Shown here one piece after another: positions 1 to 64,000 of a stretch of DNA of 64,000 nucleotides. The translations under genes were made by a program, and so were the position numbers. The notes beneath the pieces were generated by a model. It did not search any database. It was not told where the DNA came from and saw only the letters and a list, made by a program, of their open reading frames with translations. Source of the stretch: Minisyncoccia bacterium (GTDB taxonomy: Bacteria > Patescibacteriota > Minisyncoccia > Phycocordibacterales > UBA918); contig JBKBPM010000002.1 in the NCBI GenBank assembly GCA_046293175.1, forward strand, positions 19,176-83,175, given 5' to 3'. Positions within the stretch are counted from its first letter, which is position 1. The number at the start of each line of letters is the position of its first letter.

Positions 1-96
1 CCCGTAGAAGAAGTCACCTTCAGCGAGGTGGTCGGCCGTTGCCACCTGGGTGGTAGCAAAAACAAGAAAGAGTGCCGCAATGAACTGTCTGATCAT
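1..96 (-). CDS. partial CDS (N-terminus only); signal-peptide-like MIRQFIAALFLVFATTQVATA..., continues past window start
   Basis: Reverse-complement of 1-96 reads ATG then a hydrophobic leader with no stop before the window edge. Confidence 0.3.
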   Translation of the reverse strand, partial: MIRQFIAALFLVFATTQVATADHLAEGDFFYG

Positions 97-110
97 CTTT
101 TAAAGATACT

Positions 111-458
111 CTATCTATTATCTTCCTTCACTCGAAACTTCAGCATCTTGGTGATGAGGGTCTTCGGGAGCGGTTTGTCGTACGAAAAGCGAACGCAACC
201 CTTTGAGGTACTGTATGACGCGAGCTCGGTGGCAAAAGCTGTAATAGCAGATGGGGTCGGGTAAAAGCCGAGGTGGCCTTTCATAGCGGCGAAGTGAACC
301 AGATTACCCTTCCCGACTAGCGTCGGCATACCGTATTTGATCGCCTCACTCGCCTTGGGTGCCGCTGCCCTGACGATCTCGTACATGGTACGGAGCTGTG
401 GCTGCACATCTTTGGCCTGAGCTTTCATATACGCGGCAACTGTTTGATACGTTTTCAT
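111..458 (-). CDS. DUF1801 (YdhG-like) domain protein
   Basis: C-terminal 116 aa of ORF 111..767 starting at internal Met (MKTYQTVAAYMKAQ...); the long upstream extension overlaps the neighbouring gene and is likely spurious. Confidence 0.55.
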   Translation of the reverse strand: MKTYQTVAAYMKAQAKDVQPQLRTMYEIVRAAAPKASEAIKYGMPTLVGKGNLVHFAAMKGHLGFYPTPSAITAFATELASYSTSKGCVRFSYDKPLPKTLITKMLKFRVKEDNR

Positions 459-532
459 ACCAATAATTATAAAGTAGAAATACAAAAGCAGCACCTGTTG
501 GTACTGCTTTTGTGAAGCTAGTTCGATCTCTA

Positions 533-781
533 TTAGCCTCTGATGAGCTGCACTAACCAAATAAGTGCTACCGCCCCCACCACCGACACTCCGAGACTGT
601 AGAGATTTAGTCCGGTCACTCCCGCTCCCCCAAAGAAGCCAAAGAGCCATCCCCCAATTGATGCTCCAACGATCCCAACAATAATGTTGAGAATGATCCC
701 TTGTGATGCATCGGTCTTCATAATCATCGATGCAATCCAACCTGCAAGCCCACCTAGTACGAGCCACGCAATGTATCCCAT
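533..781 (-). CDS. GlsB/YeaQ/YmgE family transglycosylase-associated small membrane protein
   Basis: 82 aa, Gly-rich double-TM pattern GLAGWIASMI...IVGIVGASIGGWLFGFFGG typical of PF04226. Confidence 0.7.
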   Translation of the reverse strand: MGYIAWLVLGGLAGWIASMIMKTDASQGIILNIIVGIVGASIGGWLFGFFGGAGVTGLNLYSLGVSVVGAVALIWLVQLIRG

Positions 782-829
782 AACGGTTGTGAGTTAAAAA
801 ATAATCCTCTCTTAAATTGTATACCTGTC

Positions 830-1339
830 TTAGTCAGGGCACAATGCCCAATTACCGACGTTACTCGCTGCAGCAGCACGCGCAGCTTCTTTGAACGAGC
901 TAGCGAACATATCGTTTGGCGGTATGATGAGAGGCCGTGCCAGGCCAGCGGCAATGATAGCGTCGTTTACAAACACTTCCGCAGTCCCCTCGCCCACGTA
1001 GACATACCGTAAGAGGCGGTCATACTGGTCACGATCTTCGGCATCAGCCACGAGACGTACCGTCTTTCCTGCCACAAGTTCCCGATTGTATTTGGTGGCT
1101 TCGTGACTCCCACATTCAGGCTTGCCTTCGCGGCGTGGTTCGGGGGTATCGATACCGATGTAGCGCACCGTTTCTTTTTTACCATCCACGTTGACCTCAA
1201 TCGTGTCGCCATCAATCACCGACACCACCTCAGCCATAGTTTCTGCAGGTACATCTACCGGCGAGCTTGGGAAAGTAAACCACGGTACAAATAAACTGAT
1301 GATAGCCGTAAGGAAATTGATTATGAGATTAATGTCCAT
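830..1339 (-). CDS. thermonuclease (staphylococcal-nuclease-like) family secreted nuclease
   Basis: N-terminal TM/signal, motifs VIDGDTIEV...VRYIGIDTPE characteristic of SNase fold. Confidence 0.8.
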   Translation of the reverse strand: MDINLIINFLTAIISLFVPWFTFPSSPVDVPAETMAEVVSVIDGDTIEVNVDGKKETVRYIGIDTPEPRREGKPECGSHEATKYNRELVAGKTVRLVADAEDRDQYDRLLRYVYVGEGTAEVFVNDAIIAAGLARPLIIPPNDMFASSFKEAARAAAASNVGNWALCPD

Positions 1340-1371
1340 AGCAGTCGGTACTATTATGTCATAATAGTAGT

Positions 1372-2097
1372 ATGAAAAGTCATCGTGGCAACATTATCCC
1401 AGCCACGCTCGCAGCGAGCGCTATCCTTGGCATGATTGCGAGCGTAAGTCTCCTGTGGTTTCGTGACACACAGACGGCGGCCGTCGGCAACTTTAGCCTC
1501 ACCCCGAGTGCCGCTGTGGTTACCACTGACAACACCGTCACTTTTGATTTAATAGTCGAGACTGACACCAGCGTAAACGCTTTTGGCGGCACGCTCATGT
1601 TCGACGAGTCAATTCTCAGTGTCGAAAAGATTGATTACAATACTTCAATAGCAGACCTCTGGGCCAAAGCACCCTGGTACAAAAAAGGTTCTGGCACTAT
1701 TTCGTTTGGTGGTGGTACCACGAAGCCAGGTGGGTTCATTGGTCGTGACAACCTCCTCACTATCACTTTCAAAGCTCGTGTCCCTGGCAAAGCCTCGGTA
1801 TCAGTGGCTGATATCCAAATTCTCGAGCATGATGGGTACGGTACGCCACTAACCACCGAAACCGAAATCGACAGCATCTTAACCGTAGTGCCTCATACTT
1901 CAAGTTACGAAGAAAAATCAATTGTTATTGTCCGTCCAGAAAATGTTTCGAGTGACCTCAATGGTGATGGTGTGATCTCACTCAAAGACGCGAGTATCCT
2001 GCTCGGATATCTCGCAACCAGTGACCTCCGCGGCGATCTCACGGGTGATGGTCGAGTGACCCTTGGCGATATGAGCGCCCTTATGAGTAATTTCTAG
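1372..2097 (+). CDS. secreted cohesin-like domain protein with C-terminal dockerin-type repeats
   Basis: Signal peptide; beta-rich region; two D-x-N/T-G-D-G-x-h-x-x-x-D repeats (DLNGDGVISLKDASILL / DLTGDGRVTLGDMSALM). Confidence 0.55.
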   Translation: MKSHRGNIIPATLAASAILGMIASVSLLWFRDTQTAAVGNFSLTPSAAVVTTDNTVTFDLIVETDTSVNAFGGTLMFDESILSVEKIDYNTSIADLWAKAPWYKKGSGTISFGGGTTKPGGFIGRDNLLTITFKARVPGKASVSVADIQILEHDGYGTPLTTETEIDSILTVVPHTSSYEEKSIVIVRPENVSSDLNGDGVISLKDASILLGYLATSDLRGDLTGDGRVTLGDMSALMSNF

Positions 2098-3272
2098 CTC
2101 ACCGTAAATGATTCGGTCACCGCAAGGAGCTCAGCTGATTCATTCGTCCGGATAACGGCAGCCAACACAGCAGAACTCTGACTTGAGATAATGCCATCGC
2201 GTCCGATGGTCATTTCGTTGCGGTCTTCGTCGAGGTCAATACCAAGCGATTCTAAACCAGCCAGGAAAAGGGCGCGGAGTTGCGGACTGCGTTCTGCCGC
2301 GGTAGCGGTCAGTACCACCGCATCAAGGCCACCAAGCGCGACGAGGTACGAACCGAGGGTTTTTTGAAACCGGTAGACACATTGCTGGAAGGCTGCCATG
2401 ACCGACTCATCCCCTTGCTCGAGCCGCGCAAGTAGGTGGCGAAAGTCAGACTCGCCAGTGAGGCCCACAAAGCCACCACGTGTTTGGAGATAGGTGTGCA
2501 TATCAAGCGGCTTCATGTGGTGAATACGCATCAGCTCAAGCACGACTGCTGGTTCGATATCACCGGTACGGGCACCCATCATGAGTCCACTCCCCGGTGC
2601 AAAGCCCATGGTGGTATCGATACTGACGCCGTTCTTAAGCGCACACATACTCATACCACTGCCGATATGACAGACTACTACCCGTGAGGCAGTGAGCGGG
2701 AGGAGTGATGGTAACTGCTTTGCAATCGAAGCGTACGATAAGCCATGGTAGCCAAAGCGATACAGATCATGGGTGCGGATGTCTTCTTGTTCAATCGCAA
2801 AAGTACGCGCGTAGGTTGGAACAGTATTATGGAATGCGCTGTCAGAAACCCCTACCACTACCGCAGTTGGCAGAAGGCGGAGTATCTCTAGAAGCTCAGC
2901 GAGTGTATGAGGAATGTGTAGTGGAGCAAGCACCAGTGCCGCCTCAAGACGGTCTCGGTACTCCTCGTCAATCTGGCGATGGGTCGTGAAGTAGGTACCG
3001 GGCGCCACAATCCGTAGTCCAACTCGGGTGATGGCATTTGCACTTGGTATCAACTGGTCGGTCACTGCTGCAGTAAGCACATACGACAACGCCGATGTAT
3101 ATTCAGTCCCCGTAATACCAGCGCAGAGCTGGCCTTGGCCGTTATGTTCGCGGCACACTTCATACTGATGCTCGTTGCGTTCAAAGCGGTAGGTGGCAAT
3201 AGTTCGCCCAGCGTCAATAAGCGTGTATTTTTTTGAAGAAGAACCCGGATTGATTATTAACGTGAATGCCAT
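2094..3272 (-). CDS. ackA: acetate kinase
   Basis: 392 aa; hallmark motifs FGYHGLSY and VVCHIGSGMSMCA; 16-nt overlap with upstream xfp. Confidence 0.9.
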   Translation of the reverse strand: MAFTLIINPGSSSKKYTLIDAGRTIATYRFERNEHQYEVCREHNGQGQLCAGITGTEYTSALSYVLTAAVTDQLIPSANAITRVGLRIVAPGTYFTTHRQIDEEYRDRLEAALVLAPLHIPHTLAELLEILRLLPTAVVVGVSDSAFHNTVPTYARTFAIEQEDIRTHDLYRFGYHGLSYASIAKQLPSLLPLTASRVVVCHIGSGMSMCALKNGVSIDTTMGFAPGSGLMMGARTGDIEPAVVLELMRIHHMKPLDMHTYLQTRGGFVGLTGESDFRHLLARLEQGDESVMAAFQQCVYRFQKTLGSYLVALGGLDAVVLTATAAERSPQLRALFLAGLESLGIDLDEDRNEMTIGRDGIISSQSSAVLAAVIRTNESAELLAVTESFTVS

Positions 3273-5611
3273 GTCCAGTTAGTAATTTCAATTGGATCGT
3301 CGCCGTGTTCGATAATGTACGCACGGTGTGATTCGAGCTTTTCTTGATAGACGTCGCGGAGTTGCTTGGCTTCCTGGGCCGTGATGACACGCGCGTGTTC
3401 AGCAATGGCAAACGCTTCCATCGCGAGATGATACCGGTCGACGTGATTGCGGACCATCATGTCAAAGGCGGTAGTGGTTGAACCACTTTCTTCGTAGCCG
3501 TGGACAGTAAAGCGAGTGGCATCTCCCCCATAATCAAAGAGGATTTGTTTGATGGTCTGTGGGTAGCCGTGGAAGTTGATGCGAACTGGTTTGTCTTCAG
3601 TAAAGTAGTCTTCAAATTCATGCCGAAGGACGAGGTGCTTGGAGTTGCCAAGTCCTCCGCCTGAAAGGGCATTGATGTTCACGTAGCGCATACGGAAAGC
3701 AGGGATTTCACGACGGACGATACTGATGGCCGCGAGCGTCTCCTGGGTTGGGTAGTCACCGGCTGAGGCAAAAACCATATGAGGGTCGTTGTCGGTAGCA
3801 AAGTCCCAAATAGCAATACCCATATCGATATCACGCTTGGCTTCAGTCGCGGTCCGCCAGATTGGGAGCGGGCGCTTTTCACAAACCATCACATTAATCT
3901 CTCGTTCACTATCCATCATGCGGGCAAAGGCTGCGAGCGCTAAGTTAGCGTCCGCTGGAAAATAGACATTGGTGAAATCACTTTGGCGTTGGAGTACTCC
4001 ATCAATAAAGCCGGGGTTCTGGTGCGAGAAGCCATTATGCTCTTGGCGCCAGCCAGTTGAAGTGAGGATGTAATTTAAAGACGCAATCGTGCCGCGCCAT
4101 GGCACCTGACGCGCAATCTTGAGGAACTTCGCGTACTGGTCGGTCATACTCGCAACAATCTGCGCAAAGGCTTCGTAAGACACGAGGAGCCCATGACGAC
4201 CAGTGAGTACGTACCCTTGGAGCAATCCCTGGAGACTGTGTTCGGAAAGCATCTCGAGGACTCGCCCATCGCGCGAGATGTCTTTGTCCCAGGGCTTTAG
4301 GGGCCAGAGAAAAGAGCGGGTGGTCGTCTCAAAGACAGCGTGGATTTTGTTTGAGTAGGTTTCATCCGGCGACATAAGACGGAGATTGCGACGGTCGGCA
4401 TTAAGCGTCATGGTATCGCGCAGGTAGGCACCAATTTTTTCCATACTACTTTCCATACCGCAGATGGGATCATCGAGGTTGCAGGTGTTTCCCGAACTAT
4501 AGGCGCTCGTGTCTGGGAGCACCAGCTTCTGGTAGTGCGGCTGACCACCACGGGCGTACGCTGAATTACCCATGCGTCGCTCGGGCGACGGAACCAGTGA
4601 CTCAATACCAGCTGTGAAGCCCTGCCCACTAAAGAGTTCGTCAAAGTGGTAAGAGCGAAGCCAAGTCTCGAGGGCGGCGAGATGCGTCTCGTTGGTCTTC
4701 GCGAATTCAGCAATCACCTGGTGTGAGGTGTGATTGTCTTCAATACGCTTACCATCAAGCTCGGGAATACTGTGCCAACCTTTGGGGGTACGTAAAATAA
4801 TCATAGGCCAGCGTGGTGGTTCTTTGAGGTTCCCCTCGCGAGCAATGTACTGGGTAAACTGAATAGCCGACACGGCGGTATCAAGTACCTCCATCATGCG
4901 GGTATGCACATCGGCCTCGGTATAGGCATCAACAATGTGTGGCTCGTAGCCATAACCGATGAATAGCGCGGTTAGTTCTTCGTCGCTCATCCGCCCGGCA
5001 AAAGTTGGACCAGAAATCTTGTACCCATTGAGGTGAAGAATTGGTAGCACAGCTCCATTGGTCGCTGGATCAACAAGCTTATTGAGGTGCCAAGCGGTCG
5101 CGGTAGGACCGGTTTCAAATTCACCATCACCAATGAGACACGCCGCGATAAGGGACGGATTATCAAGGACGGCACCGTAGGCGGTAGCAAGCGCGTAACC
5201 GAGTTCCCCACCTTCGAGAATCACTCCCGGAGCTTCCGGGTTACTGTGACTCGGGAAACCATACGGCCAACTAAACTGCCCAGCAAGGTAGGACAAGCCG
5301 GCTTCGGTACGAGGGATTTTTTCGTAGTACTGGCTGAGGGTACCTTCGAGGAAAAGATTCGCTTGTATCGCTGGAAAACCGTGGCCCGGACCAAGCACAA
5401 AGAGCATGTCGAGGTCACGAGCGACGATGGCGCGATTGAGGTGAGCGTAGGTAAAGTTGATACCTGGGCAGGTACCCCAGTGGCCCAAGAGACGAGACTT
5501 CACATGCTCCGGCGCCAATGGCTCCTCAAGGAGAAAGTTGGCTTGTAAGTAGATTTGAATGGCCGAGAGATAATCTGCGGCGCGGATGTATTCCAAAAGA
5601 GCTTCGCGCAT
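3257..5611 (-). CDS. xfp: xylulose-5-phosphate/fructose-6-phosphate phosphoketolase
   Basis: About 784 aa from internal Met MREALLEYIRAADYLSA; GHWGTCPG TPP-binding hallmark; upstream 10 codons of ORF likely not translated. Confidence 0.9.
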   Translation of the reverse strand: MREALLEYIRAADYLSAIQIYLQANFLLEEPLAPEHVKSRLLGHWGTCPGINFTYAHLNRAIVARDLDMLFVLGPGHGFPAIQANLFLEGTLSQYYEKIPRTEAGLSYLAGQFSWPYGFPSHSNPEAPGVILEGGELGYALATAYGAVLDNPSLIAACLIGDGEFETGPTATAWHLNKLVDPATNGAVLPILHLNGYKISGPTFAGRMSDEELTALFIGYGYEPHIVDAYTEADVHTRMMEVLDTAVSAIQFTQYIAREGNLKEPPRWPMIILRTPKGWHSIPELDGKRIEDNHTSHQVIAEFAKTNETHLAALETWLRSYHFDELFSGQGFTAGIESLVPSPERRMGNSAYARGGQPHYQKLVLPDTSAYSSGNTCNLDDPICGMESSMEKIGAYLRDTMTLNADRRNLRLMSPDETYSNKIHAVFETTTRSFLWPLKPWDKDISRDGRVLEMLSEHSLQGLLQGYVLTGRHGLLVSYEAFAQIVASMTDQYAKFLKIARQVPWRGTIASLNYILTSTGWRQEHNGFSHQNPGFIDGVLQRQSDFTNVYFPADANLALAAFARMMDSEREINVMVCEKRPLPIWRTATEAKRDIDMGIAIWDFATDNDPHMVFASAGDYPTQETLAAISIVRREIPAFRMRYVNINALSGGGLGNSKHLVLRHEFEDYFTEDKPVRINFHGYPQTIKQILFDYGGDATRFTVHGYEESGSTTTAFDMMVRNHVDRYHLAMEAFAIAEHARVITAQEAKQLRDVYQEKLESHRAYIIEHGDDPIEITNWTWHSR

Positions 5612-5714
5612 ACAGTGGTAGTATACCAGTGCTAACCACAACTGTTTGACGTCTGCTGTTCACAAAAGTAGTAGTGGAGTGAATCAAATATCTTGTGGTA
5701 TACTCTTTCGCGCT

Positions 5715-6122
5715 ATGAAAAAAACTGATCACCTCGTGGTAAAACGCGGTACACACGGACTTGGACTTTTTACCACTGCTCCAATTGCGAAGGGATCTCT
5801 CATTATTGAATACACAGGGGAGAAAATTACTGCCGACGAAGCAAACAGACGCGGTGGTCAGTATCTCTTTGAGATCAACGACAGTTACACGGTTGACGGT
5901 CGCGGTCGTGAGAATACCGCCCGGTACATTAACCATTCTTGCCGCCCAAACTGCTATCCCGAAATTGATGAAGATGAGGAACATATCTTTATTTACGCCA
6001 AACGTGCCATTAAGCCAGGCGAAGAGCTCACGTACGACTACGGGAAAGAATTTTGGAACGAATACATCAAACCAAAACAGTGCCGCTGCGAAAAATGTAC
6101 TGAAGCGAGAGCAAAAGCCTAA
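5715..6122 (+). CDS. SET-domain protein (putative lysine methyltransferase)
   Basis: 135 aa from ATG (MKKTDHLVVKRG...); NHSCRPNC and ELTYDYG SET motifs; the listed ORF start at 5646 is a TTG-extended artifact. Confidence 0.8.
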   Translation: MKKTDHLVVKRGTHGLGLFTTAPIAKGSLIIEYTGEKITADEANRRGGQYLFEINDSYTVDGRGRENTARYINHSCRPNCYPEIDEDEEHIFIYAKRAIKPGEELTYDYGKEFWNEYIKPKQCRCEKCTEARAKA

Positions 6123-6157
6123 ACAAAAACTACTCACCTTGATACTGGTGAGTAGTT

Positions 6158-6808
6158 TTAGGAAGTAGGAGTAGTTGTCTCGGCCGGGACAAGACCGCTT
6201 GGTGTAGCACCATCACCTAGGGGAGTGTTGTCGGTGCCTTCGGTATTGCTATCTGTAGTTTCAGTAACTGCCTCAGAGCTGGTAGCCGTGGTAGTAGCGG
6301 GGGTCTCAGGAACAGGTGGTGGGGTCGGCGCATCTGCTGGAGTGAGTCCACCATTTGGACGGAGGTCACTACTCTGAACTGGAACCGTGATGGTGCTTTC
6401 GCCTTCGCGCACTTCGCCGCGATTGATACGTTCATTGCGTTCGTTTACGACCGCCACCACATCAATCTGACCATTATCGCTCATCCCAATTCCGACCCCA
6501 GCACCACACAGAAGAAGGACAATGCTCAGTGTCCACATGAGTGAACGGCGACCACGCGACACCGCCTTTCGCTGTTCGCTGATTGAGGTCGGCGCACGCC
6601 GAGCCGGTTCGGTCCGAGCCGCTGCAACGAAAGTAGTCTCTTTGACCGGTTCAACACGCTTCCGTGGTCCCCGTGGTGCCCGCGAGGCTGGTGCTTCGCC
6701 GTCAGAAACAACCGTCACCCGCTTGCGAGGCGCGCGTTTTTTGGGGACTAGCGTTTCTTCTTCAGTTGTCGTTGTTCGCGCACGCGGCATGTCAAGATAT
6801 TCTAGCAT
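6158..6808 (-). CDS. hypothetical single-pass membrane protein with basic N-terminus and Pro/Thr-rich extracytoplasmic tail
   Basis: ORF with one predicted TM helix (WTLSIVLLLCGAGVGIG); low-complexity composition; start may be internal Met at 6790. Confidence 0.4.
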   Translation of the reverse strand: MLEYLDMPRARTTTTEEETLVPKKRAPRKRVTVVSDGEAPASRAPRGPRKRVEPVKETTFVAAARTEPARRAPTSISEQRKAVSRGRRSLMWTLSIVLLLCGAGVGIGMSDNGQIDVVAVVNERNERINRGEVREGESTITVPVQSSDLRPNGGLTPADAPTPPPVPETPATTTATSSEAVTETTDSNTEGTDNTPLGDGATPSGLVPAETTTPTS

Positions 6809-6826
6809 TTGTTACACTAGATACAT

Positions 6827-7633
6827 ATGGCTACCACCCTTCTTATCAACATCTTTCTTTTTGCACTGATTATCTTCACACTGTCGACACTTATCTTCTT
6901 ATACTCAGCCCACAAAGAGGATATGAGTGTGATGGACATAGCGTATGGGCCTTTGTTTGCCATTGGCGCCTGGTCAGCCATTGTGATAACCGAAGGCTAT
7001 TACCCACTTACTCTGCTCGTTGCCACACTCATCACGCTCTGGGCACTGCGACTTGGTGTGCGTATCTGGCGCAAAAATCACGAGAAGCCCGAAGACGCCC
7101 GCTATGCCGCTTGGCGCCAAGCCTGGATGCGGCAAGGTCGGCAATACTTCCTCATACGCAGTTACCTGCAGGTAAATTTATTCCAGGGATTGATTATCTG
7201 TATCATCGCACTGCCGTTTATCGTCACGCTCTCAGCTGGCGACGCACACGGTACCTGGCAGACGGCGGTCGGTGCGCTTCTCATGCTCTTTGGACTCGCT
7301 TATGAAACCACGGCTGACTGGCAGCTGGATGCCTTCCTCGCGCGCAAGCGGTCTGGCATTGAGGCAGCTACCATCATGACCTCCGGACTCTTCCGCTATA
7401 GTCGCCGACCCAATTATTTTGGTGAGGTCTTGATCTGGGTTGGGCTCGCTATGATGGCGTATCCTCTCCCCTACGGAGAATGGGCCATACTCAGTCCACT
7501 CCTCATCTGGTACATCGTGACCCGTGTCACCGGACCAATGCTTGAAAAAATCTTTTTGGAAAAATATCCCGATGCCTACCAAGCCTACATGGCCCGTACC
7601 AACTATTTTATTCCTGGCAAACCACGTGAATAA
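6827..7633 (+). CDS. DUF1295 / ICMT-like (steroid 5-alpha-reductase family) polytopic membrane protein
   Basis: 268 aa, multiple TM segments, C-terminal motif LFRYSRRPNYFGE matching the RHPxYxGE signature of this superfamily. Confidence 0.7.
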   Translation: MATTLLINIFLFALIIFTLSTLIFLYSAHKEDMSVMDIAYGPLFAIGAWSAIVITEGYYPLTLLVATLITLWALRLGVRIWRKNHEKPEDARYAAWRQAWMRQGRQYFLIRSYLQVNLFQGLIICIIALPFIVTLSAGDAHGTWQTAVGALLMLFGLAYETTADWQLDAFLARKRSGIEAATIMTSGLFRYSRRPNYFGEVLIWVGLAMMAYPLPYGEWAILSPLLIWYIVTRVTGPMLEKIFLEKYPDAYQAYMARTNYFIPGKPRE

Positions 7634-7650
7634 TAATCACTATATACTAA

Positions 7651-7690
7651 AAACAAGCGGTGCCCACTATTTAGGTGCCGCTTGTTTTAC
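7651..7690. terminator. bidirectional rho-independent terminator shared by convergent genes
   Basis: Stem aagcggtgcc/ggtgccgctt (two G-U pairs) with T-runs on both strands; overlaps stop codon of the minus-strand DUF2256 gene. Confidence 0.5.
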
Positions 7691-7809
7691 TTCCCCGCCT
7701 TACACCGCTCGCTGCAATAGATAACCTGTTCCCACTGACCGCGGAGCTTCCAGCTTTTGCGATTCGTAAACGGTTTACCACACCGAACACAGAGTTTTGA
7801 ATCTTTCAT
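7687..7809 (-). CDS. DUF2256-like small zinc-ribbon protein (40 aa; below ORF-track cutoff)
   Basis: Translation MKDSKLCVRCGKPFTNRKSWKLRGQWEQVIYCSERCKAGK; CxxC...CxxRC pattern of DUF2256. Confidence 0.55.
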   Translation of the reverse strand: MKDSKLCVRCGKPFTNRKSWKLRGQWEQVIYCSERCKAGK

Positions 7810-7854
7810 TATGCACTTATCGTACGCGTTTTTACTCTTTTGTTCTATCCCCAA

Positions 7855-7883
7855 TTGACAGGCTCCACCATCGCGGTTACTAT
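7855..7883 (+). promoter_or_regulatory. sigma70-like promoter (TTGACA-17-TACTAT) followed by 5'UTR hairpin 7892-7913
   Basis: Perfect -35, 17-nt spacer, TAnnnT -10; hairpin ccgctcta/tagagcgg; GAGGA RBS before ATG 7941. Confidence 0.4.
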
Positions 7884-7940
7884 CGCAGGTTCCGCTCTAC
7901 CGGTATAGAGCGGAAGTATGAAGCAAAGAAACGAGGATAA

Positions 7941-8189
7941 ATGCAGATGCTAACCACAACACAGCCCACCACGACCCCGCGGGGCCAAACGAGGGCGTTT
8001 CGGATCTTTGAGGAGATCCGCTCGATCCTGCCGATCGCCGAGCGGGTGCGGCAGCGGTGGCAGAAGCGACCGGTGGCCGCACTGAACCGCGAACAGCTGA
8101 TCGACCAGCTTGTGCGCGAGCATCATCTCCATTGCCATGGAGCATGTGGTAGCTGTCGCCACACTATCCAAGACATCTTCAGCGACTAG
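7941..8189 (+). CDS. hypothetical small protein with C-terminal His/Cys cluster (HHLHCHGACGSCRH), in high-GC islet
   Basis: 82 aa ORF with own promoter, RBS and terminator; GC content far above surroundings. Confidence 0.45.
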   Translation: MQMLTTTQPTTTPRGQTRAFRIFEEIRSILPIAERVRQRWQKRPVAALNREQLIDQLVREHHLHCHGACGSCRHTIQDIFSD

Positions 8190-8220
8190 CGCCGACGCGG
8201 TGCCAGCCTGAACACGACGC

Positions 8221-8251
8221 GGCCGAAGGGAACCCCTTCGGCCGTTTTTTA
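8221..8251. terminator. rho-independent terminator (bidirectional)
   Basis: ggccgaagggaaccccttcggcc hairpin followed by TTTTTT. Confidence 0.7.
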
Positions 8252-8314
8252 TTTCTGATATAAAATACCCCCCGACCGTTCCCGGTCGGGGTGATTTCTT
8301 TTCTTGCAGCCAGA

Positions 8315-8635
8315 TTAGGCGGCAATGGCAGGGACGAGGGTAAACTGCTCCGGCGGTTCCTCCTTGAACCGCGGCAGGTCAGCTGGAAGGTACGTCATGC
8401 GCCAGCCGAGCACCAGCATGATGCGGTCGAGCGTCCAGGCCGTGGGACGCCTCGTCACACCATTGAGCAGATTGTTCATGGTCGACACGCCGACATACGC
8501 TTCCTTGGCGATGTCTTCGAGTGTGCGGCCATTGCGCAGTGCTATGCGCAACATCCACTTCACCATGCTGACGCGCATTTGGAACAGCGCTTCGGCTTCG
8601 GCGAAGCCTTCGGGGTCAGTTTCGACATACTTCAC
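8315..8635 (-). CDS. helix-turn-helix (XRE/Cro-like) transcriptional regulator, in high-GC islet
   Basis: 106 aa; RTLEDIAKEAYVGVSTMNNLLNG HTH-like segment; convergent with 7941..8189. Confidence 0.55.
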   Translation of the reverse strand: MKYVETDPEGFAEAEALFQMRVSMVKWMLRIALRNGRTLEDIAKEAYVGVSTMNNLLNGVTRRPTAWTLDRIMLVLGWRMTYLPADLPRFKEEPPEQFTLVPAIAA

Positions 8636-8815
8636 AGTGTAGTCCTTTCCTCTGGGAACAAAATCTTATGCGAAGCATTATATCACAAAATTATTAAAAT
8701 GCAATAGTTCATCATTAGACTTAAATGTACTTCTCCTACGAAGTGGGCTTTACGAATACAAATATACGAAGTACGGTTATAGGTAGCAACAACCATTGAC
8801 CGAAAGGAGGTCACT

Positions 8816-9440
8816 GTGTCGAATCTACCCTCACTCCTTCTCGTGATGCTGGCCATGATCTTTACGGTCTTAGGTAGTAGTCGCTTCAGCACCGCTGAAG
8901 AACCGGTAACTCGGTCACACCTTATCATCGTCGCCGACCATAGTACGAGTATGCATACAAGCGGTGCCATGTTCGTACTCACGAACGCTATCATCACAAC
9001 CCTCGATAGTTTTCCAGGCGACTGCGGTGAAACCAAGGTCACCTATATCGCCTGGGGAGATTCTATCCGATCAGTTTCAGCGAACGTAAATGGCTGATGC
9101 GCGATACAACCTCATGCTCGAGATCGGTGATTTCTCTAATCTCGACCTTAGAGGTACGAATGATAAAGAAGCTATCGAAGTGGCAAATGCTTTAGTCAAC
9201 CCGGAAGAAAAAACGATTGTCGTCTTTCTCACCGACAATGTGTCCGGAGGATATGCGATTGGCCAAGTTAATTATGAACTTCACAAAGTCGGCATCATTC
9301 GACCCGGTGCAGCTGAGAGTCTTCGTGATAAGTTCCTCCCGGGACAAGGAATTGTCCATAACATCGACACAATCGATGATCTCACTGTCATTATGACAGA
9401 TATCCTCGCTTCGGCTCGTAGTTCGCTCTGCCTCGGATGA
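8816..9440 (+). pseudogene. frameshifted paralog of the downstream secreted vWA-like gene (two ORFs 8816..9097 and 9090..9440, +1 shift)
   Basis: GTG start with AAGGAGG RBS; IIVADHSTSM (D-x-S-x-S MIDAS-like) in ORF1, VVFLTDN...ESLRDKFLP...SLCLG in ORF2 collinear with the 9614..10267 protein. Confidence 0.5.
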
Positions 9441-9445
9441 CATCT

Positions 9446-9485
9446 TCGTCCGCCGTTCCTTTTCTGGACCGGCGGGCGCTTTTTA
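9446..9485 (+). terminator. rho-independent terminator, copy 1 of duplicated cassette terminator
   Basis: GC-rich stem (c)cgccg...cggcggg followed by TTTTT; about 90% identical to 10283-10326. Confidence 0.5.
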
Positions 9486-9613
9486 GTTTAAAACTTCATA
9501 CACTCACTTTCGAATGGTGTTTTCTATATCAATGCGGCACACCTCTTTACGAAAATCACCATAAGGAGTACGTTTATAGGTAGCGAAACACTAACCAGGC
9601 AAGGAGACTACCG

Positions 9614-10267
9614 ATGTCTATCCGACTCGCACTCGTCACTTCCTTGGTCGCGATCTTCCTGATCTTTGCTACCAAACCAGTAAAAGCTGATCCGACCATC
9701 GGTCACGTCATTATCCTTGGTGATCAAAGTACGAGCATGTATCCGAGAATAGATGAAGAAACCACCACTCTGGCAACCTTAACCGATATCGTGTTTCAAC
9801 GAGTTGGTATCACGAATGCCCTTCGTGAATTTACTCCCTGGTGCAACAGCGTTCGGGCCACCTATATCGCTTGGGGTGAACTGCAAAGCCAACCCATAAG
9901 CGAGTTGGTAGAACCAGGCAAACATTTTTCAGACGAATTCATCGCGATGATCGATGATGAATCTGACTACCCACATGGTGGTACCGCCCATGGTGCAGCC
10001 CTCACGGAAGGTATCCGGCAAGTGTCGGCGACCGAACCAACTGCCCTGGTGTTCATCACTAATGGTGCAGGGAAACCTGTCTCAAACGTGGACCTCACAC
10101 CAGTCACCGTGTTTAAAGTCTCTTTATTCAATGAAGAGGTGACGGAGTACCTCCGTGACGAGTTCTTGCCAAACGAACCTCATCTCGTGCAGGCAGAAAG
10201 CGCAGCGGACGTATCATTGGCGGTGAAAGCTGCGTTGCAATCGGTCGATACCCTCTGCCTCGGTTAG
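9614..10267 (+). CDS. secreted von Willebrand factor A (vWA)-like domain protein
   Basis: Signal peptide; IILGDQSTSM MIDAS motif; FITNGAG (TDG-like) strand; ends TLCLG like its upstream paralog. Confidence 0.55.
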   Translation: MSIRLALVTSLVAIFLIFATKPVKADPTIGHVIILGDQSTSMYPRIDEETTTLATLTDIVFQRVGITNALREFTPWCNSVRATYIAWGELQSQPISELVEPGKHFSDEFIAMIDDESDYPHGGTAHGAALTEGIRQVSATEPTALVFITNGAGKPVSNVDLTPVTVFKVSLFNEEVTEYLRDEFLPNEPHLVQAESAADVSLAVKAALQSVDTLCLG

Positions 10268-10282
10268 GACAAACATGCTCAT

Positions 10283-10326
10283 GCCCGCCGTTCCTTCTCT
10301 GGACCGGCGGGCGCTTTGTTTTTTGG
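10283..10326 (+). terminator. rho-independent terminator, copy 2
   Basis: gcccgccg...cggcgggc stem followed by gctttgtttttt. Confidence 0.5.
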
Positions 10327-10528
10327 TGATGTATTAGTTAGTCACAACACCATAGACCCCACCAATTGACAACCTGCATGACAGGTATAGAGTAATGAGA
10401 AGCCCAGCTGCCACAGGGACAGTGGAATGGGCTACTGTCGCGGATGGCCTCTAGCACCGCACAAGTGAACCACTCAGACATTCCTCGACTGAGCAAACTG
10501 TAACCAAAACAACCACAGGGATAAGACC

Positions 10529-10708
10529 ATGGATCTGCCGCTGGCAACGTTCAGCTACGATGAGCTCGAAGCCATTCTGAAAGATGGAGGTTTCGAGCCC
10601 GGAACCAATGAGTTCAATGACGAATTCAGAAGGCGCTATCGCGCCACTGACAACCACACTGGTCGCTACATGGAACGCCAGGAATGGCTCTGCAGCAAAG
10701 CTACATAA
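10529..10708 (+). CDS. hypothetical small protein (59 aa)
   Basis: ATG..TAA ORF MDLPLATFSYDELEAILKDGGFEPG... followed immediately by a terminator; no strong RBS. Confidence 0.25.
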   Translation: MDLPLATFSYDELEAILKDGGFEPGTNEFNDEFRRRYRATDNHTGRYMERQEWLCSKAT

Positions 10709-10728
10709 TCTGCATCGAAACAGTCGAT

Positions 10729-10756
10729 GGGCGCGCCATAGTTCGGCGCGCTTTTC
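10729..10756 (+). terminator. rho-independent terminator
   Basis: gggcgcgcc-atagttc-ggcgcgc then TTTT. Confidence 0.5.
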
Positions 10757-10802
10757 TCTTACCCGCTCTTATTTCTATATTCTGCTATACTCAGAGAAAT
10801 CT

Positions 10803-12266
10803 ATGGACGCGACCATTATCTACCCACACCAACTCTTCCCATTCTGTGACCACACCGCTCTCGCTCCTGGACGTGTCGTATATCTCATTGAAGAACCACT
10901 CATTTTAACTCACAACCCCATTCACCGAGCGAAGCTTGTCCTCCATCGCCTGACTCTCAAAGCCTATGAAAGAGCTCTTTTGCAAGCAGGTTACACCGTC
11001 AACTATATTGAATTACTTAAGTATTCAACTACCGAAGAAATCTTTGCTCGAATTGCCAAAGATGGTGCCAGGACACTCCATATTTGTGATACCACGGATG
11101 ACTACCTTGAACGAGCGATTGATGCTGCATGTGCAACTCTTGGCTTCACCCGCATCTGGTACGAATCACCACTATTCCTTCTGCCAAAGGAAGAAGCTAA
11201 AGAACGGTTTGTAAAAAGCCGCCGGCATATGGCGAACTTCTACAAGAAACTCCGTCAGGATACGGGTATCCTTATGGATGACGGCGAACCACTTGGCGGG
11301 GCGTGGAGTTTTGACAGTGAAAATCGACAGAAGCTCCCAAAGTCAATCACGCTACCAGACGATATTACTCCCTACCCGAGTACACCGGCATATGTAGCGG
11401 CGGTCGCTTGGGTGAAAACCGTACCGGCCGAGCAATACGGCGAGGCCGTGTGGTATCTCCCGATCGACCACCAAGGTGCTGAAACATTTTTACATGATTT
11501 TTTGGTCAAACGATTTGCGCAGTTTGGACCGTATGAGGACGCCATGACGACCGAACACACCCGGCTCTTTCATTCTCTCCTCTCGCCCCTTATGAATATC
11601 GGTCTCCTCACATCTAAGTACGTAGTTGATACAACTCTTGCCTACGCCAAAACACATGAGGTGCCAATCGCTTCACTTGAGGGCTTTATCCGGCAGATTA
11701 TCGGCTGGCGGGAATTTATTCGTGCGAGCTACGAAGTCGATGGACGAGTAATGCGTGGTCGGAACTTTTTTAAGCACAAGCGGAGGCTGCCTGCTACATG
11801 GTGGACTGGCACCACGGGACTCCTGCCACTTGATACCACTATCTCGCGCGTTCTCCAATATGGGTACACACACCATATCGAACGACTGATGGTCGCCGGG
11901 AATCTCATGTTGCTCTCGGGCATTCATCCGCACGAGGCCTACCGGTGGTTTATGGGGATGTACCTTGATGCCTATGATTGGGTGATGGTCCCCAACGTCT
12001 ACGGCATGAGCCAATTTGCCGATGGCGGCAGCTTTGCCACGAAGCCCTACATTAGTGGCGCCCTCTATATAAAGAAGATGAGCAACTACCCAAAAGGTGA
12101 CTGGGAAGCCACCTGGACCGCCCTCTACTGGCACTTTATTGCCACGCACCAAGCGGTCTTTCAAAAAAATCATCGCCTCTCAATGATGCCGAAACTCCTT
12201 AAAAAAATGTCGAAAGACACTTACGACGAACATATGCGTCTTGCCGTGCAATGGTTCTACCACTAA
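10803..12266 (+). CDS. cryptochrome/photolyase-related protein (COG3046 / FeS-BCP-like)
   Basis: About 487 aa from Met MDATIIYPHQLF; C-terminal LDAYDWVMVPNVYGMSQFADGG and YGYTHHIERLM motifs typical of photolyase-related family; the 73-codon upstream ORF extension likely not translated. Confidence 0.65.
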   Translation: MDATIIYPHQLFPFCDHTALAPGRVVYLIEEPLILTHNPIHRAKLVLHRLTLKAYERALLQAGYTVNYIELLKYSTTEEIFARIAKDGARTLHICDTTDDYLERAIDAACATLGFTRIWYESPLFLLPKEEAKERFVKSRRHMANFYKKLRQDTGILMDDGEPLGGAWSFDSENRQKLPKSITLPDDITPYPSTPAYVAAVAWVKTVPAEQYGEAVWYLPIDHQGAETFLHDFLVKRFAQFGPYEDAMTTEHTRLFHSLLSPLMNIGLLTSKYVVDTTLAYAKTHEVPIASLEGFIRQIIGWREFIRASYEVDGRVMRGRNFFKHKRRLPATWWTGTTGLLPLDTTISRVLQYGYTHHIERLMVAGNLMLLSGIHPHEAYRWFMGMYLDAYDWVMVPNVYGMSQFADGGSFATKPYISGALYIKKMSNYPKGDWEATWTALYWHFIATHQAVFQKNHRLSMMPKLLKKMSKDTYDEHMRLAVQWFYH

Positions 12267-12305
12267 AAAACCCTTACAAACCATCTCTCAAAAAGCCATA
12301 CATCG

Positions 12306-12333
12306 TTGCAAATATATGTTTCTATGGTATATT
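12306..12333 (+). promoter_or_regulatory. candidate sigma70-like promoter for infC-rpmI-rplT (TTGCAA-16-TATATT)
   Basis: Hexamers seen in sequence upstream of infC. Confidence 0.3.
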
Positions 12334-12448
12334 TACACTACGAATTGGTAGTCATTCCACTCCTACCCTGAAGTTTGTTTATCCATTAAGCCCACACAAT
12401 TTGCAAAACCAATCAAAGGACGCGTATACCCCAAAAGTAAAAACTCGT

Positions 12449-13066
12449 ATTAATCAGGCTATCAAAGCCAAAGAGTTACGCGTGGTTGGTCCAGAAGGTC
12501 AAAACTTTGGTATTCTTTCGCTCGCCGATGCGCTTGCGAAAGCGGATGAGCTCAACCTCGACCTCATTGAGATTAGTCCAAACGCCAAGCCTCCGGTGGC
12601 CAAAATCATTGACTATGGTAAGTATCGCTACAACACTGGCCAGAAAGAAAGTGAAATGCGTGCCAAGTCACACGTCACCGAGACCAAGAGTGTACAGGTA
12701 AAAATCGGAACTGGTGAAAACGACCAGCTCCTTAAGGCCAGCCGCGTCGCAGAGTGGCTCGAAGAAGGCCACCGCGTGAAAGTAGACCTCTTCCTCTGGG
12801 GCCGCTACAAGTTCATGGAACCAGCCTTCCTCAAGGAACGCCTTGATCGCTTTCTCAAGATCATCCCTACCGAATACAAGATTGCCGACGAAATGAAAAA
12901 GAGTCCAAAGGGCTACACCACCACCCTCGAGCGTATGCCTGGTACCAAGGTCCAAAAGCTCAAGGATGCCGCAAAGCCAGTCATCGAAGAGAAAAAAGCC
13001 CCTGCCGCCCCCCAGAAAAACAAGAAAAAAGACCTCGATTCACTCCTTGAAAGCGGTCTCATCTAA
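12449..13066 (+). CDS. infC: translation initiation factor IF-3, probable non-AUG (AUU) start
   Basis: KTRINQAIKAKELRVVGPEGQNFGIL...NAKPPVAKIIDYGKYRY strongly IF-3-like; no in-frame ATG near N-terminus; ATT at 12449 aligns with the E. coli AUU-start position; Lys-rich C-terminal extension. Confidence 0.7.
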   Translation: MNQAIKAKELRVVGPEGQNFGILSLADALAKADELNLDLIEISPNAKPPVAKIIDYGKYRYNTGQKESEMRAKSHVTETKSVQVKIGTGENDQLLKASRVAEWLEEGHRVKVDLFLWGRYKFMEPAFLKERLDRFLKIIPTEYKIADEMKKSPKGYTTTLERMPGTKVQKLKDAAKPVIEEKKAPAAPQKNKKKDLDSLLESGLI

Positions 13067-13299
13067 GATTAGAAAAACTCGAGAAAATACTCGGGTTTTT
13101 CATTTTCTTGCAAACCCCAAAAAGGAACTCGGGGTATTGATATTTATTGTGAAATAAGGTATATTTCTGCCACCTTGCCAGATCCCCTTTTGGCAACCCG
13201 ATCAATACTGTTGAGGTTTGTGATTATCAAAACGCTTCAAATTTCCGTTTTATAAGCACTCACTCAACGAACTTTACTTACCCATCTAACTGCACTGGT

Positions 13300-13527
13300 A
13301 TGAAAACCAACAAATCTTTCACCAAGCGCGTCAAAGTCACCAAAAATGGAAAGGTGGTGGCTCGCAAAATTGGTCAAAATCACTTCAACGCTCGCCAAAC
13401 TGGTCAGCAGCGCCTTCGCCGCAAGCGAACACAGCTCCTCAACTTCAGTAAGCGTTTGAGTCGCCGCTTCCTTCCAGGGATGGGTGCCAAGCCATTAGCA
13501 GAAACTACCGGCTCAGCCGCTAAATAA
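13300..13527 (+). CDS. rpmI: 50S ribosomal protein L35
   Basis: 75 aa basic protein MKTNKSFTKRVKVTKNGKVVARK. Confidence 0.85.
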   Translation: MKTNKSFTKRVKVTKNGKVVARKIGQNHFNARQTGQQRLRRKRTQLLNFSKRLSRRFLPGMGAKPLAETTGSAAK

Positions 13528-13535
13528 ACCTTCAT

Positions 13536-13883
13536 ATGTCACGTGTAAAGGGAGGCCTCATGGCCCAAAAGCGCCGCCGCAACATCCTCGCTGAAGTAAA
13601 GGGTTACCGACTCCAGCGCTCAAAGAAGAAGCGCGTCGCTAAAGAAGCAATCTATCATGCCCAGCTCCACGCTTTTGCACACCGCAAAGACAAGAAGAAT
13701 GACTTTCGTCGTCTCTGGACTGTTCGCATCAATGCTGCACTGCAAGCACTTGATCTCAAGTACAGTCAGTTCATCCATACTTTGGATACCAAGGGGATCA
13801 AGCTCGACCGTAAGGTCCTCGCGACCCTCGCTAAAGATCGCCCAGAAGCGTTCAAGCGAGTAGTCGAAATAGCTACTAAGTAG
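13536..13883 (+). CDS. rplT: 50S ribosomal protein L20
   Basis: 115 aa; typical L20 sequence, follows rpmI by 8 nt. Confidence 0.9.
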   Translation: MSRVKGGLMAQKRRRNILAEVKGYRLQRSKKKRVAKEAIYHAQLHAFAHRKDKKNDFRRLWTVRINAALQALDLKYSQFIHTLDTKGIKLDRKVLATLAKDRPEAFKRVVEIATK

Positions 13884-13896
13884 CTCTCCACACAAA

Positions 13897-13930
13897 GAAA
13901 ACCCGACACTAACTGGTGTCGGGTTTTCTG
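13897..13930 (+). terminator. rho-independent terminator of infC-rpmI-rplT
   Basis: aaaacccgacac-taactg-gtgtcgggtttt. Confidence 0.8.
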
Positions 13931-14071
13931 TTGTAGCCGAGGAATCAAAAGTAGTTTCAGAATTGAGTCGAGTTCGAGGAAGACAAATATTTGTGAGGGA
14001 GGCGTACTTTGAGGTACGGTAACTGAACAAATATGCCGTCTGACAAAGAAATCGGCCAATTATGAGACTGC

Positions 14072-15442
14072 TTAGAAGTCTATCTCGATTTCTTCATTAG
14101 CATTTGGCGCCTTCGCCTTCACCCCAAGATAGTCGCGGAGACGCTGCGTGAGGAATAGGGACGACCGCTCCTCCCCCATCACCACATAGATCCCTTTGAT
14201 ATCTTCGGCCTTCTCTGCCCCCTGCGCCACCAGATTAATGAGCTGGTCACGATCGGCATGTCCCGAGAAGCCGGCGATACGGGCGATACTCGCCCGGACC
14301 TTTACTGGCTTACCATCGATTGTGACCTTCTTGGCACCATCTTGGAGAATCCGACCAAGACTGCCAGCGGCCTGGTACCCCACAAGGAGTACGGTGGTCT
14401 TTGGGTCATCGAGGTAGTTTTGCTCGTGACGCTGGATACGACCGCCGTGACTCATCCCTGAGCCAGCGATAATTATCTTTGCACCCTTTTCCTCATCAAT
14501 CTCATGTGATTCTTTAACCGTCCTGGTAAACGAAAGACCGGAAAAATCAAAGATATCATCCCCACCCTTAATCTGGGCCTGTATCTCGGGCGCGAGATAC
14601 TCACGATAGCGCCGGTAGATATCGGTCACACTGATAGCTAAAGGCGAATCAAGGAAGACTGGAATTGGTTTCATGGCGCCACTTTCGACGAGGTTGTTTA
14701 TCTCAAGGAGCATCCCTTGGGTACGTTCAAGGGAGAAGGCTGGAATGATGAGCGTCCCACCTTTCTGTCTTGTTTCCTCAATATAATGCTGCAACAGTGC
14801 AGTGCGCTCTTTGACCTGTTCGTGGAGTCGGTCGCCGTAGACACTCTCCATGACGAGGTAATCATAACCAGTTGGTGGCACCGGCGGTGCCAACAGTGGC
14901 TGCGGCACATTGCCAATGTCGCCCGTAAAAACAATCTTCTGACCACCCCGTTCAAGGTGGACCATGCCCGAGCCGAGGATGTGCCCAGCATCCGTATAGT
15001 GGGCGGTCACACCATCAGGCAAACTAAATCGTTCGTCGTAGCCAACGGTCTTCCAGAGCGAAAGAGCGTGGTCGATATCACCCACTTCGTAGAGCACCTC
15101 GTAGCCGTAGCGTTCGTGCTCATATTCCATGACTTTTAGCGCATCCCGCAACATGATGTTTGCGAGGTCTTTGGTCGGATGAGTTGAGTAGATAATACCG
15201 TTAAAACCGTCTTTGACGAGCTTTGGGATACGACCAATATGGTCGGCATGCGCGTGAGTCACCAAGAGCACATCAACATCAGCCGGATTATACACAAATG
15301 GTATAGCATTTTGCTCCGCCGCAAACCGATCGCCTTGGACCAATCCACAATCCACCAAGAACGCGGCATTGCCCGTATCAAGCATAAAGTTCGCGCCTGT
15401 AACACTCCCTACTCCCCCATAAAATCCTAAGGTACTTTTCAT
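14072..15442 (-). CDS. MBL-fold beta-CASP family ribonuclease (RNA-metabolising metallo-beta-lactamase)
   Basis: 456 aa; HAHADH motif, beta-CASP/RMMBL architecture. Confidence 0.7.
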   Translation of the reverse strand: MKSTLGFYGGVGSVTGANFMLDTGNAAFLVDCGLVQGDRFAAEQNAIPFVYNPADVDVLLVTHAHADHIGRIPKLVKDGFNGIIYSTHPTKDLANIMLRDALKVMEYEHERYGYEVLYEVGDIDHALSLWKTVGYDERFSLPDGVTAHYTDAGHILGSGMVHLERGGQKIVFTGDIGNVPQPLLAPPVPPTGYDYLVMESVYGDRLHEQVKERTALLQHYIEETRQKGGTLIIPAFSLERTQGMLLEINNLVESGAMKPIPVFLDSPLAISVTDIYRRYREYLAPEIQAQIKGGDDIFDFSGLSFTRTVKESHEIDEEKGAKIIIAGSGMSHGGRIQRHEQNYLDDPKTTVLLVGYQAAGSLGRILQDGAKKVTIDGKPVKVRASIARIAGFSGHADRDQLINLVAQGAEKAEDIKGIYVVMGEERSSLFLTQRLRDYLGVKAKAPNANEEIEIDF

Positions 15443-15454
15443 GTGATTTGTCTC

Positions 15455-15922
15455 TTAACGGTTGTCATCCTGACGCTTGGTCAGTTTCATAAATTCAGTC
15501 ATCGTCCGGACCAGCATGTAACCAGTCACAATACCAGTGATACCACAGACGAGATCTCCCAAGGTATCTGACCAAAAATCGGGTTTCAGGCCACCATAGC
15601 GCAAGATACCAAACACCTCCCATCCAATCAGGGCGGCACTAAAACCAATAGCAGAAAGGTATGAAGGGAGTCGCTTCAAAGTCGGTGACATCTGGCGGAG
15701 ACTTGCGAACATAAACATGAGCACAATACCACCAAGGATATGCATGGGCATATCAAGCCATTCGTAGTGCCAGTAGAGGGATAGGGCTTCGGCCAAGGTG
15801 TGTAAAACAGCAAAGGTGACGCCAAAGATAATCGTAACTGCGTAGATCATTATGTATATCGTACCATACAAACTCAGCCTGAAAATCAATTGATACTTCG
15901 TTGCTGTTTCGCAAAATGTCAC
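15455..15922 (-). CDS. hypothetical integral membrane protein
   Basis: 4-5 predicted TM helices; no recognisable motif. Confidence 0.45.
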   Translation of the reverse strand: MTFCETATKYQLIFRLSLYGTIYIMIYAVTIIFGVTFAVLHTLAEALSLYWHYEWLDMPMHILGGIVLMFMFASLRQMSPTLKRLPSYLSAIGFSAALIGWEVFGILRYGGLKPDFWSDTLGDLVCGITGIVTGYMLVRTMTEFMKLTKRQDDNR

Positions 15923-15960
15923 TTACCGTATAAAAAATGACTCGTTCCATCTTACTCACG

Positions 15961-16039
15961 CTTCTTACAGAAGCTGTACACCTTTTGGAAATCAAGGATT
16001 TCTCAAAAGGTCTTGCGGCAGTTCCCCAAACTGCCTCAC
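15961..16039 (+). repeat. intergenic repeat unit copy 1 (TTACAG-N6-TACACC box + variable-stem hairpin + TCAC)
   Basis: cttcttacagaagctgtacaccttttgg...caaaaggtcttgcggcag-ttccccaaa-ctgcctcac; family members at 41.5-41.9 kb and 48.5-48.7 kb. Confidence 0.55.
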
Positions 16040-16368
16040 CTGGTCTGAATTGATTATCAAGCCGAGTTAGACGAAAAAAACGCACTCTGGTGCGATTTTT
16101 TCGTGGGAACGACAGACGCATGCTCCTAGACGAAGTCCAGGTGGGCACCCTTTCCGATTTGTGTCTGAAATTTCTTGCGAATTCTCATTACTCCTCGCGA
16201 CTACAGGCAGCCCTGCGTGTTATATAACCGGAACATACGTGATGTCGTTCCTAGTACAGTATAACAAAAAAATTTTCTCACACCAAAGACTGAAATTCTT
16301 TGGTGTACATATGCATAGAAGAAAAGCGGGTAGATTTCGAGGAAAATATGAGGCACAAGAAAAAAGAC

Positions 16369-16414
16369 CCGAGTGGGATAAATTATCCAGTACGGGTCTT
16401 TTTTCGAAGAGCAA
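16369..16414. terminator. bidirectional terminator downstream of ndk
   Basis: aagacccg...cgggtctt stem with nested ggata/tatcc hairpin, A-run and T-run flanks. Confidence 0.6.
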
Positions 16415-16433
16415 CAAAATAGTTTTCCGAAAT

Positions 16434-17036
16434 CTATTCGCTTTTGCCGTCAAAGTTTACATCGTACATGATGCGTTCCTGTGCTGTCGTGTACTTCATG
16501 ATCTCATCTTCGGTGAACCAAAGAGCAATTTCACGCTCTGCTTCTTCTGGAGATTCTGAACAGTGTATAAGATTTCGTACTGAACGATTTTCGTATGATG
16601 AGTGACTATACGAGTCAACGGTGAAGTCACCACGAATTGTTCCCACATCTGAGGTAGTTGGTTCGGTCGTACCAACCAGTTTTGTCACCACCGCTACTGA
16701 TGCATTTCCTTCCCACACCATCGCCACAACTGGAGCAGCTTTCATGTAGTGCACAATCGTACGAATGATATCCTTTCCGTACTCAATAGCTTCTTTTTCT
16801 ACTGGACGACCTTGCGCCTTAAGGTCTTCAACGATACGAGTGCCCTTCTTGAGGAACCAGGCGTCATCCTTGTTGTAGTGCGCGAGAAGACGAGCTTCAT
16901 CAGCCATAAACATCTTCATGGCGGTGCACTTGAGGCCAGTGCGCTCAAAACGCTTGATAACCTCGCCAATCAGTGAGCGCTGGACGGTGTCGGGCTTTAA
17001 GATAACAAAGGTGCGTTCTTGGTGTGGGTGCTTCAT
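16434..17036 (-). CDS. ndk: nucleoside diphosphate kinase (with C-terminal extension)
   Basis: ERTFVILKPD and NLIHCSES active-site region motifs. Confidence 0.85.
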   Translation of the reverse strand: MKHPHQERTFVILKPDTVQRSLIGEVIKRFERTGLKCTAMKMFMADEARLLAHYNKDDAWFLKKGTRIVEDLKAQGRPVEKEAIEYGKDIIRTIVHYMKAAPVVAMVWEGNASVAVVTKLVGTTEPTTSDVGTIRGDFTVDSYSHSSYENRSVRNLIHCSESPEEAEREIALWFTEDEIMKYTTAQERIMYDVNFDGKSE

Positions 17037-17084
17037 GGTAAAAATAAGTTACAAAATAACGCCAGAACTATACCATTGTATGTA

Positions 17085-17127
17085 TAAAAAGAAAAGATCT
17101 CGGGAACCCTTGGTAGCTATTCCCGAG
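17085..17127 (-). terminator. rho-independent terminator on minus strand upstream of ndk
   Basis: ctcgggaa/ttcccgag 8-bp stem with 13-nt loop followed (minus strand) by T-rich run. Confidence 0.45.
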
Positions 17128-17225
17128 ACCAGTACAGTACAGCCTATCGCAGGCACGAGGAGTGGTGACAGTCGCTAGAAGGATGAGTTCGAACACGGCT
17201 GATGTTATAAGTAATATGCCATACG

Positions 17226-17262
17226 TAATAAAAAGAAAAAAGGCCGGGCTTTGCGTCCGGCC
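17226..17262 (-). terminator. rho-independent terminator of map
   Basis: ggccgg-gctttgcgt-ccggcc followed on minus strand by TTTTTTCTTTTT. Confidence 0.5.
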
Positions 17263-17427
17263 AGGTCCAACAGGGAGGATGCCGCGCCATAACCCCGACA
17301 CGACCAGGGGAACCACTACATTCAGTGTATGCCTGTACGTGGCTACTGTCAAAATAAATCTGGGACAAACAGATATACCCCGATCGATTGGAGTATTGTC
17401 AATATGAAATGTGAGGACGTTAACAGA

Positions 17428-18207
17428 CTAGACTTTCGTGAGTATCTCTGCCCCATGCTCGGTGATGGCGACGGTGTGTTCAAAGTGGGCACTCCAGGTA
17501 CCATCGGTGGTGTAGACGCTGTAACCGTCGCCTTCGTCATCAAAATAAACATCGGCTTTGCCGAGGTTTACAATCGGCTCAATGGCGTAGACGTGCCCCA
17601 CTTCAATGAGCGGTCCTTGTCCCGCTTTGCCGACGTTTGGAATGAGTGGCTCTTCGTGGACAGCATACCCTACCCCGTGACCACAGAGGACCTCAACTGG
17701 GCTCATGCCGCGACTACGGACAAATTCCTCAATCGCATGACTGATGTCCCCGATGTGATTGCCGGGCTTTGCCTCCTTAATGGCGTGCGCGAGTGCCTCA
17801 CGGGTACAGGCAATGAGCGACGAGGCCTCATTAGAAATCTCGCCCACCCCAACGGTTATCCCCGAGTCGACAATCATCCCCTTATGTCCAATCGACATAT
17901 CAAGATTCACCACATCCCCTTCTTTGAGGACGATATCAGCAGACGGAATACCATGCTGCACGCAGTCATTGACTGAAATACAGACCGCAGCCGGATAGGG
18001 TGTCGGGGCAAACGATGGATGGTAGCCAAGAAGGACTGGCTCGACCCCGTATTCTTCGACCATTTCCATAGCCAGGTCATCGAGATCAAGCGTCGAGACA
18101 CCCGGCTTTGAGGCCTCACCAAGACAACGAAGGATGGTCGCCAAAATGCGCCCCGCTTCGCGCAGTACTTCGATTTCTTCTGGTGTTTTCTTCTTAATAC
18201 CCGACAT
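17428..18207 (-). CDS. map: type I methionine aminopeptidase
   Basis: 259 aa; metal-ligand pattern of MetAP (D...D...H...E...E). Confidence 0.9.
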   Translation of the reverse strand: MSGIKKKTPEEIEVLREAGRILATILRCLGEASKPGVSTLDLDDLAMEMVEEYGVEPVLLGYHPSFAPTPYPAAVCISVNDCVQHGIPSADIVLKEGDVVNLDMSIGHKGMIVDSGITVGVGEISNEASSLIACTREALAHAIKEAKPGNHIGDISHAIEEFVRSRGMSPVEVLCGHGVGYAVHEEPLIPNVGKAGQGPLIEVGHVYAIEPIVNLGKADVYFDDEGDGYSVYTTDGTWSAHFEHTVAITEHGAEILTKV

Positions 18208-18267
18208 AATAAGGCTACTATAGAGGAAAAAGGACCTAAAGGCAACAAAAGATATTTATTCATCAAT

Positions 18268-18401
18268 CAAAAATACTTCATTTAAATGAAGTATTTTGCT
18301 TACAGGATGCTCTTGCTTGATTAATTGAGAGCTGTACAAAAGACAAAACTTTTCTACCGGTAGAAAAGTTTTGTCTTTTGATTTAGGGGTTGGACCCCTA
18401 A
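18268..18401. repeat. cluster of three long perfect palindromes (14-bp, about 20-bp centred on ACCGGT, 7-bp) plus a TACAG...CTGTACA box, between adk and map
   Basis: caaaaatacttcatttaaatgaagtattttg; aaaagacaaaacttttctaccggtagaaaagttttgtctttt; ttaggggttggacccctaa. Confidence 0.5.
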
Positions 18402-18423
18402 AATAAAGTAGTTCGTGGAATGT

Positions 18424-19017
18424 CTAGTCTAACTTAAGTCCAGCAATAATAGCAGCGTGGACTTCATCGATTGAGAGAGTGCCATCGATGTCGTGGACAC
18501 GGGTATTGGGGCGAGAGCGGTAGTACTCAATTACCGGCAGCGTTTCCTCGCGGTACCAACGGAGGCGCTCTTCGATCGAGTCACTGGTATCATCCAATCT
18601 AGCGCGGCTTTCCATACGTGCACGTACCACCTCCTCGGGAGTGGCAAGGTTCACCACATCAATATTGGAACGTTCGAAGAATTTAAACGCATCATCAAGG
18701 TCGGGGATCTGTCCGACGGTACGAGGGAAACCATCAATGAGGAGATGACTCTTGTCATCAAGCTGATCGAGCATGGCCCGCCCCCAAAGCACGGTCGTAA
18801 TGAAGTCTGGCTGCAAAATGCCGCTGTTAAGGGTGGTAGCAATTTTGTCTTCGGCAAAGGTTTCCTGAGTGGCAGCCAAGGCGCGGAAACGACGACCAGT
18901 CTGAATGTCGACCACCCGGCGGCGATCACGAGCTTCGAGGACGGCCTTCAGCTTTTCAATCTGTGTCCCCTTACCGCTCCCTTGCGGCCCAATAAAAATG
19001 ACTGTTTTGATATCCAT
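18424..19017 (-). CDS. adk: adenylate kinase (short, lid-less form)
   Basis: GPQGSGKGTQ P-loop, FLIDGFPRT-like motif. Confidence 0.9.
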   Translation of the reverse strand: MDIKTVIFIGPQGSGKGTQIEKLKAVLEARDRRRVVDIQTGRRFRALAATQETFAEDKIATTLNSGILQPDFITTVLWGRAMLDQLDDKSHLLIDGFPRTVGQIPDLDDAFKFFERSNIDVVNLATPEEVVRARMESRARLDDTSDSIEERLRWYREETLPVIEYYRSRPNTRVHDIDGTLSIDEVHAAIIAGLKLD

Positions 19018-19159
19018 CCCGCTAGAAATTAAAGTTACTCACGAAAGCAACAGAACTGAATAATGTAGATGTATTGTACCCGATTTCTAACGGAAACCAT
19101 ACTGGTACAGTGTACCGATGTTAGATAAAAATACAAGAAAATGGTAGTCTGTTGTCATT

Positions 19160-19735
19160 ATGCAACGAGCAAAAAAGCATATCATAACTATAGCTGGCAA
19201 ACCTGGAAGCGGTAAATCGACCACCTCAAAGGGTCTCGCGGCCAGCCTCGGATACCTCCATTTTTCTTCAGGTGATTTTTTTCGTGCTATCGGCAAAGAA
19301 CGAGGATTTGATGTACTGGCTACCAATCTCCTCGCTGAACAAGAAAAAGCAATTGATGAAGCTGTTGATCAAAAACTTCGAGACCTTGGTGAAAAAGAAA
19401 ATCAGATGGTGATTGATTCTCGTATGGCTTGGCACTGGATGCCCTACTCTTTGCGAGTATACCTCGACCTCGATCTCACCATTGCCGCCGAGCGCATTCT
19501 TGGTCATATGGACGAAGCCCGACGTGCAGCGGAGTTCATTCCAGATTCTCCAGAACTCTACGCCAAAACACTACAGGACCGACTTGATAGTGAAAGTAAA
19601 CGCTACATGAATCTTTATAATGTTAATCCCTACGATCCATCAAACTACGATCTGGTTATTGATACGGCCACTCATAATATTCCTGAGGTACAAAAGATAA
19701 TTTTGGAAACTTATTCGAAATGGATTGAGCAGTAA
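19160..19735 (+). CDS. cytidylate kinase-like P-loop NMP kinase (paralog 1)
   Basis: IITIAGKPGSGKST Walker A; about 35% identical to the downstream paralog. Confidence 0.55.
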   Translation: MQRAKKHIITIAGKPGSGKSTTSKGLAASLGYLHFSSGDFFRAIGKERGFDVLATNLLAEQEKAIDEAVDQKLRDLGEKENQMVIDSRMAWHWMPYSLRVYLDLDLTIAAERILGHMDEARRAAEFIPDSPELYAKTLQDRLDSESKRYMNLYNVNPYDPSNYDLVIDTATHNIPEVQKIILETYSKWIEQ

Positions 19736-19780
19736 AAAACTGCAGACTGACGCTGCGGGTGAACATGCTATACTACCAAC

Positions 19781-20413
19781 ATGAAACGGCAGCATATCAT
19801 CACCATTTCAGGCAAACCAGGTAGTGGGAAATCCTCAACAGCTGATATTGTGGCGGAACTTCTTGGCTACACCCGTCACTCGTCAGGCGATATAGTACGC
19901 CAAATCCTCGCCGATAAGGGTATGTCGCTCGCTGAATACAACGAGCGCGCGAAAAGCGACCATGCGCTTGATGACGCCGTTGATGATCGCCTACGGGCAC
20001 TCCGGACCAAAAAAGATATTGTGGTTGACTCACGTCTTGGCTTCTACTGGATACCCGAGTCATTTAAGGTGTACCTCGACCTTGATATCGAAGTAGCGAC
20101 TGTCCGTATCTACAAAGATGCAGTGAGTAACGCGAACCGTAGCCAAGCGGGTGAAGGTGTCAGTTCGCTTACCGAAGTCACAAAACAAGTCAGACATCGC
20201 ATGGAAGAAGAACGAGCCCGCTTCCGCGAGCTTTACCATGTGGACCCGTACGACCTCGCCCACTTTGACCTTATCATCGATACCTCACGGCACTCACCAC
20301 AGACGGTGGCGCTCGTGGTCTTTGACACGTACCGCCGTTGGCTTGAAACTCAGGTCTGGAAGCAAGAACGGAGTGCTATTCCAGCGGGCTACTCGTTTAA
20401 GAATCAGTATTGA
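19781..20413 (+). CDS. cytidylate kinase-like P-loop NMP kinase (paralog 2)
   Basis: IITISGKPGSGKSS Walker A; collinear with 19160..19735. Confidence 0.55.
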   Translation: MKRQHIITISGKPGSGKSSTADIVAELLGYTRHSSGDIVRQILADKGMSLAEYNERAKSDHALDDAVDDRLRALRTKKDIVVDSRLGFYWIPESFKVYLDLDIEVATVRIYKDAVSNANRSQAGEGVSSLTEVTKQVRHRMEEERARFRELYHVDPYDLAHFDLIIDTSRHSPQTVALVVFDTYRRWLETQVWKQERSAIPAGYSFKNQY

Positions 20414-20733
20414 TTGGGAACACCATTTTTGGTTATGTAGTAACAACACACAGATGTGTGCACGGTAACTAGAGGATAGCGTCTACGCAGTGAGAAAACT
20501 AATAAATGAGGAATTCGGTATGACTCGACTTTTGTTGCAGCCCTTCTCTGCATTGGCATCTTGACCAACGGTTCCGTCAAGCCGACCGACCTGTAAGTTA
20601 CAGAAACCCCAGCCGCGAATCCGTAGCCATACCGAAGCGGAATGGTACCGTAAAAGCCCGGTGTGCATGCACCAGGCCTTTCCTTTGTTTCATTTATTGG
20701 TTTGCTTCACTCTTGCCCACAATGATGGATAAA

Positions 20734-20759
20734 CAAAAGACCCATGTTGGGTCTTTTGT
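20734..20759. terminator. bidirectional terminator downstream of secY
   Basis: caaaagaccc-atgtt-gggtcttttg flanked by A- and T-runs. Confidence 0.6.
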
Positions 20760-20790
20760 GTTATCAACTTCTAAAATTGCTTAGATACGA

Positions 20791-22068
20791 TTAGTACTCA
20801 CGCAAGCTGACCTGGGCATCCAAGCGGCGGATGAGATCAAGCACCACATTAACCACAATCAGAATCGCTGTTCCACCAATGGCGAGCGCAGCAATACCGG
20901 TTGCTACCTGAAGGGCAATTGGGAGTACTGCTACAACCGCGAGGAAGAGCGCACCAACCAGCGTCAGACGTGTAATCAAGTTACCAAGATACTCGGCTGT
21001 GTGATCGCCTGGACGGATACCTGGAATAAATGAACCGTTCCGCTGCAAGTTCTTTGCAATCGCTTCTGGATCAAAGGTCACTGCCGTATAGAAGAAGGTA
21101 AAGAAGAATACGAACACGAAGTAGACAGCACCGTAGAGGACGTAATCGTTCATGAAGCCGGTTATTGCGGTATTCGCACTTGCTACCCATGAGAGATTAA
21201 ACGCACTGAGGATATTGAGGATCATCTGTGGGAAGAGGAGGATTGAGAGAGCGAAGATGATTGGAATCACACCAGCCTGGTTGAGGCGTAGTGGCAGGTA
21301 TGAGTTGCTCCCACGAGTGGTCAACATCATATTGCCGCGACTCTGCTTGGCGTTGGTGATTGGTACCACACGTTCTGCCTCAGTCATCACCACTACCGCA
21401 TAGATAATACCAATCGCGAGGAAAGTAAAACCAATGTAAAGTGGCAACTGCGCAGCGTTGAAGTTGAAAATCAACTGACTGATAGTAGTGGGAAGTCCAG
21501 CCATAATACCAGCGAAGATGATAATCGACACACCATTTCCTACCCCATATTCGGTCACAAGTTCACCAAGCCACATGAGCAAGACAGCACCAGCAACAAC
21601 GAGGATAACATTAAGAGCGAAGTCAAAGAAGGTCAAGTGACTGATGACACCCTGACTTTCAAGAAGGGTAAGAAATCCAAACGCCTGGAGGATCGCAAGT
21701 GGCAGAGACAGCATACGCGTATATTGCGTAAACTTGGCTCGACCAGCTTCACCTTCTTCGGTGTAGAGACTCTTCATTTTTGGTGACATCACCGTCATGA
21801 GCTGCAAAATGATGGACGCTGTAATAAACGGACCAACACCGAGCATCACAATCGAGAGATTTGACAGTCCACCGCCGGAGAAAATATTAAGGAGACCAAG
21901 GAACTGGTTGTTCGCAAAGAATTGCTGCAACACTGCCTGATCAACCCCAGGAATTGGTACTGCCGCCAAAAGACGGAAGATGACGAGTGCTCCAAGGACG
22001 AAGAGTACACGGTTACGAATAGTCTTGTCGGTAAAGACTACTTTCAATTTTCGGAAGAATGTTTGCAT
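20791..22068 (-). CDS. secY: preprotein translocase subunit SecY
   Basis: 425 aa, 10-TM SecY pattern. Confidence 0.95.
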   Translation of the reverse strand: MQTFFRKLKVVFTDKTIRNRVLFVLGALVIFRLLAAVPIPGVDQAVLQQFFANNQFLGLLNIFSGGGLSNLSIVMLGVGPFITASIILQLMTVMSPKMKSLYTEEGEAGRAKFTQYTRMLSLPLAILQAFGFLTLLESQGVISHLTFFDFALNVILVVAGAVLLMWLGELVTEYGVGNGVSIIIFAGIMAGLPTTISQLIFNFNAAQLPLYIGFTFLAIGIIYAVVVMTEAERVVPITNAKQSRGNMMLTTRGSNSYLPLRLNQAGVIPIIFALSILLFPQMILNILSAFNLSWVASANTAITGFMNDYVLYGAVYFVFVFFFTFFYTAVTFDPEAIAKNLQRNGSFIPGIRPGDHTAEYLGNLITRLTLVGALFLAVVAVLPIALQVATGIAALAIGGTAILIVVNVVLDLIRRLDAQVSLREY

Positions 22069-22086
22069 ATAGCACTATTCTACCGA

Positions 22087-22536
22087 TTAAAGTACCTTTC
22101 CGCCAGCTTTTTCGATTTTTACCTTCGCGGTAGCTGACACCTCACAACCTTCGATAGTGAGAGCCTTTGTAAGTTCGCCGGTAGCGAGAATCTTTACAGT
22201 TGGAGCTTTCTTGCGGATAGTTTCAACAATACCAGCCGCAACAAGCGTCTTTGGTGTAACCGTGTCCCCCGCCTTAAAAGCGAGCTCAAGTGCACCAACA
22301 TTCACTGGCATTGGTCGAACACGTTCAGCATTTACAGTGGCTGCTCGGTTCACACCATGACCACGGAGCTTTGGCAACTTTTTGATGAGGTCACGCATTT
22401 CTGGACGCATACTGTTACCAGCGCGTGCAGTCTGCCCCTTTCCACCACGACCGGAGGTCTTACCACGCTTACCACCGCGACCAATTCGCTTCTGGGCTTT
22501 CTTTTGGGTAGCTGGCTTTAATTCATGAAGCTGCAT
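22087..22536 (-). CDS. rplO: 50S ribosomal protein L15
   Basis: Gly/Arg/Lys-rich N-terminus typical of L15; directly follows S5 with no L30 gene. Confidence 0.9.
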   Translation of the reverse strand: MQLHELKPATQKKAQKRIGRGGKRGKTSGRGGKGQTARAGNSMRPEMRDLIKKLPKLRGHGVNRAATVNAERVRPMPVNVGALELAFKAGDTVTPKTLVAAGIVETIRKKAPTVKILATGELTKALTIEGCEVSATAKVKIEKAGGKVL

Positions 22537-22537
22537 G

Positions 22538-23173
22538 TTACTTTACGTTTTTTAGTAGCTTGAGCGCTTCGACTGCAGCGCGTGCATTGTTAAGTTTGTT
22601 CTTACTGCGTGAGAAAATCTTCGCGGTAACATCCTTCACTCCAGCCATTTCAAGGACAGTACGGACTGAAGAACCAGCCACGAGTCCTCGACCTGGAGCC
22701 GGCATAATCATTACTTCACTTGCGGCATACTTAGTATGTACATCATGTGGAATATGACTATCCTTATTCATTGGTACGACAATCATATGCTTCTTGGCAT
22801 CACGCACCGCCTTATCAATAGCGAGCTGGGTGTCCCCGGCCTTACCAATACCAACACCAACTTTACCCTTCTTGTCTCCGACGACCATCGCAACTGAGAA
22901 ACTGAAACGACGACCACCAGCCATCACGCGAGTAACGCGGCGAATACTGATAATCTTCTGATCAAACTCGGGACGAGTTCGTTCTGGACGAGCTGCCCCA
23001 CTACGACGTGTGCGGCGGGTGCCGCGATCTCCGCCTCGATCATTTCCACCACGGCGAGGACGGCGACCATCAGCTGGTACAGCGTCACTAGCGGGTGCAT
23101 CGGTCGCTGGCACATCTAGCGCCGCGATGTCTGGGGTGTTTTCCACCGCAGTTGTAGCTTCCTGCTCTGACAT
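22538..23173 (-). CDS. rpsE: 30S ribosomal protein S5 (with about 60-aa low-complexity N-terminal extension)
   Basis: Conserved S5 core RVTRVMAGGRRFSFSV...; Ala/Asp/Arg-rich extension. Confidence 0.9.
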   Translation of the reverse strand: MSEQEATTAVENTPDIAALDVPATDAPASDAVPADGRRPRRGGNDRGGDRGTRRTRRSGAARPERTRPEFDQKIISIRRVTRVMAGGRRFSFSVAMVVGDKKGKVGVGIGKAGDTQLAIDKAVRDAKKHMIVVPMNKDSHIPHDVHTKYAASEVMIMPAPGRGLVAGSSVRTVLEMAGVKDVTAKIFSRSKNKLNNARAAVEALKLLKNVK

Positions 23174-23200
23174 AATTAATTCATTAGTTGAGATAAATCC

Positions 23201-23548
23201 TTAGAAGGTAAGGCCATTGCCGCGAGCACTATCAGCAAGCGCAGCGATGAGTCCCTGGTACTTGAAGCCACCGCGGTCAAAAACCACTGTGGTTACTCCT
23301 TTGGCTACGGCAGCTTTAGCGATTGCGGCGCCGACTGCAATAGCTCCTTCGGTCATCGTACCTTTGGTCTGGCGTGAATCAGCTGAAGCCAAGGTAATAC
23401 CCTTTTGGTCATCGATAAGCTGGGCGTACACAAAGCGATTACTTTTGTAAATCGCGAGACGTGGACGTTCAGTCGTACCGGTAACTTTAGCGCGGATACG
23501 ATTATGCCTTACCGCACGCTTCGCATGTTTGTATTGAGTTTTTTCCAT
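23201..23548 (-). CDS. rplR: 50S ribosomal protein L18
   Basis: 115 aa from internal Met MEKTQYKHAKRAVRHNRIRAK; upstream ORF extension overlaps rplF. Confidence 0.85.
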   Translation of the reverse strand: MEKTQYKHAKRAVRHNRIRAKVTGTTERPRLAIYKSNRFVYAQLIDDQKGITLASADSRQTKGTMTEGAIAVGAAIAKAAVAKGVTTVVFDRGGFKYQGLIAALADSARGNGLTF

Positions 23549-23558
23549 ACGTGTGGGC

Positions 23559-24089
23559 TTACACAGCCTTCTTACCTTGCTTGCGGATAATAAATTCACC
23601 TCGGTAGCGAATACCCTTACCCTTATACGGTTCTGGCTTTCGTACCTTACGCACGTTCGCAGCAAACTGACCAAGGAGGTCTTTGTCGTGACTTGTGAGT
23701 GTGATTGTACTCTTCTCTACCGTAGCAGTGATGCCAGTTGGAATAGCGAGGAGTACTGGGTGTGAGTAGCCCATACTCAGTGAAAGATCGGTGCCTTTTA
23801 CTTCCGCACGGTACCCTACTCCTTCAATATCAAGAATCTTGGTGAAACCAGTGGTTACACCAACAATCATGTTACGGAGGTGTGCAGCATACGTACCCCA
23901 CAACGCTTTTGCGAGCACCGTGGTACCTGGAACCAGCGTGATGGTGTTACCCTCAATGGTGATGGTGACATCATCTCGAACTGGTCGGATTAATGTTCCC
24001 TTTGGTCCCTTCACGGTCAGATGACCGTCTGCGAGTGTTACCTCGACGCCAGCTGGAATAACTACTGGCAATTTTCCTAAACGACTCAT
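23559..24089 (-). CDS. rplF: 50S ribosomal protein L6
   Basis: 176 aa from Met MSRLGKLPVVIPAGVEV. Confidence 0.9.
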   Translation of the reverse strand: MSRLGKLPVVIPAGVEVTLADGHLTVKGPKGTLIRPVRDDVTITIEGNTITLVPGTTVLAKALWGTYAAHLRNMIVGVTTGFTKILDIEGVGYRAEVKGTDLSLSMGYSHPVLLAIPTGITATVEKSTITLTSHDKDLLGQFAANVRKVRKPEPYKGKGIRYRGEFIIRKQGKKAV

Positions 24090-24090
24090 A

Positions 24091-24483
24091 TTACCAAATG
24101 AGGAAAAGCTGCTCACCTCCGACATTCTTCGCCTTGGCCTCAACGTTGGTGAGGATACCAAGTGGAGTCGAGAGGATGAGATGCCCCTTTCCGAACTTAA
24201 CTTGATGGATAGATTCGACCTTTGTGTAGAGACGGCGACCTGGCTTACTAACGCGCTTAACGCCATTAATACGGTGTACCCCATCTTCATACTTGAGTGT
24301 TACTTCAAGTGTCTTCTGCGCAACTTTTCCTTTGGCTGTTGCTGCTTCAACGTATCCTGCCTCAACCAGCTTGTCTGCCACGGCATGACGGAGCTTTGAG
24401 TACGGCACCGAAACGGTCTTGTGACCAACTGCGCCCGCATTCTTGAGACGAATGATGAAATCGCCAATTGTATCGCCTACCAT
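24091..24483 (-). CDS. rpsH: 30S ribosomal protein S8
   Basis: 130 aa, typical S8. Confidence 0.9.
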
Positions 24484-24662
24484 GATGATTTCTTTATACC
24501 TGGTATATGTCCTTCGTGAGCCAATTCACGGAAGCAGATACGACAAATGTCGAAATCTCGCATGTATCCGTGCTTGCGGCCACAGAGCTTGCAGCGTCGT
24601 ACGACGCGTGAAGCATACTTCGGAGTACGCTGTGAGCGTACTATGACTGATGTTCGAGCCAC
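24477..24662 (-). CDS. rpsZ: 30S ribosomal protein S14 type Z (zinc-binding), GTG start
   Basis: 61 aa with CxxC...CxxC (CKLCGR...CRICFR). Confidence 0.9.
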
Positions 24663-24870
24663 TTTTTATTATGTTATCTGTACGAGGCCGTATCACCGAG
24701 AAAGTGGTGACGTACCTCCTAATAAATGTGCCAAAAAGGTCATAACGAGTACCGGGGACCGGTTCTCTACCCCTCCAACACACCACTTGGTCTAGAAATG
24801 CAGTGAGTTCATAGACTTCGCAGTTGGTCGCAATAGTATCAGAAAAATAAGAAATAGCAAGGTTTTTTGT

Positions 24871-24905
24871 CAAAAACAAAGCCCCCAGTTGGGGGCTTTG
24901 TTTTT
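24871..24905. terminator. bidirectional rho-independent terminator inside the rplE-rpsZ spacer
   Basis: acaaagccccc-agtt-gggggctttgt with T-runs on both strands; candidate minus-strand promoter TTGCTA-16-TACTAT just downstream (about 24840-24870). Confidence 0.65.
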
Positions 24906-24954
24906 GATCTTTTTTTGAGTATTACTCAACCTTCTGGAGTGGCACCCACCAGTT

Positions 24955-25043
24955 TCTAAGTAAAATCAGCGCACTAGGCGTTGATTTTACTTAGAACTGT
25001 CGGGCGAGGGCTCGCGGTTTTCTCTTTTGGTGAAAGAGAAAAC
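24955..25043. repeat. two unusually long perfect hairpins (17-bp stem 24955-24993; 11-bp stem 25016-25042) in rplE-rpsZ spacer
   Basis: ctaagtaaaatcagcgc-actag-gcgttgattttacttag; gttttctcttt-tggtg-aaagagaaaac. Confidence 0.55.
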
Positions 25044-25098
25044 ATCGCTGCGCCTCTTGCCCGCTGCCGCAAACAAAGTAGTTTGCTTGCTAAAAAGC

Positions 25099-25644
25099 TT
25101 ATTCAGCTTTTTGCAGCGGCAAGCCAATATGTCGCAGAAATGCTTCGGCTTCAGCCTTGGTCTTCGCGGTGGTCACAATCGTGACGGCAAATGAGAAAGC
25201 ATCCTTGAGTTCATCGTCAGCACATTCTGGAAAGATAGTGCTGTCTTTGATACCAATGGTAATATTTCCCATCTCGTCAATCGCAGTAGTCTTCAGACCG
25301 CGGAAGTCGCGCGTCTGTGGGATAGCAATGTGGATGAGCTTGTCGATGAAGTGAATCATGCGATCGCCACGGATAGTTACCTGGTGACCAATGATTTCGC
25401 CTGCACGAAGCTTAAATGAGGCAATTGATTGCTTCGCTGGACGAGCTGATGGCTTTTGTCCAGTGATGAGTGAAAGACGATCCACAATCAAGGCTTCGCG
25501 GTGTTTGTCTTGCACACGGCCAGTTCCCACTGACACCACCACCTTTTCGATTTTTGGTGTCTGCATCACATTCGTGTATCCGAAGGTACCTTTCAGGGCT
25601 TCGTAGGTTGAAGCAAGCTTTTGTTTGGTAGTTTCCATATGCAT
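25099..25644 (-). CDS. rplE: 50S ribosomal protein L5
   Basis: 181 aa; start overlaps rplX stop (TAATG). Confidence 0.9.
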   Translation of the reverse strand: MHMETTKQKLASTYEALKGTFGYTNVMQTPKIEKVVVSVGTGRVQDKHREALIVDRLSLITGQKPSARPAKQSIASFKLRAGEIIGHQVTIRGDRMIHFIDKLIHIAIPQTRDFRGLKTTAIDEMGNITIGIKDSTIFPECADDELKDAFSFAVTIVTTAKTKAEAEAFLRHIGLPLQKAE

Positions 25645-25955
25645 TAGATTTTCTTACCGCTTGGACGAGCAACACGAACTTTCTTCTTCTTGTCACCTTC
25701 GCCTTCGAAGATGTAGCCAACACGCACCGTCTTGTTACCCTCCATGAGTGCAACATTTGACGCGTCAATGGGCATACTCTTCTCGATAATCTGTCCCTGT
25801 GAACGAGCTGTCTTGCTCTTTTGGTGCTTGGTAGCGACGTTCACCCCTTCGATAACCACCTGATTCATGTCCTTTATGGTCATGAGGATGGTACCGGTCT
25901 TGCCTTTATCTTTTCCGGCAATCACCTTTACGGTGTCTCCTTTCTTGAGTTTCAT
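25644..25955 (-). CDS. rplX: 50S ribosomal protein L24
   Basis: KOW-motif protein MKLKKGDTVKVIAGKDKGK. Confidence 0.9.
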   Translation of the reverse strand: MKLKKGDTVKVIAGKDKGKTGTILMTIKDMNQVVIEGVNVATKHQKSKTARSQGQIIEKSMPIDASNVALMEGNKTVRVGYIFEGEGDKKKKVRVARPSGKKI

Positions 25956-25975
25956 ATGATGAAATAGTTAGGCGA

Positions 25976-26347
25976 CTACACGACCTCCGGGGCCAATGAG
26001 ACGATTTTCTGATAACCAGCTTCGGCTAATTCGCGAGGGATTGGACCAAAAACGCGATTCGCTTTTGGTTCTTTCTTCACCTTGTCGACAAGCACGACGG
26101 CGTTGTCGTCAAAGCTCACGTATGAGCCATCCTTGCGGCGGTAGGGCTTGACCTGGCGCACCACTACTCCGTACACAACATCCTTCTTCTTTACCGCTTT
26201 GCGAGGTTCAGCCGTCTGTACTGACAGTACGACCATTTCACCGAGCTCAGCGTAACGCTTCTTTGAGCCACCAAGAATCTTGAACACACGTCCGACCTTG
26301 GCACCCGAGTTGTCCGTAATCCGAACAATTGTCTGTGGCTGAATCAT
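25976..26347 (-). CDS. rplN: 50S ribosomal protein L14
   Basis: MIQPQTIVRITDNSGAK typical L14. Confidence 0.9.
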   Translation of the reverse strand: MIQPQTIVRITDNSGAKVGRVFKILGGSKKRYAELGEMVVLSVQTAEPRKAVKKKDVVYGVVVRQVKPYRRKDGSYVSFDDNAVVLVDKVKKEPKANRVFGPIPRELAEAGYQKIVSLAPEVV

Positions 26348-26357
26348 AGTGAATTCA

Positions 26358-26609
26358 TTACTTGGTTAAAAGAGTGAAGTGCTTGCGCTTTGACATTGGT
26401 CGAGTTTCGCGGATTTCTACAATCGCGCCTTCTTTCGCCGTATTGCCAGCATCGTGTACCAAGAACTTCTTAGTACGACGCATGAACTTCTTGTACTTTG
26501 GATGCATCACGTACCGCTCGACAGCGACCGTAATAGTATCCTTCATCTTCGTAGAAACGACAGTCCCTTTGAGGACACGACCGTTCTGTGTAGTTGAATT
26601 TGTTGTCAT
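26358..26609 (-). CDS. rpsQ: 30S ribosomal protein S17
   Basis: 83 aa typical S17. Confidence 0.9.
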   Translation of the reverse strand: MTTNSTTQNGRVLKGTVVSTKMKDTITVAVERYVMHPKYKKFMRRTKKFLVHDAGNTAKEGAIVEIRETRPMSKRKHFTLLTK

Positions 26610-26615
26610 ATCCTA

Positions 26616-26819
26616 TTACTTGGTGTCGGCCTGACGTGCACGAGTGTTGAGTTCGGTGAGGGTACGTGCAATCGTGAGCTTTGCCTTTCTAATAACTGAT
26701 GCCTTGCGGGTAAAACGGTCTTTGAAGCGTTCACTCTGGATTTCACCGCGCGAGGTGGTCACGAGCTCTTCAAGCTCTGAGTCACTCTTCTTTGCAATAT
26801 CTTCGTATTTCATATGCAA
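26616..26819 (-). CDS. rpmC: 50S ribosomal protein L29
   Basis: 67 aa helical protein in canonical position. Confidence 0.85.
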   Translation of the reverse strand: MHMKYEDIAKKSDSELEELVTTSRGEIQSERFKDRFTRKASVIRKAKLTIARTLTELNTRARQADTK

Positions 26820-26825
26820 TGCTGG

Positions 26826-27266
26826 TTACTTAGCGATAGTGTCTGCTTTTGAGACTACCTTGGCTTTTAATGGGAGCTTGTTGACTGACTTGCGAAGTGC
26901 CTTGCGAGCAAGTTCTTCACTCGTTGCGCCCTTCACTTCGAAGATGATGCGACCTGGTTCTACCTCAAAGACGTAGTGGTCAAGATCGCCCTTACCCTTA
27001 CCCATTGGTACTTCAGCGGCCTTCTTCGTAACTGGACGGTCTGGAAAAATACGGATGTATACCTGACCAGTCTTACCAAGCGTACGAGAAATTACTCGAC
27101 GAGCGGCTTCAATTTGGTTTGAACGAACACGAGATGCAGTAGTGGCTTGAAGACCAAATTCACCAAAGGCGATAGTGGTCCCACGGGTAGCTGGACGATT
27201 GCGCTTCTCTTCACTCTTGCGGCCAGTTTGCCACTTGCGGTGTGCTACTTTTTTTGGAAACAACAT
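26826..27266 (-). CDS. rplP: 50S ribosomal protein L16
   Basis: 146 aa typical L16. Confidence 0.9.
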   Translation of the reverse strand: MLFPKKVAHRKWQTGRKSEEKRNRPATRGTTIAFGEFGLQATTASRVRSNQIEAARRVISRTLGKTGQVYIRIFPDRPVTKKAAEVPMGKGKGDLDHYVFEVEPGRIIFEVKGATSEELARKALRKSVNKLPLKAKVVSKADTIAK

Positions 27267-27272
27267 ACCTAT

Positions 27273-28007
27273 TTAGCGGTTACGTGGCGCTCGGGGAGCG
27301 CTTTCTCTGGCCTCGCCGCGAGCTGGAGTTGCCTCCTGGCCTGCCTTGCGATCACCAAAGATATCACCCTTATAAATCCAGACCTTAATACCAATAGCAC
27401 CGTATGGCAAGCGCGCAGTAACGCGAGCGAAGTCAATATCGGCACGGAGTGTCTGGAGCGGAATTCGACCCTTCTTCAATTCTTCAATACGAGCCATATC
27501 AGCACCACCGAGGCGACCTGACAGCTTGATACGAACTCCCTGTACATCACGACTAGCCATCACTTTTTCGATGGTCTGCTTCATGACGCGACGGAAGGTC
27601 ATACGCTTTTCAAGACCTTCAGCAATCATCTGACCGACAATGTTCGCACTACTTTCTGGTGTACGAATTTCTTCAATGTCAAGCTTGATTTCTGGCTTAC
27701 TGATAAGCCCAGCCTTACGGAAGAGCATATCAATCTCTTGCTTGAGCTTGACGGCGCCTTCCCCACTGCGTCCAATCACAAGACCTGGACGAGCAGTGTT
27801 GATAATGATACGAACCATCTTCTGGTTGCGTTCAATTTCAACCGTATCAACGGACATACCCTTAAGACGCTTTTCGAGGAACTTACGAATCGCGGCGTCG
27901 ACGCGAATGTACTCACGGTACTGCTTTGGATCGGTAGTGAACCAACGACTCTTCCAGTCGCGGATGATACCGACACGCTGTACGTATGGATGTGCTACGT
28001 GTGTCAT
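27273..28007 (-). CDS. rpsC: 30S ribosomal protein S3
   Basis: KH domain; Arg/Ala-rich C-terminal tail. Confidence 0.9.
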   Translation of the reverse strand: MTHVAHPYVQRVGIIRDWKSRWFTTDPKQYREYIRVDAAIRKFLEKRLKGMSVDTVEIERNQKMVRIIINTARPGLVIGRSGEGAVKLKQEIDMLFRKAGLISKPEIKLDIEEIRTPESSANIVGQMIAEGLEKRMTFRRVMKQTIEKVMASRDVQGVRIKLSGRLGGADMARIEELKKGRIPLQTLRADIDFARVTARLPYGAIGIKVWIYKGDIFGDRKAGQEATPARGEARESAPRAPRNR

Positions 28008-28010
28008 AGA

Positions 28011-28334
28011 TTATTTGGTACCGAGCTCAATAGTAATGTGACTGGCTCGCTTGTTGATGCGAGAAGCCGAACCACGAGCACGTGGCATAAAACGCTTTAG
28101 AGTTGGTGCCTTATCAACAGACACAAACTTCACAATAAGATGATCAGGATTCTGTCCCGCCTGCTTGGCGTTTGCGACAGCTGAAGCGAGGAGCTTACCG
28201 AACTGTACGGCGGCACGCTTTTCAACGAATTGGAGTGCGTGTTGCGCTTTTCCAACCTTTTGACCGCGAATCACATCAGCCACGAGGCGAACCTTGCGGG
28301 GTGATTGGCGATAGTTTTTGAGAGTTGCTTTCAT
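28011..28334 (-). CDS. rplV: 50S ribosomal protein L22
   Basis: 107 aa typical L22. Confidence 0.9.
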   Translation of the reverse strand: MKATLKNYRQSPRKVRLVADVIRGQKVGKAQHALQFVEKRAAVQFGKLLASAVANAKQAGQNPDHLIVKFVSVDKAPTLKRFMPRARGSASRINKRASHITIELGTK

Positions 28335-28339
28335 ACAGT

Positions 28340-28687
28340 TTATTTCTTCTTAGTAGCAGGTCCTGCTGATTTAGCGGCCTTGGCTGCTGCGATTTCGGCT
28401 TCCTTCTTCTTCTGTTCAAGTTCCTTCTGCATCTTACCTCCGTGACGATGGAACTTCTTCGTTGGTGAGAATTCACCAAGACGATGACCCACCATTTCTT
28501 CTGCAACAGTAACCGCAATGTGATCTTTCCCGTTGTGAACGCCGAAGGTGAAGCCAACCATTTCTGGCGAGATCATTGATGCTCGCGCCCAGGTCTTGAT
28601 TACACCACTCTCTCCGGGTTTCTTTCCGGCGATCTTTTTGAGGAGCTTTTCGTCTATGTATGGTCCTTTATATAATGATCTCGACAT
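28340..28687 (-). CDS. rpsS: 30S ribosomal protein S19
   Basis: From internal Met [15 protein letters not shown]; 4 extra upstream codons in ORF track probably not used. Confidence 0.9.
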
Positions 28688-29076
28688 ATTGAGATTCAAA
28701 CTCTGTTGCGGCGAATTTCTTTGTCGCTACAGTTTCGTGCGTCGTCACGGTACAAAAGTACCGCTCCTCGCCCTCAACTTAGGCTCCTCGAACTTCATCC
28801 ACACCAGACGTTTTCATAGTTAGAATTTGGTAATCCGCTTGCAGCTGTTTTCTCACGTACGAGAAAACCCGCGCAGTGGCGGTGCGATGAGAATCCCTCG
28901 TAAAGACAGGTAACGGCCGGCCTTAACAGGGATTCCCAACATCTTTCATCCCTTTGTTTTGACACTTCCTTGGTAACAGAACGTGCTGTTACCCGAGGTT
29001 GGAACGTGGCCAATACTACGTGAAATAAGGAAAAAAGTCAATCAAATGCTCTCCACCGAGTGCATCCGCATGTTGC

Positions 29077-29140
29077 TTGACATTAATAATTTATTAAATT
29101 ATTATTAAACTACTTCATTATTAATAATTTAAAACATATT
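29077..29140 (+). promoter_or_regulatory. vapB promoter (TTGACA-17-TATTAT) embedded in AT-rich inverted/direct repeats (putative antitoxin operator)
   Basis: ttaataattta / taaattattattaa inverted repeat and third attattaataattta copy between -35 and start codon. Confidence 0.5.
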
Positions 29141-29144
29141 TAGT

Positions 29145-29393
29145 ATGTATCAAACTAAAATAACCAGTCAAGGCACCATTTCTATCCCTGCCCCACTGCG
29201 CAAAAAATATGGTCTTATCCCAGGTGACACCGTAACTCTCGAGGACAACGGTAAAATCACCATTCAGAAAAGTCCCGACTTTGCCTCGGTGCGGGCTCAA
29301 AATGCTAAATACCTGGTTGGTAAAAAACCCTTTATTGCTAAAGGAGGTGATGGTTTTACCATGCATGTGTTAGAAAAATATGGCCAAAAATAA
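29145..29393 (+). CDS. vapB: AbrB/SpoVT (MazE/VapB-like) antitoxin
   Basis: SQGTISIPAPLRKKYGLIPGDTVTLE swapped-hairpin DNA-binding motif; overlaps downstream PIN gene by 14 nt. Confidence 0.7.
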   Translation: MYQTKITSQGTISIPAPLRKKYGLIPGDTVTLEDNGKITIQKSPDFASVRAQNAKYLVGKKPFIAKGGDGFTMHVLEKYGQK

Positions 29394-29784
29394 ATCCGGT
29401 TCGCTTGATACCAATATCTTGCTCCGCCTGATTGTAGGCGATGTTCCAGAGCAAACCGCTGTTATTGAAACTCTTTTGACCAAAGCGGCGGTGCTGCAAG
29501 TAGCCGATATTACCATCTTTGAGACTGTCTTTGTGTTACAAAGTTATTACAAATTTTCTCGGGAAGATATCTATGGGTCACTCACTGCAATTGTCCGTCA
29601 CCCTAAAATTAATTGTAACCGTCGGTTTTTTGAGCAAGCTTTTGCACTATATCGCCAGTACCCAAAACTCTCACTCGTAGACTGTGCTTTAACACTTTAT
29701 GCAGAACTGAACAATGCTTCGCCGTTATTCACCTTTGACAAAGATCTGGCCAAGTCATTAGCCAATACCCAAACATTGTCATGA
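29380..29784 (+). CDS. vapC: PIN-domain ribonuclease toxin
   Basis: LDTNILLRLIVGD (acidic residue 1), ITIFETVFVL, SLVDCALTLYAEL, FTFDKDL PIN signatures. Confidence 0.75.
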   Translation: MAKNKSGSLDTNILLRLIVGDVPEQTAVIETLLTKAAVLQVADITIFETVFVLQSYYKFSREDIYGSLTAIVRHPKINCNRRFFEQAFALYRQYPKLSLVDCALTLYAELNNASPLFTFDKDLAKSLANTQTLS

Positions 29785-30383
29785 TCACCCCTTCGCATCT
29801 CATTTATAGCTGGGCACTCGCCAAACAGACTGAAAAAGTGGCGGCGGGTGAACCAAACAAGTACCGCACGGCCGCCTTTGTTCTAGGCGCCCTGCTGCCA
29901 GATATTCCAGTCTATGTCTTCTTTTTGGTCTGTGGAATGCTGCTCGGCTATGGGCACGAACAACTCTGGGATGATATGTACTTTAATTCCGGCTGGTCGG
30001 TAGCCTTTACCCTCAGTCATTCCCTCCTCTTCTGGCCAAGCATCTACCTGGTAGCTAAGTACAAACGATGGTTTTTGGCGAAGTGGGTGGCTATTTCGGC
30101 CATTTTTCACATTGTGGTCGATTTTTGTGTGCATACGGCTGATGCCTACGCTCACTTTTGGCCGCTCACTGACTGGCGCTTTGTAAGCCCTATCTCCTAC
30201 TGGGACCGGGCGTTTTATGGACAATACGTAGGGTGTTTTGACGCCGCTTTGGTGCTTGGTCTCCTCTGCTGGCTCGCCACTCGCTACCGTGAGAGCAAGC
30301 AGCACTTTTTGATCTACGGACTTTTAGTTCTCGCTTTGGTACGTTTTGGACTCGAATGGTATAACCTCATCAAATATGCCTAA
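29781..30383 (+). CDS. hypothetical His-rich polytopic membrane protein (possibly YdjM/DUF457-like metal-dependent hydrolase)
   Basis: 200 aa, 5-6 TM helices, conserved-looking His/Asp in TM segments (FHIVVDFCVHTADAYAHFWPLTDW). Confidence 0.4.
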   Translation: MITPSHLIYSWALAKQTEKVAAGEPNKYRTAAFVLGALLPDIPVYVFFLVCGMLLGYGHEQLWDDMYFNSGWSVAFTLSHSLLFWPSIYLVAKYKRWFLAKWVAISAIFHIVVDFCVHTADAYAHFWPLTDWRFVSPISYWDRAFYGQYVGCFDAALVLGLLCWLATRYRESKQHFLIYGLLVLALVRFGLEWYNLIKYA

Positions 30384-30684
30384 ACCTCGCGGCAGCGAAC
30401 ATACCACCCTCACCGAAACGGCCGAGCTTCTCGTTCGGGAGCTCAAAAAGCAATCGGGTATCAAAATGATTGCACCAGGTATCATCGACGCTAAACGTTC
30501 AGGTAAGCGTTATATCACTGCAGTCTATACTTCGGCCGGTATTCACTTTATTGTCTCCGGGACCGGGGTGCAAAAAATTGCGGTGCACCTCTCCGATGCG
30601 GAAGATGGACCAAAGCTCGTGGCAACGCTGAAAAACGCAAAAGCCCTCAAGCAGTTTGCCTGGGGCGAGCGACACCGCGAATAA
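30376..30684 (+). CDS. hypothetical protein
   Basis: About 102 aa from ATG overlapping previous stop (ATGCCTAA); no motif recognised. Confidence 0.35.
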   Translation: MPKPRGSEHTTLTETAELLVRELKKQSGIKMIAPGIIDAKRSGKRYITAVYTSAGIHFIVSGTGVQKIAVHLSDAEDGPKLVATLKNAKALKQFAWGERHRE

Positions 30685-30691
30685 ATAGTGT

Positions 30692-31489
30692 CTAGAGCGT
30701 TTCTCGTGGTGGTTTTTTTGGTTGGAATTCTTCAGTGTGCGTTTTCCAGTCAATCACTGTATCATCTACAGGGTGAATTGGATCCTCTGATGCGATATGT
30801 CTAGGCACATCTCCAGCGTAGGGACTCTTAAAAATCTCATTTTTTGTGCTACTGGCACTGCCGTCCTTGACTGAGGCAATAATAGCCTCTTCTTTGGCCT
30901 TTTTATACATATCGAATTCTTTACTTGCGACAATTTCGGTACAAAGAGTGTCTACATCAACACTGGTGAAGGTCAGTGGAGTTAATACACGAATAGCATC
31001 TTTGATTTTTGCCAACACAGCCCTTGCATCTTGGTTGTTTGGATTTTCAATGTTGACAAGCGCCTCCATCAGTTTTGACTTCAAAAAATCATTACGTCCT
31101 AGCACCAACTTTAATTCTTCCAGTCGAGATTCTGGTTCTGCATTAAAATACTCAGCAACAGCTTTTTCCATGACCTCTACACCATACTCATCTCGAATTG
31201 CATCTTTTACATACGACAGCGCAATTATTTGTTCAGAAGTTAACTTTCCGTTTCGTTTCTGTGCGTCTCTGAGAACATTTAGAGTATTGAACATACTAAA
31301 ATTAGTTTGTTCAAGAGACTTTAATACATCTGCTGTCTGCGGTGCTTGTTCTGCTTTAGGTGTGATAAAGCGCTTTACAAAATTATCCAATGCCATAATG
31401 CCAATAGTATACCAGAAACCCAAGAGGGCAACACAAAACCACCCAATCAATGGGCGGTTTTGTGTTGCTTTGAGGCAAATGAGCAACAA
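30692..31489 (-). CDS. hypothetical N-terminally anchored protein, translationally coupled downstream of rplB
   Basis: 265 aa; start 3 nt after rplB stop; AT-richer than flanking ribosomal genes. Confidence 0.45.
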   Translation of the reverse strand: MLLICLKATQNRPLIGWFCVALLGFWYTIGIMALDNFVKRFITPKAEQAPQTADVLKSLEQTNFSMFNTLNVLRDAQKRNGKLTSEQIIALSYVKDAIRDEYGVEVMEKAVAEYFNAEPESRLEELKLVLGRNDFLKSKLMEALVNIENPNNQDARAVLAKIKDAIRVLTPLTFTSVDVDTLCTEIVASKEFDMYKKAKEEAIIASVKDGSASSTKNEIFKSPYAGDVPRHIASEDPIHPVDDTVIDWKTHTEEFQPKKPPRETL

Positions 31490-31491
31490 TC

Positions 31492-32352
31492 TTATGACTG
31501 TCCGCGCATCAAGCGTCCTGGCTTGCGGCGAGTGACAATAAACTTGTTACTAAACTTCTTTGGTGAGCGAGTCTTCTGACCCTTGCCCACTGGACGACCC
31601 TGCTTTGTGCGCGCACGACGGTGACCACGTGGACTGCGTCCCTCACCACCTCCGTGTGGGTGGTCTACCGCGTTCTTGGCTGAACCGCGAGTCTTTGGAC
31701 GAATACCGAGGTGACGAGCACGTCCAGCCTTTCCAATCTTCACGAGGCGGTATTCTTCGTTTGATACCGCACCAATCGATGCCCACGCTTGGCTTATAAT
31801 CTTACGCACTTCAGATGATGGCAACTTAACGAGGGTGTACCCAGCGTCTTGGGCCACGACTTCAGCGTAGTTACCAGCGGAACGAGCGATCCGAGCTCCA
31901 GCGCCAGGCTTGAGTTCAATGTTGAAGATAAAGGCACCAACCGGAATCTTCCCAAGCGGGAGACGGTTACCAGCCTTTGGCTTTGCCTCAGTAGAGGTAA
32001 TAATCTCGTCTCCAACCGCTACCTGCTGTGGAACGAGGATATACCGACGTTCACCGTCCTTGTAGAGAACCAGGGCAATAAAGCCTGAACGGTATGGGTC
32101 ATATTCAATGGTTTCAATCCGAGCTGGAACATCCTTCTTGTCGAACTTGAAGTCAACGAAACGATAGGTTCGCTTGTTTCCACCACCACGGTTGAGAGTG
32201 GTGGTACGACCGAGGTTGTTGCGGCCACCAGTACTGCGTCCACCCTTTGTCAACGACTTCAGTGGGTTACTCTTCGTACTTGTGAGCTTCTTTTTGTACT
32301 CAATCACAGTTCCATCGCGGCGACCGGCTGAGGTGGGTTTATATGCTTTCAT
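31492..32352 (-). CDS. rplB: 50S ribosomal protein L2
   Basis: 286 aa typical L2. Confidence 0.95.
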   Translation of the reverse strand: MKAYKPTSAGRRDGTVIEYKKKLTSTKSNPLKSLTKGGRSTGGRNNLGRTTTLNRGGGNKRTYRFVDFKFDKKDVPARIETIEYDPYRSGFIALVLYKDGERRYILVPQQVAVGDEIITSTEAKPKAGNRLPLGKIPVGAFIFNIELKPGAGARIARSAGNYAEVVAQDAGYTLVKLPSSEVRKIISQAWASIGAVSNEEYRLVKIGKAGRARHLGIRPKTRGSAKNAVDHPHGGGEGRSPRGHRRARTKQGRPVGKGQKTRSPKKFSNKFIVTRRKPGRLMRGQS

Positions 32353-32360
32353 ACGAATTA

Positions 32361-32723
32361 TTACGCAATACTGATAATATCACCGGCCTTAAGATAGACA
32401 TATGCCTTCTTGTAACCAGATTTCTTTTCCTTGCGACCTCGACTCGCTGAGACAGAGGTACGTGGCAATTTGTTCACGATGTTGACCGACACCGGCGTCA
32501 CCTTGTAGAGGGCAACCACCGCTTCAGATACAAGGCGCTTCGTAGCATCTTTGCGAACAAAGAAGGTGTACACGCGTGCGTCCTGAGCCAAAACCGCTTT
32601 TTCGGTTACTACCGGCGCGATAATCACTGAGGTGAGATCGCGGTCGATTGACCGAGCGTTGGTTTTTACCTTGGCGGGGGTTGTCTCTTCGGTTGTTTTT
32701 TTACTGCGACTAAAGAGTGCCAT
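32361..32723 (-). CDS. rplW: 50S ribosomal protein L23
   Basis: 120 aa in canonical position. Confidence 0.85.
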   Translation of the reverse strand: MALFSRSKKTTEETTPAKVKTNARSIDRDLTSVIIAPVVTEKAVLAQDARVYTFFVRKDATKRLVSEAVVALYKVTPVSVNIVNKLPRTSVSASRGRKEKKSGYKKAYVYLKAGDIISIA

Positions 32724-32729
32724 AATACG

Positions 32730-33449
32730 TTACTTAGTAGCTGATACACTCGCCACACGAGCAGTCAAGACTTCGAGAGCTGCGGTTGGTGCAGTCACGA
32801 CGACATACTTGTACGTGAGTAGTTCAACTGGGTTAATATCCTTTGCCATCACCACTTCGATGTTTCCGAAGTTGCGGAAACTCTTTTCGATAGCGAGATC
32901 ACGCTTCGGGAGGATGACTACCGCTGCATTCTTGCGCTTCGTCGCTAAGTCGGCCTTGCCACTACCTGTAGCGAGAGCCTTCACAATATTCTTTGCGACC
33001 GCTGTTTTTGGTTCACTAAATGATACACCATCAAGGAAAAGGACTTCGCCGTCTTCATACTTCTTTGAAAGCACAGTTGCGAGGGCTTTGGCCTTCACCT
33101 TGCGGTTGAGCTTTACACTGTAATCCTTTTCACTGCGTGGCCCATGAGCCACACCACCACCTACCCAAATCGGACTTCGAGTTGAGCCATGACGAGCGCG
33201 ACCAGTTCCCTTTTGCTTCCATGGCTTCTTACCACCACCACTGACTTCACTGCGGTTTTTGGTGTGAGCGGTACCGGCTCGACTGTTTCCCTGCATCGCC
33301 AGTACAACATCGTGCACGAGATCAGCATTCCAAGCAACACCAAATACAGCTGCTGGAAGTTCTACACTTCCGGTTTCCTTTCCTTCAACAGAATAGATTT
33401 TTGCATTCATCCCGTTAGAAGTACTCTTATTTTTTTGTTTTGTTTCCAT
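32730..33449 (-). CDS. rplD: 50S ribosomal protein L4
   Basis: 239 aa typical L4. Confidence 0.9.
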   Translation of the reverse strand: METKQKNKSTSNGMNAKIYSVEGKETGSVELPAAVFGVAWNADLVHDVVLAMQGNSRAGTAHTKNRSEVSGGGKKPWKQKGTGRARHGSTRSPIWVGGGVAHGPRSEKDYSVKLNRKVKAKALATVLSKKYEDGEVLFLDGVSFSEPKTAVAKNIVKALATGSGKADLATKRKNAAVVILPKRDLAIEKSFRNFGNIEVVMAKDINPVELLTYKYVVVTAPTAALEVLTARVASVSATK

Positions 33450-33503
33450 ATAAGTTTTGTATAAACCTCGTTAGAAATTCTAACGTGATTCATATAATTG
33501 GTC

Positions 33504-34130
33504 TTACTTAACACTTCCACGTACTTCGACTAATGTACCCGGACGACCTGGAATTGCACCCTTCACGAGGATGAGATTCTCTGCGGGATTTACCTGGAGA
33601 ACAGTGAGGTTCTTCACCGTGATACGATCCCCCCCCATACGCCCAGCCATGCGCAGACCCTTGATTACACGCTTGAAACCGGTAGCACCGATGGATCCTG
33701 GTTCACGTTCTGAGTGCTTCTGACCGTGACTACGACGTCCACCGCCGAAGCCGTGTCGCTTTACCACACCCTGGAAGCCCTTACCTTTTGATACAGCACT
33801 GACGGTAACAATGTCACCTGGAGCGAAGACTGAGGCGTTAATAGTAGCGCCTACGGTCATGTCACCTGGTACTGTTTCACCGTACGATGATTTTGGACGG
33901 AACTCACGCACAACTGCGGCGCCGGCAAACTGGCCCTGCTGTGCCTTCGCAATCCGGTGACTCTTTTGAGAGCCGGTAGCGAGCTGTACAGCATCATAGC
34001 CATCTACGGCAGCAGTCTTGACCTTGGTAATTGTCGCTGTTTCTACCCTAAGGATAGTGGCTGGGTGACAAACACCGTTTGCGTCAAAAACTTGTGTCAT
34101 GCGGTCTTTGGTTCCAACAATAAACTTCAT
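33504..34130 (-). CDS. rplC: 50S ribosomal protein L3
   Basis: 208 aa typical L3. Confidence 0.9.
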   Translation of the reverse strand: MKFIVGTKDRMTQVFDANGVCHPATILRVETATITKVKTAAVDGYDAVQLATGSQKSHRIAKAQQGQFAGAAVVREFRPKSSYGETVPGDMTVGATINASVFAPGDIVTVSAVSKGKGFQGVVKRHGFGGGRRSHGQKHSEREPGSIGATGFKRVIKGLRMAGRMGGDRITVKNLTVLQVNPAENLILVKGAIPGRPGTLVEVRGSVK

Positions 34131-34374
34131 TTATTCTGGACTTATGCTTATAACATAGCCTTTAAAAACCTCAATGACAAACCGCGCTCTTTTATGGGCG
34201 CGAGCACAAGCTCGCTGCATAAAATAAGCGCGGTTTGTGCCCATTGGTTCTCCGGTACTTACTATATTTCGGTACCTTCAGCGAACATAGGTCTTATAAA
34301 GCTAAGGAGAGTATACCAGAGACGGCTAGTTTTGCAACTAGCCGTCTCTTTACGCTGCTTATGTACTGCCAACC

Positions 34375-35049
34375 TTAGCAATCACTACCGCTACCGCGCC
34401 GTGAACACGCTCCGCCATCTGTGGTTGGCTTTGGTGCCGTACAGTTACTATCAGACACAATCGAGCCGTACTGATCACGACATTCTACCGTACGGACATT
34501 TCTTCCGTTGGTTGTGCTACATGAAGGTGGCCACGGCGCGTTACAAGCATAGGCGCCGGTTACCCACCCATAGACCGGGGTTGAACATTCGGCTAATACA
34601 ACGGTGTGATATTGGTACGTACGTCCAACTGAAGCACAGACATTAGCGGCACTTCCAGTCATTGGTCGGATATACGTACTGTTATCATTTCCATCCCCAC
34701 TCCAGTTCCAGTTACAGGTTACGGCCCAAGCTGGTTCAAAGCATTTTCCCCCAACAATAATTGGGTCATCACCTCCACCCCCTCCTGGTGCACCAGTTGA
34801 TGGATCCCAACAGTTGGCGCCGAGTTCGTCACAATAACGTGGGGACCAGGTTGAGGTAGCAGCCGCCACTATATTAGCCATAAAGTTACCGGTCTTTGCT
34901 TGGGTGGTAGCACCAACATTTATTGGCGCAGGAGTATTATCATTTGGTGCAGTGGCGGTGGGTGCAGACCACTGGGCAGACATGAAGTTGTAGCTTACAA
35001 AAAGAAGGGCAACAAGGCTAAAGATGGCTAAGGAGCGATATTGTTTCAT
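34375..35049 (-). CDS. secreted Cys-rich protein, cassette-family paralog A
   Basis: Signal peptide MKQYRSLAIFSLVALLFVS; conserved N-module ...WDPSTGAPGGGGG; 12-Cys variable C-terminus. Confidence 0.55.
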   Translation of the reverse strand: MKQYRSLAIFSLVALLFVSYNFMSAQWSAPTATAPNDNTPAPINVGATTQAKTGNFMANIVAAATSTWSPRYCDELGANCWDPSTGAPGGGGGDDPIIVGGKCFEPAWAVTCNWNWSGDGNDNSTYIRPMTGSAANVCASVGRTYQYHTVVLAECSTPVYGWVTGAYACNAPWPPSCSTTNGRNVRTVECRDQYGSIVSDSNCTAPKPTTDGGACSRRGSGSDC

Positions 35050-35140
35050 ATAGGAGTATTATAACACACACGCCTACTTAGTTATCTGTAAAATTGGGGA
35101 CAGTATACCAGGAAACTACGTTTGTGTAACTCTTTGTCAC

Positions 35141-36001
35141 TTATGAGCAAGACCGAGTACTACCGAAGGTAACTCCAGTTGGCAATACACAACCAAGACT
35201 AAAACCAGACCCAGCACCAGTTGCCCCAGTGGCTGTCCCGTATGAAGCACATGCGCTAAAATCCCAACTAGCTGGCACATTGAATGAATCCCGCCAATTA
35301 CCAGAAAGTGCAACCGAGCAGAATTTCAGGTCCTGGGCTGCGGTTGATCCACCCGAATTACAGGCTGAGGTACTACCAAACGTCACACCAGTATCGGTCA
35401 AACAACCCATTTGTCGTCCTACTGCGCCGGTTGTTGTCTGAAAACTGGCACACTGAGCATCTCCAAAGCTTGCTGGCACGAGAATAGTATCGCGCCAGTT
35501 CCCAGAAGCAGCAACTACTGAACAAAACTTTCGTGATGGCATCGGTTCTGCAACCGCCCCATCACAGGCGGTATCGTCGTTCTCATAAAATTTATCACCA
35601 GCAATGCAGCCAAAAGCATAGCTCGTCGCACCTACAGCAGTCATAAAGCTCTGGCAGGTAGTGCTGGTCCAAGACCCAGGAACTACAATCGTATCGCGCC
35701 AATTACCACTTACGAGTACTGAACAAATCTTGTACACCAAGCCGTTACCGTTAGCAGCGGTACAATTATTCCCGAGAGCATCACAGTAGCGGTTTGAGCG
35801 CATCTCCGTTGTGGCGGCCAAGATATTGGCGGCCAAGTTGCCATTCTTAGCCTGAGTGGTTGTACCAACATTTATTGGCGCAGGAGTATTATCATTTGGT
35901 GCAGTGGCGGTGGGTGCAGACCACTGGGCAGACATGAAGTTGTAGCTTACAAAAAGAAGGGCAACAAGGCTAAAGATGGCTAAGGAGCGATATTGTTTCA
36001 T
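35141..36001 (-). CDS. secreted Cys-rich protein, cassette-family paralog B (three internal about 68-aa 4-Cys repeats)
   Basis: First about 47 codons and 13 nt of 5'UTR identical at DNA level to paralog A; repeats SGNWRDxIxVPxS...GVTFGSTSxC. Confidence 0.55.
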   Translation of the reverse strand: MKQYRSLAIFSLVALLFVSYNFMSAQWSAPTATAPNDNTPAPINVGTTTQAKNGNLAANILAATTEMRSNRYCDALGNNCTAANGNGLVYKICSVLVSGNWRDTIVVPGSWTSTTCQSFMTAVGATSYAFGCIAGDKFYENDDTACDGAVAEPMPSRKFCSVVAASGNWRDTILVPASFGDAQCASFQTTTGAVGRQMGCLTDTGVTFGSTSACNSGGSTAAQDLKFCSVALSGNWRDSFNVPASWDFSACASYGTATGATGAGSGFSLGCVLPTGVTFGSTRSCS

Positions 36002-36105
36002 ATAGGAGTATTATGACAGAAAAAGCAGTAGCACGTTGTTGTTATACACAAAAACGCCTGAGAGGCGCTTTTGTACAACATTTGAGACGATTCCTGGACG
36101 TATGC

Positions 36106-37302
36106 TTAGCGGCGCAGTAACCAGCCTGCATCTGCCGCGGTAACCGGCCAAGTGTACGTGGGCTGCATATTGCTATACATACACTCGGTGAGTAAATCGG
36201 CACCTACAAATTTGGTTTTGCGCAGCGTGTAGGCAATGACCGGCGCATGAGCGTCACCAGTTACCGACTTCAGTGCATTACAATCACCTTTTTCGAGTGC
36301 CATTGGCGGCAATTGGGATTTGAGAGCCGTGATTGCTCTTGTGAAAGTTGGTGTAGTGGCCGTTTGACCAAAAGCGGTTGGCCAGAGTTGTGCCATTATG
36401 TCCGGGTACCAAGTCTTCATATTTGAATGACCAAACACCCCAGCACCATCTTTATAGATTGCATACTGGGTAGTACTGGCGTTATAAAAGCTGCCAGATG
36501 AACCACCGTAAAGCGCTGTTTTTAATACAGCGGCGCGATCAGATAATTGTTTGGCCCGAGCAGTGTCACTAAATATTTGTTTTTCAATACGGGCAGCCGC
36601 TTCAAGTCCAGCCAAGACCTCCACATTGTCCATCAGGTATTTGATAGGGTAGGTCTTTTTGGCCCAACTGACTCCGTCTACATCTATGAGTGCCGTCAGA
36701 GTGTCCTCCACATTTCTGATTGCTGATTTATTACTCCGAACAAAGGACTTACTCCCACCCGCTGTAATGTAGCGATCCACAACAACGAGAAAGAGAGCTG
36801 CTGAACTGTCCTCTGCGTCAACAGTATTACACTGTCGTTCATCACTTTTCACGGGACAGGTAGTACTATATGCACCATCAAGCGAGTACCAGGTATCAAG
36901 CGGTACCCCTGCTGTGGCATCAATATGGCGGGTATACCACTGTATCCAACGCTGGGCCATGGTGACACTCCCTGATTGACCAGCATCAAGCACACCGAGA
37001 ACTGCTAGGTGGGAAAAATATGGAGTTACTCGACGTAGTGGAGTCTCGGTCCCTTCTTCATACACTGCCACTCCATCGCTTACCGTAATTGCACCAAAGC
37101 TACTCTGGCGACTATTCGTGTATTGGAGCTTTTTAATCCAACCGACTACATTTTGTGTCTGTGTTTTAGATAGCGTGGCAGTGGCTGCTTGCTCGTCGCC
37201 GCTACCGAGCGTCAGCGCTACGACATTTCTATCAGTGGCTACATATATACCTGCACCAATGAGTGTAAGTCCCAGTATTAATAATATAATTTTTTTTCGC
37301 AT
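36106..37302 (-). CDS. hypothetical secreted protein
   Basis: 398 aa, N-terminal signal/TM, no recognised motif. Confidence 0.45.
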   Translation of the reverse strand: MRKKIILLILGLTLIGAGIYVATDRNVVALTLGSGDEQAATATLSKTQTQNVVGWIKKLQYTNSRQSSFGAITVSDGVAVYEEGTETPLRRVTPYFSHLAVLGVLDAGQSGSVTMAQRWIQWYTRHIDATAGVPLDTWYSLDGAYSTTCPVKSDERQCNTVDAEDSSAALFLVVVDRYITAGGSKSFVRSNKSAIRNVEDTLTALIDVDGVSWAKKTYPIKYLMDNVEVLAGLEAAARIEKQIFSDTARAKQLSDRAAVLKTALYGGSSGSFYNASTTQYAIYKDGAGVFGHSNMKTWYPDIMAQLWPTAFGQTATTPTFTRAITALKSQLPPMALEKGDCNALKSVTGDAHAPVIAYTLRKTKFVGADLLTECMYSNMQPTYTWPVTAADAGWLLRR

Positions 37303-37381
37303 AGTAACTATACTGTAGCATACGTACTAACATTGCTTCGCGGTAAATTTAAACACAGCACCTGCCGGCGCTGTGTTTCTC

Positions 37382-37973
37382 TTATGGTGCGCGCAATTCA
37401 CGGACTACATAGTGACCATTACCAGAATTAGTGGTCAGGGTACCAAATCTATAATAATGTCCTGGCGAAATAATAATGGTTGAACCGTTATCAAGATCAC
37501 TGTCATAGTCTTGGTAGTTCATTCTCACTGAGGTGGTAGTTGAAACACCCACATCGATAATCGTACCGTCCCAAATATTCTTATGGAAAACCATAATTGG
37601 CTGATCAGTATTATTTTGGTACCAAACACCCTGGGTACGGTTAACCACTTGCCACGTTTGATTATAACCAATACCACCCCCCGCCCGGCGCGCCAGTACT
37701 TGGATCCCAACAATTATTCCCGGTCTCATCGCAGTACTGTGGAGACCAGGCGGAGGTAGCGGCCGCCACTATATTAGCCATAAAGTTACCGGTTTTGGCT
37801 TGGGTGGTAGCACCAACATTTATTGGCGTAGGAGTATTATCATTTGGTGCAGTGGCGGTGGGTGCAGACCACTGGGCAGACATGAAGTTGTAGCCGGTAA
37901 GAAGGCTTGGGCAGATAACTAACGGGATAAAAGCAAGGGTTTCTTCATATGTAGTCATTCTATTAAGAGACAC
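37382..37973 (-). pseudogene. cassette-family paralog C; reading frame broken at a C6-G-C3 homopolymer (37677-37686); N-terminal signal region replaced
   Basis: ORFs 37662..37973 and 37382..37729 overlap; DNA 37762-37896 about 98% identical to paralog A 34862-34996. Confidence 0.45.
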
Positions 37974-38046
37974 TGCTGCGTAGAAGAGATGCTGGGTATA
38001 ACAAAAGCGCCTTTTAGGCGCTTTTGTTATACATGTGCCATGCTCC

Positions 38047-38379
38047 TTAGAGCATCTTCACATCAATATTGACTCCGGAAGGGAGTGAGAGGTTCGTAAG
38101 AGCCTCTACTACCTTTGGTCCTGGGTTCAAGATATCAATCACTCGCTTATGCATTCGCATTTCGAATTGTTCTCGCGCGTCTTTGTACACGAACGTCGAA
38201 CGGTTGACTGTATATTTCTTGATCTCGGTGGGGAGTGGGATTGGTCCAACTACCTTGGCATCGAAACGCAAGGCAGTATCAATGATCTGCTTGACTGAAG
38301 CATCAAGAATCTTATGCTCATACGCGCGAACGCGGATGCGCAACTTGTTGAAGGCTTCGGCTTTCTGAGTTGTTGCCAT
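38047..38379 (-). CDS. rpsJ: 30S ribosomal protein S10
   Basis: 110 aa typical S10. Confidence 0.9.
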   Translation of the reverse strand: MATTQKAEAFNKLRIRVRAYEHKILDASVKQIIDTALRFDAKVVGPIPLPTEIKKYTVNRSTFVYKDAREQFEMRMHKRVIDILNPGPKVVEALTNLSLPSGVNIDVKML

Positions 38380-38531
38380 AGATAGTAATTAATTTACTCA
38401 TCATAGTGGAAGTGTGCTTGGGATGCCTCAGATACGAGGAGAAACAAAGTTTTGGAAGAAGGCGTATTTATATACGACGACTGACTAAACTGAAGTTTCG
38501 ACAAAGTAGATGAGGTATATCCAAGTGCACT

Positions 38532-39725
38532 TTACTTGATGATCTTAGTTACAACACCAGCACCAACAGTCTTTCCACCTTCGCGGATAGCAAAGTTAGT
38601 CTGCTCTTCCATCGCTACTGGAGCGACGAGCTTGACCTTAAACTTAGCAGTATCTCCTGGCATAACCATTTCAACTCCCTCGCTGAGAGTTACCTCACCA
38701 GTAACGTCAGTGGTACGAATGTAGAACTGTGGCTTGTAACCAGTAAAGAATGGTGTGTGACGACCTCCTTCATCCTTCGAGAGTACGTATACTTCGGCTT
38801 CAAATTCTGTGTGTGGAGTCACTGAGCCCTTCTTCGCAAGTACCTGTCCACGGTGGATGTCTTCCTTCTTCACACCACGAAGAAGAATACCAGCGTTGTC
38901 TCCGGCCTGAGCCTGATCAAGCTGCTTGTTGAACATTTCAACTCCAGTCACCGTAGTAGTGGTAGTATCCTTGATACCAACGATTTCTACTTCTTCACCA
39001 ACCTTCACCGCACCACGTTCTACACGACCGGTTACTACCGTACCGCGTCCTTCAATTGAGAAGATATCTTCAATTGGCATAAGGAACGGCTTATCGAGCT
39101 GACGTTCTGGTAGTGGGAAGTATGAGTCCATCGCATCAACGAGTTCGATGATCTTGTCACCCCACTTACTCATTGGATCATTGAGAGCCTGGAGGCCTGA
39201 ACCGTGGATGATTGGAGCGTTCGCACCATCAAATCCGTTGTGGGTGAGGAGTTCACGGAGTTCTTCTTCCACGAGCATGAGCATTTCTTCGTCGTCAACC
39301 ATATCGCACTTGTTGAGGAATACGATGATGTTTGGCACACCCACTTGCTTTGCGAGGAGTACATGTTCACGAGTCTGTGGCATCGCACCGTCGGTAGCTG
39401 CTACTACGAGCACAGCGCCGTCCATCTGGGCTGCACCAGTAATCATGTTCTTGATGTAGTCAGCGTGACCAGGCGCGTCGATGTGCGCATAGTGACGATT
39501 TGGAGTCTCATACTCACTGTGTGAGAGAGAAATAGTAATACCACGAGCTTTTTCTTCTGGAGCCTTGTCGATTTCATCAACACCCTTAGTGGTAGCATCG
39601 TAGCCATTTCCACGAGCGTGGAGAGTGCTAAGAATTGCAGCAGTAAGCGTAGTCTTTCCGTGGTCAACGTGACCAATGGTACCTACGTTTACGTGCGGCT
39701 TTGTGCGGTCAAATGAACCTGCCAT
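38532..39725 (-). CDS. tuf: elongation factor Tu
   Basis: 397 aa; [14 protein letters not shown]-like motifs. Confidence 0.95.
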
Positions 39726-39976
39726 AAACTTTATGATTAGTTATTCTCAATAATATTCCGCACACAGCTGCTTTTATATACAAAAGCCGTGCTTCCATGA
39801 GTTAGAACCGTAACGGCGCGAGAACAAAGTCGCGCTACGACTATAACCCATCGAAAGGGTGTGAAAGAGCAATATATGTTCGCTCCGACGACAACCAAAG
39901 GCTGTGGCGGTAGGGAGAATAGTAGCAGACAACAAAAATTATGCAAGCAGAGCTTTACTGCCTACAACTGGTTTAA

Positions 39977-40303
39977 TTAACGAAGCGCTTCTAAAATGGC
40001 TGTTCGGTCTGACTCTGAAGCACTCGGGGCAGCTTCGAGGGCTTTCACTACCGCTTCGGTATCTTCTGTTGTTGCTATAGGTGCGACCTCAAGTGCCTTC
40101 AAAATTTCAGCCTGATTTGCGTTTGTTGGGGCTTCAGCCACGGGCATTTCTGGGGTTGAAGTTGATTTTGCTGCTAGTCTCATGCCGTAATAAATATAAG
40201 CAGCCAAAATACCAACCAACATGAACACAAGCCCAATAGTTATAATCGTACGCAAATACTTGGCTTCGCGTGGGTTGATGGAAATTGGTTGTTCAGGATT
40301 CAT
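39977..40303 (-). CDS. hypothetical small membrane-anchored protein
   Basis: 108 aa with one TM helix and Ala/Glu-rich tail. Confidence 0.35.
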   Translation of the reverse strand: MNPEQPISINPREAKYLRTIITIGLVFMLVGILAAYIYYGMRLAAKSTSTPEMPVAEAPTNANQAEILKALEVAPIATTEDTEAVVKALEAAPSASESDRTAILEALR

Positions 40304-40314
40304 ACTTTTTTGTA

Positions 40315-41436
40315 TTATACTTCCACAGCTACTGGTATAACCTCAATACTCAATCGTTCTTCGACAGTGCCATACGCACCCGTACAGGTCATACGTACAG
40401 TGGCAGTATTCATAATTGGACCAGTCTGTACAGAGCCACTGACCGCACCAACCGCTAAATTGGTAATACCAGGACCGTTAATTACACAAGTATTCCCAAT
40501 GAGTGATGATAGACTCCAGGTCACGGTAGCGGTGTTACCACGCCGTACTATTGGTGGAATGGCATTGAGATCCATTGTTGGACTAGTAGTACCAGTGCCG
40601 AGTATACAAATACCGCCACTAGGTATTAGACCAGCTGCACAGGTGGCACTGAGGGTAACCGCATCGAGCATGGTAGTACCACTACGAGCATGGAAGGTGG
40701 TATTACCAAGACCGATGGTTACACCAAAGTTTGTTTGTGTGTGGTTCGTACTCAATTGACTGGCCGGAGCCGTTACCCGATATATATTTGGTGAGGCTAC
40801 ACTGTTATCAATATCCCAATTAAGCTGGGTAACACAGGTACTTGCGTTCTGTGCTACCATACAGTTATTACCCCAGATAGTGGCGCTTGTGGTGGCGAAA
40901 GTAACGTGTGAAAACATATCAATCCAACCAACCACCTCACTTCCCCAAGCGTATGAATCTGCGTTCATACCGGTTGCCATATTTGATGTGATGGCATGAT
41001 TGGTGCCGCGCAGTGAAATCCAACCATCCCAAGCACCAGCTTCAGGATTGTTACTCATAGTACTGCAGGTACCACCAAGTGTCCCCGCACATGCCCTGGC
41101 CCAGCCACTCCAAGTGAGGTTTGGATATGTACCGGTCAAGCGAGCATTTTCTGCTGCCGTACCGCCACCGGTTGGGAAACCAGCAAGACCGCCAAACTTG
41201 ATCCAGCCAATATTACTACTCCAACCCCAGCCGGTGATAGTCCGGTCGGCGTTAATGGTTACTTTGTAGTCACTTGAGGCACAGTTACTATCATTACGAC
41301 AGTTGAGTGAAATCCATCCGATATTACTGCTCCAGGCAAAGCCATCGAGATCAATCGGAGCTGGAAGTGTCTGGGCATGAGCAAAGGCCGCTCCAACAAA
41401 TAGCATAGCGAGTAAAAACAACTGGTACAGTTTCAT
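40315..41436 (-). CDS. secreted repeat protein (SSNIGWI / GW-type repeats)
   Basis: Signal peptide; repeated WSSNIGWISL, WSSNIGWIKF, WDGWISL, VGWIDMF motifs. Confidence 0.45.
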   Translation of the reverse strand: MKLYQLFLLAMLFVGAAFAHAQTLPAPIDLDGFAWSSNIGWISLNCRNDSNCASSDYKVTINADRTITGWGWSSNIGWIKFGGLAGFPTGGGTAAENARLTGTYPNLTWSGWARACAGTLGGTCSTMSNNPEAGAWDGWISLRGTNHAITSNMATGMNADSYAWGSEVVGWIDMFSHVTFATTSATIWGNNCMVAQNASTCVTQLNWDIDNSVASPNIYRVTAPASQLSTNHTQTNFGVTIGLGNTTFHARSGTTMLDAVTLSATCAAGLIPSGGICILGTGTTSPTMDLNAIPPIVRRGNTATVTWSLSSLIGNTCVINGPGITNLAVGAVSGSVQTGPIMNTATVRMTCTGAYGTVEERLSIEVIPVAVEV

Positions 41437-41533
41437 ATACTAGTAGTATAGGGTACAGAATGATACAAAGGAGGCGCTTGTACACAAATGGGGGATACCG
41501 TTATCAGATGCTTTTCTTGTTATGCTTCTTCCA

Positions 41534-41562
41534 TTAGATCCTTCTTCTTACAGAAACTATAT
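41534..41562 (+). repeat. intergenic repeat family, truncated copy 2a (box only)
   Basis: cttcttacagaaactatataccatttggg. Confidence 0.4.
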
Positions 41563-41581
41563 ACCATTTGGGCATTTCATT

Positions 41582-41674
41582 TCTTTACCCTTTTACAGAC
41601 ACTATACACCTTGTCGCTACTTTATTTCGTTTCACTCATAAAGTACCTGGCAAGGTCTTGCTAAAGTGACCCGC
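41582..41674 (+). repeat. intergenic repeat family copy 2b (type A)
   Basis: tttacagacactatacaccttgtcgctactttatttcg...ctggcaaggtcttgctaaagtg-acccg-cactttctcac. Confidence 0.55.
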
Positions 41675-41840
41675 ACTTTCTCACTCATAGAATTCCTCAA
41701 ATGGTCTTGCAGAATATGAACGGATTAATAAAAAGGCTCTCTCTGGAGCGCCTTTTCTTATGCCTCTTCTACAATATCCTTCAAGGTCAAGTCATTAAAT
41801 ATATTTCTTACTTGGTTCAAAATCTTCTCAGTGCTTCCCG

Positions 41841-41936
41841 CTTACAGCGGCAGTACACCTTTTGGATATCTTGTTTCGTTTCACTTACAAATTATCACAA
41901 AAAGTCGTGCGAAATGGGGTCCCATTCCATTTCTCA
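41841..41936 (+). repeat. intergenic repeat family copy 2c (type B)
   Basis: cttacagcggcagtacaccttttggatatcttgtttcgtttcac...caaaaagtcgtgcgaaatgg-ggtcccatt-ccatttctcac. Confidence 0.55.
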
Positions 41937-42056
41937 CCCCCCGCCTCGCTGATTCGGCGCCTGTAGAGTCGCCCTACTTCGTTCCGGCTCGTCAAAGATA
42001 TAGTGGGAAGACATATATAAAGAGAGCACCCTCGTCGGGTGCTCTCTTTATTATTA

Positions 42057-44228
42057 TTATGCTTCCTCCACTATATCTTTGACACCTCTCGACTTCTTGA
42101 TTTCCATTGCCACGTTTGGTGGGACGACATCATAGTGATCGAAAGTCATGGTCATACTAGCGCGACCTTGAGTCATCGAACGGAGAGTGTTTGTGTAACC
42201 AAACATTTCAGAGAGTGGTACTTGGGCGGTAATCACCTTCTTATCACCAAGATCGGTCATTCCCTCTACCTGACCACGCTTACTCGAGATATTTCCGTTA
42301 ACGTCACCCATGAACTGCTCTGGAGTACGCACTTCAACCTTCATTACTGGTTCAAGGAGCACAGCACCGGCCTTCGCTGCTGCTTCCTTAAAGGCGTAAA
42401 TAGCCGCAAGCTTAAAAGCAATTTCACTTGAGTCTACTTCATGGAATGATCCATCATAGAGCTCCACAGTCACGTCTTCCATCTTGTAACCGGCCACAAA
42501 ACCACGTGCCATCGCTTCACGACAACCCTTCATAACAGCTGGGATAAATTCACCTGGGATCGCCCCTCCTTTGATACTGTTCACAAACTCAAAGTGATCT
42601 TCACGAGTGACATTCTTGGGCACTTCCTTCCCTTCTTCAAGTGGTTGCATTGGGCGAATCTTAATCTTGACGTGTCCGTACTGTCCACGACCACCAGATT
42701 GCTTTGCGTACTTGTAGTCTGCTTCAGCTTCGTGTTGAATCGTTTCTCGATAGGCTACCTGAGGAGCACCAACGTTAGCTTCTACACCAAATTCACGCTT
42801 CATACGGTCAACGAGAATTTCTAGGTGAAGCTCACCCATACCCTGAATAATCGTCTGCATGGTTTCTTCGTCAGTAGAAACGATGAAGGTTGGATCCTCG
42901 TCAGAGAGCTTCTTGAGTGCAGTACTCATCTTCTCCTGGTCATTTTTGGTCTTCGGTTCGACACTCATTGCGACCACTGGTGCTGGGAACACAATTTGTT
43001 CAAGAATGATTGGATTCTGCTCATCACAAAGTGTATGTGATGTCTTTACATCTTTGAGTCCTACGCCAGCCGCAATTTCGCCTGCGTATACTTCTTCGAT
43101 TTCTGTACGTTTATCGGCCTGGAGTCGCACGATACGACCAAGACGTTCTTTCTGACCAGTTGTCGCATTGTAGATATAGCTACCAGCTTTTACCACACCT
43201 GAGTACACACGGAAGAAAGTGAGCTGCCCCACAAATGGGTCAGTCTGTAGCTTAAACGCAAGCGCGCAGAATGGTTCTTCATCTGAAGCAGTGCGAGTGA
43301 TTTCCGCTTCGGTATCTGGATTTGTACCCTTAACTGCTTCGAGGTCAGTTGGTGCGGGAAGATAATCAACTACACCGTCAAGTACGAGCTGGACGCCAAT
43401 GTTTTTCAAAGCTGAACCAGTGAACACGGGGAAAATTTCGTTAGCAATCACCGCTTTACGGAGAGTGGCTTTGATTTGTTCATTCGTTGGCAATTCTCCA
43501 TTAAGATAGGCCTCCATCAAGGCATCATCATGCTCTACAACACGCTCAATGAGCTCGGCGCGGTACATTTCTGCATCATCCTTAAGCTCGGTCGGAATCT
43601 CATGCTCCACAATTTTAGTACCCATTTCTCCTTCGAAGGTATATGCCTTCATGCGGATAAGATCTACAACACCTTTGAAGTGTTCTTCCGCACCCCAGGG
43701 AAGTTGTACTCGTACGGCCTTCTTTGAAAGTCGGTCAAGAATACTGGCATATGACTTCTCAAATGATGCACCCATACGGTCCATCTTGTTGATGAAACAG
43801 AGACGAGGCACTTTCGCTTCGTCGGCGTAACCCCAGTTGGTTTCAGACTGTGGTTCTACTCCAGCTACTGAGTCAAATACGACGACAGCACCATCAAGTA
43901 CACGCATTGAACGCTTTACTTCAGCGGTGAAATCGATGTGACCGGGTGTGTCGATAATGTTAAAGGTGTACATCTGTGACTTGTCTTTACGATCAGTCAC
44001 ATCTGATTTTGACCAGTTACAAGAAATCGCGGCCGCGGTAATGGTGATACCACGTTCACGTTCCTGTTCCATCCAGTCGGTTACCGTCGCACCATCATGC
44101 ACTTCACCAATCTTATGTGACATACCGGTATAGAAAAGCACGCGCTCTGAGGTAGTAGTTTTACCAGCATCAACGTGCGCAACAATACCGAAGTTACGCA
44201 TTCTATTAATAGGAAATTCTCGGGCCAT
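42057..44228 (-). CDS. fusA: elongation factor G
   Basis: 723 aa; [10 protein letters not shown]-domain. Confidence 0.95.
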
Positions 44229-44403
44229 ACTATAATTTATGTATAAAGGTTTATTAATGTGCGTCTTTTACAAAACACGATTGGGGCGCGTACTAGAAAA
44301 GAAAAAGCCAATGAGGCGTCGCGCGTGTACTATACGGTATTTGGCATCTTTCGGCAATAGGAAATGGATTGGCCGAAGCAAACCCAAGAAGCGAACAATT
44401 GGA

Positions 44404-45729
44404 CTAATAGCCTAGTATCTTCATTGCAGCGAGCACCCGCTTTGCACCAGCAATATTGGCGCCGCGCACATAATCAATTCCCCAATCCGCTTTGCCCTCT
44501 GTCTTACAGAGTTCATGGATATTTTCCATGATAGCAACGAGTTTTGCCTCCACTTCCTCGGCTGACCAGGGATAATGGGCGGCATTCTGGGCCATCTCAA
44601 GTCCTGATACTGCCACCCCGCCAGCATTACTCGCTTTGCCGGGGGCGTGAGCAATATGTGCATCATGGAGGACCGCCACCGCCTCGTTTCTAAGTGGCAT
44701 ATTAGCCCCTTCGACAACAAGCACGGCGTGACTAGCAATTACCCTAGCATCGACTTCATCAATTTCGTTTTGAGTAGCGCAAGGGAAATAACCATCAGCC
44801 ACTACGGTTTGCCAGGGTGTACCGATTATAAACGTAGTACCTGAAATAGCTACGGTGTCGAGGTTAGCACCGGTGTCTTTATGAGCGATAATCGCATCGA
44901 TATCACTTATAGTTAGACCAGCTTCTTTGTAAAGGTAACCAGTGCGATCAGACAAGGTTAGAACCACCGCACCTTCGGATACCAGTTTCCGAGCCGTATG
45001 CTCGGCCACGTTACCAGATCCAGAGACCACACAGCGTAATCCTACCAAAGTCTTCCCTACTTCACGAAGCATGGCGCGAGCGAAATACACAACTCCATGC
45101 CCAGTTGCAGCAGTGCGACCAAAACTCCCACCAATCAGAGGATCTTTGCCAGTCATCGCCCCTTCACTACGATGGGTCAGTTCCTTATACATACCCATCA
45201 TGTAGCCAATCTCGCGACCACCAACACCCATGTCCCCAGCTGGTACATCTATTTCGACACCAATATGGTGGTGGAGCTCAACCATAAACGCTCGACAAAA
45301 ACTGCGAATTTCGCTGTCGCTGCGACCTTTTGGATTAAAATCGCTTCCCCCTTTCCCTCCCCCTAAGGGAAGACCCGTCAGGGCATTTTTGAAAATTTGC
45401 TCAAATCCGAGGAATTTAAGCACATCCTCATTCACTGTCGGATCAAACCGCAGACCACCCTTATATGACCCGAGCGCTGAATTGAATTGCACTCGGTAAC
45501 CAATATTGTGTTCAATTGCACCTTGATCATTGGTCCACAATACTTTAAAAGCAATAATACGCTCCGGAATAGCAAGCCGTAAAAGCCGTTCGTAGTCTTC
45601 TTTAGTCGCACCCGTAGCTTTTAAGTATGGTTCCAAAGTTACGAAAACTTCCACAACAGCTTGCAAAAAAGTTGGTTGATGTGGCAAGTGAGCGGTTAAG
45701 GCAGCCAAAACGTCAGTGGTCGATGTCAT
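44404..45729 (-). CDS. gdhA: NADP-specific glutamate dehydrogenase
   Basis: 441 aa; GGGKGG and Rossmann motifs. Confidence 0.9.
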   Translation of the reverse strand: MTSTTDVLAALTAHLPHQPTFLQAVVEVFVTLEPYLKATGATKEDYERLLRLAIPERIIAFKVLWTNDQGAIEHNIGYRVQFNSALGSYKGGLRFDPTVNEDVLKFLGFEQIFKNALTGLPLGGGKGGSDFNPKGRSDSEIRSFCRAFMVELHHHIGVEIDVPAGDMGVGGREIGYMMGMYKELTHRSEGAMTGKDPLIGGSFGRTAATGHGVVYFARAMLREVGKTLVGLRCVVSGSGNVAEHTARKLVSEGAVVLTLSDRTGYLYKEAGLTISDIDAIIAHKDTGANLDTVAISGTTFIIGTPWQTVVADGYFPCATQNEIDEVDARVIASHAVLVVEGANMPLRNEAVAVLHDAHIAHAPGKASNAGGVAVSGLEMAQNAAHYPWSAEEVEAKLVAIMENIHELCKTEGKADWGIDYVRGANIAGAKRVLAAMKILGY

Positions 45730-45799
45730 AGCTATCAGTATACGCCTCTTTGGTGGAGGCTTCCAATAGTCACTGTTTAGCCATTAGTCGTCATCAGAT

Positions 45800-46771
45800 T
45801 TACCGGAATTGTCTTCCTTTTTTATCCTCACCCTTATCTTCGTCCTCATTTTTATCATCATCACCTTCGCGGTCTTTTGAACGTTCGTCATCATCGTCGC
45901 GCCTATCCCTCATATCATTTACACTGCCATGACCACTCGTATCACGCTTATCTTCTTCCTCATGGTCATCATCATTTAAATCATCGCTTTCCTTGTCACG
46001 TGGATTACTATCATCAAACTTATTGTCATCATCCTTATGAATACTTCGGTCATTATCGCTATCGTTATCATCACGATGATTATCATCATGGCCTATGCGA
46101 ACCTCGAGTTCGCCATCATCACGACTGCGTACTCGCATAGTTTCGGTACGGATCTCAAAACGATCATCATCGATACGCAATCGCATATCATCACCTTCGC
46201 GACCATGCACACGAACTTCGTCAATTAAAGAAATAACTGCTCGTCGCCGACTTTCGGTATCTGACTGAGGTAGCTGCTCAGCTTGCCGCAAAAATGCATC
46301 TACGGCTCGCGCGATCCGCTCTTCACCCTGTTCATTAACTTTTAAGCTATCGGAGATTTCTTCGATTTCCCTTTTAGTCCTCTCGACTTCTTCTGCAATA
46401 ATAGCCGTCAGTTCTTGTTGGCGCTCGTCTAAAAAGGCAGAACGAAGTTCCACTTTACGTGCTTCACTAGCCAACAATAGACGCATTGCCTCAGTTTTTT
46501 GATCAACTGAAAATAGCCAATCTCCTGGCTTAGCCGCTTCGGCAGCGGCTACTGTGCCGCCTAAACCAACCACCAAAAATACTCCAAACAATCCCGCCAC
46601 TAAAGACCGTGCAGGCTTTTGGAGCCACATTGTATACGGGGACACAATCTTGGTCGACACTGGCATACCACCCGACACCTGTTCCATCACTCGAACAAAC
46701 ATCGCCTCCCGAGCCGGTATAGATTGTTCCGGCCGACTGACGTGCATTTTTTCATCAAATAAATCTTTCAT
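45800..46771 (-). CDS. putative anti-sigma factor / membrane protein with extremely acidic-basic low-complexity C-terminal tail
   Basis: Immediately downstream of sigma factor gene; one TM helix; D/E/R/K/H-rich tail. Confidence 0.4.
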   Translation of the reverse strand: MKDLFDEKMHVSRPEQSIPAREAMFVRVMEQVSGGMPVSTKIVSPYTMWLQKPARSLVAGLFGVFLVVGLGGTVAAAEAAKPGDWLFSVDQKTEAMRLLLASEARKVELRSAFLDERQQELTAIIAEEVERTKREIEEISDSLKVNEQGEERIARAVDAFLRQAEQLPQSDTESRRRAVISLIDEVRVHGREGDDMRLRIDDDRFEIRTETMRVRSRDDGELEVRIGHDDNHRDDNDSDNDRSIHKDDDNKFDDSNPRDKESDDLNDDDHEEEDKRDTSGHGSVNDMRDRRDDDDERSKDREGDDDKNEDEDKGEDKKGRQFR

Positions 46772-46781
46772 GATGCTCGTG

Positions 46782-47309
46782 TTACGTGAGTAATGTTCCT
46801 AAAAATTCCTTCGCTCGGTGATGCCTCGTCCGTACTGCCCCTTCCTCTATCCCGAGCAAGACACCGATTTCTTTAAAGCTCAACCGTGACCAGTGATGAA
46901 GGACCACAATCTCCCGCGCTGTCTCATCGAGTGCAGTAAGAGCTGATGCGACATCAAGTCGGATTGCTCCCACTTCGACAGTCGAGCTTCCTTGCTCACT
47001 CACCGTTGTTTCATCAAGCGTCTTTGGCTGTCGTTTTTGGTTTTCATATGTCTGCGCTAATTGCCGACGTACGATAGTAAATACATACTGATAAAGCTGT
47101 GGCGTGGTTGTATAAGTAAAAGTCGGTACAGCTTTGAAAAAAGCAATGAGGGTTTCCTGCACTATATCAGCTGCTTGTTCCGCTTCAAACACCCGTGACC
47201 GCACATAGGCATACAACCGCGGCTCAAGTTCATCAAAGAGCGCTTGGTAGGCCTGTTGGTCTCCCGCTTTTGCGGCTTCACACTGTGTTTGCCACTCATG
47301 GTCAGTCAT
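46782..47309 (-). CDS. ECF-type (sigma-70 family) RNA polymerase sigma factor
   Basis: 175 aa; region 2 (YQYVFTIVRRQ) and region 4 HTH (LSFKEIGVLLGIEEGAVRTRHHRA). Confidence 0.75.
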   Translation of the reverse strand: MTDHEWQTQCEAAKAGDQQAYQALFDELEPRLYAYVRSRVFEAEQAADIVQETLIAFFKAVPTFTYTTTPQLYQYVFTIVRRQLAQTYENQKRQPKTLDETTVSEQGSSTVEVGAIRLDVASALTALDETAREIVVLHHWSRLSFKEIGVLLGIEEGAVRTRHHRAKEFLGTLLT

Positions 47310-47368
47310 AAAGGTGAGCCAACTTACCCTATATATGGGTTAAGCTGGGCAAAACGTTACATTAATGA

Positions 47369-48382
47369 TTATTCTCCGTCTGCGGTAGTGGCTTCATCAG
47401 CATATTCAAGAGCCTGTCCCGCGAGGACAAAGACCATGGTACTACCATCAGCCAATGTAAAGGTGAGGTTGCCATTCTCTGCTTCATCGTACGACTTAAT
47501 CTGACTCACCATCTCGAAGTACGGCCCCTCTTCTTTGGAATCACAAAACTTCTTGGTCGCTGCTACCGCGCCAAAGGTCATAGCAGAGGAAGTTCCCATT
47601 GGTGGAACATACTCGCTACTACCGGTATTACAGTCGGTTCCGAGAGATACCCGCGGTCCATCAAACAGCATGGTAAATACATCCGGTGTCGAGGGTTTAA
47701 CTACCGTGCCATCTGCCTTTTTTGTTTCACGCCAAATGTACTTACCTTTGAATTCTTTAGCAGCAAAAGCCGCTTCCTGCCAAGGCTTGCGACCTTCTTG
47801 GATAAAGGTGCCGGTGGTAATGTCTATAATAGCGGTGGTCTGCACCCTGGGTACTTCAGTCATAGCTTGATTTTGATCGTGCACAAAATACGTGACGGTA
47901 ACAGTATTACCCTCCCGCGTTAGTTTGGTCACCCGAATCCGGTCACCGAGGAATACTGAAGAAACGTGATTAAAACTTGTATCATTCTCGTCAATGAGCG
48001 CCAAATATACAAATGATCCTGTGCCTGGTGTAGAAACAACAATTGGTACCGCTCGGCGGCCGTTTTCTAGGTTAGTCGCAAAATCATCCATCGCGTAGAG
48101 TTGGCCTTCGCCAGTACCGGTAGCGAGCGCAAAACGATTCATTGGATAGTCACGAGTCGCTGATGGATAAATCAAATCAAGGACAACTTTGGTTGCCGGT
48201 TGATCTGGTACCACAAAGGTCTTACCTTTCATACTGTGCGCTACTGGTGGGATAGTCCAGGCATTAGGGTCACGAGTATAACGTGGCGGTTTTTCCGGTT
48301 CATAAAAGAAGTACCAATACGCACCACCCGCCAATACCGCAGTTACTACAACACCCAAACCAATAAAAAGATACTTTCTCAT
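47369..48382 (-). CDS. membrane-anchored protein with C-terminal META (HslJ-like) domain
   Basis: N-terminal TM; C-terminal GTDCNTGSS...FCDSKEEGPYFEM pattern of META/DUF306. Confidence 0.45.
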   Translation of the reverse strand: MRKYLFIGLGVVVTAVLAGGAYWYFFYEPEKPPRYTRDPNAWTIPPVAHSMKGKTFVVPDQPATKVVLDLIYPSATRDYPMNRFALATGTGEGQLYAMDDFATNLENGRRAVPIVVSTPGTGSFVYLALIDENDTSFNHVSSVFLGDRIRVTKLTREGNTVTVTYFVHDQNQAMTEVPRVQTTAIIDITTGTFIQEGRKPWQEAAFAAKEFKGKYIWRETKKADGTVVKPSTPDVFTMLFDGPRVSLGTDCNTGSSEYVPPMGTSSAMTFGAVAATKKFCDSKEEGPYFEMVSQIKSYDEAENGNLTFTLADGSTMVFVLAGQALEYADEATTADGE

Positions 48383-48482
48383 GCACTATCTTTAGAATTA
48401 CTCGGGTAGTATACCAGATTGTTTTGGAGTAACGACATGTTATTTCAATTCCAAGAATGCGTTCAAAAAGCATTCAGACAAG

Positions 48483-48574
48483 TGAGAAAGCGCGGGGCGC
48501 TTTCGTAAAACCTTTTGCGATAGTTTGTGAGTATAACAAAACAAACTAGCCAAAAGGTGTACTGTTCCTGTAAG
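48483..48574 (-). repeat. intergenic repeat family copy 3b (type B, inverted orientation)
   Basis: Reverse complement reads cttacaggaacagtacaccttttggctagtttgttttg...caaaaggttttacgaaagcgc-cccg-gcgctttctcac. Confidence 0.55.
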
Positions 48575-48602
48575 GAAGCGCAAACGGGGCGTATATAGAC
48601 AC

Positions 48603-48684
48603 TTCTTACAGAAGCTGTACAGGTTGTCGCTATTTTTTCATAATAGCTGGCAACCTCTTGCGAAAGTCTCCCAGACTTTCTCAC
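48603..48684 (+). repeat. intergenic repeat family copy 3a (type A), head-to-head with 3b
   Basis: cttcttacagaagctgtacaggttgtcgctattttttcataatagctggcaacctcttgcgaaagtct-ccc-agactttctcac. Confidence 0.55.
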
Positions 48685-48738
48685 GATGAGTGTTTCTGAG
48701 TGTAGCGCAACAAATTCTGAGAGATTTTTGGACGCGTT

Positions 48739-50217
48739 CTAGAGTGCTTTTGCAAGGTCAAGAATCTCATCGATGCGTATCTGCTCCACAAAATCTGGTA
48801 CGTGGGAAACGAGAATCATCGCGCCTTTGTAGTTATGCAAGGCTTTTGCAATCACGGGGATATGGCGGAAGTTAATGTGGTTCGTTGGCTCATCGAGAAT
48901 CAAAAGACCTGGTCGCTCCATGGTCAGCTTGGCGAAGGCAACGAGACCTTTCTGTCCTTCTGAGAGATTTCCAACCTTATTCTTCATGACATCACTGTAC
49001 AAAAGAAAGCCAGCGGCAATCGAACGCATATCTTCTTCAATCTTCCTTGGCATTGAATCCATAAGAGTTTCAAAGACCGTCTTATCAAAATCAAGATTAG
49101 AAAAGTCTTGTCGATAGTAGCCAATTTTTACCCCCGGCGCGACATGTTCACCCTTGGCGTGTCCAGAAGCGATTGACTCGAGGAGAGTAGTCTTCCCAAT
49201 ACCGTTTGGACCAATGATTTGGAGATGGGACCCACGTTTCAAAACCAAATCACATTCTACCTCTTTTGGCTGGTGGTTCTTGATAACTTTGTACGAAGTG
49301 AGTCGCACTACTTCAAGTGGTACTTCGCCTTGGGTCTCAATGGTAAATGCACGAATAGTCCGGTCTTCTTTACGAACATCAACTTTGTTTTCTTCGGCTT
49401 CCTCAACATCATCACGCATGCGCTTCGCGACAAGACGCATCTTACCCCCCTTACTTGCAAAGTAGTTAATCTTATCTTTGTCAGCCTGAATTTGTTTGGC
49501 GAGCTGGGCATTCTGGCGCTGCTCTTTTTCAACTCGCGCCGCAATATCCTTGAGCACTGTGTGATAGTTACCATTATATTGCTCAACCTGGCGATTTTGA
49601 GTGTTAAGGTATAATACCCCATCGGTAAACGAGTTGAGGAACTCAGCATCGTGCGAAATCACCAATACTGTCTTCTTATACTCCTTGAGGAAAACCGTGA
49701 GGTGCTCAATACCGGCTATATCAAGATTGTTCGTTGGTTCGTCAAGAAGGAGCACATCAGGATCTTGAATCAGCGCCTGCGCAAGCAAAAGACGAGCCTG
49801 CTGCCCACCAGAAAAACTCCCGATGATACGCTCTTTAAAACTCTCTTTGATCTTCTCGGTTGGGGTGAGGTTTACGATTTCAAGGACGGCATCAATCCGC
49901 GGGTCAATGTCATAAACCTTCTCCTTAAAACAATTTTCAAAAAAAGCACGTACCGTGAGAGTAAGTTCATCACGGGGAATAATCTGCCTCGAAATCGCGA
50001 TCGTGGTACGAGGCTGAATATTAATATCACCTGAATCAGGCGTGAGAGTCCCGGAAATAAGTCCAAAAATAGTACTCTTTCCAGCCCCATTTTGACCCAT
50101 TAGGGTCATCTTGGCCCCTCGACGCACCACAAAATTCGCCTCCTTAAGAATGGGGCGAGTGGGATCGTGTTCAAACGACACATCATTAAAAACAATGAGA
50201 CCATCTGCGCGTGACAT
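48739..50217 (-). CDS. ABC-F family ATPase (tandem ABC domains, no TMD; translation-factor-like)
   Basis: Two Walker A/B + signature motifs (LSGGQQARLLLAQAL; LSEGQKGLVAFAKL). Confidence 0.85.
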   Translation of the reverse strand: MSRADGLIVFNDVSFEHDPTRPILKEANFVVRRGAKMTLMGQNGAGKSTIFGLISGTLTPDSGDINIQPRTTIAISRQIIPRDELTLTVRAFFENCFKEKVYDIDPRIDAVLEIVNLTPTEKIKESFKERIIGSFSGGQQARLLLAQALIQDPDVLLLDEPTNNLDIAGIEHLTVFLKEYKKTVLVISHDAEFLNSFTDGVLYLNTQNRQVEQYNGNYHTVLKDIAARVEKEQRQNAQLAKQIQADKDKINYFASKGGKMRLVAKRMRDDVEEAEENKVDVRKEDRTIRAFTIETQGEVPLEVVRLTSYKVIKNHQPKEVECDLVLKRGSHLQIIGPNGIGKTTLLESIASGHAKGEHVAPGVKIGYYRQDFSNLDFDKTVFETLMDSMPRKIEEDMRSIAAGFLLYSDVMKNKVGNLSEGQKGLVAFAKLTMERPGLLILDEPTNHINFRHIPVIAKALHNYKGAMILVSHVPDFVEQIRIDEILDLAKAL

Positions 50218-50287
50218 AGGTAGTCACCATACACTATTTTTTTGAAACTGTCTAAAATATCACCCACAAGGGGTGGCCGTAGACACA

Positions 50288-50318
50288 TACAAAAACCGGC
50301 CTAAAGTCCGGTTTTTGT
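50288..50318. terminator. rho-independent terminator
   Basis: aaaaccgg-cctaaagt-ccggtttt. Confidence 0.55.
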
Positions 50319-50330
50319 ATGTCATTATTT

Positions 50331-51569
50331 TTACTTCGCTGTCGATAAGGTATTGACTTCTTCCTGGATAGCTGCAATGACAGCCGCCATTTGCACAAAG
50401 ATGTCAGTGGATGCACCTCGCACTGAACCAGAAATACTTGTAGGTGGTGTGCCGGTATCCGTACGGTTTGAGACACCTGTTGCACCACTTTGAGACGGTA
50501 ATGGTTTTATCACTGGAGTTGGCTCCCAAACCCCATTATTACACGAGTAGACAATCGAAAGACTGTTCACAAAACTAGTAGAATTTCCGTAAAATGGATG
50601 AGGTGCGCCTTGGTTAAACGTTCTATCTTGGAAACGACAAGGTTGTACAGTAAATCTTTGATTTGTTAAACCACTCACTCCATTGTGATAACTTCGTGCT
50701 GCATTACTGGTAGGTCTTGTTGCACAATCTGTGCTGGTGGCATGGTCTGGATAACCAGCTCTCGATAGAGCAAATGCAGCATAACTTGTATGTCTCGTTG
50801 TTGTAGCAACGCATGGATTTCCGGGGAGAGAGCCAACACGTGTCCATACCCCCACTCCGTTATTATTTCGACAAACGAAACGAGCATCTGCTACAACACT
50901 GGTGATCCCACTAGCGTTTGTAATGGTGGTTCGTTCAGTTCCTTCCGGAAGTCTTTCAGTACCATTACGACAATAGATGATGTCTTTGGTAGTAGAGGCA
51001 ACCGGCGTTCTGGTGACTCCAGGCAAAGAAGGGTTACCCGTGACACTCGAACGAGGAGTTTGGGGAAACTGTGCTGTATTAAGACGATTACTTGATTCAT
51101 TGTTGTAGCGGATGGCTTGTAGACTAAGTCGTGAGCGGTTGGTAGGCACATAAGCTATTTCGAATGTTTCGCCCTCACCCTCACGAACTACGTAGTTAGT
51201 GCCGCTGGTTGTAGCACTAGATATGATCGTTGCTGGTACGGCCCGGACCCCGGCATTTTGCCAAACGAGTGCGCTTCCCCGTCCCGTGGTTACAGTTGGC
51301 ACATACACATCGCCATTGTCAGCACTGATTGTGAAGCGAACAACATGGGTAACTGTTTGCCCATCGGCACTTGTCGAGCTAGCTCGAGATACATCACTAA
51401 TTGTTGCTCTTCCTGAATCACCTTGTGAGACGCTGCGATTAAGTCCTACACCATTGGCGGTCGACATTTCTGCCGCAGAAACCAGCGATACCCCGAAGAA
51501 AAAAGCCGCGACGCTGAGAACTATTACACACGTTACGATCTCGGTGAATGTTAAAACACTTTTTTTCAT
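50331..51569 (-). CDS. hypothetical secreted protein (Ser/Thr/Asn-rich, 8+ Cys)
   Basis: N-terminal signal/TM; no motif recognised. Confidence 0.45.
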   Translation of the reverse strand: MKKSVLTFTEIVTCVIVLSVAAFFFGVSLVSAAEMSTANGVGLNRSVSQGDSGRATISDVSRASSTSADGQTVTHVVRFTISADNGDVYVPTVTTGRGSALVWQNAGVRAVPATIISSATTSGTNYVVREGEGETFEIAYVPTNRSRLSLQAIRYNNESSNRLNTAQFPQTPRSSVTGNPSLPGVTRTPVASTTKDIIYCRNGTERLPEGTERTTITNASGITSVVADARFVCRNNNGVGVWTRVGSLPGNPCVATTTRHTSYAAFALSRAGYPDHATSTDCATRPTSNAARSYHNGVSGLTNQRFTVQPCRFQDRTFNQGAPHPFYGNSTSFVNSLSIVYSCNNGVWEPTPVIKPLPSQSGATGVSNRTDTGTPPTSISGSVRGASTDIFVQMAAVIAAIQEEVNTLSTAK

Positions 51570-51707
51570 GGATGTTTATTGCTAAAAAGTATATAAGATT
51601 GATTTTTGCTACAACAGAATGGCCGCTAGGGGTATTATCCCTAGCGGCCTCCGTTACTTTTTAGTATACGTCTATTTTATTCCTTGTCAGTAAGTCAGTG
51701 TGTATAA

Positions 51708-52346
51708 CTACATTGACGGCATCATGCCACCCATCCCTTCCATCATCTTTTGCATCTCACTCATATCCATAAATTCAACAGAGGCTGGCGGCACAAACAC
51801 TGATCCATCAACGCGCCATGACTTACAATTGTAATCAACATCCATATCTGGTGTGACCGCTGGCGCACTAGAACCGCTCTGCGGATTATTCATTGGCGCT
51901 GGAGTTGGGCTCTCTGCTGATGGAAGGGTCATCTTGATACCTTGATCACCTTGTGCACTGCCCCACAGGTACATGGTATTACTTTTTTTATCCATGATCA
52001 TATACGAGGCAATATCTTCAGCGGCAGCACCCTTGATGAGGGTGTCGACGCGAGCATTGCCACCATCATAAAACGCTGTCCCTTCTTGCACTATGCCATC
52101 TGTTCGTACCACAAACGTACACTCCTGACTGCGACCAAGGGCGAGGAGACCAAGAAGACTCCCCCTGCCGCTCATTGCACCATCAGTTGATTCTTCTGCT
52201 ATCAGATTATTTTCGGTTGTTTCATTTTGATTCATCGTCGTATTATCAGCCACCAAAGCATCTTTTGTTACTTTTGTAGCCAAACCAATACCCACCACAA
52301 TAACAAGGATAATAAGCACTGCTCCAATGATGATGTTTTGTTTCAT
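51708..52346 (-). CDS. hypothetical membrane-anchored protein with Met/Gly-rich C-terminus
   Basis: Start at Met MKQNIIIGAV within ORF 51708..52367. Confidence 0.4.
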   Translation of the reverse strand: MKQNIIIGAVLIILVIVVGIGLATKVTKDALVADNTTMNQNETTENNLIAEESTDGAMSGRGSLLGLLALGRSQECTFVVRTDGIVQEGTAFYDGGNARVDTLIKGAAAEDIASYMIMDKKSNTMYLWGSAQGDQGIKMTLPSAESPTPAPMNNPQSGSSAPAVTPDMDVDYNCKSWRVDGSVFVPPASVEFMDMSEMQKMMEGMGGMMPSM

Positions 52347-52558
52347 ATTCCCTATATTGTACACCAAAAACCGCCAATGGCGGCTATTTGGTATTTAGGA
52401 CCGGTGTTTATTAGATGAGACTGTTTTTATCCTTTTTATCTTTTTTTGGTTTTTTTACTTCTTTTTTATGTCTAAATTCACCTTTTGCCATATATTGTAT
52501 ATCTAATCTTAACTGCTACCATCAAGTATACAAGCAGATAAAGCGAAGAAAAAGAGCT

Positions 52559-53122
52559 TTATGGGGCAAAGGAAACGACTATTTCTTTAGCTTCGGCATT
52601 TTCTGGTAAACCTGAAGGGTTGTCTTTTTGGAGAATAAGGGTGCCTCGCTTCATAAATTCTGGGTCCCCAGACGTATACGGTGAGGTAAATGTGAGGGTA
52701 GCAACAAATGGCACAAAATCGCTGGTCATCCAGTCACCCTGGGCGGTCGCTACCCCTTCAGCAATAATAAGTCCATCCCAATTAACAAGCGAGACGGGGA
52801 ACGAACCTTCGAAGTACCATCCTGCTGCCTCTCCTGTAATAGTGAGCGGACTGGCCACCACTGCGCCCGGGAGTGGTGAGGTCAGGCGTACCCGTTCATT
52901 AGTAGCAATTGGTGGACAGACAAACTCACAACTTGGTCCAGTCCGCCCCACGTATGAACCATCAGGACACTGCATCGCATCTTGTGTACACATCATTTCT
53001 TCCGGTAGCGGTGCTGGGGTTAGTTCGGTTGGTTGTGGGGCGGTCACGCGACCTACCATAAACCCGCCAAAAAATACCACCAACACTACTAAAGCAATAA
53101 ACAACGCTAACAAGTGTTTCAT
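52559..53122 (-). CDS. secreted/anchored protein with Gmad2-like immunoglobulin-like domain
   Basis: N-terminal TM, Cys-rich linker, C-terminal beta-rich domain FEGSFPVSLVNWDGLIIAEG...FVATLTF. Confidence 0.4.
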   Translation of the reverse strand: MKHLLALFIALVVLVVFFGGFMVGRVTAPQPTELTPAPLPEEMMCTQDAMQCPDGSYVGRTGPSCEFVCPPIATNERVRLTSPLPGAVVASPLTITGEAAGWYFEGSFPVSLVNWDGLIIAEGVATAQGDWMTSDFVPFVATLTFTSPYTSGDPEFMKRGTLILQKDNPSGLPENAEAKEIVVSFAP

Positions 53123-53168
53123 ATGCTTCTAGTATAGCAAAAATCGACCAAGATGTGGTCGATGAATG

Positions 53169-54227
53169 CTACTTACTTTCCATCTCCTTCACCTTTTGGA
53201 GGGCCACAATATACATACTTTCGGACCAGCCCAGTGGGGTATTATCGTTTGGCACCGGGCTTTGTGAGAAATAAAGTTCGGGAATTTCACCATTGCTCGT
53301 CACCGTATTACGAGCTTGGCGCAGGTAATACCAGGCCCGTTCTTTTTCACCACGCATGGCGTAGATGATAGCAAGCCACGAGAGACCAAAGCACCACTCG
53401 GCCTCTTCGCTATAGCCATCTTCGTTGGCGTTGTAGTAACGATCAAGCTTGTAGCGGATAACGCCACGGTCACGGGTGAGGTGATACACAACATTTTTGA
53501 TAATTGTATCAGTCTCGGCTTTGGTCGTCACCGCAAACGGATAAATAAGTGAGAGGAGAGCAAGGTCGGCGAACTTTGTCCGCGACTCACGGGGTAAGAG
53601 CTGGCGCAAGGCTTCCTCACCATAATGGATAGCCACCAATGGTACCTTAAGCCAATCGACCTGACTCGCGAGCTTCAGTGCCGCGACACCTGCCCCCACT
53701 GACGAAGCATGCACCTCCATATTTTCTTCCCAAATGCCATTATCGGCATCGTGCCAATACTCAACCCGGACGAGGTAGTCAATAATCATCTGAGTCACCT
53801 CTTTTTCTTCAGCGGTGATTGCGACCGCGTGCCCCCGGAGCTCAAGATCACAGATGAGGTAGAGCACTTCGGCCACCGCATCATTCTGACTATTACCCCA
53901 CTCTTCCCAATACTCTTCAAAGGTCTCCGGATGAAACCGAGCGTGGATGTACTGCCAGGTCTCGTGGGGCTTGTTCGCAATTGCCCAGTTGATTTTGTCT
54001 TTATGCTTCACAAAAACTGAGAGGAGGGCCTTCGCTGTTTTCACGACCGTATCAATATCTCCGGTCTCAAGGAACCCAAGCGTCATAAAGTAGTTGTCTC
54101 GGAGCCACGCCTTGTCGTAGCCAGTCCCTACGGTATGAGCAGCGGCAGTAAAGACTCCCGTTGGCCTTCGAAGGGATAACAGAACCGCGATGTGCGCTTG
54201 GATTTCTTTGTCAAAGTCGATACTCAT
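53169..54227 (-). CDS. glycoside hydrolase family 15-like (glucoamylase/trehalase-type (alpha/alpha)6 barrel) protein
   Basis: YDKAWLRDNYF and GIWEEN motifs characteristic of GH15 catalytic domain. Confidence 0.65.
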   Translation of the reverse strand: MSIDFDKEIQAHIAVLLSLRRPTGVFTAAAHTVGTGYDKAWLRDNYFMTLGFLETGDIDTVVKTAKALLSVFVKHKDKINWAIANKPHETWQYIHARFHPETFEEYWEEWGNSQNDAVAEVLYLICDLELRGHAVAITAEEKEVTQMIIDYLVRVEYWHDADNGIWEENMEVHASSVGAGVAALKLASQVDWLKVPLVAIHYGEEALRQLLPRESRTKFADLALLSLIYPFAVTTKAETDTIIKNVVYHLTRDRGVIRYKLDRYYNANEDGYSEEAEWCFGLSWLAIIYAMRGEKERAWYYLRQARNTVTSNGEIPELYFSQSPVPNDNTPLGWSESMYIVALQKVKEMESK

Positions 54228-54229
54228 AC

Positions 54230-54685
54230 TTATTCATTGAGATTTTGCCAGGCCTTTTCAGCATGCTTGGCTACCGCAGACAGGGGCGGGAGGACCGCCT
54301 CTACCTCACCAGCCGCGCGTGGGTAGTAACTGCGGAGTTCTGCATAGAGCGCGATCATTCGTTCGTACGCAGTGAAAAGTTCAAGTAATTTGGCGACTGC
54401 TTGTTCCGCTCGGTAGTGATTTTGTGCCACAATATCTTGATGTAAGGCCTCGACCGCTTCGCGGTGCTGCTGCGCAAAGGCGACCATGCAGTCTTCGGCA
54501 CTCGTGAGTGCATACTCTTTTTCTTTCGAGACGAAACTGCGCTTCAATTCCTGCGGGAGACGAGGTGAGAGCGCCTCCATCACCAAATCAAACGCCTCCT
54601 GGCGCTGTGCTTCAACAAGCGACAAGGGTCGCTCACCCTTGCCTTCCCCGCCTAATTCCTTACCACGCTTCGGAGTTTTTTCCAT
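54230..54685 (-). CDS. hypothetical helical protein
   Basis: 151 aa, 3 nt after GH15 gene stop (operon partner). Confidence 0.4.
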   Translation of the reverse strand: MEKTPKRGKELGGEGKGERPLSLVEAQRQEAFDLVMEALSPRLPQELKRSFVSKEKEYALTSAEDCMVAFAQQHREAVEALHQDIVAQNHYRAEQAVAKLLELFTAYERMIALYAELRSYYPRAAGEVEAVLPPLSAVAKHAEKAWQNLNE

Positions 54686-55046
54686 TTACGTAGTATAGCG
54701 TACTTATCATGCTCACTTGCGCATTAATTCACGTTACACTACTGTACAAAAGTAACAGTTCCAGAGGAAAAAGATGGACGAAGAAATTGCTCAAAATTTT
54801 ACATCACTTGTTCTCACAAAAATTTCAAAATTTGCAAGTATTAAAACTCCTGCAACAAAACTAGATATAAGTATACTAAGCTGATCTGAAGATTTTCTAT
54901 TTGATAACATTAAAAATAACTTAACAAAAATGAATCCTGATACTATGGCATGTTACAAATACGATATTTTCGAGTGAGACGTCCATATGTAAATCATATC
55001 ACGATTTATTCAAATGTAATTTCATTTAGAAAATCACACTAAAAAC

Positions 55047-55077
55047 TGAAAAAAGACCCCATATGGGGTCTTTTTTC
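55047..55077. terminator. bidirectional terminator
   Basis: aagacccc-atat-ggggtctt with A- and T-runs. Confidence 0.6.
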
Positions 55078-55175
55078 TGAAACCTTCATAAATTGGATGC
55101 AATGCGAGGCGCGAGCGAAAAATATTTGGAGGTGTACTGGGAATTTCATTTTGAAATGAAGTATAAGGCGAGTAG

Positions 55176-55220
55176 CAAAAAAGCCGCGACCGGGACCTAA
55201 GTCCAGGGAGCGGCTTTTTT
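55176..55220. terminator. bidirectional compound-hairpin terminator downstream of rpsG
   Basis: agccgc...(gggac ctaa gtcc)...gcggct TTTTTT. Confidence 0.6.
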
Positions 55221-55254
55221 GTGTGCTCAACACAGTAATTCGTTCAAAATGGAA

Positions 55255-55725
55255 TTACCAGGCGAAGTGTGCAAAAGCCCGGTTAGCCTCAGCCATCTTG
55301 TGTACATCATCTCGCTTCTTCACCGCCACACCTTCTTCTTTGGCAGCCAAGATGAGTTCGTTCGCGAGCGCCTTGTACATTGGTATACCCTTGGCTCCAC
55401 GAGCAGCACCGATGATCCAACGGAGCGCAAGTGCGAGACGTCGCTCAGGACGTACTTCACGAGGTACCTGGTAGTTCGCACCACCAACGCGACGTGAACG
55501 AACTTCCATGAGTGGGCCAGCGTTACGCAAGGCAGTCTGGTAGATCTCAAGTGGGTCGCCACCGTCTTTGCGGTTCTTAATTTCTTCAAATGCTGCGTAC
55601 ACAATCTTGCGGGCGGTTTCTTTCTGGCCACGCAACATGATGTAGTTGATGAGGCGCTCGACGTCGGTTGAAGCAAACTTGACGTCTGGCTTCACAACTG
55701 GGCGCTTCTTGATTGGTCGTCGCAT
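55255..55725 (-). CDS. rpsG: 30S ribosomal protein S7
   Basis: 156 aa typical S7. Confidence 0.9.
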   Translation of the reverse strand: MRRPIKKRPVVKPDVKFASTDVERLINYIMLRGQKETARKIVYAAFEEIKNRKDGGDPLEIYQTALRNAGPLMEVRSRRVGGANYQVPREVRPERRLALALRWIIGAARGAKGIPMYKALANELILAAKEEGVAVKKRDDVHKMAEANRAFAHFAW

Positions 55726-56023
55726 GTTGTTAGTTCTTAATTCTTATAATTAAGAATGAGAGTTTGGCAATCGCCTCTTTCATTCTTCGCATATTCTGAT
55801 TCCGTACCTTTCGGTTGAATCGCAGCCAGTATCTGTAGCGAATATAGACTATTGGTAATTTACTTCTCCAAGATACGTTATGTCTTGGTTTTTGCCTTTA
55901 CGCTTTCGCGTAAGGCTAAATAAATTGCTTTAGATGCGAGGCGGACAAACAAATTTTTCTGAGTCGTACTTGGTAGTACGGTGAGGGTAAATTTGTGCAG
56001 TCCAACAAAGCAGATGAAGTGAT

Positions 56024-56437
56024 TTACTTAGCCTTCGGTTTTTTAGCTCCGTAGCGTGAACGTCCCATCGTTCGGTTCGCAACGCCAGTGGCGTCGTACT
56101 TACCGCGAACGATTGTGTAGTTCACACCAATATCCTTCACACGTCCACCACGCACGAGGACCACAGAGTGTTCCTGCAAATTGTGCTTGATACCTGGGAT
56201 GTACGCAGTAATTTCCATACCGTTTGAAAGACGAACACGAGCAATCTTTCGGATCGCAGAGTTCGGCTTACGCGGCGTCTTGGTCGTTACCTTGGTACAC
56301 ACACCACGCTTAAATGGTGAGTTATACGAATTTGGCTTGTTGATGATTGAGTTAAAACCCATTGTCAACGCACCAGTTTTCGTACGTGATACCGGATCAC
56401 GGCGCTTCTTCTTGGTTAATTGATTGATTGTTGCCAT
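56024..56437 (-). CDS. rpsL: 30S ribosomal protein S12 (N-terminally extended)
   Basis: MATINQL...KRGVCTKV...PNSAIRK conserved S12 core. Confidence 0.9.
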
Positions 56438-56522
56438 AAAGCCCGCGTAGAATACTACAGCTGTCCTTGTTTTGCAAGACTAATCCTTTTAATCTAGCTG
56501 AACCTTTTGGAGGAACTAATAC

Positions 56523-57419
56523 CTAATGTAATGCTCGATAGATACCTTGAATTGACTTGAAATTGAGCGGGAACTCTAGCACAACGTGCAGGAAGCTAAG
56601 TGATAACAAAACCAAGAAACCAAGTTGATAGTCAATGACGTAAAGCACTACAGCACTGAGATAAAGAACCCCAATAGCTATCGCTCTATAACGGGATATT
56701 TTGTGCCATTCAATAATTGAAGTCTTGGAAAACCAATTCAAATAGTGGTAAGTATACGTAAAAGCCAAAAATGTCGCGATATGGAGAATGGTGGAGGTAG
56801 GGTCACTACCAAATATTGCCGCTATAGCCGTACCAATTCCGTCAAAAAAAGTATAATTCGCAGTCATATAGGCGGGCAAATGTACTGACGCAGACGGGCT
56901 AAAAAGAAGCAGAATGCTGAGTAGAAAAAATATGATCACATTAACGTAACCTAAATATGAATGGCTTTTCATTGCACCAAATAACATAAAAAGAGCAGTA
57001 AATATAAATACGTGACATACTGTTGGAATCAGAATTGCCAGCGCATAATTAGTTGTACTTCCAAGGAAGGGTAACAAACAAAGTATCCCCAGCCCTAAAA
57101 TTAATCCTCGTTTCCACCATACATTTACAAAGGCTGTGCAAAAAGCTAGCAGCAGTAATATCCAAACTAATTCAGCGCTACCTGGTACAATCGCTACACC
57201 GAGAAATAAAACCACAAGTGAAACTAAGGTTAAAATGTGAGGATCATAACGGCGTAGCGTAAAATAGCGTCGGTCGTGTAACCAAGAAATTTCTGTTAAA
57301 TAATGGAGAGGACCAAGAAAAGCATATGCGAGTATCAAAAGCTCAAACGAGAAAAGCCAAGCAGGAATTGCAGCGATTACTAGAAGGACGCTATTTATCG
57401 AGTCAACGGATAATTTCAT
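56523..57419 (-). CDS. hypothetical polytopic membrane protein (AT-rich gene)
   Basis: 298 aa, about 9 TM helices. Confidence 0.45.
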   Translation of the reverse strand: MKLSVDSINSVLLVIAAIPAWLFSFELLILAYAFLGPLHYLTEISWLHDRRYFTLRRYDPHILTLVSLVVLFLGVAIVPGSAELVWILLLLAFCTAFVNVWWKRGLILGLGILCLLPFLGSTTNYALAILIPTVCHVFIFTALFMLFGAMKSHSYLGYVNVIIFFLLSILLLFSPSASVHLPAYMTANYTFFDGIGTAIAAIFGSDPTSTILHIATFLAFTYTYHYLNWFSKTSIIEWHKISRYRAIAIGVLYLSAVVLYVIDYQLGFLVLLSLSFLHVVLEFPLNFKSIQGIYRALH

Positions 57420-57434
57420 TACGAATTGATTACC

Positions 57435-58067
57435 CTACCCAATGAGTACTTTTGCGATACTAAAGACAAAACTATACAAGTAGTCACCAAGCACCACCAC
57501 AAAGAGGAAAATGACGAGCGCAAAGGCCAAAAAGACGTTTTGTTCCATATAGCGGCGGAAACCCTCGTACTGCATCCGCAGTGGAAATGGTAAGAAACGA
57601 GGTAAAATCTTCGAACCATCAAGTGGTGGAATCGGGACAAGGTTAAAGAAAGCCAAAAAGAGGTTCATGACCACAAGCTGGGCGGCTAGATAGAGAAAAG
57701 TCTCACTCAACGTTGTCCCGGCGCCGACTTGCACAATCACCGCAAAGATAAGCGCCAGGGCAATATTCACAGCTGGACCAGCAGCGGCTACAATCGCCTC
57801 CCCCCACTTTTGGTTACGAAAATTATACGGGTTGTACGGTACGGGTTTCGCAGCGCCAAACAAAAGGGGTGACCCAGACATAATAAGGAGCCCAGGCACA
57901 ATCACTGACATTACCGGATCGATATGCACGAGTGGATTCACCGACAGACGACCTTCAAGACGGGCGGTTGGGTCACCAAGCCAATTGGCAGCATAGGCAT
58001 GCCCCACCTCATGGAGGACAATTGAAGCAATCAAGCCAATAATCAATGCGATAGTCAGTGGTTCCAT
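57435..58067 (-). CDS. site-2 protease (M50) family zinc metalloprotease
   Basis: HEVGHAYAA (HExxH) in TM helix and LDGSKIL (LDG) motif; start at Met MEPLTIALII. Confidence 0.7.
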   Translation of the reverse strand: MEPLTIALIIGLIASIVLHEVGHAYAANWLGDPTARLEGRLSVNPLVHIDPVMSVIVPGLLIMSGSPLLFGAAKPVPYNPYNFRNQKWGEAIVAAAGPAVNIALALIFAVIVQVGAGTTLSETFLYLAAQLVVMNLFLAFFNLVPIPPLDGSKILPRFLPFPLRMQYEGFRRYMEQNVFLAFALVIFLFVVVLGDYLYSFVFSIAKVLIG

Positions 58068-58172
58068 AACGCTCTTATTATACACGAATGCCAAAACTGC
58101 CATACATAATTACTCATTATGCTTGCAATATTGACCATCCGTGGTAGGATAGCGGGACTAAAAAACATCGAT

Positions 58173-58415
58173 ATGGCAAAAGTTTGCGACATTACCGGAA
58201 AAAAGACCCAGATTGGAGGGAAATATAGTAACCGTACCCGTGCTACGCAGTTTAACCCATCAGGAAAGACAAAGCGTGCGCCAAACCTCCAGAAGCGTCG
58301 AATTTTTGTACCGGAGATTGAAAAAACAGTAACAATTACTGTTTCAACCAAAGGTCTCCGTACTATTGCCAAAAATGGCGCGTTTAAGACGCTCAAGGAA
58401 GCTAAACTCATCTAA
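58173..58415 (+). CDS. rpmB: 50S ribosomal protein L28
   Basis: 80 aa from Met MAKVCDITGKKTQIGGKYSNR. Confidence 0.8.
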   Translation: MAKVCDITGKKTQIGGKYSNRTRATQFNPSGKTKRAPNLQKRRIFVPEIEKTVTITVSTKGLRTIAKNGAFKTLKEAKLI

Positions 58416-58455
58416 GCGCTATATCCAAAAATGCCAGCTATTTTGTTGGACTACG

Positions 58456-58502
58456 AAAAATGACCCTCGCTGGACAAGCTCGTCCCACTTGGGTCATTTT
58501 CT
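58456..58502. terminator. compound-hairpin terminator after rpmB
   Basis: aaatgaccc...gggtcattt with nested hairpin, TTTTCTTG tail. Confidence 0.55.
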
Positions 58503-58568
58503 TGTCCGCCTAGTATCTGTCTGATTTATTGAATAAAGCTTGTGGCTCCGAGTTGAATCTATTGAACA

Positions 58569-59447
58569 TTATTGCTTCTGCCAAATCCGAGTACCGTCAC
58601 TCAAAAAATGTATTGCACCCTCGGTGGCCGTATTACTAATCGGAATATTTCGGGCGGTTACCCTATCCACCACCTCACCGCTTGGGTGGCCGTAGCGATT
58701 GTCCTTCCCTGCGGACACCACCGCGTATTGCGGCTTCACCGCTTCGAGGAATAATTCGCCCGTTGAAGTTTTTGAACCATGGTGTCCGAGCTTGAGCACT
58801 TCACTTTGTAATTGTTCGCCGTAGGTGACACTGAGATAATCTTCGATCCCTTCGGGCGCATCGCCAGTAAACATAAAATCGCTTTCGCCATAGCTTACCT
58901 TAACGACAATTGACGACGTATTACTCTCGAGCAACGATGGATCCCGGGCTGGAGAGAATACGGTGATTGTGGTAGAGGCGCCAAGGGTGTACACCTGCCC
59001 GGCCCGAACAAAGTGGACAATATCGGTTTCGGCGGTGAGAGCTTTTTGGTACGCGCTCGCGGCTGTCGTCTCGCCGGTGTTTTCGGTAGTGAGAATACTC
59101 GCCACTTTGTACCGAGCAAGAACATCAATCAGTCCACCTATATGATCTTTGTCTGGATGGGTACCAATTACCAAATCAAGCGTACGATCGCCCCATGGGA
59201 GTTCACGTGCGAGTTCTCGCAAGACTGTACCATCCGGTCCGCCATCAATTAGTGCCTGTGCTCCATCGGGTGTCTCAATCAAAATAGCGTCCCCTTGTCC
59301 CACATCAAGAAAGGTAACCTCTAGGTACGGCGAACGGGTCGCAAATAATCCAGCAGATTGCCCACCGAGGTCATCAATAACTAAGGCAGCAAGGAGCAGT
59401 AAGAGCGCCCCGACACTTCCCCAGCGCGCTATAATGCGACGTTCCAT
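58569..59447 (-). CDS. ComEC/Rec2-type MBL-fold metallo-hydrolase domain protein (stand-alone C-terminal module)
   Basis: N-terminal TM; VTFLDVGQGDAILIETP and HPDKDHIGG, HHGS motifs of ComEC lactamase_B domain. Confidence 0.65.
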   Translation of the reverse strand: MERRIIARWGSVGALLLLLAALVIDDLGGQSAGLFATRSPYLEVTFLDVGQGDAILIETPDGAQALIDGGPDGTVLRELARELPWGDRTLDLVIGTHPDKDHIGGLIDVLARYKVASILTTENTGETTAASAYQKALTAETDIVHFVRAGQVYTLGASTTITVFSPARDPSLLESNTSSIVVKVSYGESDFMFTGDAPEGIEDYLSVTYGEQLQSEVLKLGHHGSKTSTGELFLEAVKPQYAVVSAGKDNRYGHPSGEVVDRVTARNIPISNTATEGAIHFLSDGTRIWQKQ

Positions 59448-59626
59448 AGTAGGTTTTCTAAAAAAGTATGATCAAAAGACCCAGAGACGGGGCGCGCGAA
59501 TGAGAAAATGAGAGACGTATTAAACATACGATGAACGTTTTCGAATGAAGCGCAACTAAGTATATGGGTTTTTTGGACATACTCTAATTATACCTTGTGG
59601 TACAATGTCATTCTAATCAACGCCAT

Positions 59627-60205
59627 ATGCATTACACCCCCCTTTCATTTGAAATCAGAGCACTTGATGGAATCAGTTCAGAGACTATTGAAGAACATAT
59701 TAATCTCTACAACGGCTACGTCAAACATGTAAACCTCATTGCCGAAAAAATTGAGGCGTTCAATCACGACCCCGAGAATAACAACTATGCCATCAGTGAA
59801 ATGCAGCGACGTCTTGGTTTTGAGTTTGGTGGTATGCGCAATCACGAATACTACTTCACCCAGCTTGAAGGTGGATCGAAGGCGCTCCCTGAAGGTAAGC
59901 TTAAAGAACTCATCGAGCGGCAGTGGGGTAGTGTCGAAGCGTGGCAGGCGCGGTTTGAAAAAATCGCCATGACCCGTGGCGTCGGTTGGGCAATGTTGTA
60001 CCATGATCCGCACACCGACCAGCTCGTTGTGACATGGGTCGACGAACAGCACATCGGGCAACTCGCTGACCTCGATATTATTCTCGCACTAGATATGTGG
60101 GAACATTCATACATGCGTGACTACGTCCCGAGTAAGAAGAAGGAATACATCGACGCCTTCTTCCGAAATCTCAACTGGGAAGTGGTTGCCGGTCGAGTGA
60201 TTTAG
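59627..60205 (+). CDS. sod: Fe/Mn superoxide dismutase
   Basis: DMWEHSYMRDY signature (D-x-W-E-H-[SA]-Y); start at Met MHYTPLSFEI. Confidence 0.8.
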   Translation: MHYTPLSFEIRALDGISSETIEEHINLYNGYVKHVNLIAEKIEAFNHDPENNNYAISEMQRRLGFEFGGMRNHEYYFTQLEGGSKALPEGKLKELIERQWGSVEAWQARFEKIAMTRGVGWAMLYHDPHTDQLVVTWVDEQHIGQLADLDIILALDMWEHSYMRDYVPSKKKEYIDAFFRNLNWEVVAGRVI

Positions 60206-60209
60206 AGTA

Positions 60210-61856
60210 CTACCGAAAAAATATTGGTACGTCAGGATGGGCAGCCGGCATATCGACTGCCCGTTTTAGTTTATCTGCTGTCATTAGCGTCTCTAAATAG
60301 ACACCCTCTTCCACTATTTCCCAATGTGCTAGTTCTTCCTGTTCCGCTTTAGTTAAAGTAGCGCCTCTTCCCTGCTTCATTTGGGGTTTGTGCCACCAGT
60401 ACCAACCCAGAGCCATGAGAAGATATAACACTAGTAGCAAGTACCCACTAAAAGCCGGTATCGTCACGGTGGCGATTGGCAGTTTCGCCGCAAAAGTGGC
60501 TACCCCAATGATGTACATGAGTGATACTTGGGCTATAAGTGCCAGCGGCATAGCAAGCATTGTCGAGCCAAGAGCTACGAGACCCGCGAGGAAGGTCGTG
60601 AGCATCGCCACGGGCACCATCGGCAGCGCGAGTAGATTGACCGGTATGGCCACCAGTGACCACTCGCCAATGTGGTAGAGAATGAGAGGGAGAACCGCAA
60701 TCTGGGTAGCGATGGTAGCGATGAGAAATGTCTTTATACCAAACCAGGTGGTGACTTTGGTGAAGAGCTGTTCAAACTGCGATGCAATAAGTACTAATCC
60801 CAAGGTCGCCATATAGGAGAGCTGAAAACCAATATCAAAAAGAAGTATATACGGTTGACTGGCAATCATGAACGTGCCGGCGAGTATAAGGGCACGTAAT
60901 ATATCGTAAGGACGGGCCAGCAGTGTCATAAGGAGAAACAAAAGGGCCATCGTTGTCGCTCGCATTACACTTGGTGAGTATCCAACCAAAAGTGCAAAAA
61001 CTATAATTGCTCCACCAGCGACTATCAGTCGTAAACGAAACGGCAAAAAGAAAGATGTGACTGCTAGTACAAATGTCACCACCAGCATGATGTTGTAGCC
61101 CGAGAGCACAACGATGTGCACAATACCCGCTGCCCGAAAATCATCAGCCAATTCTTCACCGAGGGCCGCCTGCACCCCAAGTAAGAGCCCAGCCCCCAGT
61201 CCATACGCCGGGTCAGGCAACACCTCTGAGAGACGGTCAAGAAAATATTGCTTCACCTGGTAGACTCGGGAGAGGAACGATGATTCGTCTCGCTTCAAAA
61301 TGGTTGGTGTCACAAAAGACATCGTATGGGTAATACCACGCGCCTCGAGGTATCCCGGATAATCAAATTCACGACCGAAGTCTGTCACAAAAGTTTCCGG
61401 TCGCTCAAGTTTGCCCGACACCTCAATTATATCGCCATACTTAATGTCGCTATAGCGATCAACACGAATAAGCACTCGTGTCTCTGCAGTTGCGACGGTG
61501 AGCATCGTCATACCTTCACGGACGTCCGGTTCACGAATCACACGACCTGTGATAGTCGTCTCCCCGACCGGCACCGCAGCAATTCGCGCGATCATCAAAT
61601 CCTTGGCACTATCCATCCGCACTATCCCTAAGCAAATAGCAGCCAAACCAACACTCATAGTAAGTAGTAATGCCAGGGACCAAAAAGCAGGTGGTGTTGT
61701 CGACTGGCGGGTCTTTGTCCGCCACCACAATACAAAAAGTCCTCCCGCCATGAGGAGAAGCAGAAGAACAGCAGAGATATATACATCGACCAACGAGCGG
61801 ACAAGTACCCCAAGAACAAACCCGAGCGTTACGGTATAAAACAGCACCGTCTTCAT
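60210..61856 (-). CDS. comEC: DNA internalisation competence protein ComEC/Rec2 (DUF4131 + competence domain, lacking MBL domain)
   Basis: 548 aa polytopic; conserved competence-domain pattern; MBL module encoded separately at 58569..59447. Confidence 0.7.
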   Translation of the reverse strand: MKTVLFYTVTLGFVLGVLVRSLVDVYISAVLLLLLMAGGLFVLWWRTKTRQSTTPPAFWSLALLLTMSVGLAAICLGIVRMDSAKDLMIARIAAVPVGETTITGRVIREPDVREGMTMLTVATAETRVLIRVDRYSDIKYGDIIEVSGKLERPETFVTDFGREFDYPGYLEARGITHTMSFVTPTILKRDESSFLSRVYQVKQYFLDRLSEVLPDPAYGLGAGLLLGVQAALGEELADDFRAAGIVHIVVLSGYNIMLVVTFVLAVTSFFLPFRLRLIVAGGAIIVFALLVGYSPSVMRATTMALLFLLMTLLARPYDILRALILAGTFMIASQPYILLFDIGFQLSYMATLGLVLIASQFEQLFTKVTTWFGIKTFLIATIATQIAVLPLILYHIGEWSLVAIPVNLLALPMVPVAMLTTFLAGLVALGSTMLAMPLALIAQVSLMYIIGVATFAAKLPIATVTIPAFSGYLLLVLYLLMALGWYWWHKPQMKQGRGATLTKAEQEELAHWEIVEEGVYLETLMTADKLKRAVDMPAAHPDVPIFFR

Positions 61857-62717
61857 AACTATAAGTGTAGCAGAGGTAAGAACGCCCCGACATGGTTAGT
61901 CGAGGCGAACGGCAACAAGTGCCAAAAAATTTGTGGTGCGAGACCACGGACGGTGTGTTCAGCCCGAGATGGGTAAAACTAGGATTTGTACCTCTCAATA
62001 ACCACGATAGGTCTCAAGGCTACCTAGCCATTCCTGACGGTGAGGTCAAGAATACCCCCTCGGGCATCATCTCCACCGGATCCAAAACGTCTTCTTGCGG
62101 AGGAGCTCATCACCGCCGTCACCGAAGGACGACAGATCGACGGTGGGTTTATGGGAAGGAACAGACTGGGGCATCACAGCCTCATAGCTAAGATTTCACT
62201 TCAGGGTGACGGCATGTCGAGCTCCCCTTGAGCGCATGCCTGCTTTTAGAATACGCCTCATCTACATATATTGCAAGCCAGTTACTGGACAAACGAAAAG
62301 ACTGGCAGGAGGCCAGTCAGCTTCGGGACGCGACACTATCGCGCCCCGAAGGAAATCTTCTACAGAAAAGAGCGGGCTTTGTGCCAAGGCACAAACAGCG
62401 AAGGAGTGAAAAAGCGTTTCGATTTGCCTTTGCCCTTCTGCACCATACCTCCAGAAGTAACTTTGAGATTGGTCCACCAGACACCACTGTGGTGGTAAGC
62501 ACGGTGATCAGGACCGACCACTGCTTTAGCAAACAAACGCTGCTTTCGAGTCATCCTCGGTTGAGTTGAGTTGCGATGCCGAGGCATATCAGGTCTGCTC
62601 GCTGCCGCCATCTCCCTTCTTGTGGTTTTCTTTCAGCCTTTTATACCAAGAAATCATCTCAATCTCCCTGTTCCTTGTGCCACCGAATGTAGCACAATGC
62701 CAGTACCCTACCGCAAA

Positions 62718-63140
62718 TTACCGCTTACCGTCAAGCGCTTCATTCACCAGACGATCCACTTCTTTTTTCTGTTCACTCGAGATCTGCGTGAAGACAATGT
62801 TTGGAAAACTCGCTACCCGCAAATTGTGAATCATAATAAAAAGCGGCACAAGACCAGGCTCGTTGATTTGATATTCATTATTAAGCTGCTTTTTTACAAG
62901 CTCACTGTCAAGGCGAATCTCAACGTTCGCTGCTTTGGTGTCTTCACCAAGCACTTGCTTGAGGGTCTCGAGTCCTACCATTACCGCATGATACTCGGCG
63001 TAGTTATTGGTACTATTCCCGATAGTCTTCCCTACTTCTTTGAGTACCGTACCAGCCGCATCAGTGATATAGACACCGATTGCAGCAGGGCCTGGATTCC
63101 CCCGTGCACTACCATCGGTGTAACAGATGACTTTATTCAT
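62718..63140 (-). CDS. rnhA: ribonuclease HI
   Basis: YTDGSARGNPGPAAIGV, NNYAEYHA, DSELV motifs. Confidence 0.85.
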   Translation of the reverse strand: MNKVICYTDGSARGNPGPAAIGVYITDAAGTVLKEVGKTIGNSTNNYAEYHAVMVGLETLKQVLGEDTKAANVEIRLDSELVKKQLNNEYQINEPGLVPLFIMIHNLRVASFPNIVFTQISSEQKKEVDRLVNEALDGKR

Positions 63141-63192
63141 ATACGTACTGTAGCATATATAACAAAAGGGCGCCTATTGTGGCAGGCGCCCC

Positions 63193-63414
63193 TCATTCGC
63201 TCGTATCAAAACTGAGCATTCCAGTGAACGTTTCTTTACTTCGTAATTCTGCACGGTACTCACCGGTAGATAACTTTTCAAGTTTCGTCCACCACTCTTC
63301 TTTTGCTGACCCTTTCAAGAAGCCTCTACCAAAAAGGTGTGCGCCGCCGATGTACACCTCTATGGTTAAGGAACCAAAACGGGCCTTTTTAATATTTGGC
63401 GATGCTGACATCAA
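63193..63414 (-). CDS. hypothetical small protein
   Basis: 73 aa ORF; overlaps an alternative plus-strand ORF; no motif. Confidence 0.25.
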   Translation of the reverse strand: MMSASPNIKKARFGSLTIEVYIGGAHLFGRGFLKGSAKEEWWTKLEKLSTGEYRAELRSKETFTGMLSFDTSE

Positions 63415-63451
63415 AGACCTCTTTCCACTTAAAAAACATCATACGGATAAT

Positions 63452-64000
63452 TTATAAAATATCAATAATACGCAAACGAGTAGACCGTCGCCCCATAAAA
63501 AATGATTCTTCAATATGTGCAACAAGTGTACAAGCCTGGCCATCTTTTGGGATCAGTTTAAAATCTTCTAGAGTAGCAAAAAAGGCAATCGCTTCAAGTG
63601 ATCCTCGTTTGGTCGAAAAAGTGAGTTTGAGATGCTCTTTAGCTTTGCCAAAGAGCGCAACCGAATCTGGTATCACCCCGATAAACGCAAAAACTGGCTT
63701 CGGGTTCCCCACCCCAAAAGGAGCAAGCTCTTTGAGTAACTGCTGCACAGGCCCCATGACTTCATCTAGAGTCAAAACCGCATCGACCTGGAGTGGTGTT
63801 TCGACTACCGCTTCACTCCCGAGACGGACAAACGCCTCATTAAGTACGTCGCCGAAAGTATGGATATGTGCATCCTGCACCGCAAATCCCCCCGACGCGT
63901 GGTGTCCCCCATACTCATGAAAAATATCAGGCACCGCTTCCATGAGACGAACAACACTCACACCACCGCCTGAGCGACACGAACCCTTAATCACATCATT
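63452..64000 (-). CDS. recJ: RecJ-like DHH-family exonuclease, C-terminal part (DHHA1 + C-terminal domain); gene likely continues beyond window
   Basis: GGHHASGGF DHHA1 motif. Confidence 0.5.
   Translation of the reverse strand, partial: NDVIKGSCRSGGGVSVVRLMEAVPDIFHEYGGHHASGGFAVQDAHIHTFGDVLNEAFVRLGSEAVVETPLQVDAVLTLDEVMGPVQQLLKELAPFGVGNPKPVFAFIGVIPDSVALFGKAKEHLKLTFSTKRGSLEAIAFFATLEDFKLIPKDGQACTLVAHIEESFFMGRRSTRLRIIDIL

Follow-up and report, generated by a model that had tools for sequence, protein, structure and literature searches.

Surface-protein multigene families whose 5' ends are kept alike by gene conversion include the vlp/vsp lipoproteins of Mycoplasma, bab/hop of Helicobacter and opa of Neisseria, and core-gene-flanked variable loci, such as pneumococcal cps between dexB and aliA and the O-antigen loci, are exchanged by homologous recombination. 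Here we describe an island between rpsJ and rplC in a Paceibacteria (Patescibacteria) MAG. Similar to the vlp/vsp, bab/hop and opa families, it has DNA identity over a short 5' flank, the signal peptide and the early mature part, followed by divergent bodies, as well as tandem arrays and concerted evolution within genomes. Unlike them, its proteins have neither a lipobox nor an outer-membrane barrel, their variable parts are folded domains unrelated to one another and not repeats of a single type, neither an invertase nor a phase-variable promoter tract was found, and the host is an uncultured Patescibacterium. The island resembles the cps and O-antigen loci in that its site, between highly conserved genes, is fixed while its gene content differs greatly among relatives, but it holds adhesin-like protein cassettes instead of polysaccharide synthesis, and whole-island exchange via the flanks is something that we only infer.

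Phage tail-fibre and receptor-binding mosaicism also combines a conserved N-terminal part with exchangeable C-terminal binding domains and breakpoints at the module junction. The tail-fibre-tip domains Collar, Gp53-like_C and Peptidase_S74 occur in members of the family studied here, although the window's A, B and C have no such match. In contrast to phage genes, however, the island genes are cellular, sit at a fixed S10-operon site, encode Sec signal peptides and have no phage genes nearby; their conserved N-terminal handle has no detectable phage homologue (a PHROG search gave no match for A or B), and no relatives were found among viral contigs. The DGRs of CPR bacteria likewise diversify a binding protein, and a complete DGR (Fib_succ_major target, bAvd and RT) occupies the same rpsJ-rplC gap in the Nomurabacteria MAG L012. 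The window's island differs in having no RT, Avd or template repeat, and in diversifying by whole-domain exchange as opposed to mutagenic retrohoming.

Location and gene content of the island

Within the window, by which we mean the whole 64-kb stretch of DNA analysed, rpsJ and rplC are 3,916 nt apart, the flanking genes are rpsJ, rplC, tuf and fusA, and the island's gene order from the rpsJ side is C-D-B-A:

38047..38379, minus strand: rpsJ (ribosomal protein S10), upstream boundary of the island (Pfam Ribosomal_S10, E=3.9e-32)
37382..37973, minus strand: gene C, disrupted; N-terminal module (N-module) and Cys-free beta-rich C-type domain (two ORFs, alignment to orthologues)
36106..37302, minus strand: gene D, 398 aa; N-terminal TM helix and predicted (alpha/alpha)6 barrel, six-hairpin glycosidase-like (AF2 and Foldseek)
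35141..36001, minus strand: gene B, 286 aa; N-module and three 67-68-aa repeats with 4 Cys each (intact ORF)
35144-35737, minus strand: the three 4-Cys repeats of B (sequence)
34375..35049, minus strand: gene A, 224 aa; N-module, Gly linker, Cys-rich beta domain and terminal TSP1-like repeat (intact ORF)
about 34378-34578, minus strand: TSP1-like repeat of gene A (orthologue matches to PF19030)
33504..34130, minus strand: rplC (ribosomal protein L3), downstream boundary of the island (Pfam Ribosomal_L3)

The rpsJ-rplC gap measures 8-370 nt in the scanned non-Patescibacteria genomes. Enlargement of this gap is common in Paceibacteria, as it is for the rplB-rpsS gap, both with unrelated genes. 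An island of this kind was found in the rpsJ-rplC gap of at least 12 related assemblies, with gene content and order differing each time:

L001: 184-149-188-A
L005: 260-191-C-D
L007: D-260-C-155-A
L008: 192-S74-372-C-D-...
L094: four different genes
L097, L100, L110 and L112/113: contents different again
L091/L093: collinear with the window save for one unit made up of a B C-terminus, spacer and N-module

The initial annotation had the island interrupting an otherwise universally conserved rplC-rpsJ junction; the interruption is real, but it is not peculiar to this genome, and the site is a conserved variable hot-spot across the clade. The island matches its flanks in GC content, which argues that it is not recently acquired foreign DNA. 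As had been noticed earlier for recombinase and RT, the window's island contains no recombinase, invertase or RT in its ORF list.

Structure of the individual genes

Three N-module genes had been proposed. A and B are indeed intact minus-strand ORFs, but 37382..37973 cannot be read as one gene, as C is split between two ORFs (37662-37973 and 37382-37729) that overlap and use different frames, and it has two frame-breaking indels relative to four intact 188-189-aa orthologues. In the alignment with these, the canonical ATG of C lies at 37946-37948 and is immediately followed by a 1-nt deletion, and 2-5 nt are missing from the G-rich linker near 37680-37685. C may be either a pseudogene or the result of homopolymer sequencing errors. 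Its signal region, previously described as replaced, is the usual one for C-type genes, which in orthologues reads MKNTLTLIPLVVCFSLLTG, and the putative conversion tract ends short of it.

The Cys contents noted at the outset largely hold: protein A has 12 Cys (2 of which are inside the N-module), B has its three 4-Cys repeats and the C-terminal part of C is without Cys. None of the window's C-terminal domains in A, B or C has a significant family match in Pfam or NCBIfam. PF19030 (TSP1_ADAMTS) is matched by 16/25 A orthologues and not by the window copy, for which the C-terminal part was modelled by AF2 at a pLDDT of about 80-90 and a THSD7A TSP1 didomain is the best, albeit weak, fold match at the C-terminus. 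B is identical to NCBI protein ACK4SL_03710, and a word-index search of a 5.8-billion-protein collection found its repeat domain in only 4 protein clusters. Among PHROGs, the C-type domain has a weak match (E=3e-6) to the C-termini of phage proteins whose function is not assigned.

Gene D is a conserved island member (85-98% aa identity among relatives) without a match in Pfam or NCBIfam or a sequence-level match to any GH family. Its AF2 model (pLDDT 80.8, pTM 0.82) has an (alpha/alpha)6 barrel fold, and Foldseek against the PDB returned dextran dextrinase 9ju0 (GH15-like; E=9e-7) together with MmpH, glucoamylase, GH78, GH125 and GH76, with a probability of 1.00 and TM of 0.5-0.6 to these (alpha/alpha)6 proteins. 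D162, D165 and E228 are invariant in the alignment and D225 nearly so. As modelled, D is anchored in the membrane and glycosidase-like, with an (alpha/alpha)6 architecture.

The spacers contain hairpins and promoter-like sites:

37996..38037, minus strand: perfect 17-bp hairpin (AAAAGCGCCT...AGGCGCTTTT) followed by TGTTATAC, between rpsJ and gene C (inverted and direct repeat)
36048..36084, minus strand: hairpin, T-run and TGTATAAC, between D and B (repeat; terminator-like call on the plus strand of the palindrome)
35102..35130, minus strand: promoter-like site GTTACA-17-TATACT with TG, upstream of A (consensus match only)
34310..34337, minus strand: promoter-like site TTGCAA-16-TATACT with TG, ~180 nt upstream of rplC (consensus match only)

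Judged by sequence, 37996..38037 looks like a terminator with a -10-like element and 36048..36084 like a terminator/promoter module; the two are paralogous, with 36048-36084 and 38001-38037 being 78% identical. The motif TGGTATACT of the 35102..35130 site is repeated at 34310-34337, where the match to consensus suggests that rplC may be transcribed independently.

Shared tracts and recombination

The N-module is present in all three copies, A, B and C, and has no further copy in the window. Long stretches of it are identical or nearly so at the DNA level:

34912..35062, minus strand: A copy of a 151-nt exact repeat
35864..36014, minus strand: B copy of the 151-nt exact repeat, covering 13 nt of 5' flank and codons 1-46
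37762..37894, minus strand: C tract near-identical to A 34862-34994 (3 mismatches, offset 2900)

The identity of A and B stands at 151/151 nt (34912-35062 = 35864-36014, offset 952), whereas the pairing first given for it, 34911-35053 with 35875-36017, is 12 nt out of register and 26% identical as written. The near-identity of A and C also holds, with its 3 mismatches over 34862-34994; the slightly longer range originally quoted has 5. Weaker A/C similarity extends to about 34778. An 83-nt core (A 34912-34994) is common to all three genes with a single, C-specific difference, and an exact 29-mer from it was not found in the metagenome contig collection searched. Compared with the perfect match between A and B, the same region in orthologues of other genomes is 58-77% identical. 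Maximum chi-square analysis of the three copies placed sharp, significant breakpoints in every A/B/C pair (permutation p<=5e-4). C orthologues in relatives have a handle sequence unlike that of the window's C, whose handle type is found on the A-type protein P0010 and on a truncated gene after D in L008. Because the tract sequence is of a type seen on A-type genes in relatives, copying probably went from A to C.

Comparison across about a dozen assemblies gave a consistent picture, with N-modules closer to same-genome paralogues than to orthologues. In 17/40 modules the signal segment was closest at the DNA level to one from the same genome, against an expectation of 2.5 (p<=2e-4). This same-genome similarity may partly reflect recent lineage-specific duplication, not conversion. 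Proteins P0005 and P0009 have C-terminal 133 aa that are 100% identical and N-modules that are about 50% identical. The breakpoints, the same-genome clustering, the P0005/P0009 swap and the unit by which L091/L093 differ all bear out the earlier proposal that the mosaic arose by recombination between paralogous 5' modules, and recombination at module boundaries is, as a reading of the sequences, well supported. The contigs of relatives often break at N-modules.

The N-module family and its partner domains

Genes of the family share a layout in which a signal peptide with (Y)NFMSAQW at its end is followed by a ~55-aa handle (W..P...PP..N...P.NVG...Q.K.G ... YCD..G.NC), a Gly-rich linker and an interchangeable C-terminal domain. 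The layout of conserved handle and variable C-terminal module recognised initially is borne out. A positively charged n-region, a hydrophobic helix and xSA|QW make the N-terminus a Sec-type leader, and the handle region has a pLDDT<50 in the AF2 monomer model. No Pfam or NCBIfam model covers the N-module, for which a profile retrieved 5,196 protein clusters (50% identity) at E<=1e-3 and 520 at E<=1e-10; the named homologues from the first search are all Patescibacteria/Paceibacteria.

In a census of 128 family members, 20 had a recognisable partner domain, all of binding or tail-fibre-tip type (TSP1, Peptidase_S74, H-lectin, PCSK9_C3, Gp53-like_C, Lcl_C and phage tail Collar), and no toxin domain was recognised. 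The islands of relatives include genes with Collar (89 bits, E=1.9e-25), Gp53-like_C (40 bits, E=5.8e-10) and Peptidase_S74. A binding function of the island proteins is suggested by these domain families, which are seen mostly in relatives.

Explanations for the island

We favor, with a probability of roughly 0.6, the explanation that the island is a lineage-specific, recombination-prone locus for Sec-exported proteins of binding type (adhesin- or tail-fibre-tip-like) at a fixed rpsJ-rplC site in one Paceibacteria clade. N-module DNA conserved among tandem paralogues would then serve as portable homology, and homologous recombination, both inside this DNA and at the G-rich linker, would homogenise 5' ends by gene conversion, duplicate or delete units by unequal crossover, and re-pair handles with other C-terminal domains. 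Recent events of this sort would have produced the 151-nt match between A and B and the tract copied from A to C. The proteins may be displayed on or released from the cell and attach to a host cell or substrate, with the handle tethering or presenting the binding domain and glycosidase-like D perhaps acting on the same surface. The flanking ribosomal genes, which hardly vary, may aid exchange of the island between strains and may secure strong expression.

An ordinary tandem multigene family, formed by repeated local duplication that left 5' remnants, with recombination that has no adaptive role and an insignificant position in the S10 operon, would also explain the arrays with genome-specific signal peptides (the L001 trio, L094 and L097), which fit recent duplication, and enlarged S10-operon gaps holding unrelated genes are common in Paceibacteria. 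We think this unlikely, since duplication alone can neither join one N-module to unrelated C-terminal domains nor give different N-modules before an identical C-terminal domain as in P0005/P0009, the A/B/C mosaic requires at least two separate exchange events, and at least 12 assemblies have differing contents at this same site. Programmed antigenic or phase variation, by which cassette conversion, with the frameshifted C as silent donor, or a G-tract switch would change the surface within a population, is rather improbable. It would account for near-identical tracts with sharp ends, for C losing its frame at a G6 run that coincides with the module junction and for the contig breaks at N-modules, which are expected of repeats or heterogeneity. 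However, the homogenised segment is the conserved and not the variable one, six G residues make a short tract for slipped-strand switching, C carries another lesion at its start, and the window's island lacks a recombinase, invertase or RT. A and B, being complete ORFs with their own start codons and promoter-like sites, leave no single expression site and only C defective, in contrast to the promoterless partial cassettes of silent-cassette systems (pilE/pilS, vlsE and MgPa).

That the identical stretches are collapsed or misjoined repeats, or a strain mixture, is very improbable. In its favour, the sequence comes from a MAG, the 151-nt repeat spans roughly one short read, contigs of relatives are broken at N-modules and the two indels of C lie in short homopolymer contexts. 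On the other hand, assemblers collapse repeats and do not create two copies, unique sequence (the B C-terminus and the 91-nt B-A spacer) separates the copies, and tandem N-module arrays occur in many independent assemblies. Because identity begins only 13 nt before the ATG, we also infer that no k-mer path could fuse two alleles. Most improbable in our view is the suggestion in the initial annotation of polymorphic toxins or effectors, in which a conserved N-terminal trafficking handle delivers variable C-terminal toxins. The island shares with Rhs, CdiA and MafB the general layout only, namely a conserved N-terminus, a variable C-terminus and junction recombination. Against it stand a census of 128 members with no toxin domain recognised and with lectin, adhesin or fibre-tip types as partners, the absence of toxin matches for A, B and C in Pfam, NCBIfam and PHROGs, and plain Sec-type leaders on proteins that are far smaller (150-400 aa), with no secretion-system genes or domains in the island. 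The absence of obvious immunity-like genes, remarked on from the start, was upheld: no immunity-like ORF follows any gene, and the spacers after A, B and C (79-243 nt, with hairpins and promoter-like sites) have no same-strand ORF of at least 50 aa.

Implications for Paceibacteria

Ribosomal-protein phylogenies and synteny checks make use of the rpsJ-rplC junction, which is generally taken to be invariant but in this group is a variable hot-spot. With this variability, the N-module repeats, which appear to break the assemblies of relatives, are relevant to MAG quality control. A new domain could be defined for the N-terminal module, whose family is very large and unannotated. It is possible, though we hold this only tentatively, that S10-operon gaps (rpsJ-rplC and rplB-rpsS) are dedicated in Paceibacteria to fast-evolving genes for host or surface recognition served by at least two unrelated diversification mechanisms (handle-domain shuffling and the L012 DGR), with cassettes setting host range. 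If true, the handle family (>5,000 clusters) would be a general display module for the attachment proteins of episymbiotic Paceibacteria. Host and substrate recognition in the mostly uncultured, reduced-genome Patescibacteria is little known outside Saccharibacteria, and this locus gives concrete candidates in the form of small exported proteins with interchangeable binding domains and a partner glycosidase-like protein.

Gene order at the rpsJ-rplC junction

Genes A, B and C share an N-terminal module (N-module: a signal peptide and a handle of about 55 aa), followed by a Gly-rich linker and a variable C-terminal domain. Together with gene D they form an island that, as initially annotated, interrupts the rpsJ-rplC junction, with C, D, B and A lying between both genes in the window. 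All genes of the region are on the minus strand except two in the rplB-rpsS gap, and the GC content of the island (0.43-0.51) is the same as that of its flanks. The products of B and D are identical to NCBI proteins ACK4SL_03710 and ACK4SL_03715 of the same 'Candidatus Paceibacteria bacterium' MAG.

Genes of the region, from the fusA end (window positions)
42057-44228, minus, fusA, heading the gene order
38532-39725, minus, tuf, adjoining the rpsJ side
38047-38379, minus, rpsJ, preceding gene C
37382-37973, minus, gene C
36106-37302, minus, gene D
35141-36001, minus, gene B
34375-35049, minus, gene A
33504-34130, minus, rplC, then rplD, rplW and rplB
31492-32352, minus, rplB, then a second non-ribosomal gap
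28340-28699, minus, rpsS, beyond the rplB-rpsS gap

The rplB-rpsS junction of the window is also split, by about 2.8 kb (28700-31491) holding a 265-aa ORF without assignment (30692-31489, minus strand) and, on the opposite strand, genes for a YdjM-like membrane protein (29781-30383) and a PIN-domain protein (29380-29784). At three loci of related assemblies (L004, L005 and L006) an A-type gene lies in this gap, not beside rplC. The fusA-tuf interval (39977-41436) contains two conserved ORFs without a family match, one of 373 aa with a signal-like N-terminus (40315-41436) and one of 108 aa containing a TM helix (39977-40303). L001, L004, L007 and L008 have this pair too, with unchanged lengths, so in this clade the str-operon junction is interrupted as well.

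The island in related genomes

N-module genes occur between rpsJ and rplC in at least 12 independent assemblies, with varying content and order. When species-representative genomes were scanned with RplC, the rpsJ-rplC gap measured 0.9-4.3 kb in close relatives, where it holds N-module genes, 0.7-4 kb in several other Paceibacteria and Kaiserbacteria, where it holds unrelated genes, and 8-370 nt in the scanned non-Patescibacteria genomes. The rplB-rpsS gap behaves similarly.

rpsJ-rplC islands of related loci (numbers, product lengths in aa; letters, A-, C- and D-type genes; S74, Peptidase_S74 gene)
L001: 184-149-188-A
L004: 198 only; A-type genes in the rplB-rpsS gap
L005/L090: 260-191-C-D; A after rplB
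L007: D-260-C-155-A
L008: 192-S74-372-C-D-...
L094: Gp53-like_C, Collar and two others
L097, L100, L110, L112/113, L091/L093: islands also present

In a more distant member of the Paceibacteria, Candidatus Nomurabacteria MAG JACKGI010000003.1, the gap (L012:1709-4518) carries a complete diversity-generating retroelement (DGR) with a Fib_succ_major/Lcl_C target, bAvd and an RVT_1 reverse transcriptase, and thus a different hypervariation system at the same chromosomal site. Related contigs start or stop in or beside N-modules (L008:9952-10150, L002:1-33, the ends of L009, and L003), which suggests that N-module repeats are a routine cause of breaks at the ribosomal operon in short-read assemblies.

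Shared DNA tracts and recombination

A and B share a 151-nt stretch without a single mismatch (34912-35062 and 35864-36014), which runs from 13 nt 5' of the ATG through codon 46; the initial annotation described this identity correctly, with coordinates 12 nt out of register. Past the tract, identity falls off sharply over the next few tens of nucleotides, reaching some 25% outside the module. Over 34862-34994 the A and C copies show 3 mismatches, and their similarity fades towards 34778. The resulting mosaic, in which A equals B and C differs over the 5' 68 nt, all three copies are of identical type over the following 83 nt, and A is near C while B differs over the next ~50 nt, was borne out by a breakpoint check: the single-breakpoint maximum chi-square was significant for each pair (p<=5e-4).

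Between genomes, the N-module DNA of orthologues has a mean identity of 58-77% by segment (best pair 85%) and the proteins are far more alike than the DNA, so the 100% identity of A and B reflects recency, not constraint. In a set of 40 non-identical N-modules drawn from 14 loci, the signal segment had its nearest DNA neighbour in the same genome in 17 cases, against 2.5 expected (p<=2e-4), and the handle segments in 9-10 of 40 (p<=0.003). This excess is supported by genome-specific signatures such as ...LVLCMSLLTG, common to the three L001 paralogues, and ...LVGFHSLSASW, present in every paralogue of L094/L097.

Exchange is also visible in individual comparisons. The N-module homologues P0005 and P0009 have the same final 133 aa (100% identity), whereas their N-terminal 93 aa are only ~50% identical; the change-over falls in the Gly linker. 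The close relative L091/L093, whose D product is 97.7% identical to that of the window, stays collinear with the window from C and D across the spacer to the N-module of B (87.6% DNA identity), where it passes straight into an A-type C-terminus, with rplC next. What separates the two genomes is thus a single unit of B C-terminus, spacer and N-module (~950 nt), the difference that unequal crossover, or an insertion, between tandem N-modules would be expected to leave. The handle type of window C is found on the A-type protein P0010 and on a truncated gene after D in L008, and is absent from C-type genes in relatives, indicating that the tract was copied from A to C.

Gene C, initially taken as one gene with a replaced signal region, turned out to be split rather than a single ORF and to have an ordinary C-type signal. 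Compared with four intact orthologues of 188-189 aa, it lacks 1 nt directly after the canonical ATG (37946-37948), and its G-rich linker near 37680 is short by 2-5 nt. These indels (37941-37948 and 37680-37685) compensate (net -3 or -6 nt), so that the frame set by the canonical ATG is regained in the C-terminal domain, with the intervening N-module in a different frame. C is either a pseudogene or a gene with two homopolymer errors. The 3' lesion, which sits where the A-C homology tract ends, within the shared GGGGGTGG string, may have arisen by recombination, by mutational decay or as a sequencing error. We considered the G6 run as a phase-variation switch, which is unlikely because the tract is short and a second lesion is present.

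Putative expression signals

A hairpin, T-run and TGnTATA(A/C)-like element follows both rpsJ (37996-38037) and D (36048-36084), the two being paralogous to each other, and TGGTATACT promoter-like sites precede A (35102-35130) and rplC (34310-34337). Sigma-70 and terminator scans returned fewer sites here than in the shuffled controls; the promoters and terminators named, drawn from repeated motifs and hairpins, are thus suggestions only. They hint that the region is transcribed as several separate units and not as a single S10 operon. At A and B, a hexamer resembling TATAAT or CATAAT is placed 8 nt 5' of the ATG (35050-35065, 36002-36017), in or beside the 13 nt common to both; at D, TATAGT precedes the ATG by 4 nt (37303-37325). 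No Shine-Dalgarno motif (ACTCCTAT) was found upstream of the A, B and D starts, and these genes may have leaderless or very short-leader mRNAs.

The N-module family and its partner domains

A 61-position profile of the mature end of the signal and the handle (invariant W, N, Q, G, YC, G, C) matched 5,196 representatives of 50%-identity clusters at E<=1e-3, of which 520 passed E<=1e-10; the matched proteins range from 68 to 4,739 aa in length. Wherever a source is named, the first-search homologues derive from MAGs of Patescibacteria or Paceibacteria. No Pfam or NCBIfam model covers the module, A to D gave no significant family with Pfam, NCBIfam or PHROGs, and the literature searched contained no description of the module, the island or TSP1 domains in Patescibacteria. 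In four very large proteins (P0084, P0089, P0090 and P0119; 1,481-4,739 aa) the profile matches 6-11 separate stretches, mostly the ...YCD..G.NC end, so part of the N-module also recurs as a repeat within Patescibacteria surface proteins of this size.

A Pfam census recognised a partner domain in only 20 of 128 N-module proteins: TSP1_ADAMTS (6), Peptidase_S74, H_lectin and PCSK9_C3 (3 each), Gp53-like_C and Lcl_C (2 each) and phage tail Collar (1), all of them binding, adhesin or tail-fibre-tip types. PF19030 matched 16 of 25 A-type orthologues, window A itself having no match. The product of A has 12 Cys. In its AF2 model the C-terminal half is beta-rich and well predicted and the handle has pLDDT<50; the best structural match of this model, a weak one, is a TSP1 didomain. 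The three repeats reported in B were confirmed (67-68 aa, four Cys apiece). This repeat domain is extremely rare (four clusters in the collection searched), and every cluster with readable flanks sits in the rpsJ-rplC gap. For the C-type domain, the only matches are to C-terminal parts of phage proteins of unassigned function (PHROGs, E=3e-6). Island genes of the P0036 type (260 aa; L007:5004-5786 and L005:641-1423) combine the N-module, a C-type beta domain and a TSP1 domain, and thus the C-terminal domains have themselves recombined with one another.

Gene D is the best conserved island gene (85-98% aa identity in relatives). Its product has an N-terminal TM helix and a confidently predicted (alpha/alpha)6 barrel (pTM 0.82) resembling GH15-like dextran dextrinase, MmpH, glucoamylase, GH78, GH125 and GH76 enzymes; PDB searches with the single sequence and a profile gave nothing useful.

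A phage origin is unsupported, since a single-protein scan of viral contigs found no relatives. A tail-fibre-derived handle, raised by the PHROG alignment of a Peptidase_S74 paralogue starting at residue 30-43, was rejected as unproven because A and B, with the same handle, have no PHROG match.

Interpretation

The best-supported reading is that the island is a locus of exported proteins with putative binding roles, in which the common N-module DNA drives gene conversion, unequal crossover and domain re-pairing. The likeness to polymorphic toxins drawn at first fails the tests that define such systems, toxin domains numbering 0 among the recognised partners of the 128-member census. As to the other likeness drawn, to variable surface-antigen systems, programmed antigenic variation is unproven and fits the anatomy of the locus poorly. 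An exact search of metagenome contigs for a 29-mer of the shared core found it absent, and no second assembly of this strain turned up to cross-check the repeat. The A/B repeat is unlikely to be an assembly artefact: between its copies lies unique sequence, and independent assemblies repeatedly show tandem arrays.

Given the partner-domain types, the glycosidase-like neighbour and the lifestyle of cultivated Patescibacteria, we infer a putative role of these exported proteins in attachment to a host or substrate. On one account, cultivated Patescibacteria, mostly Saccharibacteria, live as epibionts on host cells (PMC10633639). Concerted evolution of surface-protein 5' ends, tail-fibre-like modularity and variable loci between conserved genes are already known principles. 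What is new is an undescribed yet very large family of N-terminal modules, the use of such a module in Paceibacteria as a recombination handle for unrelated, putatively binding domains, and a fixed site for them within the S10 ribosomal operon that another lineage uses for a DGR.

Follow-up and report, generated by a model that had tools for sequence, protein, structure and literature searches.

Two single-base indels in a modular exported-protein cassette of the S10 operon: a probable recent pseudogene

Cassette C, a minus-strand gene within the window (the whole 64-kb stretch of DNA that was analysed), carries two single-base indels and is probably a recently inactivated copy, a pseudogene, of a gene encoding a modular exported protein. 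When intact, its product would begin with a signal peptide or anchor, continue through a conserved N-module (~70 aa) and a Gly linker, and end in a beta-sandwich that resembles phage tail-fibre tips. Owing to a 1-nt deletion at codon 3, the native, probably leaderless, start now reads MKKPLLLSR followed by a stop, while a slippage-type +1 insertion in the linker (G5 to G6) uncouples the C-terminal domain. With N-modules that appear to be homogenised by gene conversion and a surrounding island whose gene content appears to turn over, the loss of one cassette by frameshift would be an expected event of birth-and-death turnover. An earlier note on this DNA had described the linker frameshift as possible phase variation, with simple pseudogenisation or a sequencing indel as alternatives; the second frameshift, at the 5' end of the gene, was absent from it. 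Simple pseudogenisation gives the best fit to the two frameshifts and to the intact orthologues, and the locus is considered to be non-functional rather than switchable.

Two frameshifts in cassette C

The frame break was confirmed at 37677-37686, in the C6-G-C3 sequence where the earlier note had placed it. On the plus strand the window reads CCCCCC (37677-37682), G (37683) and CCC (37684-37686), and the mRNA sense is ...GGC GCG CCG GGC GGG GGG TGG TAT TGG TTA TAA. The homopolymer encodes the Gly linker GAPGGG, as had been stated, and the upstream ORF ends ...GAPGGGWYWL* (3' end, ...CWDPSTGAPGGGWYWL*). Relative to the inferred G5 state, GGC GGG GGT GGT ATT GGT, the G6 run is a +1 insertion. 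The 98 aa of ACK4SL_03725 in the NCBI annotation are the residues of the upstream ORF counted from the ATG at 37958. In the +1 frame, the downstream ORF includes ...GGGIGYNQTWQVV... and ...GGGIGYNQTWQVVNRTQGVWYQ... and extends to 37382. It opens with ~17 codons (MRPGIIVGIQVLARRAG) that read through the N-module out of frame, and the codons from ~37676 down encode the C-terminal beta-sandwich, tail-fibre-tip-like domain. When the tract length was altered in silico, a single ORF was restored by G5 or G8 and not by G4, G7 or G9. The linker peptide would be ...GAPGGGGIGYNQTW... in a full-length product versus ...GGGWYWL in a truncated product.

Table 1. Features of cassette C and its surroundings (window coordinates)
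Feature	Position	Strand	Remark
rplC (L3), downstream border of island	33504..34130	-	in-frame G8
Paralog A, ACK4SL_03705, 224 aa, intact	34375..35049	-	N-module, Gly linker, Cys-rich C-terminus
Paralog B, ACK4SL_03710, 286 aa, intact	35141..36001	-	N-module, then three ~67-aa Cys-containing repeats
398-aa membrane-anchored protein, family not assigned	36106..37302	-	adjoins C-type gene also in L002 and L009 lineages
Downstream ORF of cassette C	37382..37729	-	annotated ACK4SL_03720 (115 aa)
Upstream ORF of cassette C, signal-peptide/anchor segment and shared N-module	37662..37973	-	terminates ...GAPGGGWYWL*
G6 run (C6 on plus strand), Gly-linker codons	37677..37682	-	frameshift 2
Gene-conversion patch	37750..37896	-	~145 nt, 93-100 % identical to paralog A (34778-34994 region)
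Frameshift 1, 1-nt deletion at codon 3	~37940..37942	-	alignment with orthologues
Ancestral start ATG	37946..37948	-	reads MKKPLLLSR (nine codons), then TAG 37919-37921
-10-like box TAGAAT	37957..37962	-	8 nt upstream of ancestral ATG, read directly
GC-rich hairpin and T-run	38001..38027	-	after rpsJ, immediately upstream of cassette C
rpsJ (S10), upstream border of island	38047..38379	-	

The homopolymer itself did not prove to be a remarkable tract. CCCCCC was matched 11 times in the 64-kb window compared with 18.7 +/- 5 times in shuffles, so that G6/C6 runs are not enriched, and the 6-nt tract of cassette C is shorter than an in-frame G8 inside the intact, essential rplC. This G8 (C8 on the plus strand, 33629-33636), located in the segment encoding GFGGGRR, is the longest G/C run of the window. 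All nine G/C runs of at least 6 nt in the window are C on the plus strand and G in genes that lie mostly on the minus strand.

The second lesion is located at codon 3, outside any G/C run, where the window has ATGAAGAA-ACCCTT versus ATGAAAAATACCCTC in the orthologues (aligned at the deletion itself, ATGAAAAATACC in orthologues versus ATGAAGAA-ACC in the window). Orthologues begin with ATG AAA AAT ACC CTC (MKNTL...), whereas the window has ATG AAG AA-A CCC TTG. An ORF from the ancestral ATG needs a double repair, consisting of one additional base at the 5' site and a change of G6 to G5 or G8; the doubly repaired ORF has 187-188 aa, begins MKKTLAFIPLVICPSLLTGYNFMSAQW... and is collinear with the orthologues (188-189 aa). 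Because the second frameshift disables the ancestral ATG, a change in tract length alone cannot restore the native protein. The indels are -1 and +1, such that the ancestral ATG and the C-domain share a frame and the intervening N-module does not. A compensated frameshift from the ancestral ATG was ruled out by three stops in between, and the -1/+1 pairing is probably a coincidence, expected for roughly 1 in 2 pairs of +/-1 indels.

Formally, the codon-3 lesion could be bypassed through an alternative in-frame ATG at 37956-37958 (MTTYEETLAF...), which is located 10 nt upstream of the ancestral ATG and is used by NCBI, leaving the G run as the sole block. This bypass is disfavoured. No other in-frame ATG precedes the signal-peptide segment, but the alternative ATG overlaps the TAGAAT box and its N-terminus, MTTYEET, is acidic whereas every orthologue starts with a basic MKN or MKR. 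The 8-nt spacing between box and ancestral ATG in cassette C matches that of paralogs A and B (TATAAT and CATAAT). Upstream regions were compared for 18 genes from the window and from three related loci (L002, L006 and L009), and a TAnAAT-type box was present 5-10 nt before the ATG in 15 of the 18, including every N-module cassette gene; the boxed cassette genes have no Shine-Dalgarno sequence. The exceptions were three 397/398-aa genes (TATAGT) and L002_4808, which has no such box and whose start follows the preceding gene's stop by 2 nt. A generic consensus promoter scan did not call the -10-like boxes of the cassettes. Their conservation suggests that the boxes may be functional -10 elements of leaderless or near-leaderless transcripts, in which case the alternative ATG would not be transcribed from the cassette's own promoter.

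Both indels occur in short runs (A3/A4 and G5/G6) of a gene that is otherwise undecayed, as they would if the true gene were intact and both were homopolymer errors of sequencing or assembly. Such an artefact is, however, highly improbable. Two independently built Logan contigs of run SRR31360863 reproduce both sites exactly: L001 is 100 % identical to window positions 35985-37791 (1807 bp) and covers the G6 tract, while L020 is 100 % identical to positions 37865-38997 (1133 bp) and covers the 5' deletion. The recurrence of both indels, base for base, in two independent contigs makes an assembly artefact unlikely. G6 was the only tract length in the Logan contigs covering this site. Both contigs terminate within the sequence that cassette C shares with paralog A, where a de Bruijn graph is expected to break, rather than at the indels. 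Had the de Bruijn path through this N-module been chimeric, it would not have introduced indels 50-70 nt outside the patch (Table 1). The window contains more than 90 other homopolymers of at least 6 nt, and neighbouring syntenic genes have lengths equal or nearly equal to those of relatives (tuf, 397 aa; rpsJ, 110 aa; the 398-aa gene; rplC, 208 aa, intact with its G8; rplB, 286 aa; rplW; fusA; and genes for 373- and 108-aa proteins). This agreement indicates that the assembly is not indel-prone. At the contig level both lesions appear to be real, an assembly error being unlikely, and the suggestion of a sequencing indel is disfavoured.

Orthologues and alternative readings of the G6 tract

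Approximately 12 distinct intact, one-frame C-type alleles, with products of 188-334 aa, were identified in related Patescibacteria. The encoding DNA was compared for ~20 loci, representing ~12 distinct alleles (L002-L019 and L021-L023), and at every compared locus the N-module and the C-domain were in one frame; only the window allele was broken. P0001 (189 aa) is 80 % identical to repaired C, P0002-P0005 and P0009 have 188-191 aa, and longer C-type orthologues have a thrombospondin type-1 (TSP1) tail in addition. Scans of metagenome and genome collections and look-ups via the 398-aa neighbour yielded no allele with more than 80 % aa identity; the further alleles were more distant and intact. 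The downstream ORF does continue a homologous protein, as the earlier note had proposed, with respect to orthologues of other genomes but not to paralog A or paralog B, each of which has an unrelated C-terminal domain.

The linker is not a conserved tract. Linker codons vary by lineage (GGCGGCGGGGGAGAT, GGTGGTGGGGGAGGT, GGAGGCGGTGGAGAC and GGTGGCGGGGGTGGTGTT), with relatives having GGCGGGGGAGAT, GGTGGGGGAGGT or GGCGGGGGTGGT (G5) and otherwise interrupted codons. G runs in the linkers of relatives range from 0 to 5 and never reach 6, without conservation of any long tract. From CWDP to QTW, relatives with the CWDP motif have 63 or 66 nt, compared with 61 nt in the window. The simplest ancestral state of the window allele is G5, which makes the lesion a +1 insertion of the slippage type. 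Paralog A (224 aa) was correctly described in the earlier note as intact but its linker, CCA GGA GGG GGT GGA GGT, is not free of runs, since it contains G5.

The C-domain frame is stop-free over 115 codons. Comparison of the C-domain with that of the nearest orthologue (L002) gave a pN of 0.084, a pS of ~0.7 and a dN/dS of ~0.04 with dS saturated. As synonymous sites are saturated against every relative, dN/dS cannot reveal a recent relaxation. The lack of further decay in the C-domain implies that any inactivation was very recent, and the undecayed domain is equally compatible with a reversible switch.

In such a switch, G6 would be the OFF state of a slipped-strand contingency locus starting at the ATG at 37956-37958, with G5 and G8 as ON states. 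The break is located exactly in a homopolymer of a gene for an exported and variable protein, it is of the +1 slippage type and G5 or G8 restores the frame, while the C-domain is undecayed and the upstream in-frame ATG exists and is used in the NCBI annotation. Phase variation, the explanation raised in the earlier note, is nevertheless unlikely. Characterised poly-G/C switches, such as those of Campylobacter, Neisseria and Haemophilus loci, usually have runs of at least 7-8 nt, compared with 6 nt in cassette C, and the window shows no excess of runs of this kind (11 versus 18.7 expected) and has a longer G8 in essential rplC. Each relative has its own codons for the linker, where runs span 0-5, and the ~12 orthologue alleles are all in frame and hence ON. 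Furthermore, a frameshift outside G/C runs removes the native start, the substitute ATG overlaps the conserved -10-like box and would give an acidic n-region, and the Logan contigs show only G6. The more extensive proposal that G6 is a working switch of a tail-fibre-like attachment protein, among leaderless and individually terminated cassettes of the S10 operon in CPR/Patescibacteria, is quite unlikely.

A further alternative is that the gene has been split and its fragments are in use, with the 98-aa N-module product and/or the 115-aa C-domain product being functional, for example as a filler or decoy subunit. Both ORFs are annotated as proteins, and short proteins consisting of the N-module only are present among 655 clusters sharing this module (for example P0052, 93 aa; P0126, 98 aa; and P0170, 99 aa), but many of the short proteins in the database themselves resemble frameshift tails or truncations at contig ends. 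The 115-aa ORF lacks a signal peptide, its ATG is preceded by neither a -10 box nor a Shine-Dalgarno sequence, and codons 1-17 are N-module sequence read out of frame, while the 98-aa ORF relies on a doubtful ATG and ends in the frameshift tail WYWL. Functional split products are consequently regarded as very unlikely.

Production of the full-length protein by recoding, either through a programmed +1 ribosomal frameshift or through transcriptional slippage on GGG GGG, is extremely improbable. The GGG-GGG sequence permits perfect re-pairing of tRNA-Gly in the +1 frame and a 0-frame stop follows five codons later. However, the site is not conserved, with all orthologues in frame, no stop or rare codon directly follows the slippery codon, and the 5' frameshift would require a second recoding event. 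No stimulatory RNA structure was detected downstream of the tract, where the RNA is no more structured than shuffles (z = +1.3).

Protein family and cassette island

Searches of Pfam, NCBIfam and PDB sequences with paralogs A and B, repaired C and the 398-aa protein produced nothing above threshold. The family is undescribed, as neither its N-module nor its C-domain is represented in Pfam or NCBIfam. For the intact orthologue P0001, AlphaFold2 gave a monomer model with an N-terminal helix at residues 2-24, corresponding to a signal peptide or anchor, an N-module of low confidence at residues 25-92 and a confident beta-sandwich at residues 100-189 (pLDDT ~88). In a Foldseek search of BFVD, the C-domain matched the C-termini of tail fibres from Achromobacter, Acinetobacter, Agrobacterium and Edwardsiella phages (E 1.7e-6 to 1e-2). 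Foldseek against PDB gave no significant match, and the weak cupin/jelly-roll matches (best E 0.036) were not used for naming. PHROG families 18834, 14531 and 33574 matched at the C-terminal ends of ~340-aa phage proteins (E down to 3e-6). One sister cassette in L002 carries Peptidase_S74, a tail-fibre chaperone domain (phrog_8215, E 1.5e-40), and other sister cassettes carry TSP1 domains.

The N-module alone retrieved the 655 clusters mentioned above (50 % identity representatives, E <= 1e-3). Among the best 150 of these 655 matches, the N-module was at or within ~40 residues of the N-terminus in all but one (6785 aa), and the parts C-terminal to it were very unequal in length. Judged by this arrangement, family members seem to combine one common module, for export or anchoring, with binding tips that can be exchanged. 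The C-type protein is predicted to be exported and may act in adhesion or receptor binding. Short members of the N-module family, such as P0052, P0110 and P0089, end at or soon after the linker, and the tails of some look out of frame (P0110, ...YCDALGTTALRLQAPARVV...). These short members may be further frameshifted copies or truncations due to contig ends or sequencing.

The name 'thrombospondin type-1' and PF19030 belong to the related cassette proteins P0013, P0026 and P0027, and no TSP1 match was obtained for paralog A itself or for its cluster. Paralog B contains, at 35274-35708, three tandem units of ~201-204 nt (~67 aa) with the motif K(I/F)CSV..SGNWRD...VP.S, for which no Pfam family match was found.

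Over its whole length, the N-module of cassette C has 93 % nucleotide identity to that of paralog A versus 68-73 % to those of C-type orthologues. The patch at 37750-37896, whose counterpart in paralog A is 34850-34994, is only 63-80 % identical to the orthologue, and cassette C is orthologue-like outside it, both in the promoter and signal-peptide segment (37897-38000) and from 37750 downstream. This mosaic indicates that the N-module has recently undergone gene conversion within the genome, a form of concerted evolution. The possibility that the indels are the edges of the converted patch was ruled out by their positions, ~50 nt upstream and ~70 nt downstream of it.

The rpsJ-rplC junction, which is normally contiguous, holds an island (34131-38046 in the window) with three to five exported-protein genes in the window, L002, L006 and L009. 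The island proteins have a common N-module and differing C-termini (tail-fibre-tip-like, Peptidase_S74, TSP1 or Cys-rich repeats). The order in the window is rpsJ, C (broken), 398-aa gene, B, A and rplC; in L002 it is rpsJ, 192, 200 (S74), 372, C-type, 398, A-type...; in L006 it is rpsJ, 184, 149, C-type, A-type and rplC; and in L009 it is rpsJ, 260 (C-type plus TSP1), 191, C-type, 397 and rplC. The island gene set differs in every related genome compared, which points to rapid turnover. L009 also has an A-type cassette between rplB and rpsS, and cassettes therefore appear to move between the two sites. In the window, this second insertion site (28700-31490) lies between rpsS (28340-28699) and rplB (31492-32352) and holds a 265-aa ORF of no assigned family (30692-31489, minus strand), a PIN-domain gene (29380-29784, plus strand) and a gene for a YdjM-like membrane protein (29781-30383, plus strand). 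Between fusA (42057-44228) and tuf (38532-39725), positions 39977-41436 hold two genes for proteins of 373 and 108 aa with no assigned family, either secreted or membrane-bound, and both genes are conserved at this place in L002 and L006.

Cassettes share an upstream layout consisting of a GC hairpin with a T-run (GCGCC...GGCGCTTTTGT), a GTACCCA-like box and, ~30 nt further on, the TAnAAT box. This layout was read at window positions 35050-35120, 36002-36100 and 37949-38030 and at the equivalent positions of L002, L006 and L009. A hairpin similar to the one upstream of cassette C is located at 36048-36074; a generic terminator scan found only one of the hairpins. The layout suggests that the cassettes could be autonomous transcription units of the leaderless type inside the ribosomal operon.

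Significance and comparison with known systems

The public annotation is corrected by these findings, as ACK4SL_03720 and ACK4SL_03725 are the halves of one disrupted gene and not two hypothetical proteins. The frameshift itself is ordinary, representing one decayed copy in a fast-evolving family, and the cassette island is of more value. In the Paceibacteria analysed here, genes for a variable set of exported proteins occupy the rpsJ-rplC interval and, a second time, the rplB-rpsS interval. For organisms thought to be attached to host cells, the cassette repertoire could plausibly determine the specificity of attachment. The repertoire would evolve as cassettes are gained, lost and subjected to gene conversion, a process of which pseudogene C would be a snapshot. 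A literature search for phase variation or tail-fibre adhesins in Patescibacteria/CPR found nothing relevant; if the switch were true, no earlier report of a phase-variable surface protein from this episymbiotic radiation would exist, as far as the literature searched goes.

Among known systems, the programmed +1 frameshift of prfB (RF2) resembles cassette C in that a +1 shift would be needed shortly before a 0-frame stop. Cassette C differs from it in having no conserved arrangement of slippery codon and stop, no conservation among orthologues and no stimulatory element. Simple-sequence contingency loci include the poly-G genes of Campylobacter jejuni, pilC of Neisseria and lic/lgt of Haemophilus. 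Cassette C shares with these loci an intragenic G run, a variable exported protein, a +1 change of the slippage type and restoration of the downstream frame by -1 or +2, but its run has only 6 nt, is neither conserved nor long in relatives and is not enriched, and there is a second frameshift, outside any repeat, at the start codon.

Receptor-binding tips of phage tail fibres and Peptidase_S74 fibres are similar to the C-domain in the matches of its model to BFVD and of its sequence to PHROG C-termini, and an S74 domain is present in a sister cassette. The cassette gene is, in contrast, chromosomal, with no phage genes nearby and no significant PDB match, and its C-domain follows a cellular signal peptide and N-module in place of a fibre shaft. 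Frameshift pseudogenes of multigene families encoding surface or exported proteins are like cassette C in that the frame is lost relative to intact orthologues, more than one lesion is present, the content of the locus varies between genomes and paralogs exchange sequence. Cassette C differs from these in belonging to an undescribed family and in its unusual place within the S10 ribosomal-protein operon of a CPR bacterium.

Follow-up and report, generated by a model that had tools for sequence, protein, structure and literature searches.

A previously undescribed three-hairpin, probably mobile repeat of Parcubacteria-group bacteria and its proposed spread through RNA

Introduction

CPR bacteria (Patescibacteria) have tiny genomes, in which mobile DNA is considered scarce. 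In the 64-kb stretch analysed here, hereafter the window, a 620-bp spacer next to fusA (41437-42056) holds two full copies and one 5' fragment of a repeat, all on the plus strand. This raises the question of what the repeat is and how several copies of it came to be stacked behind a single gene. A sequence-only reading had proposed that the spacer splits fusA from tuf. The spacer does adjoin fusA (42057-44228, minus strand, with Pfam EF-G domains), but on its other side stands an unknown 373-aa gene (40315-41436, minus strand, no Pfam match), and tuf (38532-39725) lies two genes beyond. We argue here that the repeat is probably a mobile element of approximately 100 bases, with three hairpins, of Parcubacteria-group (CPR) bacteria; it was previously undescribed, and no description of the family was found in our literature searches.

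Results

A covariance model (CM) built on 76 homologues was run over the whole window, and its complete yield was five full copies, with E values of 1e-14 to 1e-18; the best score after these was 11.5 bits. Two of the five lie in the spacer: c2b (41588-41685, plus strand, the model match spanning 41585-41690; 69.2 bits, E=1.4e-14; fold z -3.25), which has a degenerate P1 hairpin and the UUGUCG variant of the P2 hairpin, and c2c (41834-41943, plus strand; 84.8 bits, E=2.6e-18; fold z -4.12), which has the UUUUGG variant. Both had been proposed from the sequence alone, on the plus strand and to within about 10 nt of these positions. The remaining three are c1 (15957-16045, plus strand; 78.9 bits; fold energy z -4.99) and the pair c3a (48476-48581, minus strand; 84.8 bits) and c3b (48598-48690, plus strand; 78.2 bits), which stand head-to-head and are separated by 16 nt; a TGTAAG-17 nt-TATATA arrangement occurs at 48556-48600. 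The flanks of c1, c3a and c3b were checked for target duplications, and none was significant. A further element of the spacer, 2a, had been described as a lone box. It is a 5' fragment comprising P1 and the start of P2 (41544-41582, plus strand), but its detection is weak, with model positions 5-43 aligned at E=0.002 (nhmmer); the box pattern fits it with two mismatches, and that pattern, used loosely and alone, was not above chance (seven matches vs 4.3 expected). Overall, the repeats of the window belong to one family and occur in both orientations, as had been claimed.

The unit is approximately 85-105 nt long, encodes no protein and is composed of three hairpins, P1, P2 and P3, with conserved loops and junctions. 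Its 5' end is the first paired base of P1, a short hairpin with a variable stem and an invariant loop, C-UUACA-G; P2 is a long hairpin (GUACACCUUUUGG...CAAAAGGUCUUGC), and P3 sits 4-5 nt before the exact 3' end, ...CUCA. Terminal inverted repeats (TIRs) are absent, the consensus 5' ..CUCCUUACAGGAGC and 3' ..UUCUCA not being complementary. Across the 76 homologues, 97% of helix cells were paired, compared with 78.5% in shuffles and 37-50% with slid partners, and helix cells with a double change numbered 292 against 82 expected. The two subtypes, A and B, are covarying variants of one P2 helix (UUGUCG...CUGGCAA vs UUUUGG...CUCAAAA). U-G pairs occur in P2 on the CUUACAG strand; in P1 and P3, A-C mismatches outnumber G-U, which counts against a settled choice of the structured strand.

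No Rfam 15 family matched the element in the window, and permissive scans, run over 41400-42100 and over two extended copies, returned only noise and neighbouring tRNAs. The sole gathering-score Rfam match in the window, SorX (17236-17310), is unrelated to the element. ARAGORN detected no tRNA anywhere in the window, and matches of the Rfam tRNA model were confined to neighbouring true tRNAs; neither supports a tRNA-likeness of the reverse strand, with P1 as a tRNA-Val anticodon arm, that was seen by eye only.

The fusA spacer was built by at least two insertions, each of which left behind it a duplicate, here called a pseudo-copy, of the final 24 nt of fusA. The real fusA 3' end, the duplicated target, lies at 42057-42080 (minus strand) and was identified by its translation, KDIVEEA*, and the Pfam EF-G domains. 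This 24-mer has three matches in the window at up to six mismatches, compared with none in shuffles, and recurs once behind each inserted unit. Next to the real end is a bidirectional terminator (42017-42051, with a 15-pair stem on each strand in our scan) that fusA shares with inserted unit 2. The latter comprises, all on the plus strand, a 5' leader between pseudo-copy 2 and P1 of c2c (41783-41836), whose sequence shows no conservation across the family, then c2c itself, and a 3' extension (41944-42016) made up of CCGCCUCG, a hairpin, UCCGGCUC and an inverted fusA 3' end (41994-42015), the last matching L200 on the minus strand (window 42007-41994). Extensions of this type are also present in tRNA-linked copies. 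Pseudo-copy 2 (41758-41781, minus strand; KDIVEEA*, five mismatches to the real 24-mer) is placed between unit 2 and unit 1, and unit 1 ends in a terminator-like hairpin followed by a U tract (41736-41749, plus strand, from the terminator scan). Pseudo-copy 1 (41520-41543, minus strand; KDLMEEA*, four mismatches), recognized like pseudo-copy 2 by alignment and translation, is the distal target duplication of unit 1.

Comparison with relatives revealed gains and losses at this locus. In five relatives, the spacer from fusA to the next gene measures 196, 232, 431, 620 or 648 nt and holds 0, 1, 2 or 3-4 copies. L201, whose neighbouring protein is 90% identical, carries an extra 84-nt copy (TGAG...CTGTAAGGAG) with exact ends, a clean insertion at a site that is empty both in the window and in L203 (a relative at 70%); in another relative, at 96%, the element cores have been lost. 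The leader and core of unit 2 are kept in L201 (91%) and L203 (78%), the latter with a neighbouring protein only 70% identical. Positions 41781-41731 of the window are 98% identical to the real fusA end and terminator of L202, in which, judging from sequence, the 41736-41749 hairpin acts as the fusA terminator. The closest fusA contig (L120, 87%) has a different gene order, and its synteny comparison was uninformative. The L201 site is the cleanest filled/empty pair and shows a target duplication of at most 3 nt; long target duplications are therefore not obligatory, and may represent rescues favoured by selection or arise from template switching.

Long duplications do accompany insertions into genes, where they measure 13-46 nt and restore the target gene. 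Of the copies, 12% lie between direct repeats of 9 nt or more, compared with 1.9% of controls, and the longest such repeats reach 38-40 nt. In msrA (L062, L017) and in GH1 (L009, L061, L106), the element is inserted after TGGGG within the 5' end of the coding sequence, and this 5' end is repeated behind it; orthologous copies belong to different subfamilies, each with its own duplicated gene fragment, indicating repeated independent insertion at a TGGGG hotspot. One copy sits in frame inside mnmA. At tRNA genes, either the 3' part (L002, L053, L066, L051, L035) or the 5' part (L074, L096, L075, L058) is directly repeated around the insert. An intron or a split tRNA was rejected as the explanation, as an intact tRNA copy always lies beside the fragment. 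Inserts measure 100-300 nt and hold no ORF, and their targets include at least 12 different tRNAs in addition to msrA, GH1, fusA and a P-loop gene.

The junctions fall into two classes. In one, the 3' end is exact, with G/C microhomology, and extra sequence of variable extent lies at the 5' side; in the other, the 5' end is exact and the extra sequence is 3'. Twelve junctions read G|TGAG on the target strand, at TGGGG, GAG or GTG, and the junction beside ...CUCA falls on a target G every time. Left flanks end in CT, TA, AT, AG or GT, and an IS608-like TTAC target inside P1 was rejected, as the 5' arm of P1 is itself part of the insert. The U tract of an intrinsic terminator closes some inserted units (units 1 and 2 of the window, and L069), and inverted copies of the target 3' end adjoin terminators at tRNAs and at fusA. 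Among truncated copies, the 3' part is missing in 11 and the 5' part in four.

Beyond the window, more than 119 genome loci match the family, almost all in MAGs of the Patescibacteria/Parcubacteria group, and carrier genomes hold about one copy per 15-30 kb. Our census covered 149 copies in 120 loci. Copies within a genome are as diverged as those between genomes (median identity 73% vs 69%), and nearly all keep the structure. The strand of the element relative to genes is random (35 vs 28). The downstream gene shares the element's strand in 49 cases and lies opposite to it in 47, a near-even split that speaks against a riboswitch or cis-regulatory leader. Similarly, GC skew reveals no orientation bias relative to replication (64 vs 78). 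A promoter role was rejected, given that the sequence upstream of P1 carries no information beyond -6 and that the arrangement at 48556-48600 does not generalise, as was an sRNA gene with its own terminator, given that terminator-like sites are equally frequent on both sides and in both directions. A phage origin was discarded after the pattern gave 0 matches in 2.9 million viral contigs.

We also searched for a partner enzyme. All-against-all clustering of 654 neighbouring ORFs recovered housekeeping genes only, with no recurring partner protein near the copies. No transposase gene lies near any of the 149 copies, no integrase or reverse transcriptase (RT) recurs beside them, and RAYT, TnpA and TnpB were not among the neighbouring ORFs in the 8-kb flanks and one 64-kb window. 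A single group-II-like RT ORF was detected, in L077, 4.6 kb from a copy and not adjacent to it (phmmer, with approximate retron and LtrA RT queries).

Discussion

We read the repeats as a non-autonomous mobile element that is specific to Parcubacteria-group (CPR) bacteria and spreads by copy-and-paste through RNA, and estimate the probability of this reading, proposed RNA route included, at roughly 60%. The family has a covarying structure and precise ends, is gained and lost between relatives, and is inserted in genes together with duplications that restore them. The RNA-mediated, SINE-like route is our leading guess for how it moves and carries about half of the explanation's weight. RNA of the CUUACAG strand would be the intermediate, which a host-encoded RT would copy from the RNA 3' end, starting on a DNA 3'-OH that pairs with ...CUCAC(C); insertion would then be target-primed or proceed by template switch, as for SINEs. 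The conserved hairpins may serve as the recognition structure. Copies would be carried passively in UTRs and intergenic regions and could provide the genes beside them with terminators and, in occasional cases, with Shine-Dalgarno-like sequence or a new start codon.

The exact 3' end with G/C microhomology, the unit ends at U tracts and the U-G pairs in P2 all argue for such a route. Other observations argue against it: the excess of 3' truncations (11 vs 4) is the opposite of LINE/SINE behaviour, no RT, transposase or integrase recurs, the second insertion class is exact at the 5' end, and no promoter stands at a fixed distance. It is a tentative and somewhat doubtful proposal that we have here the first bacterial SINE-like retroposon, in which a host RT would copy a structured RNA with a ...CUCA end at a G-ended 3'-OH. 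If so, it would insert itself into intergenic DNA, into tRNA genes and into the 20-45 nt at either end of protein genes; in the ultra-small genomes of CPR bacteria it would thereby reconstruct the ends of genes and supply terminators and start sites.

The strongest rival, which we consider unlikely, holds that the host retains the copies because they function, as small RNA genes or as cis-acting RNA elements. A common protein might bind them as a stable structured ncRNA, for example, or they might act in RNA processing or as insulators; the duplications and tRNA chimeras would then be by-products of recombination at highly structured DNA. Sequence and structure are kept across many Parcubacteria-group lineages with compensatory changes, and within-genome copies are old (60-73% identical) with the structure intact. 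The same intergenic sites carry copies in genomes that show 52-76% identity between their flanking proteins, and unit 2 of the fusA spacer is kept in L201 and L203. The persistence of structure in old, diverged copies and the retention of unit 2 at 70% fit selection on each copy, and hence a host function. tRNA genes, moreover, are enriched near copies, and 45 of 57 lie on the opposite strand. However, orientation to genes is random, no own promoter or terminator stands at a fixed place, and copies are found inside coding sequences. Presence and absence differ between relatives at 90-96%, the msrA and GH1 insertions at TGGGG appear to have arisen independently, and most other CPR fusA loci lack the family almost entirely (one match in 546 kb). 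A trans-acting RNA, furthermore, needs no dozens of diverged copies.

A second alternative, which seems to us improbable, accepts mobility but has the element move as DNA, with no RNA step. It could be a MITE-like derivative of a transposon that makes long, variable staggered cuts, as has been reported for transposases of IS1634/IS1549-type IS4 relatives; a HUH/Y1-type single-strand DNA element with subterminal hairpins; or a product of replicative, microhomology-mediated template switching at hairpins. Indeed, both unit ends can be exact, and the hairpins are subterminal, with P1 at the 5' end and P3 just before the 3' end. The inverted target 3' ends beside terminators resemble fold-back or template-switch products, L070 has microhomology at both junctions, and G-U and A-C mismatches are mixed across helices. 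Against a DNA route stand the lack of TIRs, of a transposase near the 149 copies and of an orientation bias relative to replication. HUH elements use a fixed target tetranucleotide and leave no target duplication, whereas left flanks here vary, and template switching alone would not give identical exact ends in unrelated loci.

The sequence-only reading had itself proposed that types A and B form one composite unit whose relative orientation can flip by inversion between loci. The two types do adjoin at both multi-copy loci of the window, in tandem at 41.6-41.9 kb and head-to-head at 48.5 kb, but 96 of the 120 census loci hold a single copy, and A+B accounts for three of ten adjacent pairs (two of them from this window) where independence predicts 25%, so that the types occur independently. 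They differ by covarying changes in one helix, and single copies are gained and lost independently in relatives. The tandem copies of the fusA spacer are separate insertions, each with its own duplicate of the fusA end, and we found no evidence of site-specific inversion; we regard the composite as very improbable.

Least credible of all is that the short ORFs at 41701-41952, 41831-42082 and 48463-48684 encode a small conserved protein: the 15-residue peptide QYTFW[IL][SV]CFV[SI]LTNY is common to the first and third, but not, as had been supposed, to 41831-42082, which uses another frame, and length differences among copies in P2 and P3 are not multiples of three, copies lie on either strand, conservation tracks base pairing and not codons, and a terminator lies within ORF 41701-41952, all in line with the earlier view that these ORFs are artefacts.

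The mobile element, as we read it, remodels gene ends, as seen in rebuilt tRNA genes, new N-termini of msrA and GH1, and pseudo-ends stacked behind fusA. The family also accounts for short ORFs that are spurious, for 'pseudo-tRNA' fragments and for over-long spacers in carrier MAGs, and its covariance model could be used to mask copies in annotation. Given its exact ends without TIRs, the absence of a nearby transposase, its long variable duplications and its G-microhomology at one junction, the element matches no described bacterial transposition mechanism well. If the intermediate is RNA, the element would found a class of retroelement new to prokaryotes and would suggest that CPR reverse transcriptases have an activity so far unrecognised.

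Comparison with known systems

Direct repeats of a tRNA segment flank the insert here as they do an integrase-type island at a tRNA, but there is neither an integrase gene nor a single fixed target tRNA. The IS200/IS605-derived PATEs are likewise strand-specific and free of TIRs, with exact ends that each have a subterminal hairpin, and the cleanest insertion described here has essentially no target duplication, as in PATEs. The element differs from them in having no conserved left-flank tetranucleotide, many long duplications and dissimilar end hairpins, and the Rfam IS605-orfB RNA families do not match it.

REP/BIME sequences (REPIN-RAYT) are also abundant intergenic hairpins, of comparable density, that form tandem or head-to-head pairs and persist for long at their loci. 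A REP, however, is a single palindrome of 20-40 nt with a GTAG head and is species-specific, whereas the element has approximately 100 nt, three hairpins and no GTAG head, and is conserved across candidate phyla. ERIC/IRU, Correia, BOX and bcr1-type repeats resemble it in size, intergenic position, occurrence in either orientation and predicted RNA structure, and similarly reach tens of copies per genome, carry terminator- or ribosome-binding-site-like signals and are co-transcribed with their neighbours. They have TIRs and short, fixed target duplications (TA for Correia), whereas the element has no TIRs, duplications ranging from 0-3 to 13-46 nt and a much deeper taxonomic range; with neither TIRs nor a fixed-length short target duplication, it does not qualify as a MITE.

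With eukaryotic SINEs and retro-copies of small RNAs, the element shares a non-autonomous nature, a structured, RNA-like unit, random orientation, a variable 5' junction and subfamilies across copies, and some units end at a transcript terminator. Of the SINE hallmarks, variable duplications and an exact 3' end with microhomology are present, whereas an excess of 5' truncations is not (4 vs 11); the element also has no internal promoter, and some insertions are exact at the 5' end instead. We know of no such retroposon in bacteria, and the comparison is therefore one of analogy and not of membership.

Rickettsia palindromic elements (RPEs), compared here by description, consist of one long palindrome, whereas the element has three hairpins with invariant loops; their hosts are Rickettsia and not CPR bacteria, and the duplication and rebuilding of gene ends seen here has, to our knowledge, not been described for them. 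RPEs nevertheless share with the element a short (approximately 100-150 bp), structured, non-coding sequence that inhabits a reduced genome with no known transposase, and they occupy the same range of sites: intergenic regions, RNA genes and, in frame, protein genes, as the element does in tRNA genes and mnmA.

A family of three-hairpin repeats

Combining a repeat search, a pattern search and an alignment of the copies, we found that the repeats in the window form a single family. All members share CUUACAG-N5-GUACACC...GGUCUUGCG...CUCAC, and each full copy folds into three hairpins (fold z-scores of -3.2 to -5.0): P1, which has a UUACA loop on a short stem; P2, a long hairpin with a variable tip; and P3, a hairpin followed by UCAC. 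A covariance model built on 76 homologues identified exactly five full copies in the 64-kb window, four on the plus strand (15957-16045, 41585-41690, 41834-41943 and 48598-48690) and one on the minus strand (48476-48581). A further "box-only" copy, proposed by the sequence-only reading, is retained as a weakly supported 5' fragment (41544-41582). That reading dismissed the ORFs overlapping the repeats as artefacts, and rightly so; the peptide it cited, QYTFW..CFV.LTNY, is shared by ORFs 41701-41952 and 48463-48684 because these read the same repeat frame, and is absent from ORF 41831-42082, which lies in another frame. No Rfam family matched the window repeats, and the window is free of tRNA genes.

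Two unrelated loci (window 48476-48690 and L009:2667-2876, the latter outside the window) each have a pair of copies arranged head-to-head with 16-22 nt between them; outward transcription of both copies would put each promoter inside the other copy. Elsewhere in the window, an Rfam search returned a full-length match to SorX (RF02784; 17236-17310, minus strand; 61.7 bits, E=1.3e-12) with a terminator at its end. As SorX is an sRNA of Rhodobacter, this match is unexpected in a CPR-like genome. A family of 217-nt direct repeats, 69-88% identical (34778-34994, 35730-35946 and 37678-37894), sits inside neighbouring minus-strand ORFs without Pfam hits, probably encoding paralogous surface or unknown proteins, and a 40-nt terminator-like sequence (CCGCCGTTCCTT.TCTGGACCGGCGGGCGCTTT) occurs at 9450-9489 and 10285-10324, 835 nt apart and 90% identical.

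Distribution and covariation

A degenerate pattern scan over 185,579 species genomes yielded more than 119 loci among the matches listed, nearly all in metagenome-assembled genomes of the Patescibacteria/Parcubacteria group (Nomura-, Kaiser-, Zambryski-, Taylor-, Lloyd- and Vogelbacteria, Paceibacterota and Minisyncoccia). Across 76 sequences, 13 of the 23 base pairs showed double compensatory changes. Helix cells were paired in 97% of cases, compared with 78.5% after column shuffling and 37-50% when partners were slid by 1-3 columns, and 292 double-change cells were observed where 82 were expected. Since the search pattern left P1 and P3 open (N), their covariation is not an artefact of ascertainment.

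Using nhmmer, we detected 149 copies in 883 kb of carrier loci. Leaving aside the copies that served for selection, this is about one per 29 kb; the window has five copies in 64 kb. By comparison, just one copy was present among 80 fusA loci on metagenome contigs of other CPR bacteria (546 kb; EF-G 58-87% identical). The family is thus patchy, dense in its carriers and missing from many relatives. Viral contigs contained none. In fusA of some other CPR bacteria (loci L126, L133, L135, L141, L166, L175, L179, L182 and L184), EF-G tblastn matches span 2.6-3.2 kb instead of 2.17 kb, which suggests insertions (inteins, introns or other) inside the gene.

Successive insertions beside fusA

On the minus strand, a 620-nt spacer (41437-42056) separates fusA (42057-44228, with EF-G domains) from a 373-aa gene of unassigned function (40315-41436, no Pfam hit). 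The 64 kb contain three occurrences of the last 24 nt of fusA, all on this strand, where none would be expected by chance: at the real 3' end (42057-42080, KDIVEEA*), at pseudo-end 2 (41758-41781, five mismatches, KDIVEEA*) and at pseudo-end 1 (41520-41543, four mismatches, KDLMEEA*). Read from fusA, the gene end is followed by a bidirectional terminator and the reverse-complemented unit 2 (extension, the copy at 41834-41943, leader), then by pseudo-end 2, a terminator, the reverse-complemented unit 1 (the copy at 41585-41690 with the 5' fragment), pseudo-end 1 and the original intergenic DNA.

Contigs carrying homologues of the 373-aa protein provided relatives with different states of this spacer. 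L200 (neighbour protein 96% identical) has 196 nt and no core copy; L201 (90%) has 648 nt and three to four copies; L202 (79%) has 232 nt and unit 1 only; and L203 (70%) has 431 nt, with unit 2 and a degenerate copy. In L202, the real fusA end with its terminator matches pseudo-end 2 and the unit-1 terminator of the window at 98% identity, and L202 therefore looks like the state preceding the arrival of unit 2. The extra copy in L201 (L201:447-541, minus strand; 84 nt, TGAG...CTGTAAGGAG on the fusA strand, 69.5 bits) is cleanly inserted within the extension of unit 2, at a site that both the window and L203 have intact. Comparison of the filled and empty sites fixes the exact limits of the unit, which begins at the first base of P1 and ends at ...CUCA, and puts the target duplication at 3 nt or less. 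The element is a discrete unit with exact ends, lacking terminal inverted repeats and an ORF, and it is gained and lost over short time scales.

The sequence-only reading had proposed that types A and B form a composite unit whose orientation flips. This does not hold: the two types are covarying forms of a single helix, most loci carry a single copy, A+B adjacency is at chance level, and successive insertions and deletions explain the arrangement in the fusA spacer.

Insertions in tRNA and protein-coding genes

The only strong context signal came from tRNA genes (95 in the 883 kb): 45 of 57 element-tRNA pairs within 500 nt lie on opposite strands. Two layouts recur on the tRNA strand, namely a tRNA 5' piece, the reverse-complemented element, a short spacer and the complete tRNA, or the complete tRNA, the insert and a copy of the tRNA 3' part. 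In these contexts, the 3' side of the element invariably joins the target as G|TGAG (at targets such as TGGGG, GAG and GTG); the element ends in ...CUCA and the next C belongs to the target. This junction uses a target G.

Some 15-25 of 140 copies, nearly all adjoining tRNA genes, carry additional conserved parts: GGUCAC and a hairpin (P0) on the 5' side, and CCUCG-hairpin (P4)-UCCGGCUUUCGAGUCC on the 3' side, after which there is often an inverted copy of the 3' end of the tRNA next to it, together with a shared terminator. A direct repeat flanks the complete arrangement, and the target duplications always begin in the T-loop. This extended form is ~250 nt long near tRNA genes at L035, L045, L050, L051, L066, L084, L088 and L111, and matches no Rfam family. 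The window copy at 41834-41943 shares this extension and has the fusA end copied in inverted orientation next to the terminator.

In msrA (L062, L017) and in a GH1 glycosidase gene (L009, L061, L106), the TGG GGN codons of GCFWG or FYWG immediately precede the element. A fragment of the original gene start is left upstream and the 5' coding segment is duplicated behind the insert, which restores a full ORF, sometimes with a new N-terminus; within genes, survival is limited to insertions whose duplication restores the gene. The "orthologous" msrA and GH1 copies belong to different subfamilies, indicating repeated hits at a hotspot. In mnmA, the element is read through in frame as ~31 extra residues between ATGHYA and KDQSYFL (L013:2401-2493 and L057:516-609; the MnmA proteins of the two genomes are 83% identical). 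Perfect direct repeats of 13-40 nt flank copies at L113, L080, L085, L070 and others; across the whole set, 12% of copies lie between direct repeats of 9 nt or more, compared with 1.9% of mismatched-flank controls, and target duplications range from ~0 to 46 nt. At L070:1300-1560, a 58-nt target occurs twice in tandem, once with and once without the element (X-CACTCCTT-[element]-CCTT-Z-X-CACTCCTT-Z), with microhomologies of 4-8 nt at both junctions.

Possible mechanisms of spread

We favour RNA-mediated copy-and-paste, in which RNA of the CUUACAG strand would be reverse transcribed by target priming or template switching. The 3' boundary is exact and shows microhomology, whereas 16-81 nt of unrelated sequence are often present on the 5' side; several inserted units stop at the U tract of an intrinsic terminator; the duplications are long and variable, as in target-primed reverse transcription; and U-G pairs occur in P2 on the CUUACAG strand. 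Against this route, no reverse transcriptase is linked to the copies or directly adjoins one, copies cut short at the 3' end are more common than those cut short at the 5' end, some insertions form a second class with an exact 5' end and additional sequence on the 3' side, A-C mismatches exceed G-U mismatches in P1 and P3, and the inverted target copies beside terminators resemble products of DNA fold-back or template switching. A DNA-based route is therefore a serious rival; it could involve an unknown transposase, a single-strand mechanism of the HUH type or replicative template switching. One copy has a group-II-intron-like reverse transcriptase ORF (L077:813-1814, minus strand; phmmer against LtrA, 1.8e-19) at a distance of 4.6 kb.

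At least some copies may possibly serve the host: divergence within genomes equals that between genomes, yet the structure is kept, and unit 2 persists in relatives at 70-90% identity. In its behaviour the element differs from regulatory RNAs and from ordinary sRNA genes. Upstream of P1, no promoter-like signal was found at a constant distance, and no recurrent protein family adjoins the copies. Orientation is random with respect to flanking genes (35 copies on the strand of both neighbours, 28 opposite; 9 in spacers between convergent genes and 8 between divergent genes) and to local GC skew (64 versus 78, p=0.3), and the frequency of terminator-like sites does not differ between the two sides or the two directions.

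Comparison with known elements

Our literature searches found no description of this repeat family. It lacks the defining features of MITEs, IS200/IS605 PATEs, riboswitches and tRNAs and the single short palindrome of REPs, and it does not show the defining features of integrase islands as a set. That it is something categorically new, a bacterial retroposon, we regard as doubtful, with roughly three chances in ten. We rate it among the known small non-autonomous structured repeats. By insertion signature it is closest to SINE-like retroposons, and in behaviour to the ERIC/Correia/BOX-type structured repeats and to the Rickettsia RPEs, with which it shares in-frame insertions and the lack of a known transposase.

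Follow-up and report, generated by a model that had tools for sequence, protein, structure and literature searches.

The repeat family described here resembles several known kinds of structured sequence. REP/BIME elements (REPIN) of Enterobacteria and Pseudomonas, which are spread by the Y1 HUH enzyme RAYT, share with it a high copy number, an intergenic location in either orientation, hairpins with compensatory stem changes and the lack of terminal inverted repeats and target duplications. They also occur in single, tandem and inverted-pair forms and persist for long at some orthologous sites. A conserved tetranucleotide lies just 5′ of a hairpin in each (GTAG in REP, GTAC before P1 in the family), although the units of the family have two further hairpins. 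BOX elements of Streptococcus pneumoniae (boxA-boxB-boxC) and ERIC/IRU sequences of Enterobacteria are, like the family, modular structured repeats of ~100–150 nt that are scattered in both orientations over intergenic, probably transcribed DNA. Their modules vary or are duplicated, and they too have no known transposase, terminal inverted repeats or obvious target duplication. PATEs, the non-autonomous derivatives of IS200/IS605, have in common with the family end-proximal hairpins, short invariant end motifs and the absence of inverted termini and of target duplication. The TTAC and TCAC of the family recall TTAC and TCAA, the cleavage sites of IS608. Finally, multicopy sRNA families (csRNAs, Qrr, LhrC) are alike in size, in their covarying stems and conserved loops and in having several paralogues per genome.

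The family differs from each of these systems. Whereas REP is a single palindrome of 20–40 nt with a genus- or family-wide consensus, the units studied here are 75–110 nt long, have three hairpins and several conserved loops and junctions, and follow a class-wide consensus. In contrast to REPIN, inverted doublets are a minority: most units are single, and where units are neighbours a tandem arrangement (at least 11 cases) is commoner than a head-to-head (3) or tail-to-tail one (3). No RAYT or Y1 transposase was found among the neighbour ORFs or the window ORFs that were checked. There is no sequence relationship to BOX or ERIC, from which the family is also set apart by a fixed order of hairpins (P0-P1-P2), invariant loops and a much wider phylogenetic spread, in genomes of ~1 Mb or less. 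Unlike in PATEs, TTAC lies in a hairpin loop, with a 5′ arm that covaries and is preceded by semi-conserved bases rather than being simply flank, and the sampled loci contained no tnpA or tnpB whose ends match those of the units. In contrast to IS200/IS605 there is no clear replication-strand bias: GC skew on the unit strand is positive for 49 units and negative for 64, a weak bias that, if anything, runs in the opposite direction. The TTAC in the loop, a 5′ arm that belongs to the conserved unit in at least some subfamilies and the missing strand bias speak against an IS200/IS605 derivative. Compared with the multicopy sRNAs, which have 2–9 copies, the family has dozens, lacks promoter and terminator, includes nested and decayed copies and is matched by no Rfam model.

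A dispersed structured intergenic repeat is a known kind of object. The architecture, with three hairpins, invariant loops and a class-wide consensus in host genomes of ~1 Mb or less, is previously undescribed: full-text searches of the literature retrieved nothing on a repeat or RNA of this kind from Patescibacteria, and the one paper that came up recurrently, on TIGR-Tas, deals with different arrays.

Units in the window and their anatomy

The spacer that drew attention to the family (48383–48738 of the window, the 64-kb stretch of DNA analysed here) is flanked by two minus-strand genes. One encodes an ABC-F type ATPase (48739–50217) and the other a META-domain protein (47369–48382), after which come an ECF sigma factor and a DUF5667 protein. 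A preliminary description, made from the sequence of the window, had noted six copies at three loci of an intergenic repeat composed of a TTACAG-N6-TACACC box and a terminal hairpin, two of which lie head to head in this spacer. Six occurrences of the pattern TTACAG-N6-TACA(CC/GG) were counted in the window, for an expectation of 0.94, and 0 of 100 shuffles reached this number. A covariance model built from 121 family members and run on the window found exactly five full units at 72–89 bits, the next-best match having 12.5 bits (Table 1). The repeat family is genuine. Its six boxes stand, but the copies are five full units and one split unit, 2a, of which the box at 41548 belongs to the 5′ half. 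The head-to-head arrangement and the terminal hairpin stems were all found as described, and all of these stems pair.

Table 1. Units of the family and associated features in the window. Box, first base of TTACAG; model match, span and score with the covariance model; fold, predicted energy and z-score.
Feature	Position	Strand	Box	Model match	Fold	Elements and remarks
Unit 3a	48602–48684	+	48606	48598–48690; 89.2 bits	−28.9 kcal/mol; z −5.4	
3a P0	48602–48605 / 48611–48614	+				loop TTACA 48606–48610
3a junction	48615–48620	+				CTGTAC
3a P1	48621–48656	+				AGGTTG.../...CAACCT variant
3a CTTGCG	48657–48662	+				
3a P2	48662–48680	+				
3a tail	48681–48684	+				TCAC
Unit 3b	48482–48577	−	48573	48476–48581; 83.9 bits	−28.5 kcal/mol; z −5.0	head-to-head with 3a; long P1 ACCTTTTGG.../...CAAAAGGT; P2 GAAAGCGC-CCC-GCGCTTTC; tail CTCAC ending at 48482
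3b P0 5′ arm	48577–48574	−				
3b TTACAG	48573–48568	−				
3a/3b spacer	48578–48601					24 nt; TATATA at 48592–48597
Unit 2c	41838–41937	+	41842	41834–41943; 74.8 bits		P0 CCGC / TTACA / GCGG; long P1; P2 AAATGGGG-TCC-CATTCCATTT
Unit 2b	41590–41684	+	41593	41585–41690; 71.6 bits		nested in the P1 loop of another unit
Outer unit 2a, 5′ half	41544–41589	+	41548			P0; TTACAG 41548–41553; junction CTATATACC; P1 5′ arm ACCATTTGGGCATTTCATTTC
Outer unit 2a, 3′ half	41685–41712	+				P1 3′ arm ...CCTCAAATGGT, then CTTGCAG; aligns with L107 unit d
Unit c1, short form	15960–16039	+	15965	15957–16045; 81.3 bits	−27.6 kcal/mol; z −4.6	P0 GCTTC / TTACA / GAAGC; short P1; P2 GGCAGTT-CCCCA-AACTGCC; tail TCAC
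Decayed unit remnant in spacer	38380–38531	−				TACGCCTT ... TGTTTCTC-CTCGTATC

As judged from the alignment of 121 units, the 75–110-nt unit is, as a single strand, predicted to consist of three consecutive hairpins, P0, P1 and P2. P0 is a hairpin of 4–5 bp with TTACA as its loop; the bases immediately before the box form its 5′ arm, and the first four of the box "N6" form its 3′ arm. The "TTACAG box" is thus a hairpin loop: it is present as described, but as part of an extra hairpin with an arm upstream of it. The junction C-N-GTAC separates P0 from P1, a long hairpin of variable length with a short, medium or long distal part and a base of ACCTT/AAGGT, sometimes AGGTT/AACCT or ACTCATTG/CAATGAGT. 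The stretch that leads from the box to the last hairpin is therefore itself a hairpin, and the two sequence types, A and B, that had been distinguished are recast as variants of P1. GTAC directly precedes P1 in 111 of 127 units, and the second half-site of the box varies (GTAC, GTCC or GTTC). P2 comes after CTTGCGAAA and often has the loop UCCCA, and the 3′ end of the unit is TTTCTCAC-C-Y.

Both boundaries are sharp. Conservation begins abruptly ~5 nt before TTACA and is gone 2–3 nt past CTCAC, that is, after CTCAC-C-Y. In one subfamily a semi-conserved CTCG precedes the 5′ arm of P0, and a closing helix between the 5′ flank and the 3′ flank gave a marginal effect only. The parts that stay constant across units are TTACA, C-N-GTAC, CTTGCGAAA, the frequent UCCCA loop of P2 and TTTCTCAC-C.

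Excision of 41590–41679 makes the flanking sequences align end to end with unit d of L107, the closest relative among the matches listed (score 222 versus 176). The excised segment is 2b, which therefore lies inside the P1 loop of another unit; the junctions are ambiguous by 2–5 nt, so that the insert may be 41590–41679 or extend up to 41684. The 5′ arm of P0 in 2b is not complementary to its partner. The outer unit, 2a, has a weak match to the covariance model (6.8 bits) because it is split; it is of a subtype without P2 and continues into a hairpin-T terminator at ~41732–41760. The remnant in the spacer at 38380–38531 has no covariance-model match, and in a pairwise alignment the syntenic site of L022, flanked by two conserved genes, holds an intact unit. 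The sequence TGGCAA-N4-TTGC of type A was considered as a sigma-54 −24/−12 promoter and rejected on inspection, as its two halves are one base too close together and the other types lack it.

Covariation of the stems and folding of the two strands

To evaluate the predicted structure we used the alignment of 121 units. Standard pairs fill 92% of the pair cells, compared with 35–49% when the partners are slid by 1–3 columns and 74.8% in column shuffles. Changes on both sides of a pair are seen in 474 cells versus 149 in shuffles, a value attained in 0 of 500 shuffles, and the covariation score is 0.378 versus at most 0.085 in the slid controls. Sixteen of the 25 pairs have changed on both sides, and all three stems show many compensatory changes. 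The three variable pairs of P0 each occur as 3–4 Watson-Crick types, with only 3–6 broken cells in 121 units. Compensatory changes in P0 are also found between orthologous units, namely between 2c and its syntenic ortholog in L107, where P0 is CTCC/GGAG, and between L067 and L076. The compensatory covariation first noted in the hairpins of the window is thus borne out, and the case for it has become stronger with more copies aligned.

The z-scores for folding of the window units range from −3.0 to −5.4 relative to shuffles and are stronger for the sense than for the antisense strand. Among the non-standard pairs, 75 G.U were counted versus 53 A.C, and a single site in P1 accounts for 46 of the G.U. 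At the other sites A.C is as frequent as G.U, which means that the antisense strand folds about equally well and that neither strand is singled out.

Covarying stems with invariant loops are the classic pattern of an RNA family, and the main alternative to the dispersed repeat favoured below, possible though doubtful, is that each unit is a gene, or a processed segment, belonging to a multicopy family of structured small RNAs with a tRNA-like organisation. The paralogues, in either orientation and sometimes in tandem, would be cut from longer transcripts and would have a role in trans or in a ribonucleoprotein. Their contact sites would be the UUACA loop, GUAC, CUUGCGAAA, the C-rich UCCCA loop and the CUCACC tail, of which the UCCCA loop and the tail would resemble anti-Shine-Dalgarno-like seeds. 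The length of P1 varies like that of an expansion segment, 46 units share a conserved U.G wobble at a single position of P1, and orthologous units have been retained while undergoing compensatory changes; together with the stronger z-scores of the sense strand, these observations favour such an RNA, whereas the frequency of A.C outside the one site speaks against it. So does the lack of an Rfam match. In a gathering scan of the window with Rfam 15 the sole match was SorX, away from the units, and loci 2 and 3 yielded sub-threshold noise only when scanned by E-value. ARAGORN detected no tRNA or tmRNA.

The covariation of P0 bears on a different reading, in which the units are cis-acting regulatory or "punctuation" modules, either regulator sites or RNA-level insulators or processing sites at operon boundaries. 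TACAG-N6-TACAC is a direct repeat with an 11-bp period like that of OmpR/PhoB-type boxes, units of the ribosomal supercluster lie at operon boundaries (behind fusA, behind tuf in L022 and ahead of an ECF sigma operon), and the same neighbour families recur. However, the box is a hairpin with covarying arms, which a regulator that binds duplex DNA would not need, and its second half-site varies. Orientation and distance to the neighbour genes are unconstrained, these genes are functionally unrelated, and tandem and nested copies would make no sense for regulation. We therefore regard this reading as improbable. A WalR/OmpR-type direct-repeat box in particular was ruled out because the arms around TTACA covary as a hairpin.

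Distribution and genomic context

In order to assess the distribution of the family we ran an exact pattern derived from the window copies against bacterial and archaeal genomes, one for each species. The family was found in at least 118 stretches from at least ~85 species-level assemblies of Patescibacteria (Paceibacteria). Nearly all of the listed matches carry labels of Patescibacteria lineages (Parcubacteria, Paceibacteria/Paceibacterota, Kaiser-, Taylor-, Zambryski- and Nomurabacteria, Minisyncoccia, Patescibacteria group and uncultured "Saccharibacteria"), and a few contigs are labelled otherwise. Two of the latter, L005 ("Acidimicrobiales") and L049 ("Pirellula"), are syntenic with the ribosomal cluster of the window and are thus mis-binned contigs. 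One match, in L057, is without the structure and is a chance match, and the IMG/VR viral contigs likewise gave one chance match that lacks the structure. L107 is syntenic with 40903–48244 of the window at 72–80% identity. The window is thus part of a Parcubacteria/Paceibacteria genome.

With the covariance model, 127–138 matches were obtained in ~0.7 Mb of fetched loci. Some 30–40 of these units are additional to the one per locus that led to its fetching, which corresponds to about one extra copy per 20 kb; the window has five per 64 kb.

The units are intergenic, and the apparent cases within ORFs are short spurious ORFs or ORF ends. With respect to the flanking ORFs they face either way (29 opposite/opposite, 19 same/same, 12 divergent and 10 convergent). 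The neighbouring genes are ordinary and functionally unrelated to one another, and the association with genes for secreted or membrane proteins that had been suggested for the window fails across 133 neighbouring ORFs. Some neighbour families do recur in different species, with MsrA and SecDF found four times each. No transposase was detected among 143 neighbouring or intervening ORFs or among the window ORFs that were checked, in agreement with the preliminary description.

We saw no position-specific signal of a conserved promoter upstream of the units, and sigma70-like sites were not enriched there compared with two controls. Sense-strand terminators follow 26 of 119 units versus 29 of 121 in the control, which gives no sign of a dedicated terminator, and those behind 2b and 2c belong to duplicated modules of an EF-G 3′ end and a terminator. 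These results weaken the case for small-RNA genes, as does the distance of 11–24 nt within divergent pairs, which leaves no room for two promoters. A usual stand-alone sRNA gene was rejected for lack of an own promoter or terminator and for the closeness of the divergent pairs. The copy number, about one per 13–24 kb in genomes of ~1 Mb, is also far above that of known sRNA families, and the nested, decayed and split copies likewise count against such genes. In favour of a small RNA, 2c is conserved together with ~85 nt downstream and the terminator between the window and L107.

Arrangement of the units and their possible spread and nature

The headline of the preliminary description was a palindromic, MITE-like element of ~200 bp. 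The pair at 48482–48684 does form an imperfect palindrome of ~200 bp, with arms that are ~74–78% complementary, and it is intergenic and without a transposase, as expected of a classical MITE, a deletion derivative of a DDE-transposase IS with terminal inverted repeats. However, the single unit is the basic form. Single units have no terminal inverted repeats (NNNNC-TTACA... and ...TTTCTCAC are not inverted copies), and only the occasional head-to-head pairs are palindromic. The closest relatives of 3a, in L096 and L087, are without a partner: they are 80–91% identical to it including ~20 nt on each side, lie at non-orthologous loci next to different genes and have farther flanks that cannot be aligned. 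The spacers of the other head-to-head pairs, in L006 and L068, are 21 and 11 nt long and unrelated in sequence; conservation in the family hence does not extend to the spacer.

Target-site duplications, which had been suggested as a check, were absent at every boundary tried (left −10 to +4, right −5 to +4, k 3–6), with 13 of 121 as the best result versus 7.7 expected. In one subfamily TCG is present in the left as well as the right flank (9 units, Fisher p 3.5e-4); this has the appearance of a longer consensus in that subfamily, not of a duplication. No parent insertion sequence was seen in the ~0.8 Mb of sampled DNA or among the 143 neighbouring ORFs. Arrangements of left end, gene and right end, which would mark an autonomous element, were also sought and rejected; a small number of left ends without a partner appear to match by chance. 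A classical MITE is thus very improbable. The pair would rather represent two units that landed 24 nt apart.

We tentatively favour the reading that the units are non-autonomous, REP/BOX-like intergenic repeats of Paceibacteria that are recognised as a folded single strand; in their behaviour they come closest to REP/BIME, ERIC and pneumococcal BOX elements. The preliminary description had left a REP/MITE-like repeat, a small structured RNA and a protein-binding module open; this list contains both surviving readings, although its MITE headline falls away. In a repeat of this kind the stems would need only to pair, and hence would covary, while the loops and junctions would be held constant, presumably because they are read by a conserved trans-acting factor. 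As the arrangements suggest, the units would multiply and move as discrete segments of ~90 nt. They exchange modules by recombination or gene conversion, and are kept at some orthologous sites but decayed at others. Since inverted termini and target duplications are lacking, cut-and-paste by a DDE transposase is probably not the mechanism. More likely candidates would be host recombination or a single-strand mechanism that recognises hairpins, as HUH/Y1 or RAYT enzymes do, with single-stranded DNA as the intermediate. In a transcribed spacer the hairpins could also act as RNA, for example in the stability or processing of mRNA ends.

Several observations illustrate the turnover of the units. 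The unit of L090 is a remnant in L111 and is absent from the syntenic site in L087. In orthologous units P1 or P2 may be replaced by another common variant, as between L003 and L006 and between L093 and L104. Composite double units with a design similar to that of 2a and 2b were found in L086 and L107, and an example of a tail-to-tail pair in L110.

Some findings argue against a dispersed repeat. Neither a mobilising enzyme nor an autonomous element with matching ends was seen in ~0.8 Mb of loci, and there is no clean pair of a filled and an empty site among the sampled loci. The class-wide loops and the compensatory changes in orthologous units look like long-term purifying selection of a functional RNA, and the recurrent MsrA and SecDF neighbours fit retention as well as insertion.

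In a further reading, which we think unlikely, the units would not be junk repeats; instead, an undescribed system that reads hairpins, and that all of Paceibacteria would have conserved, would use them as its substrate. They might form a new, abundant ribonucleoprotein RNA with a tRNA-like gene organisation, for which the contacts would be the anticodon-loop-like C-UUACA-G loop and the C-rich UCCCA loop. Alternatively, they might be a new class of single-strand mobile element, in which sequence of the element would pair with the DNA next to it in the fast-evolving helix P0.

Parcubacteria/Paceibacteria genomes are among the smallest and most streamlined bacterial ones, and to our knowledge no member is in pure culture. 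Dozens of copies per genome with class-constant loops would mean either a selfish element that has persisted and co-evolved for long or an element that the cells need, and both alternatives imply that an undescribed, conserved factor recognises folded single strands. The covariance model can be used directly on all CPR genomes and on metatranscriptomes.

The units can also serve as a practical marker in genomes and assemblies. They expose mis-binned contigs, as in the case of L005 and L049, and they drive local duplications: at locus 2 the pseudo-copies of the EF-G 3′ end reveal tandem duplications of blocks composed of a unit, a terminator and a gene end. They also break assemblies, as seen for L092, a 1.65-kb contig that ends in a tandem array. 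In the abutting tandems of L092, L106 and L112 the tail CACC of one unit is at the same time the 5′ arm of P0 of the next, where it pairs with GGTG.

Surroundings of the units near fusA

The three-hairpin units near fusA (locus 2) are preceded by reverse-complement pseudo-copies of the EF-G 3′ end (TTATGCYTCTTCYAYWAKATCCTTC...), and such pseudo-copies likewise precede units in L107, the closest relative found. This implies that blocks composed of a unit, a terminator and a gene 3′ end have been duplicated in tandem downstream of fusA. When the region following unit 2c was aligned with L107 by eye, approximately 85 nt and the next terminator were judged to align well. The conserved ∼85 nt might represent a 3′ extension of unit 2c or a separate small feature.

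Features in the window and in related loci
Feature	Position	Strand	Remarks
EF-G 3′-end pseudo-copies, reverse complement	window 41500-41545, 41750-41800	+
Region 3′ of unit 2c	window 41938-42056; L107 about 1560-1680	+	aligned by eye
Small hairpin (ACCAAAGA...TCTTTGGT)	window 16270-16312	+	TTTTCTCAC on one side, GTAC on the other
Uninterrupted 392-codon ORF containing a unit	L052 2885-4063	-	unit at 3577-3663, same strand
SorX (RF02784) match	window 17236-17310	-	full-length, 61.7 bits
217-nt direct repeat, three copies	window 34778-34994, 35730-35946, 37678-37894		inside adjacent - strand ORFs

Unusual sites and contig assignment

The small hairpin at 16270-16312 is flanked by unit-like motifs in an unusual arrangement. 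The covariance model of the unit gave no match at this site, which is possibly a rearranged unit remnant. In the fetched locus L052 a unit lies within an ORF; either two genes happen to be read through as one frame here, or the coding region could tolerate the unit.

The Paceibacteria repeat is also present on contigs L005, L049, L030, L063, L066 and L092, from MAGs labelled Acidimicrobiales, Pirellula, Nitrospira, Bdellovibrionales, Anaerolineaceae and Flavobacteriaceae. As L005 and L049 are syntenic with the ribosomal cluster of the window, these two contigs are mis-binned.

Other features of the window

The SorX match from Rfam lies between map and ndk; its score of 61.7 bits compares with a gathering score of 46.6, and the local scan gave E = 5e-15. 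The match has a GC content of 0.65 and consists of a hairpin, single-stranded CCUCCCUGUUGGACC and a GC-rich terminator with U6 after it. As SorX was described in Rhodobacter, one would not expect to find it matched so cleanly in the genome of a member of the Parcubacteria.

The 217-nt direct repeats, which are unrelated to the three-hairpin units, share 69-88% identity, and the neighbouring ORFs containing them appear to be tandem paralogous genes.
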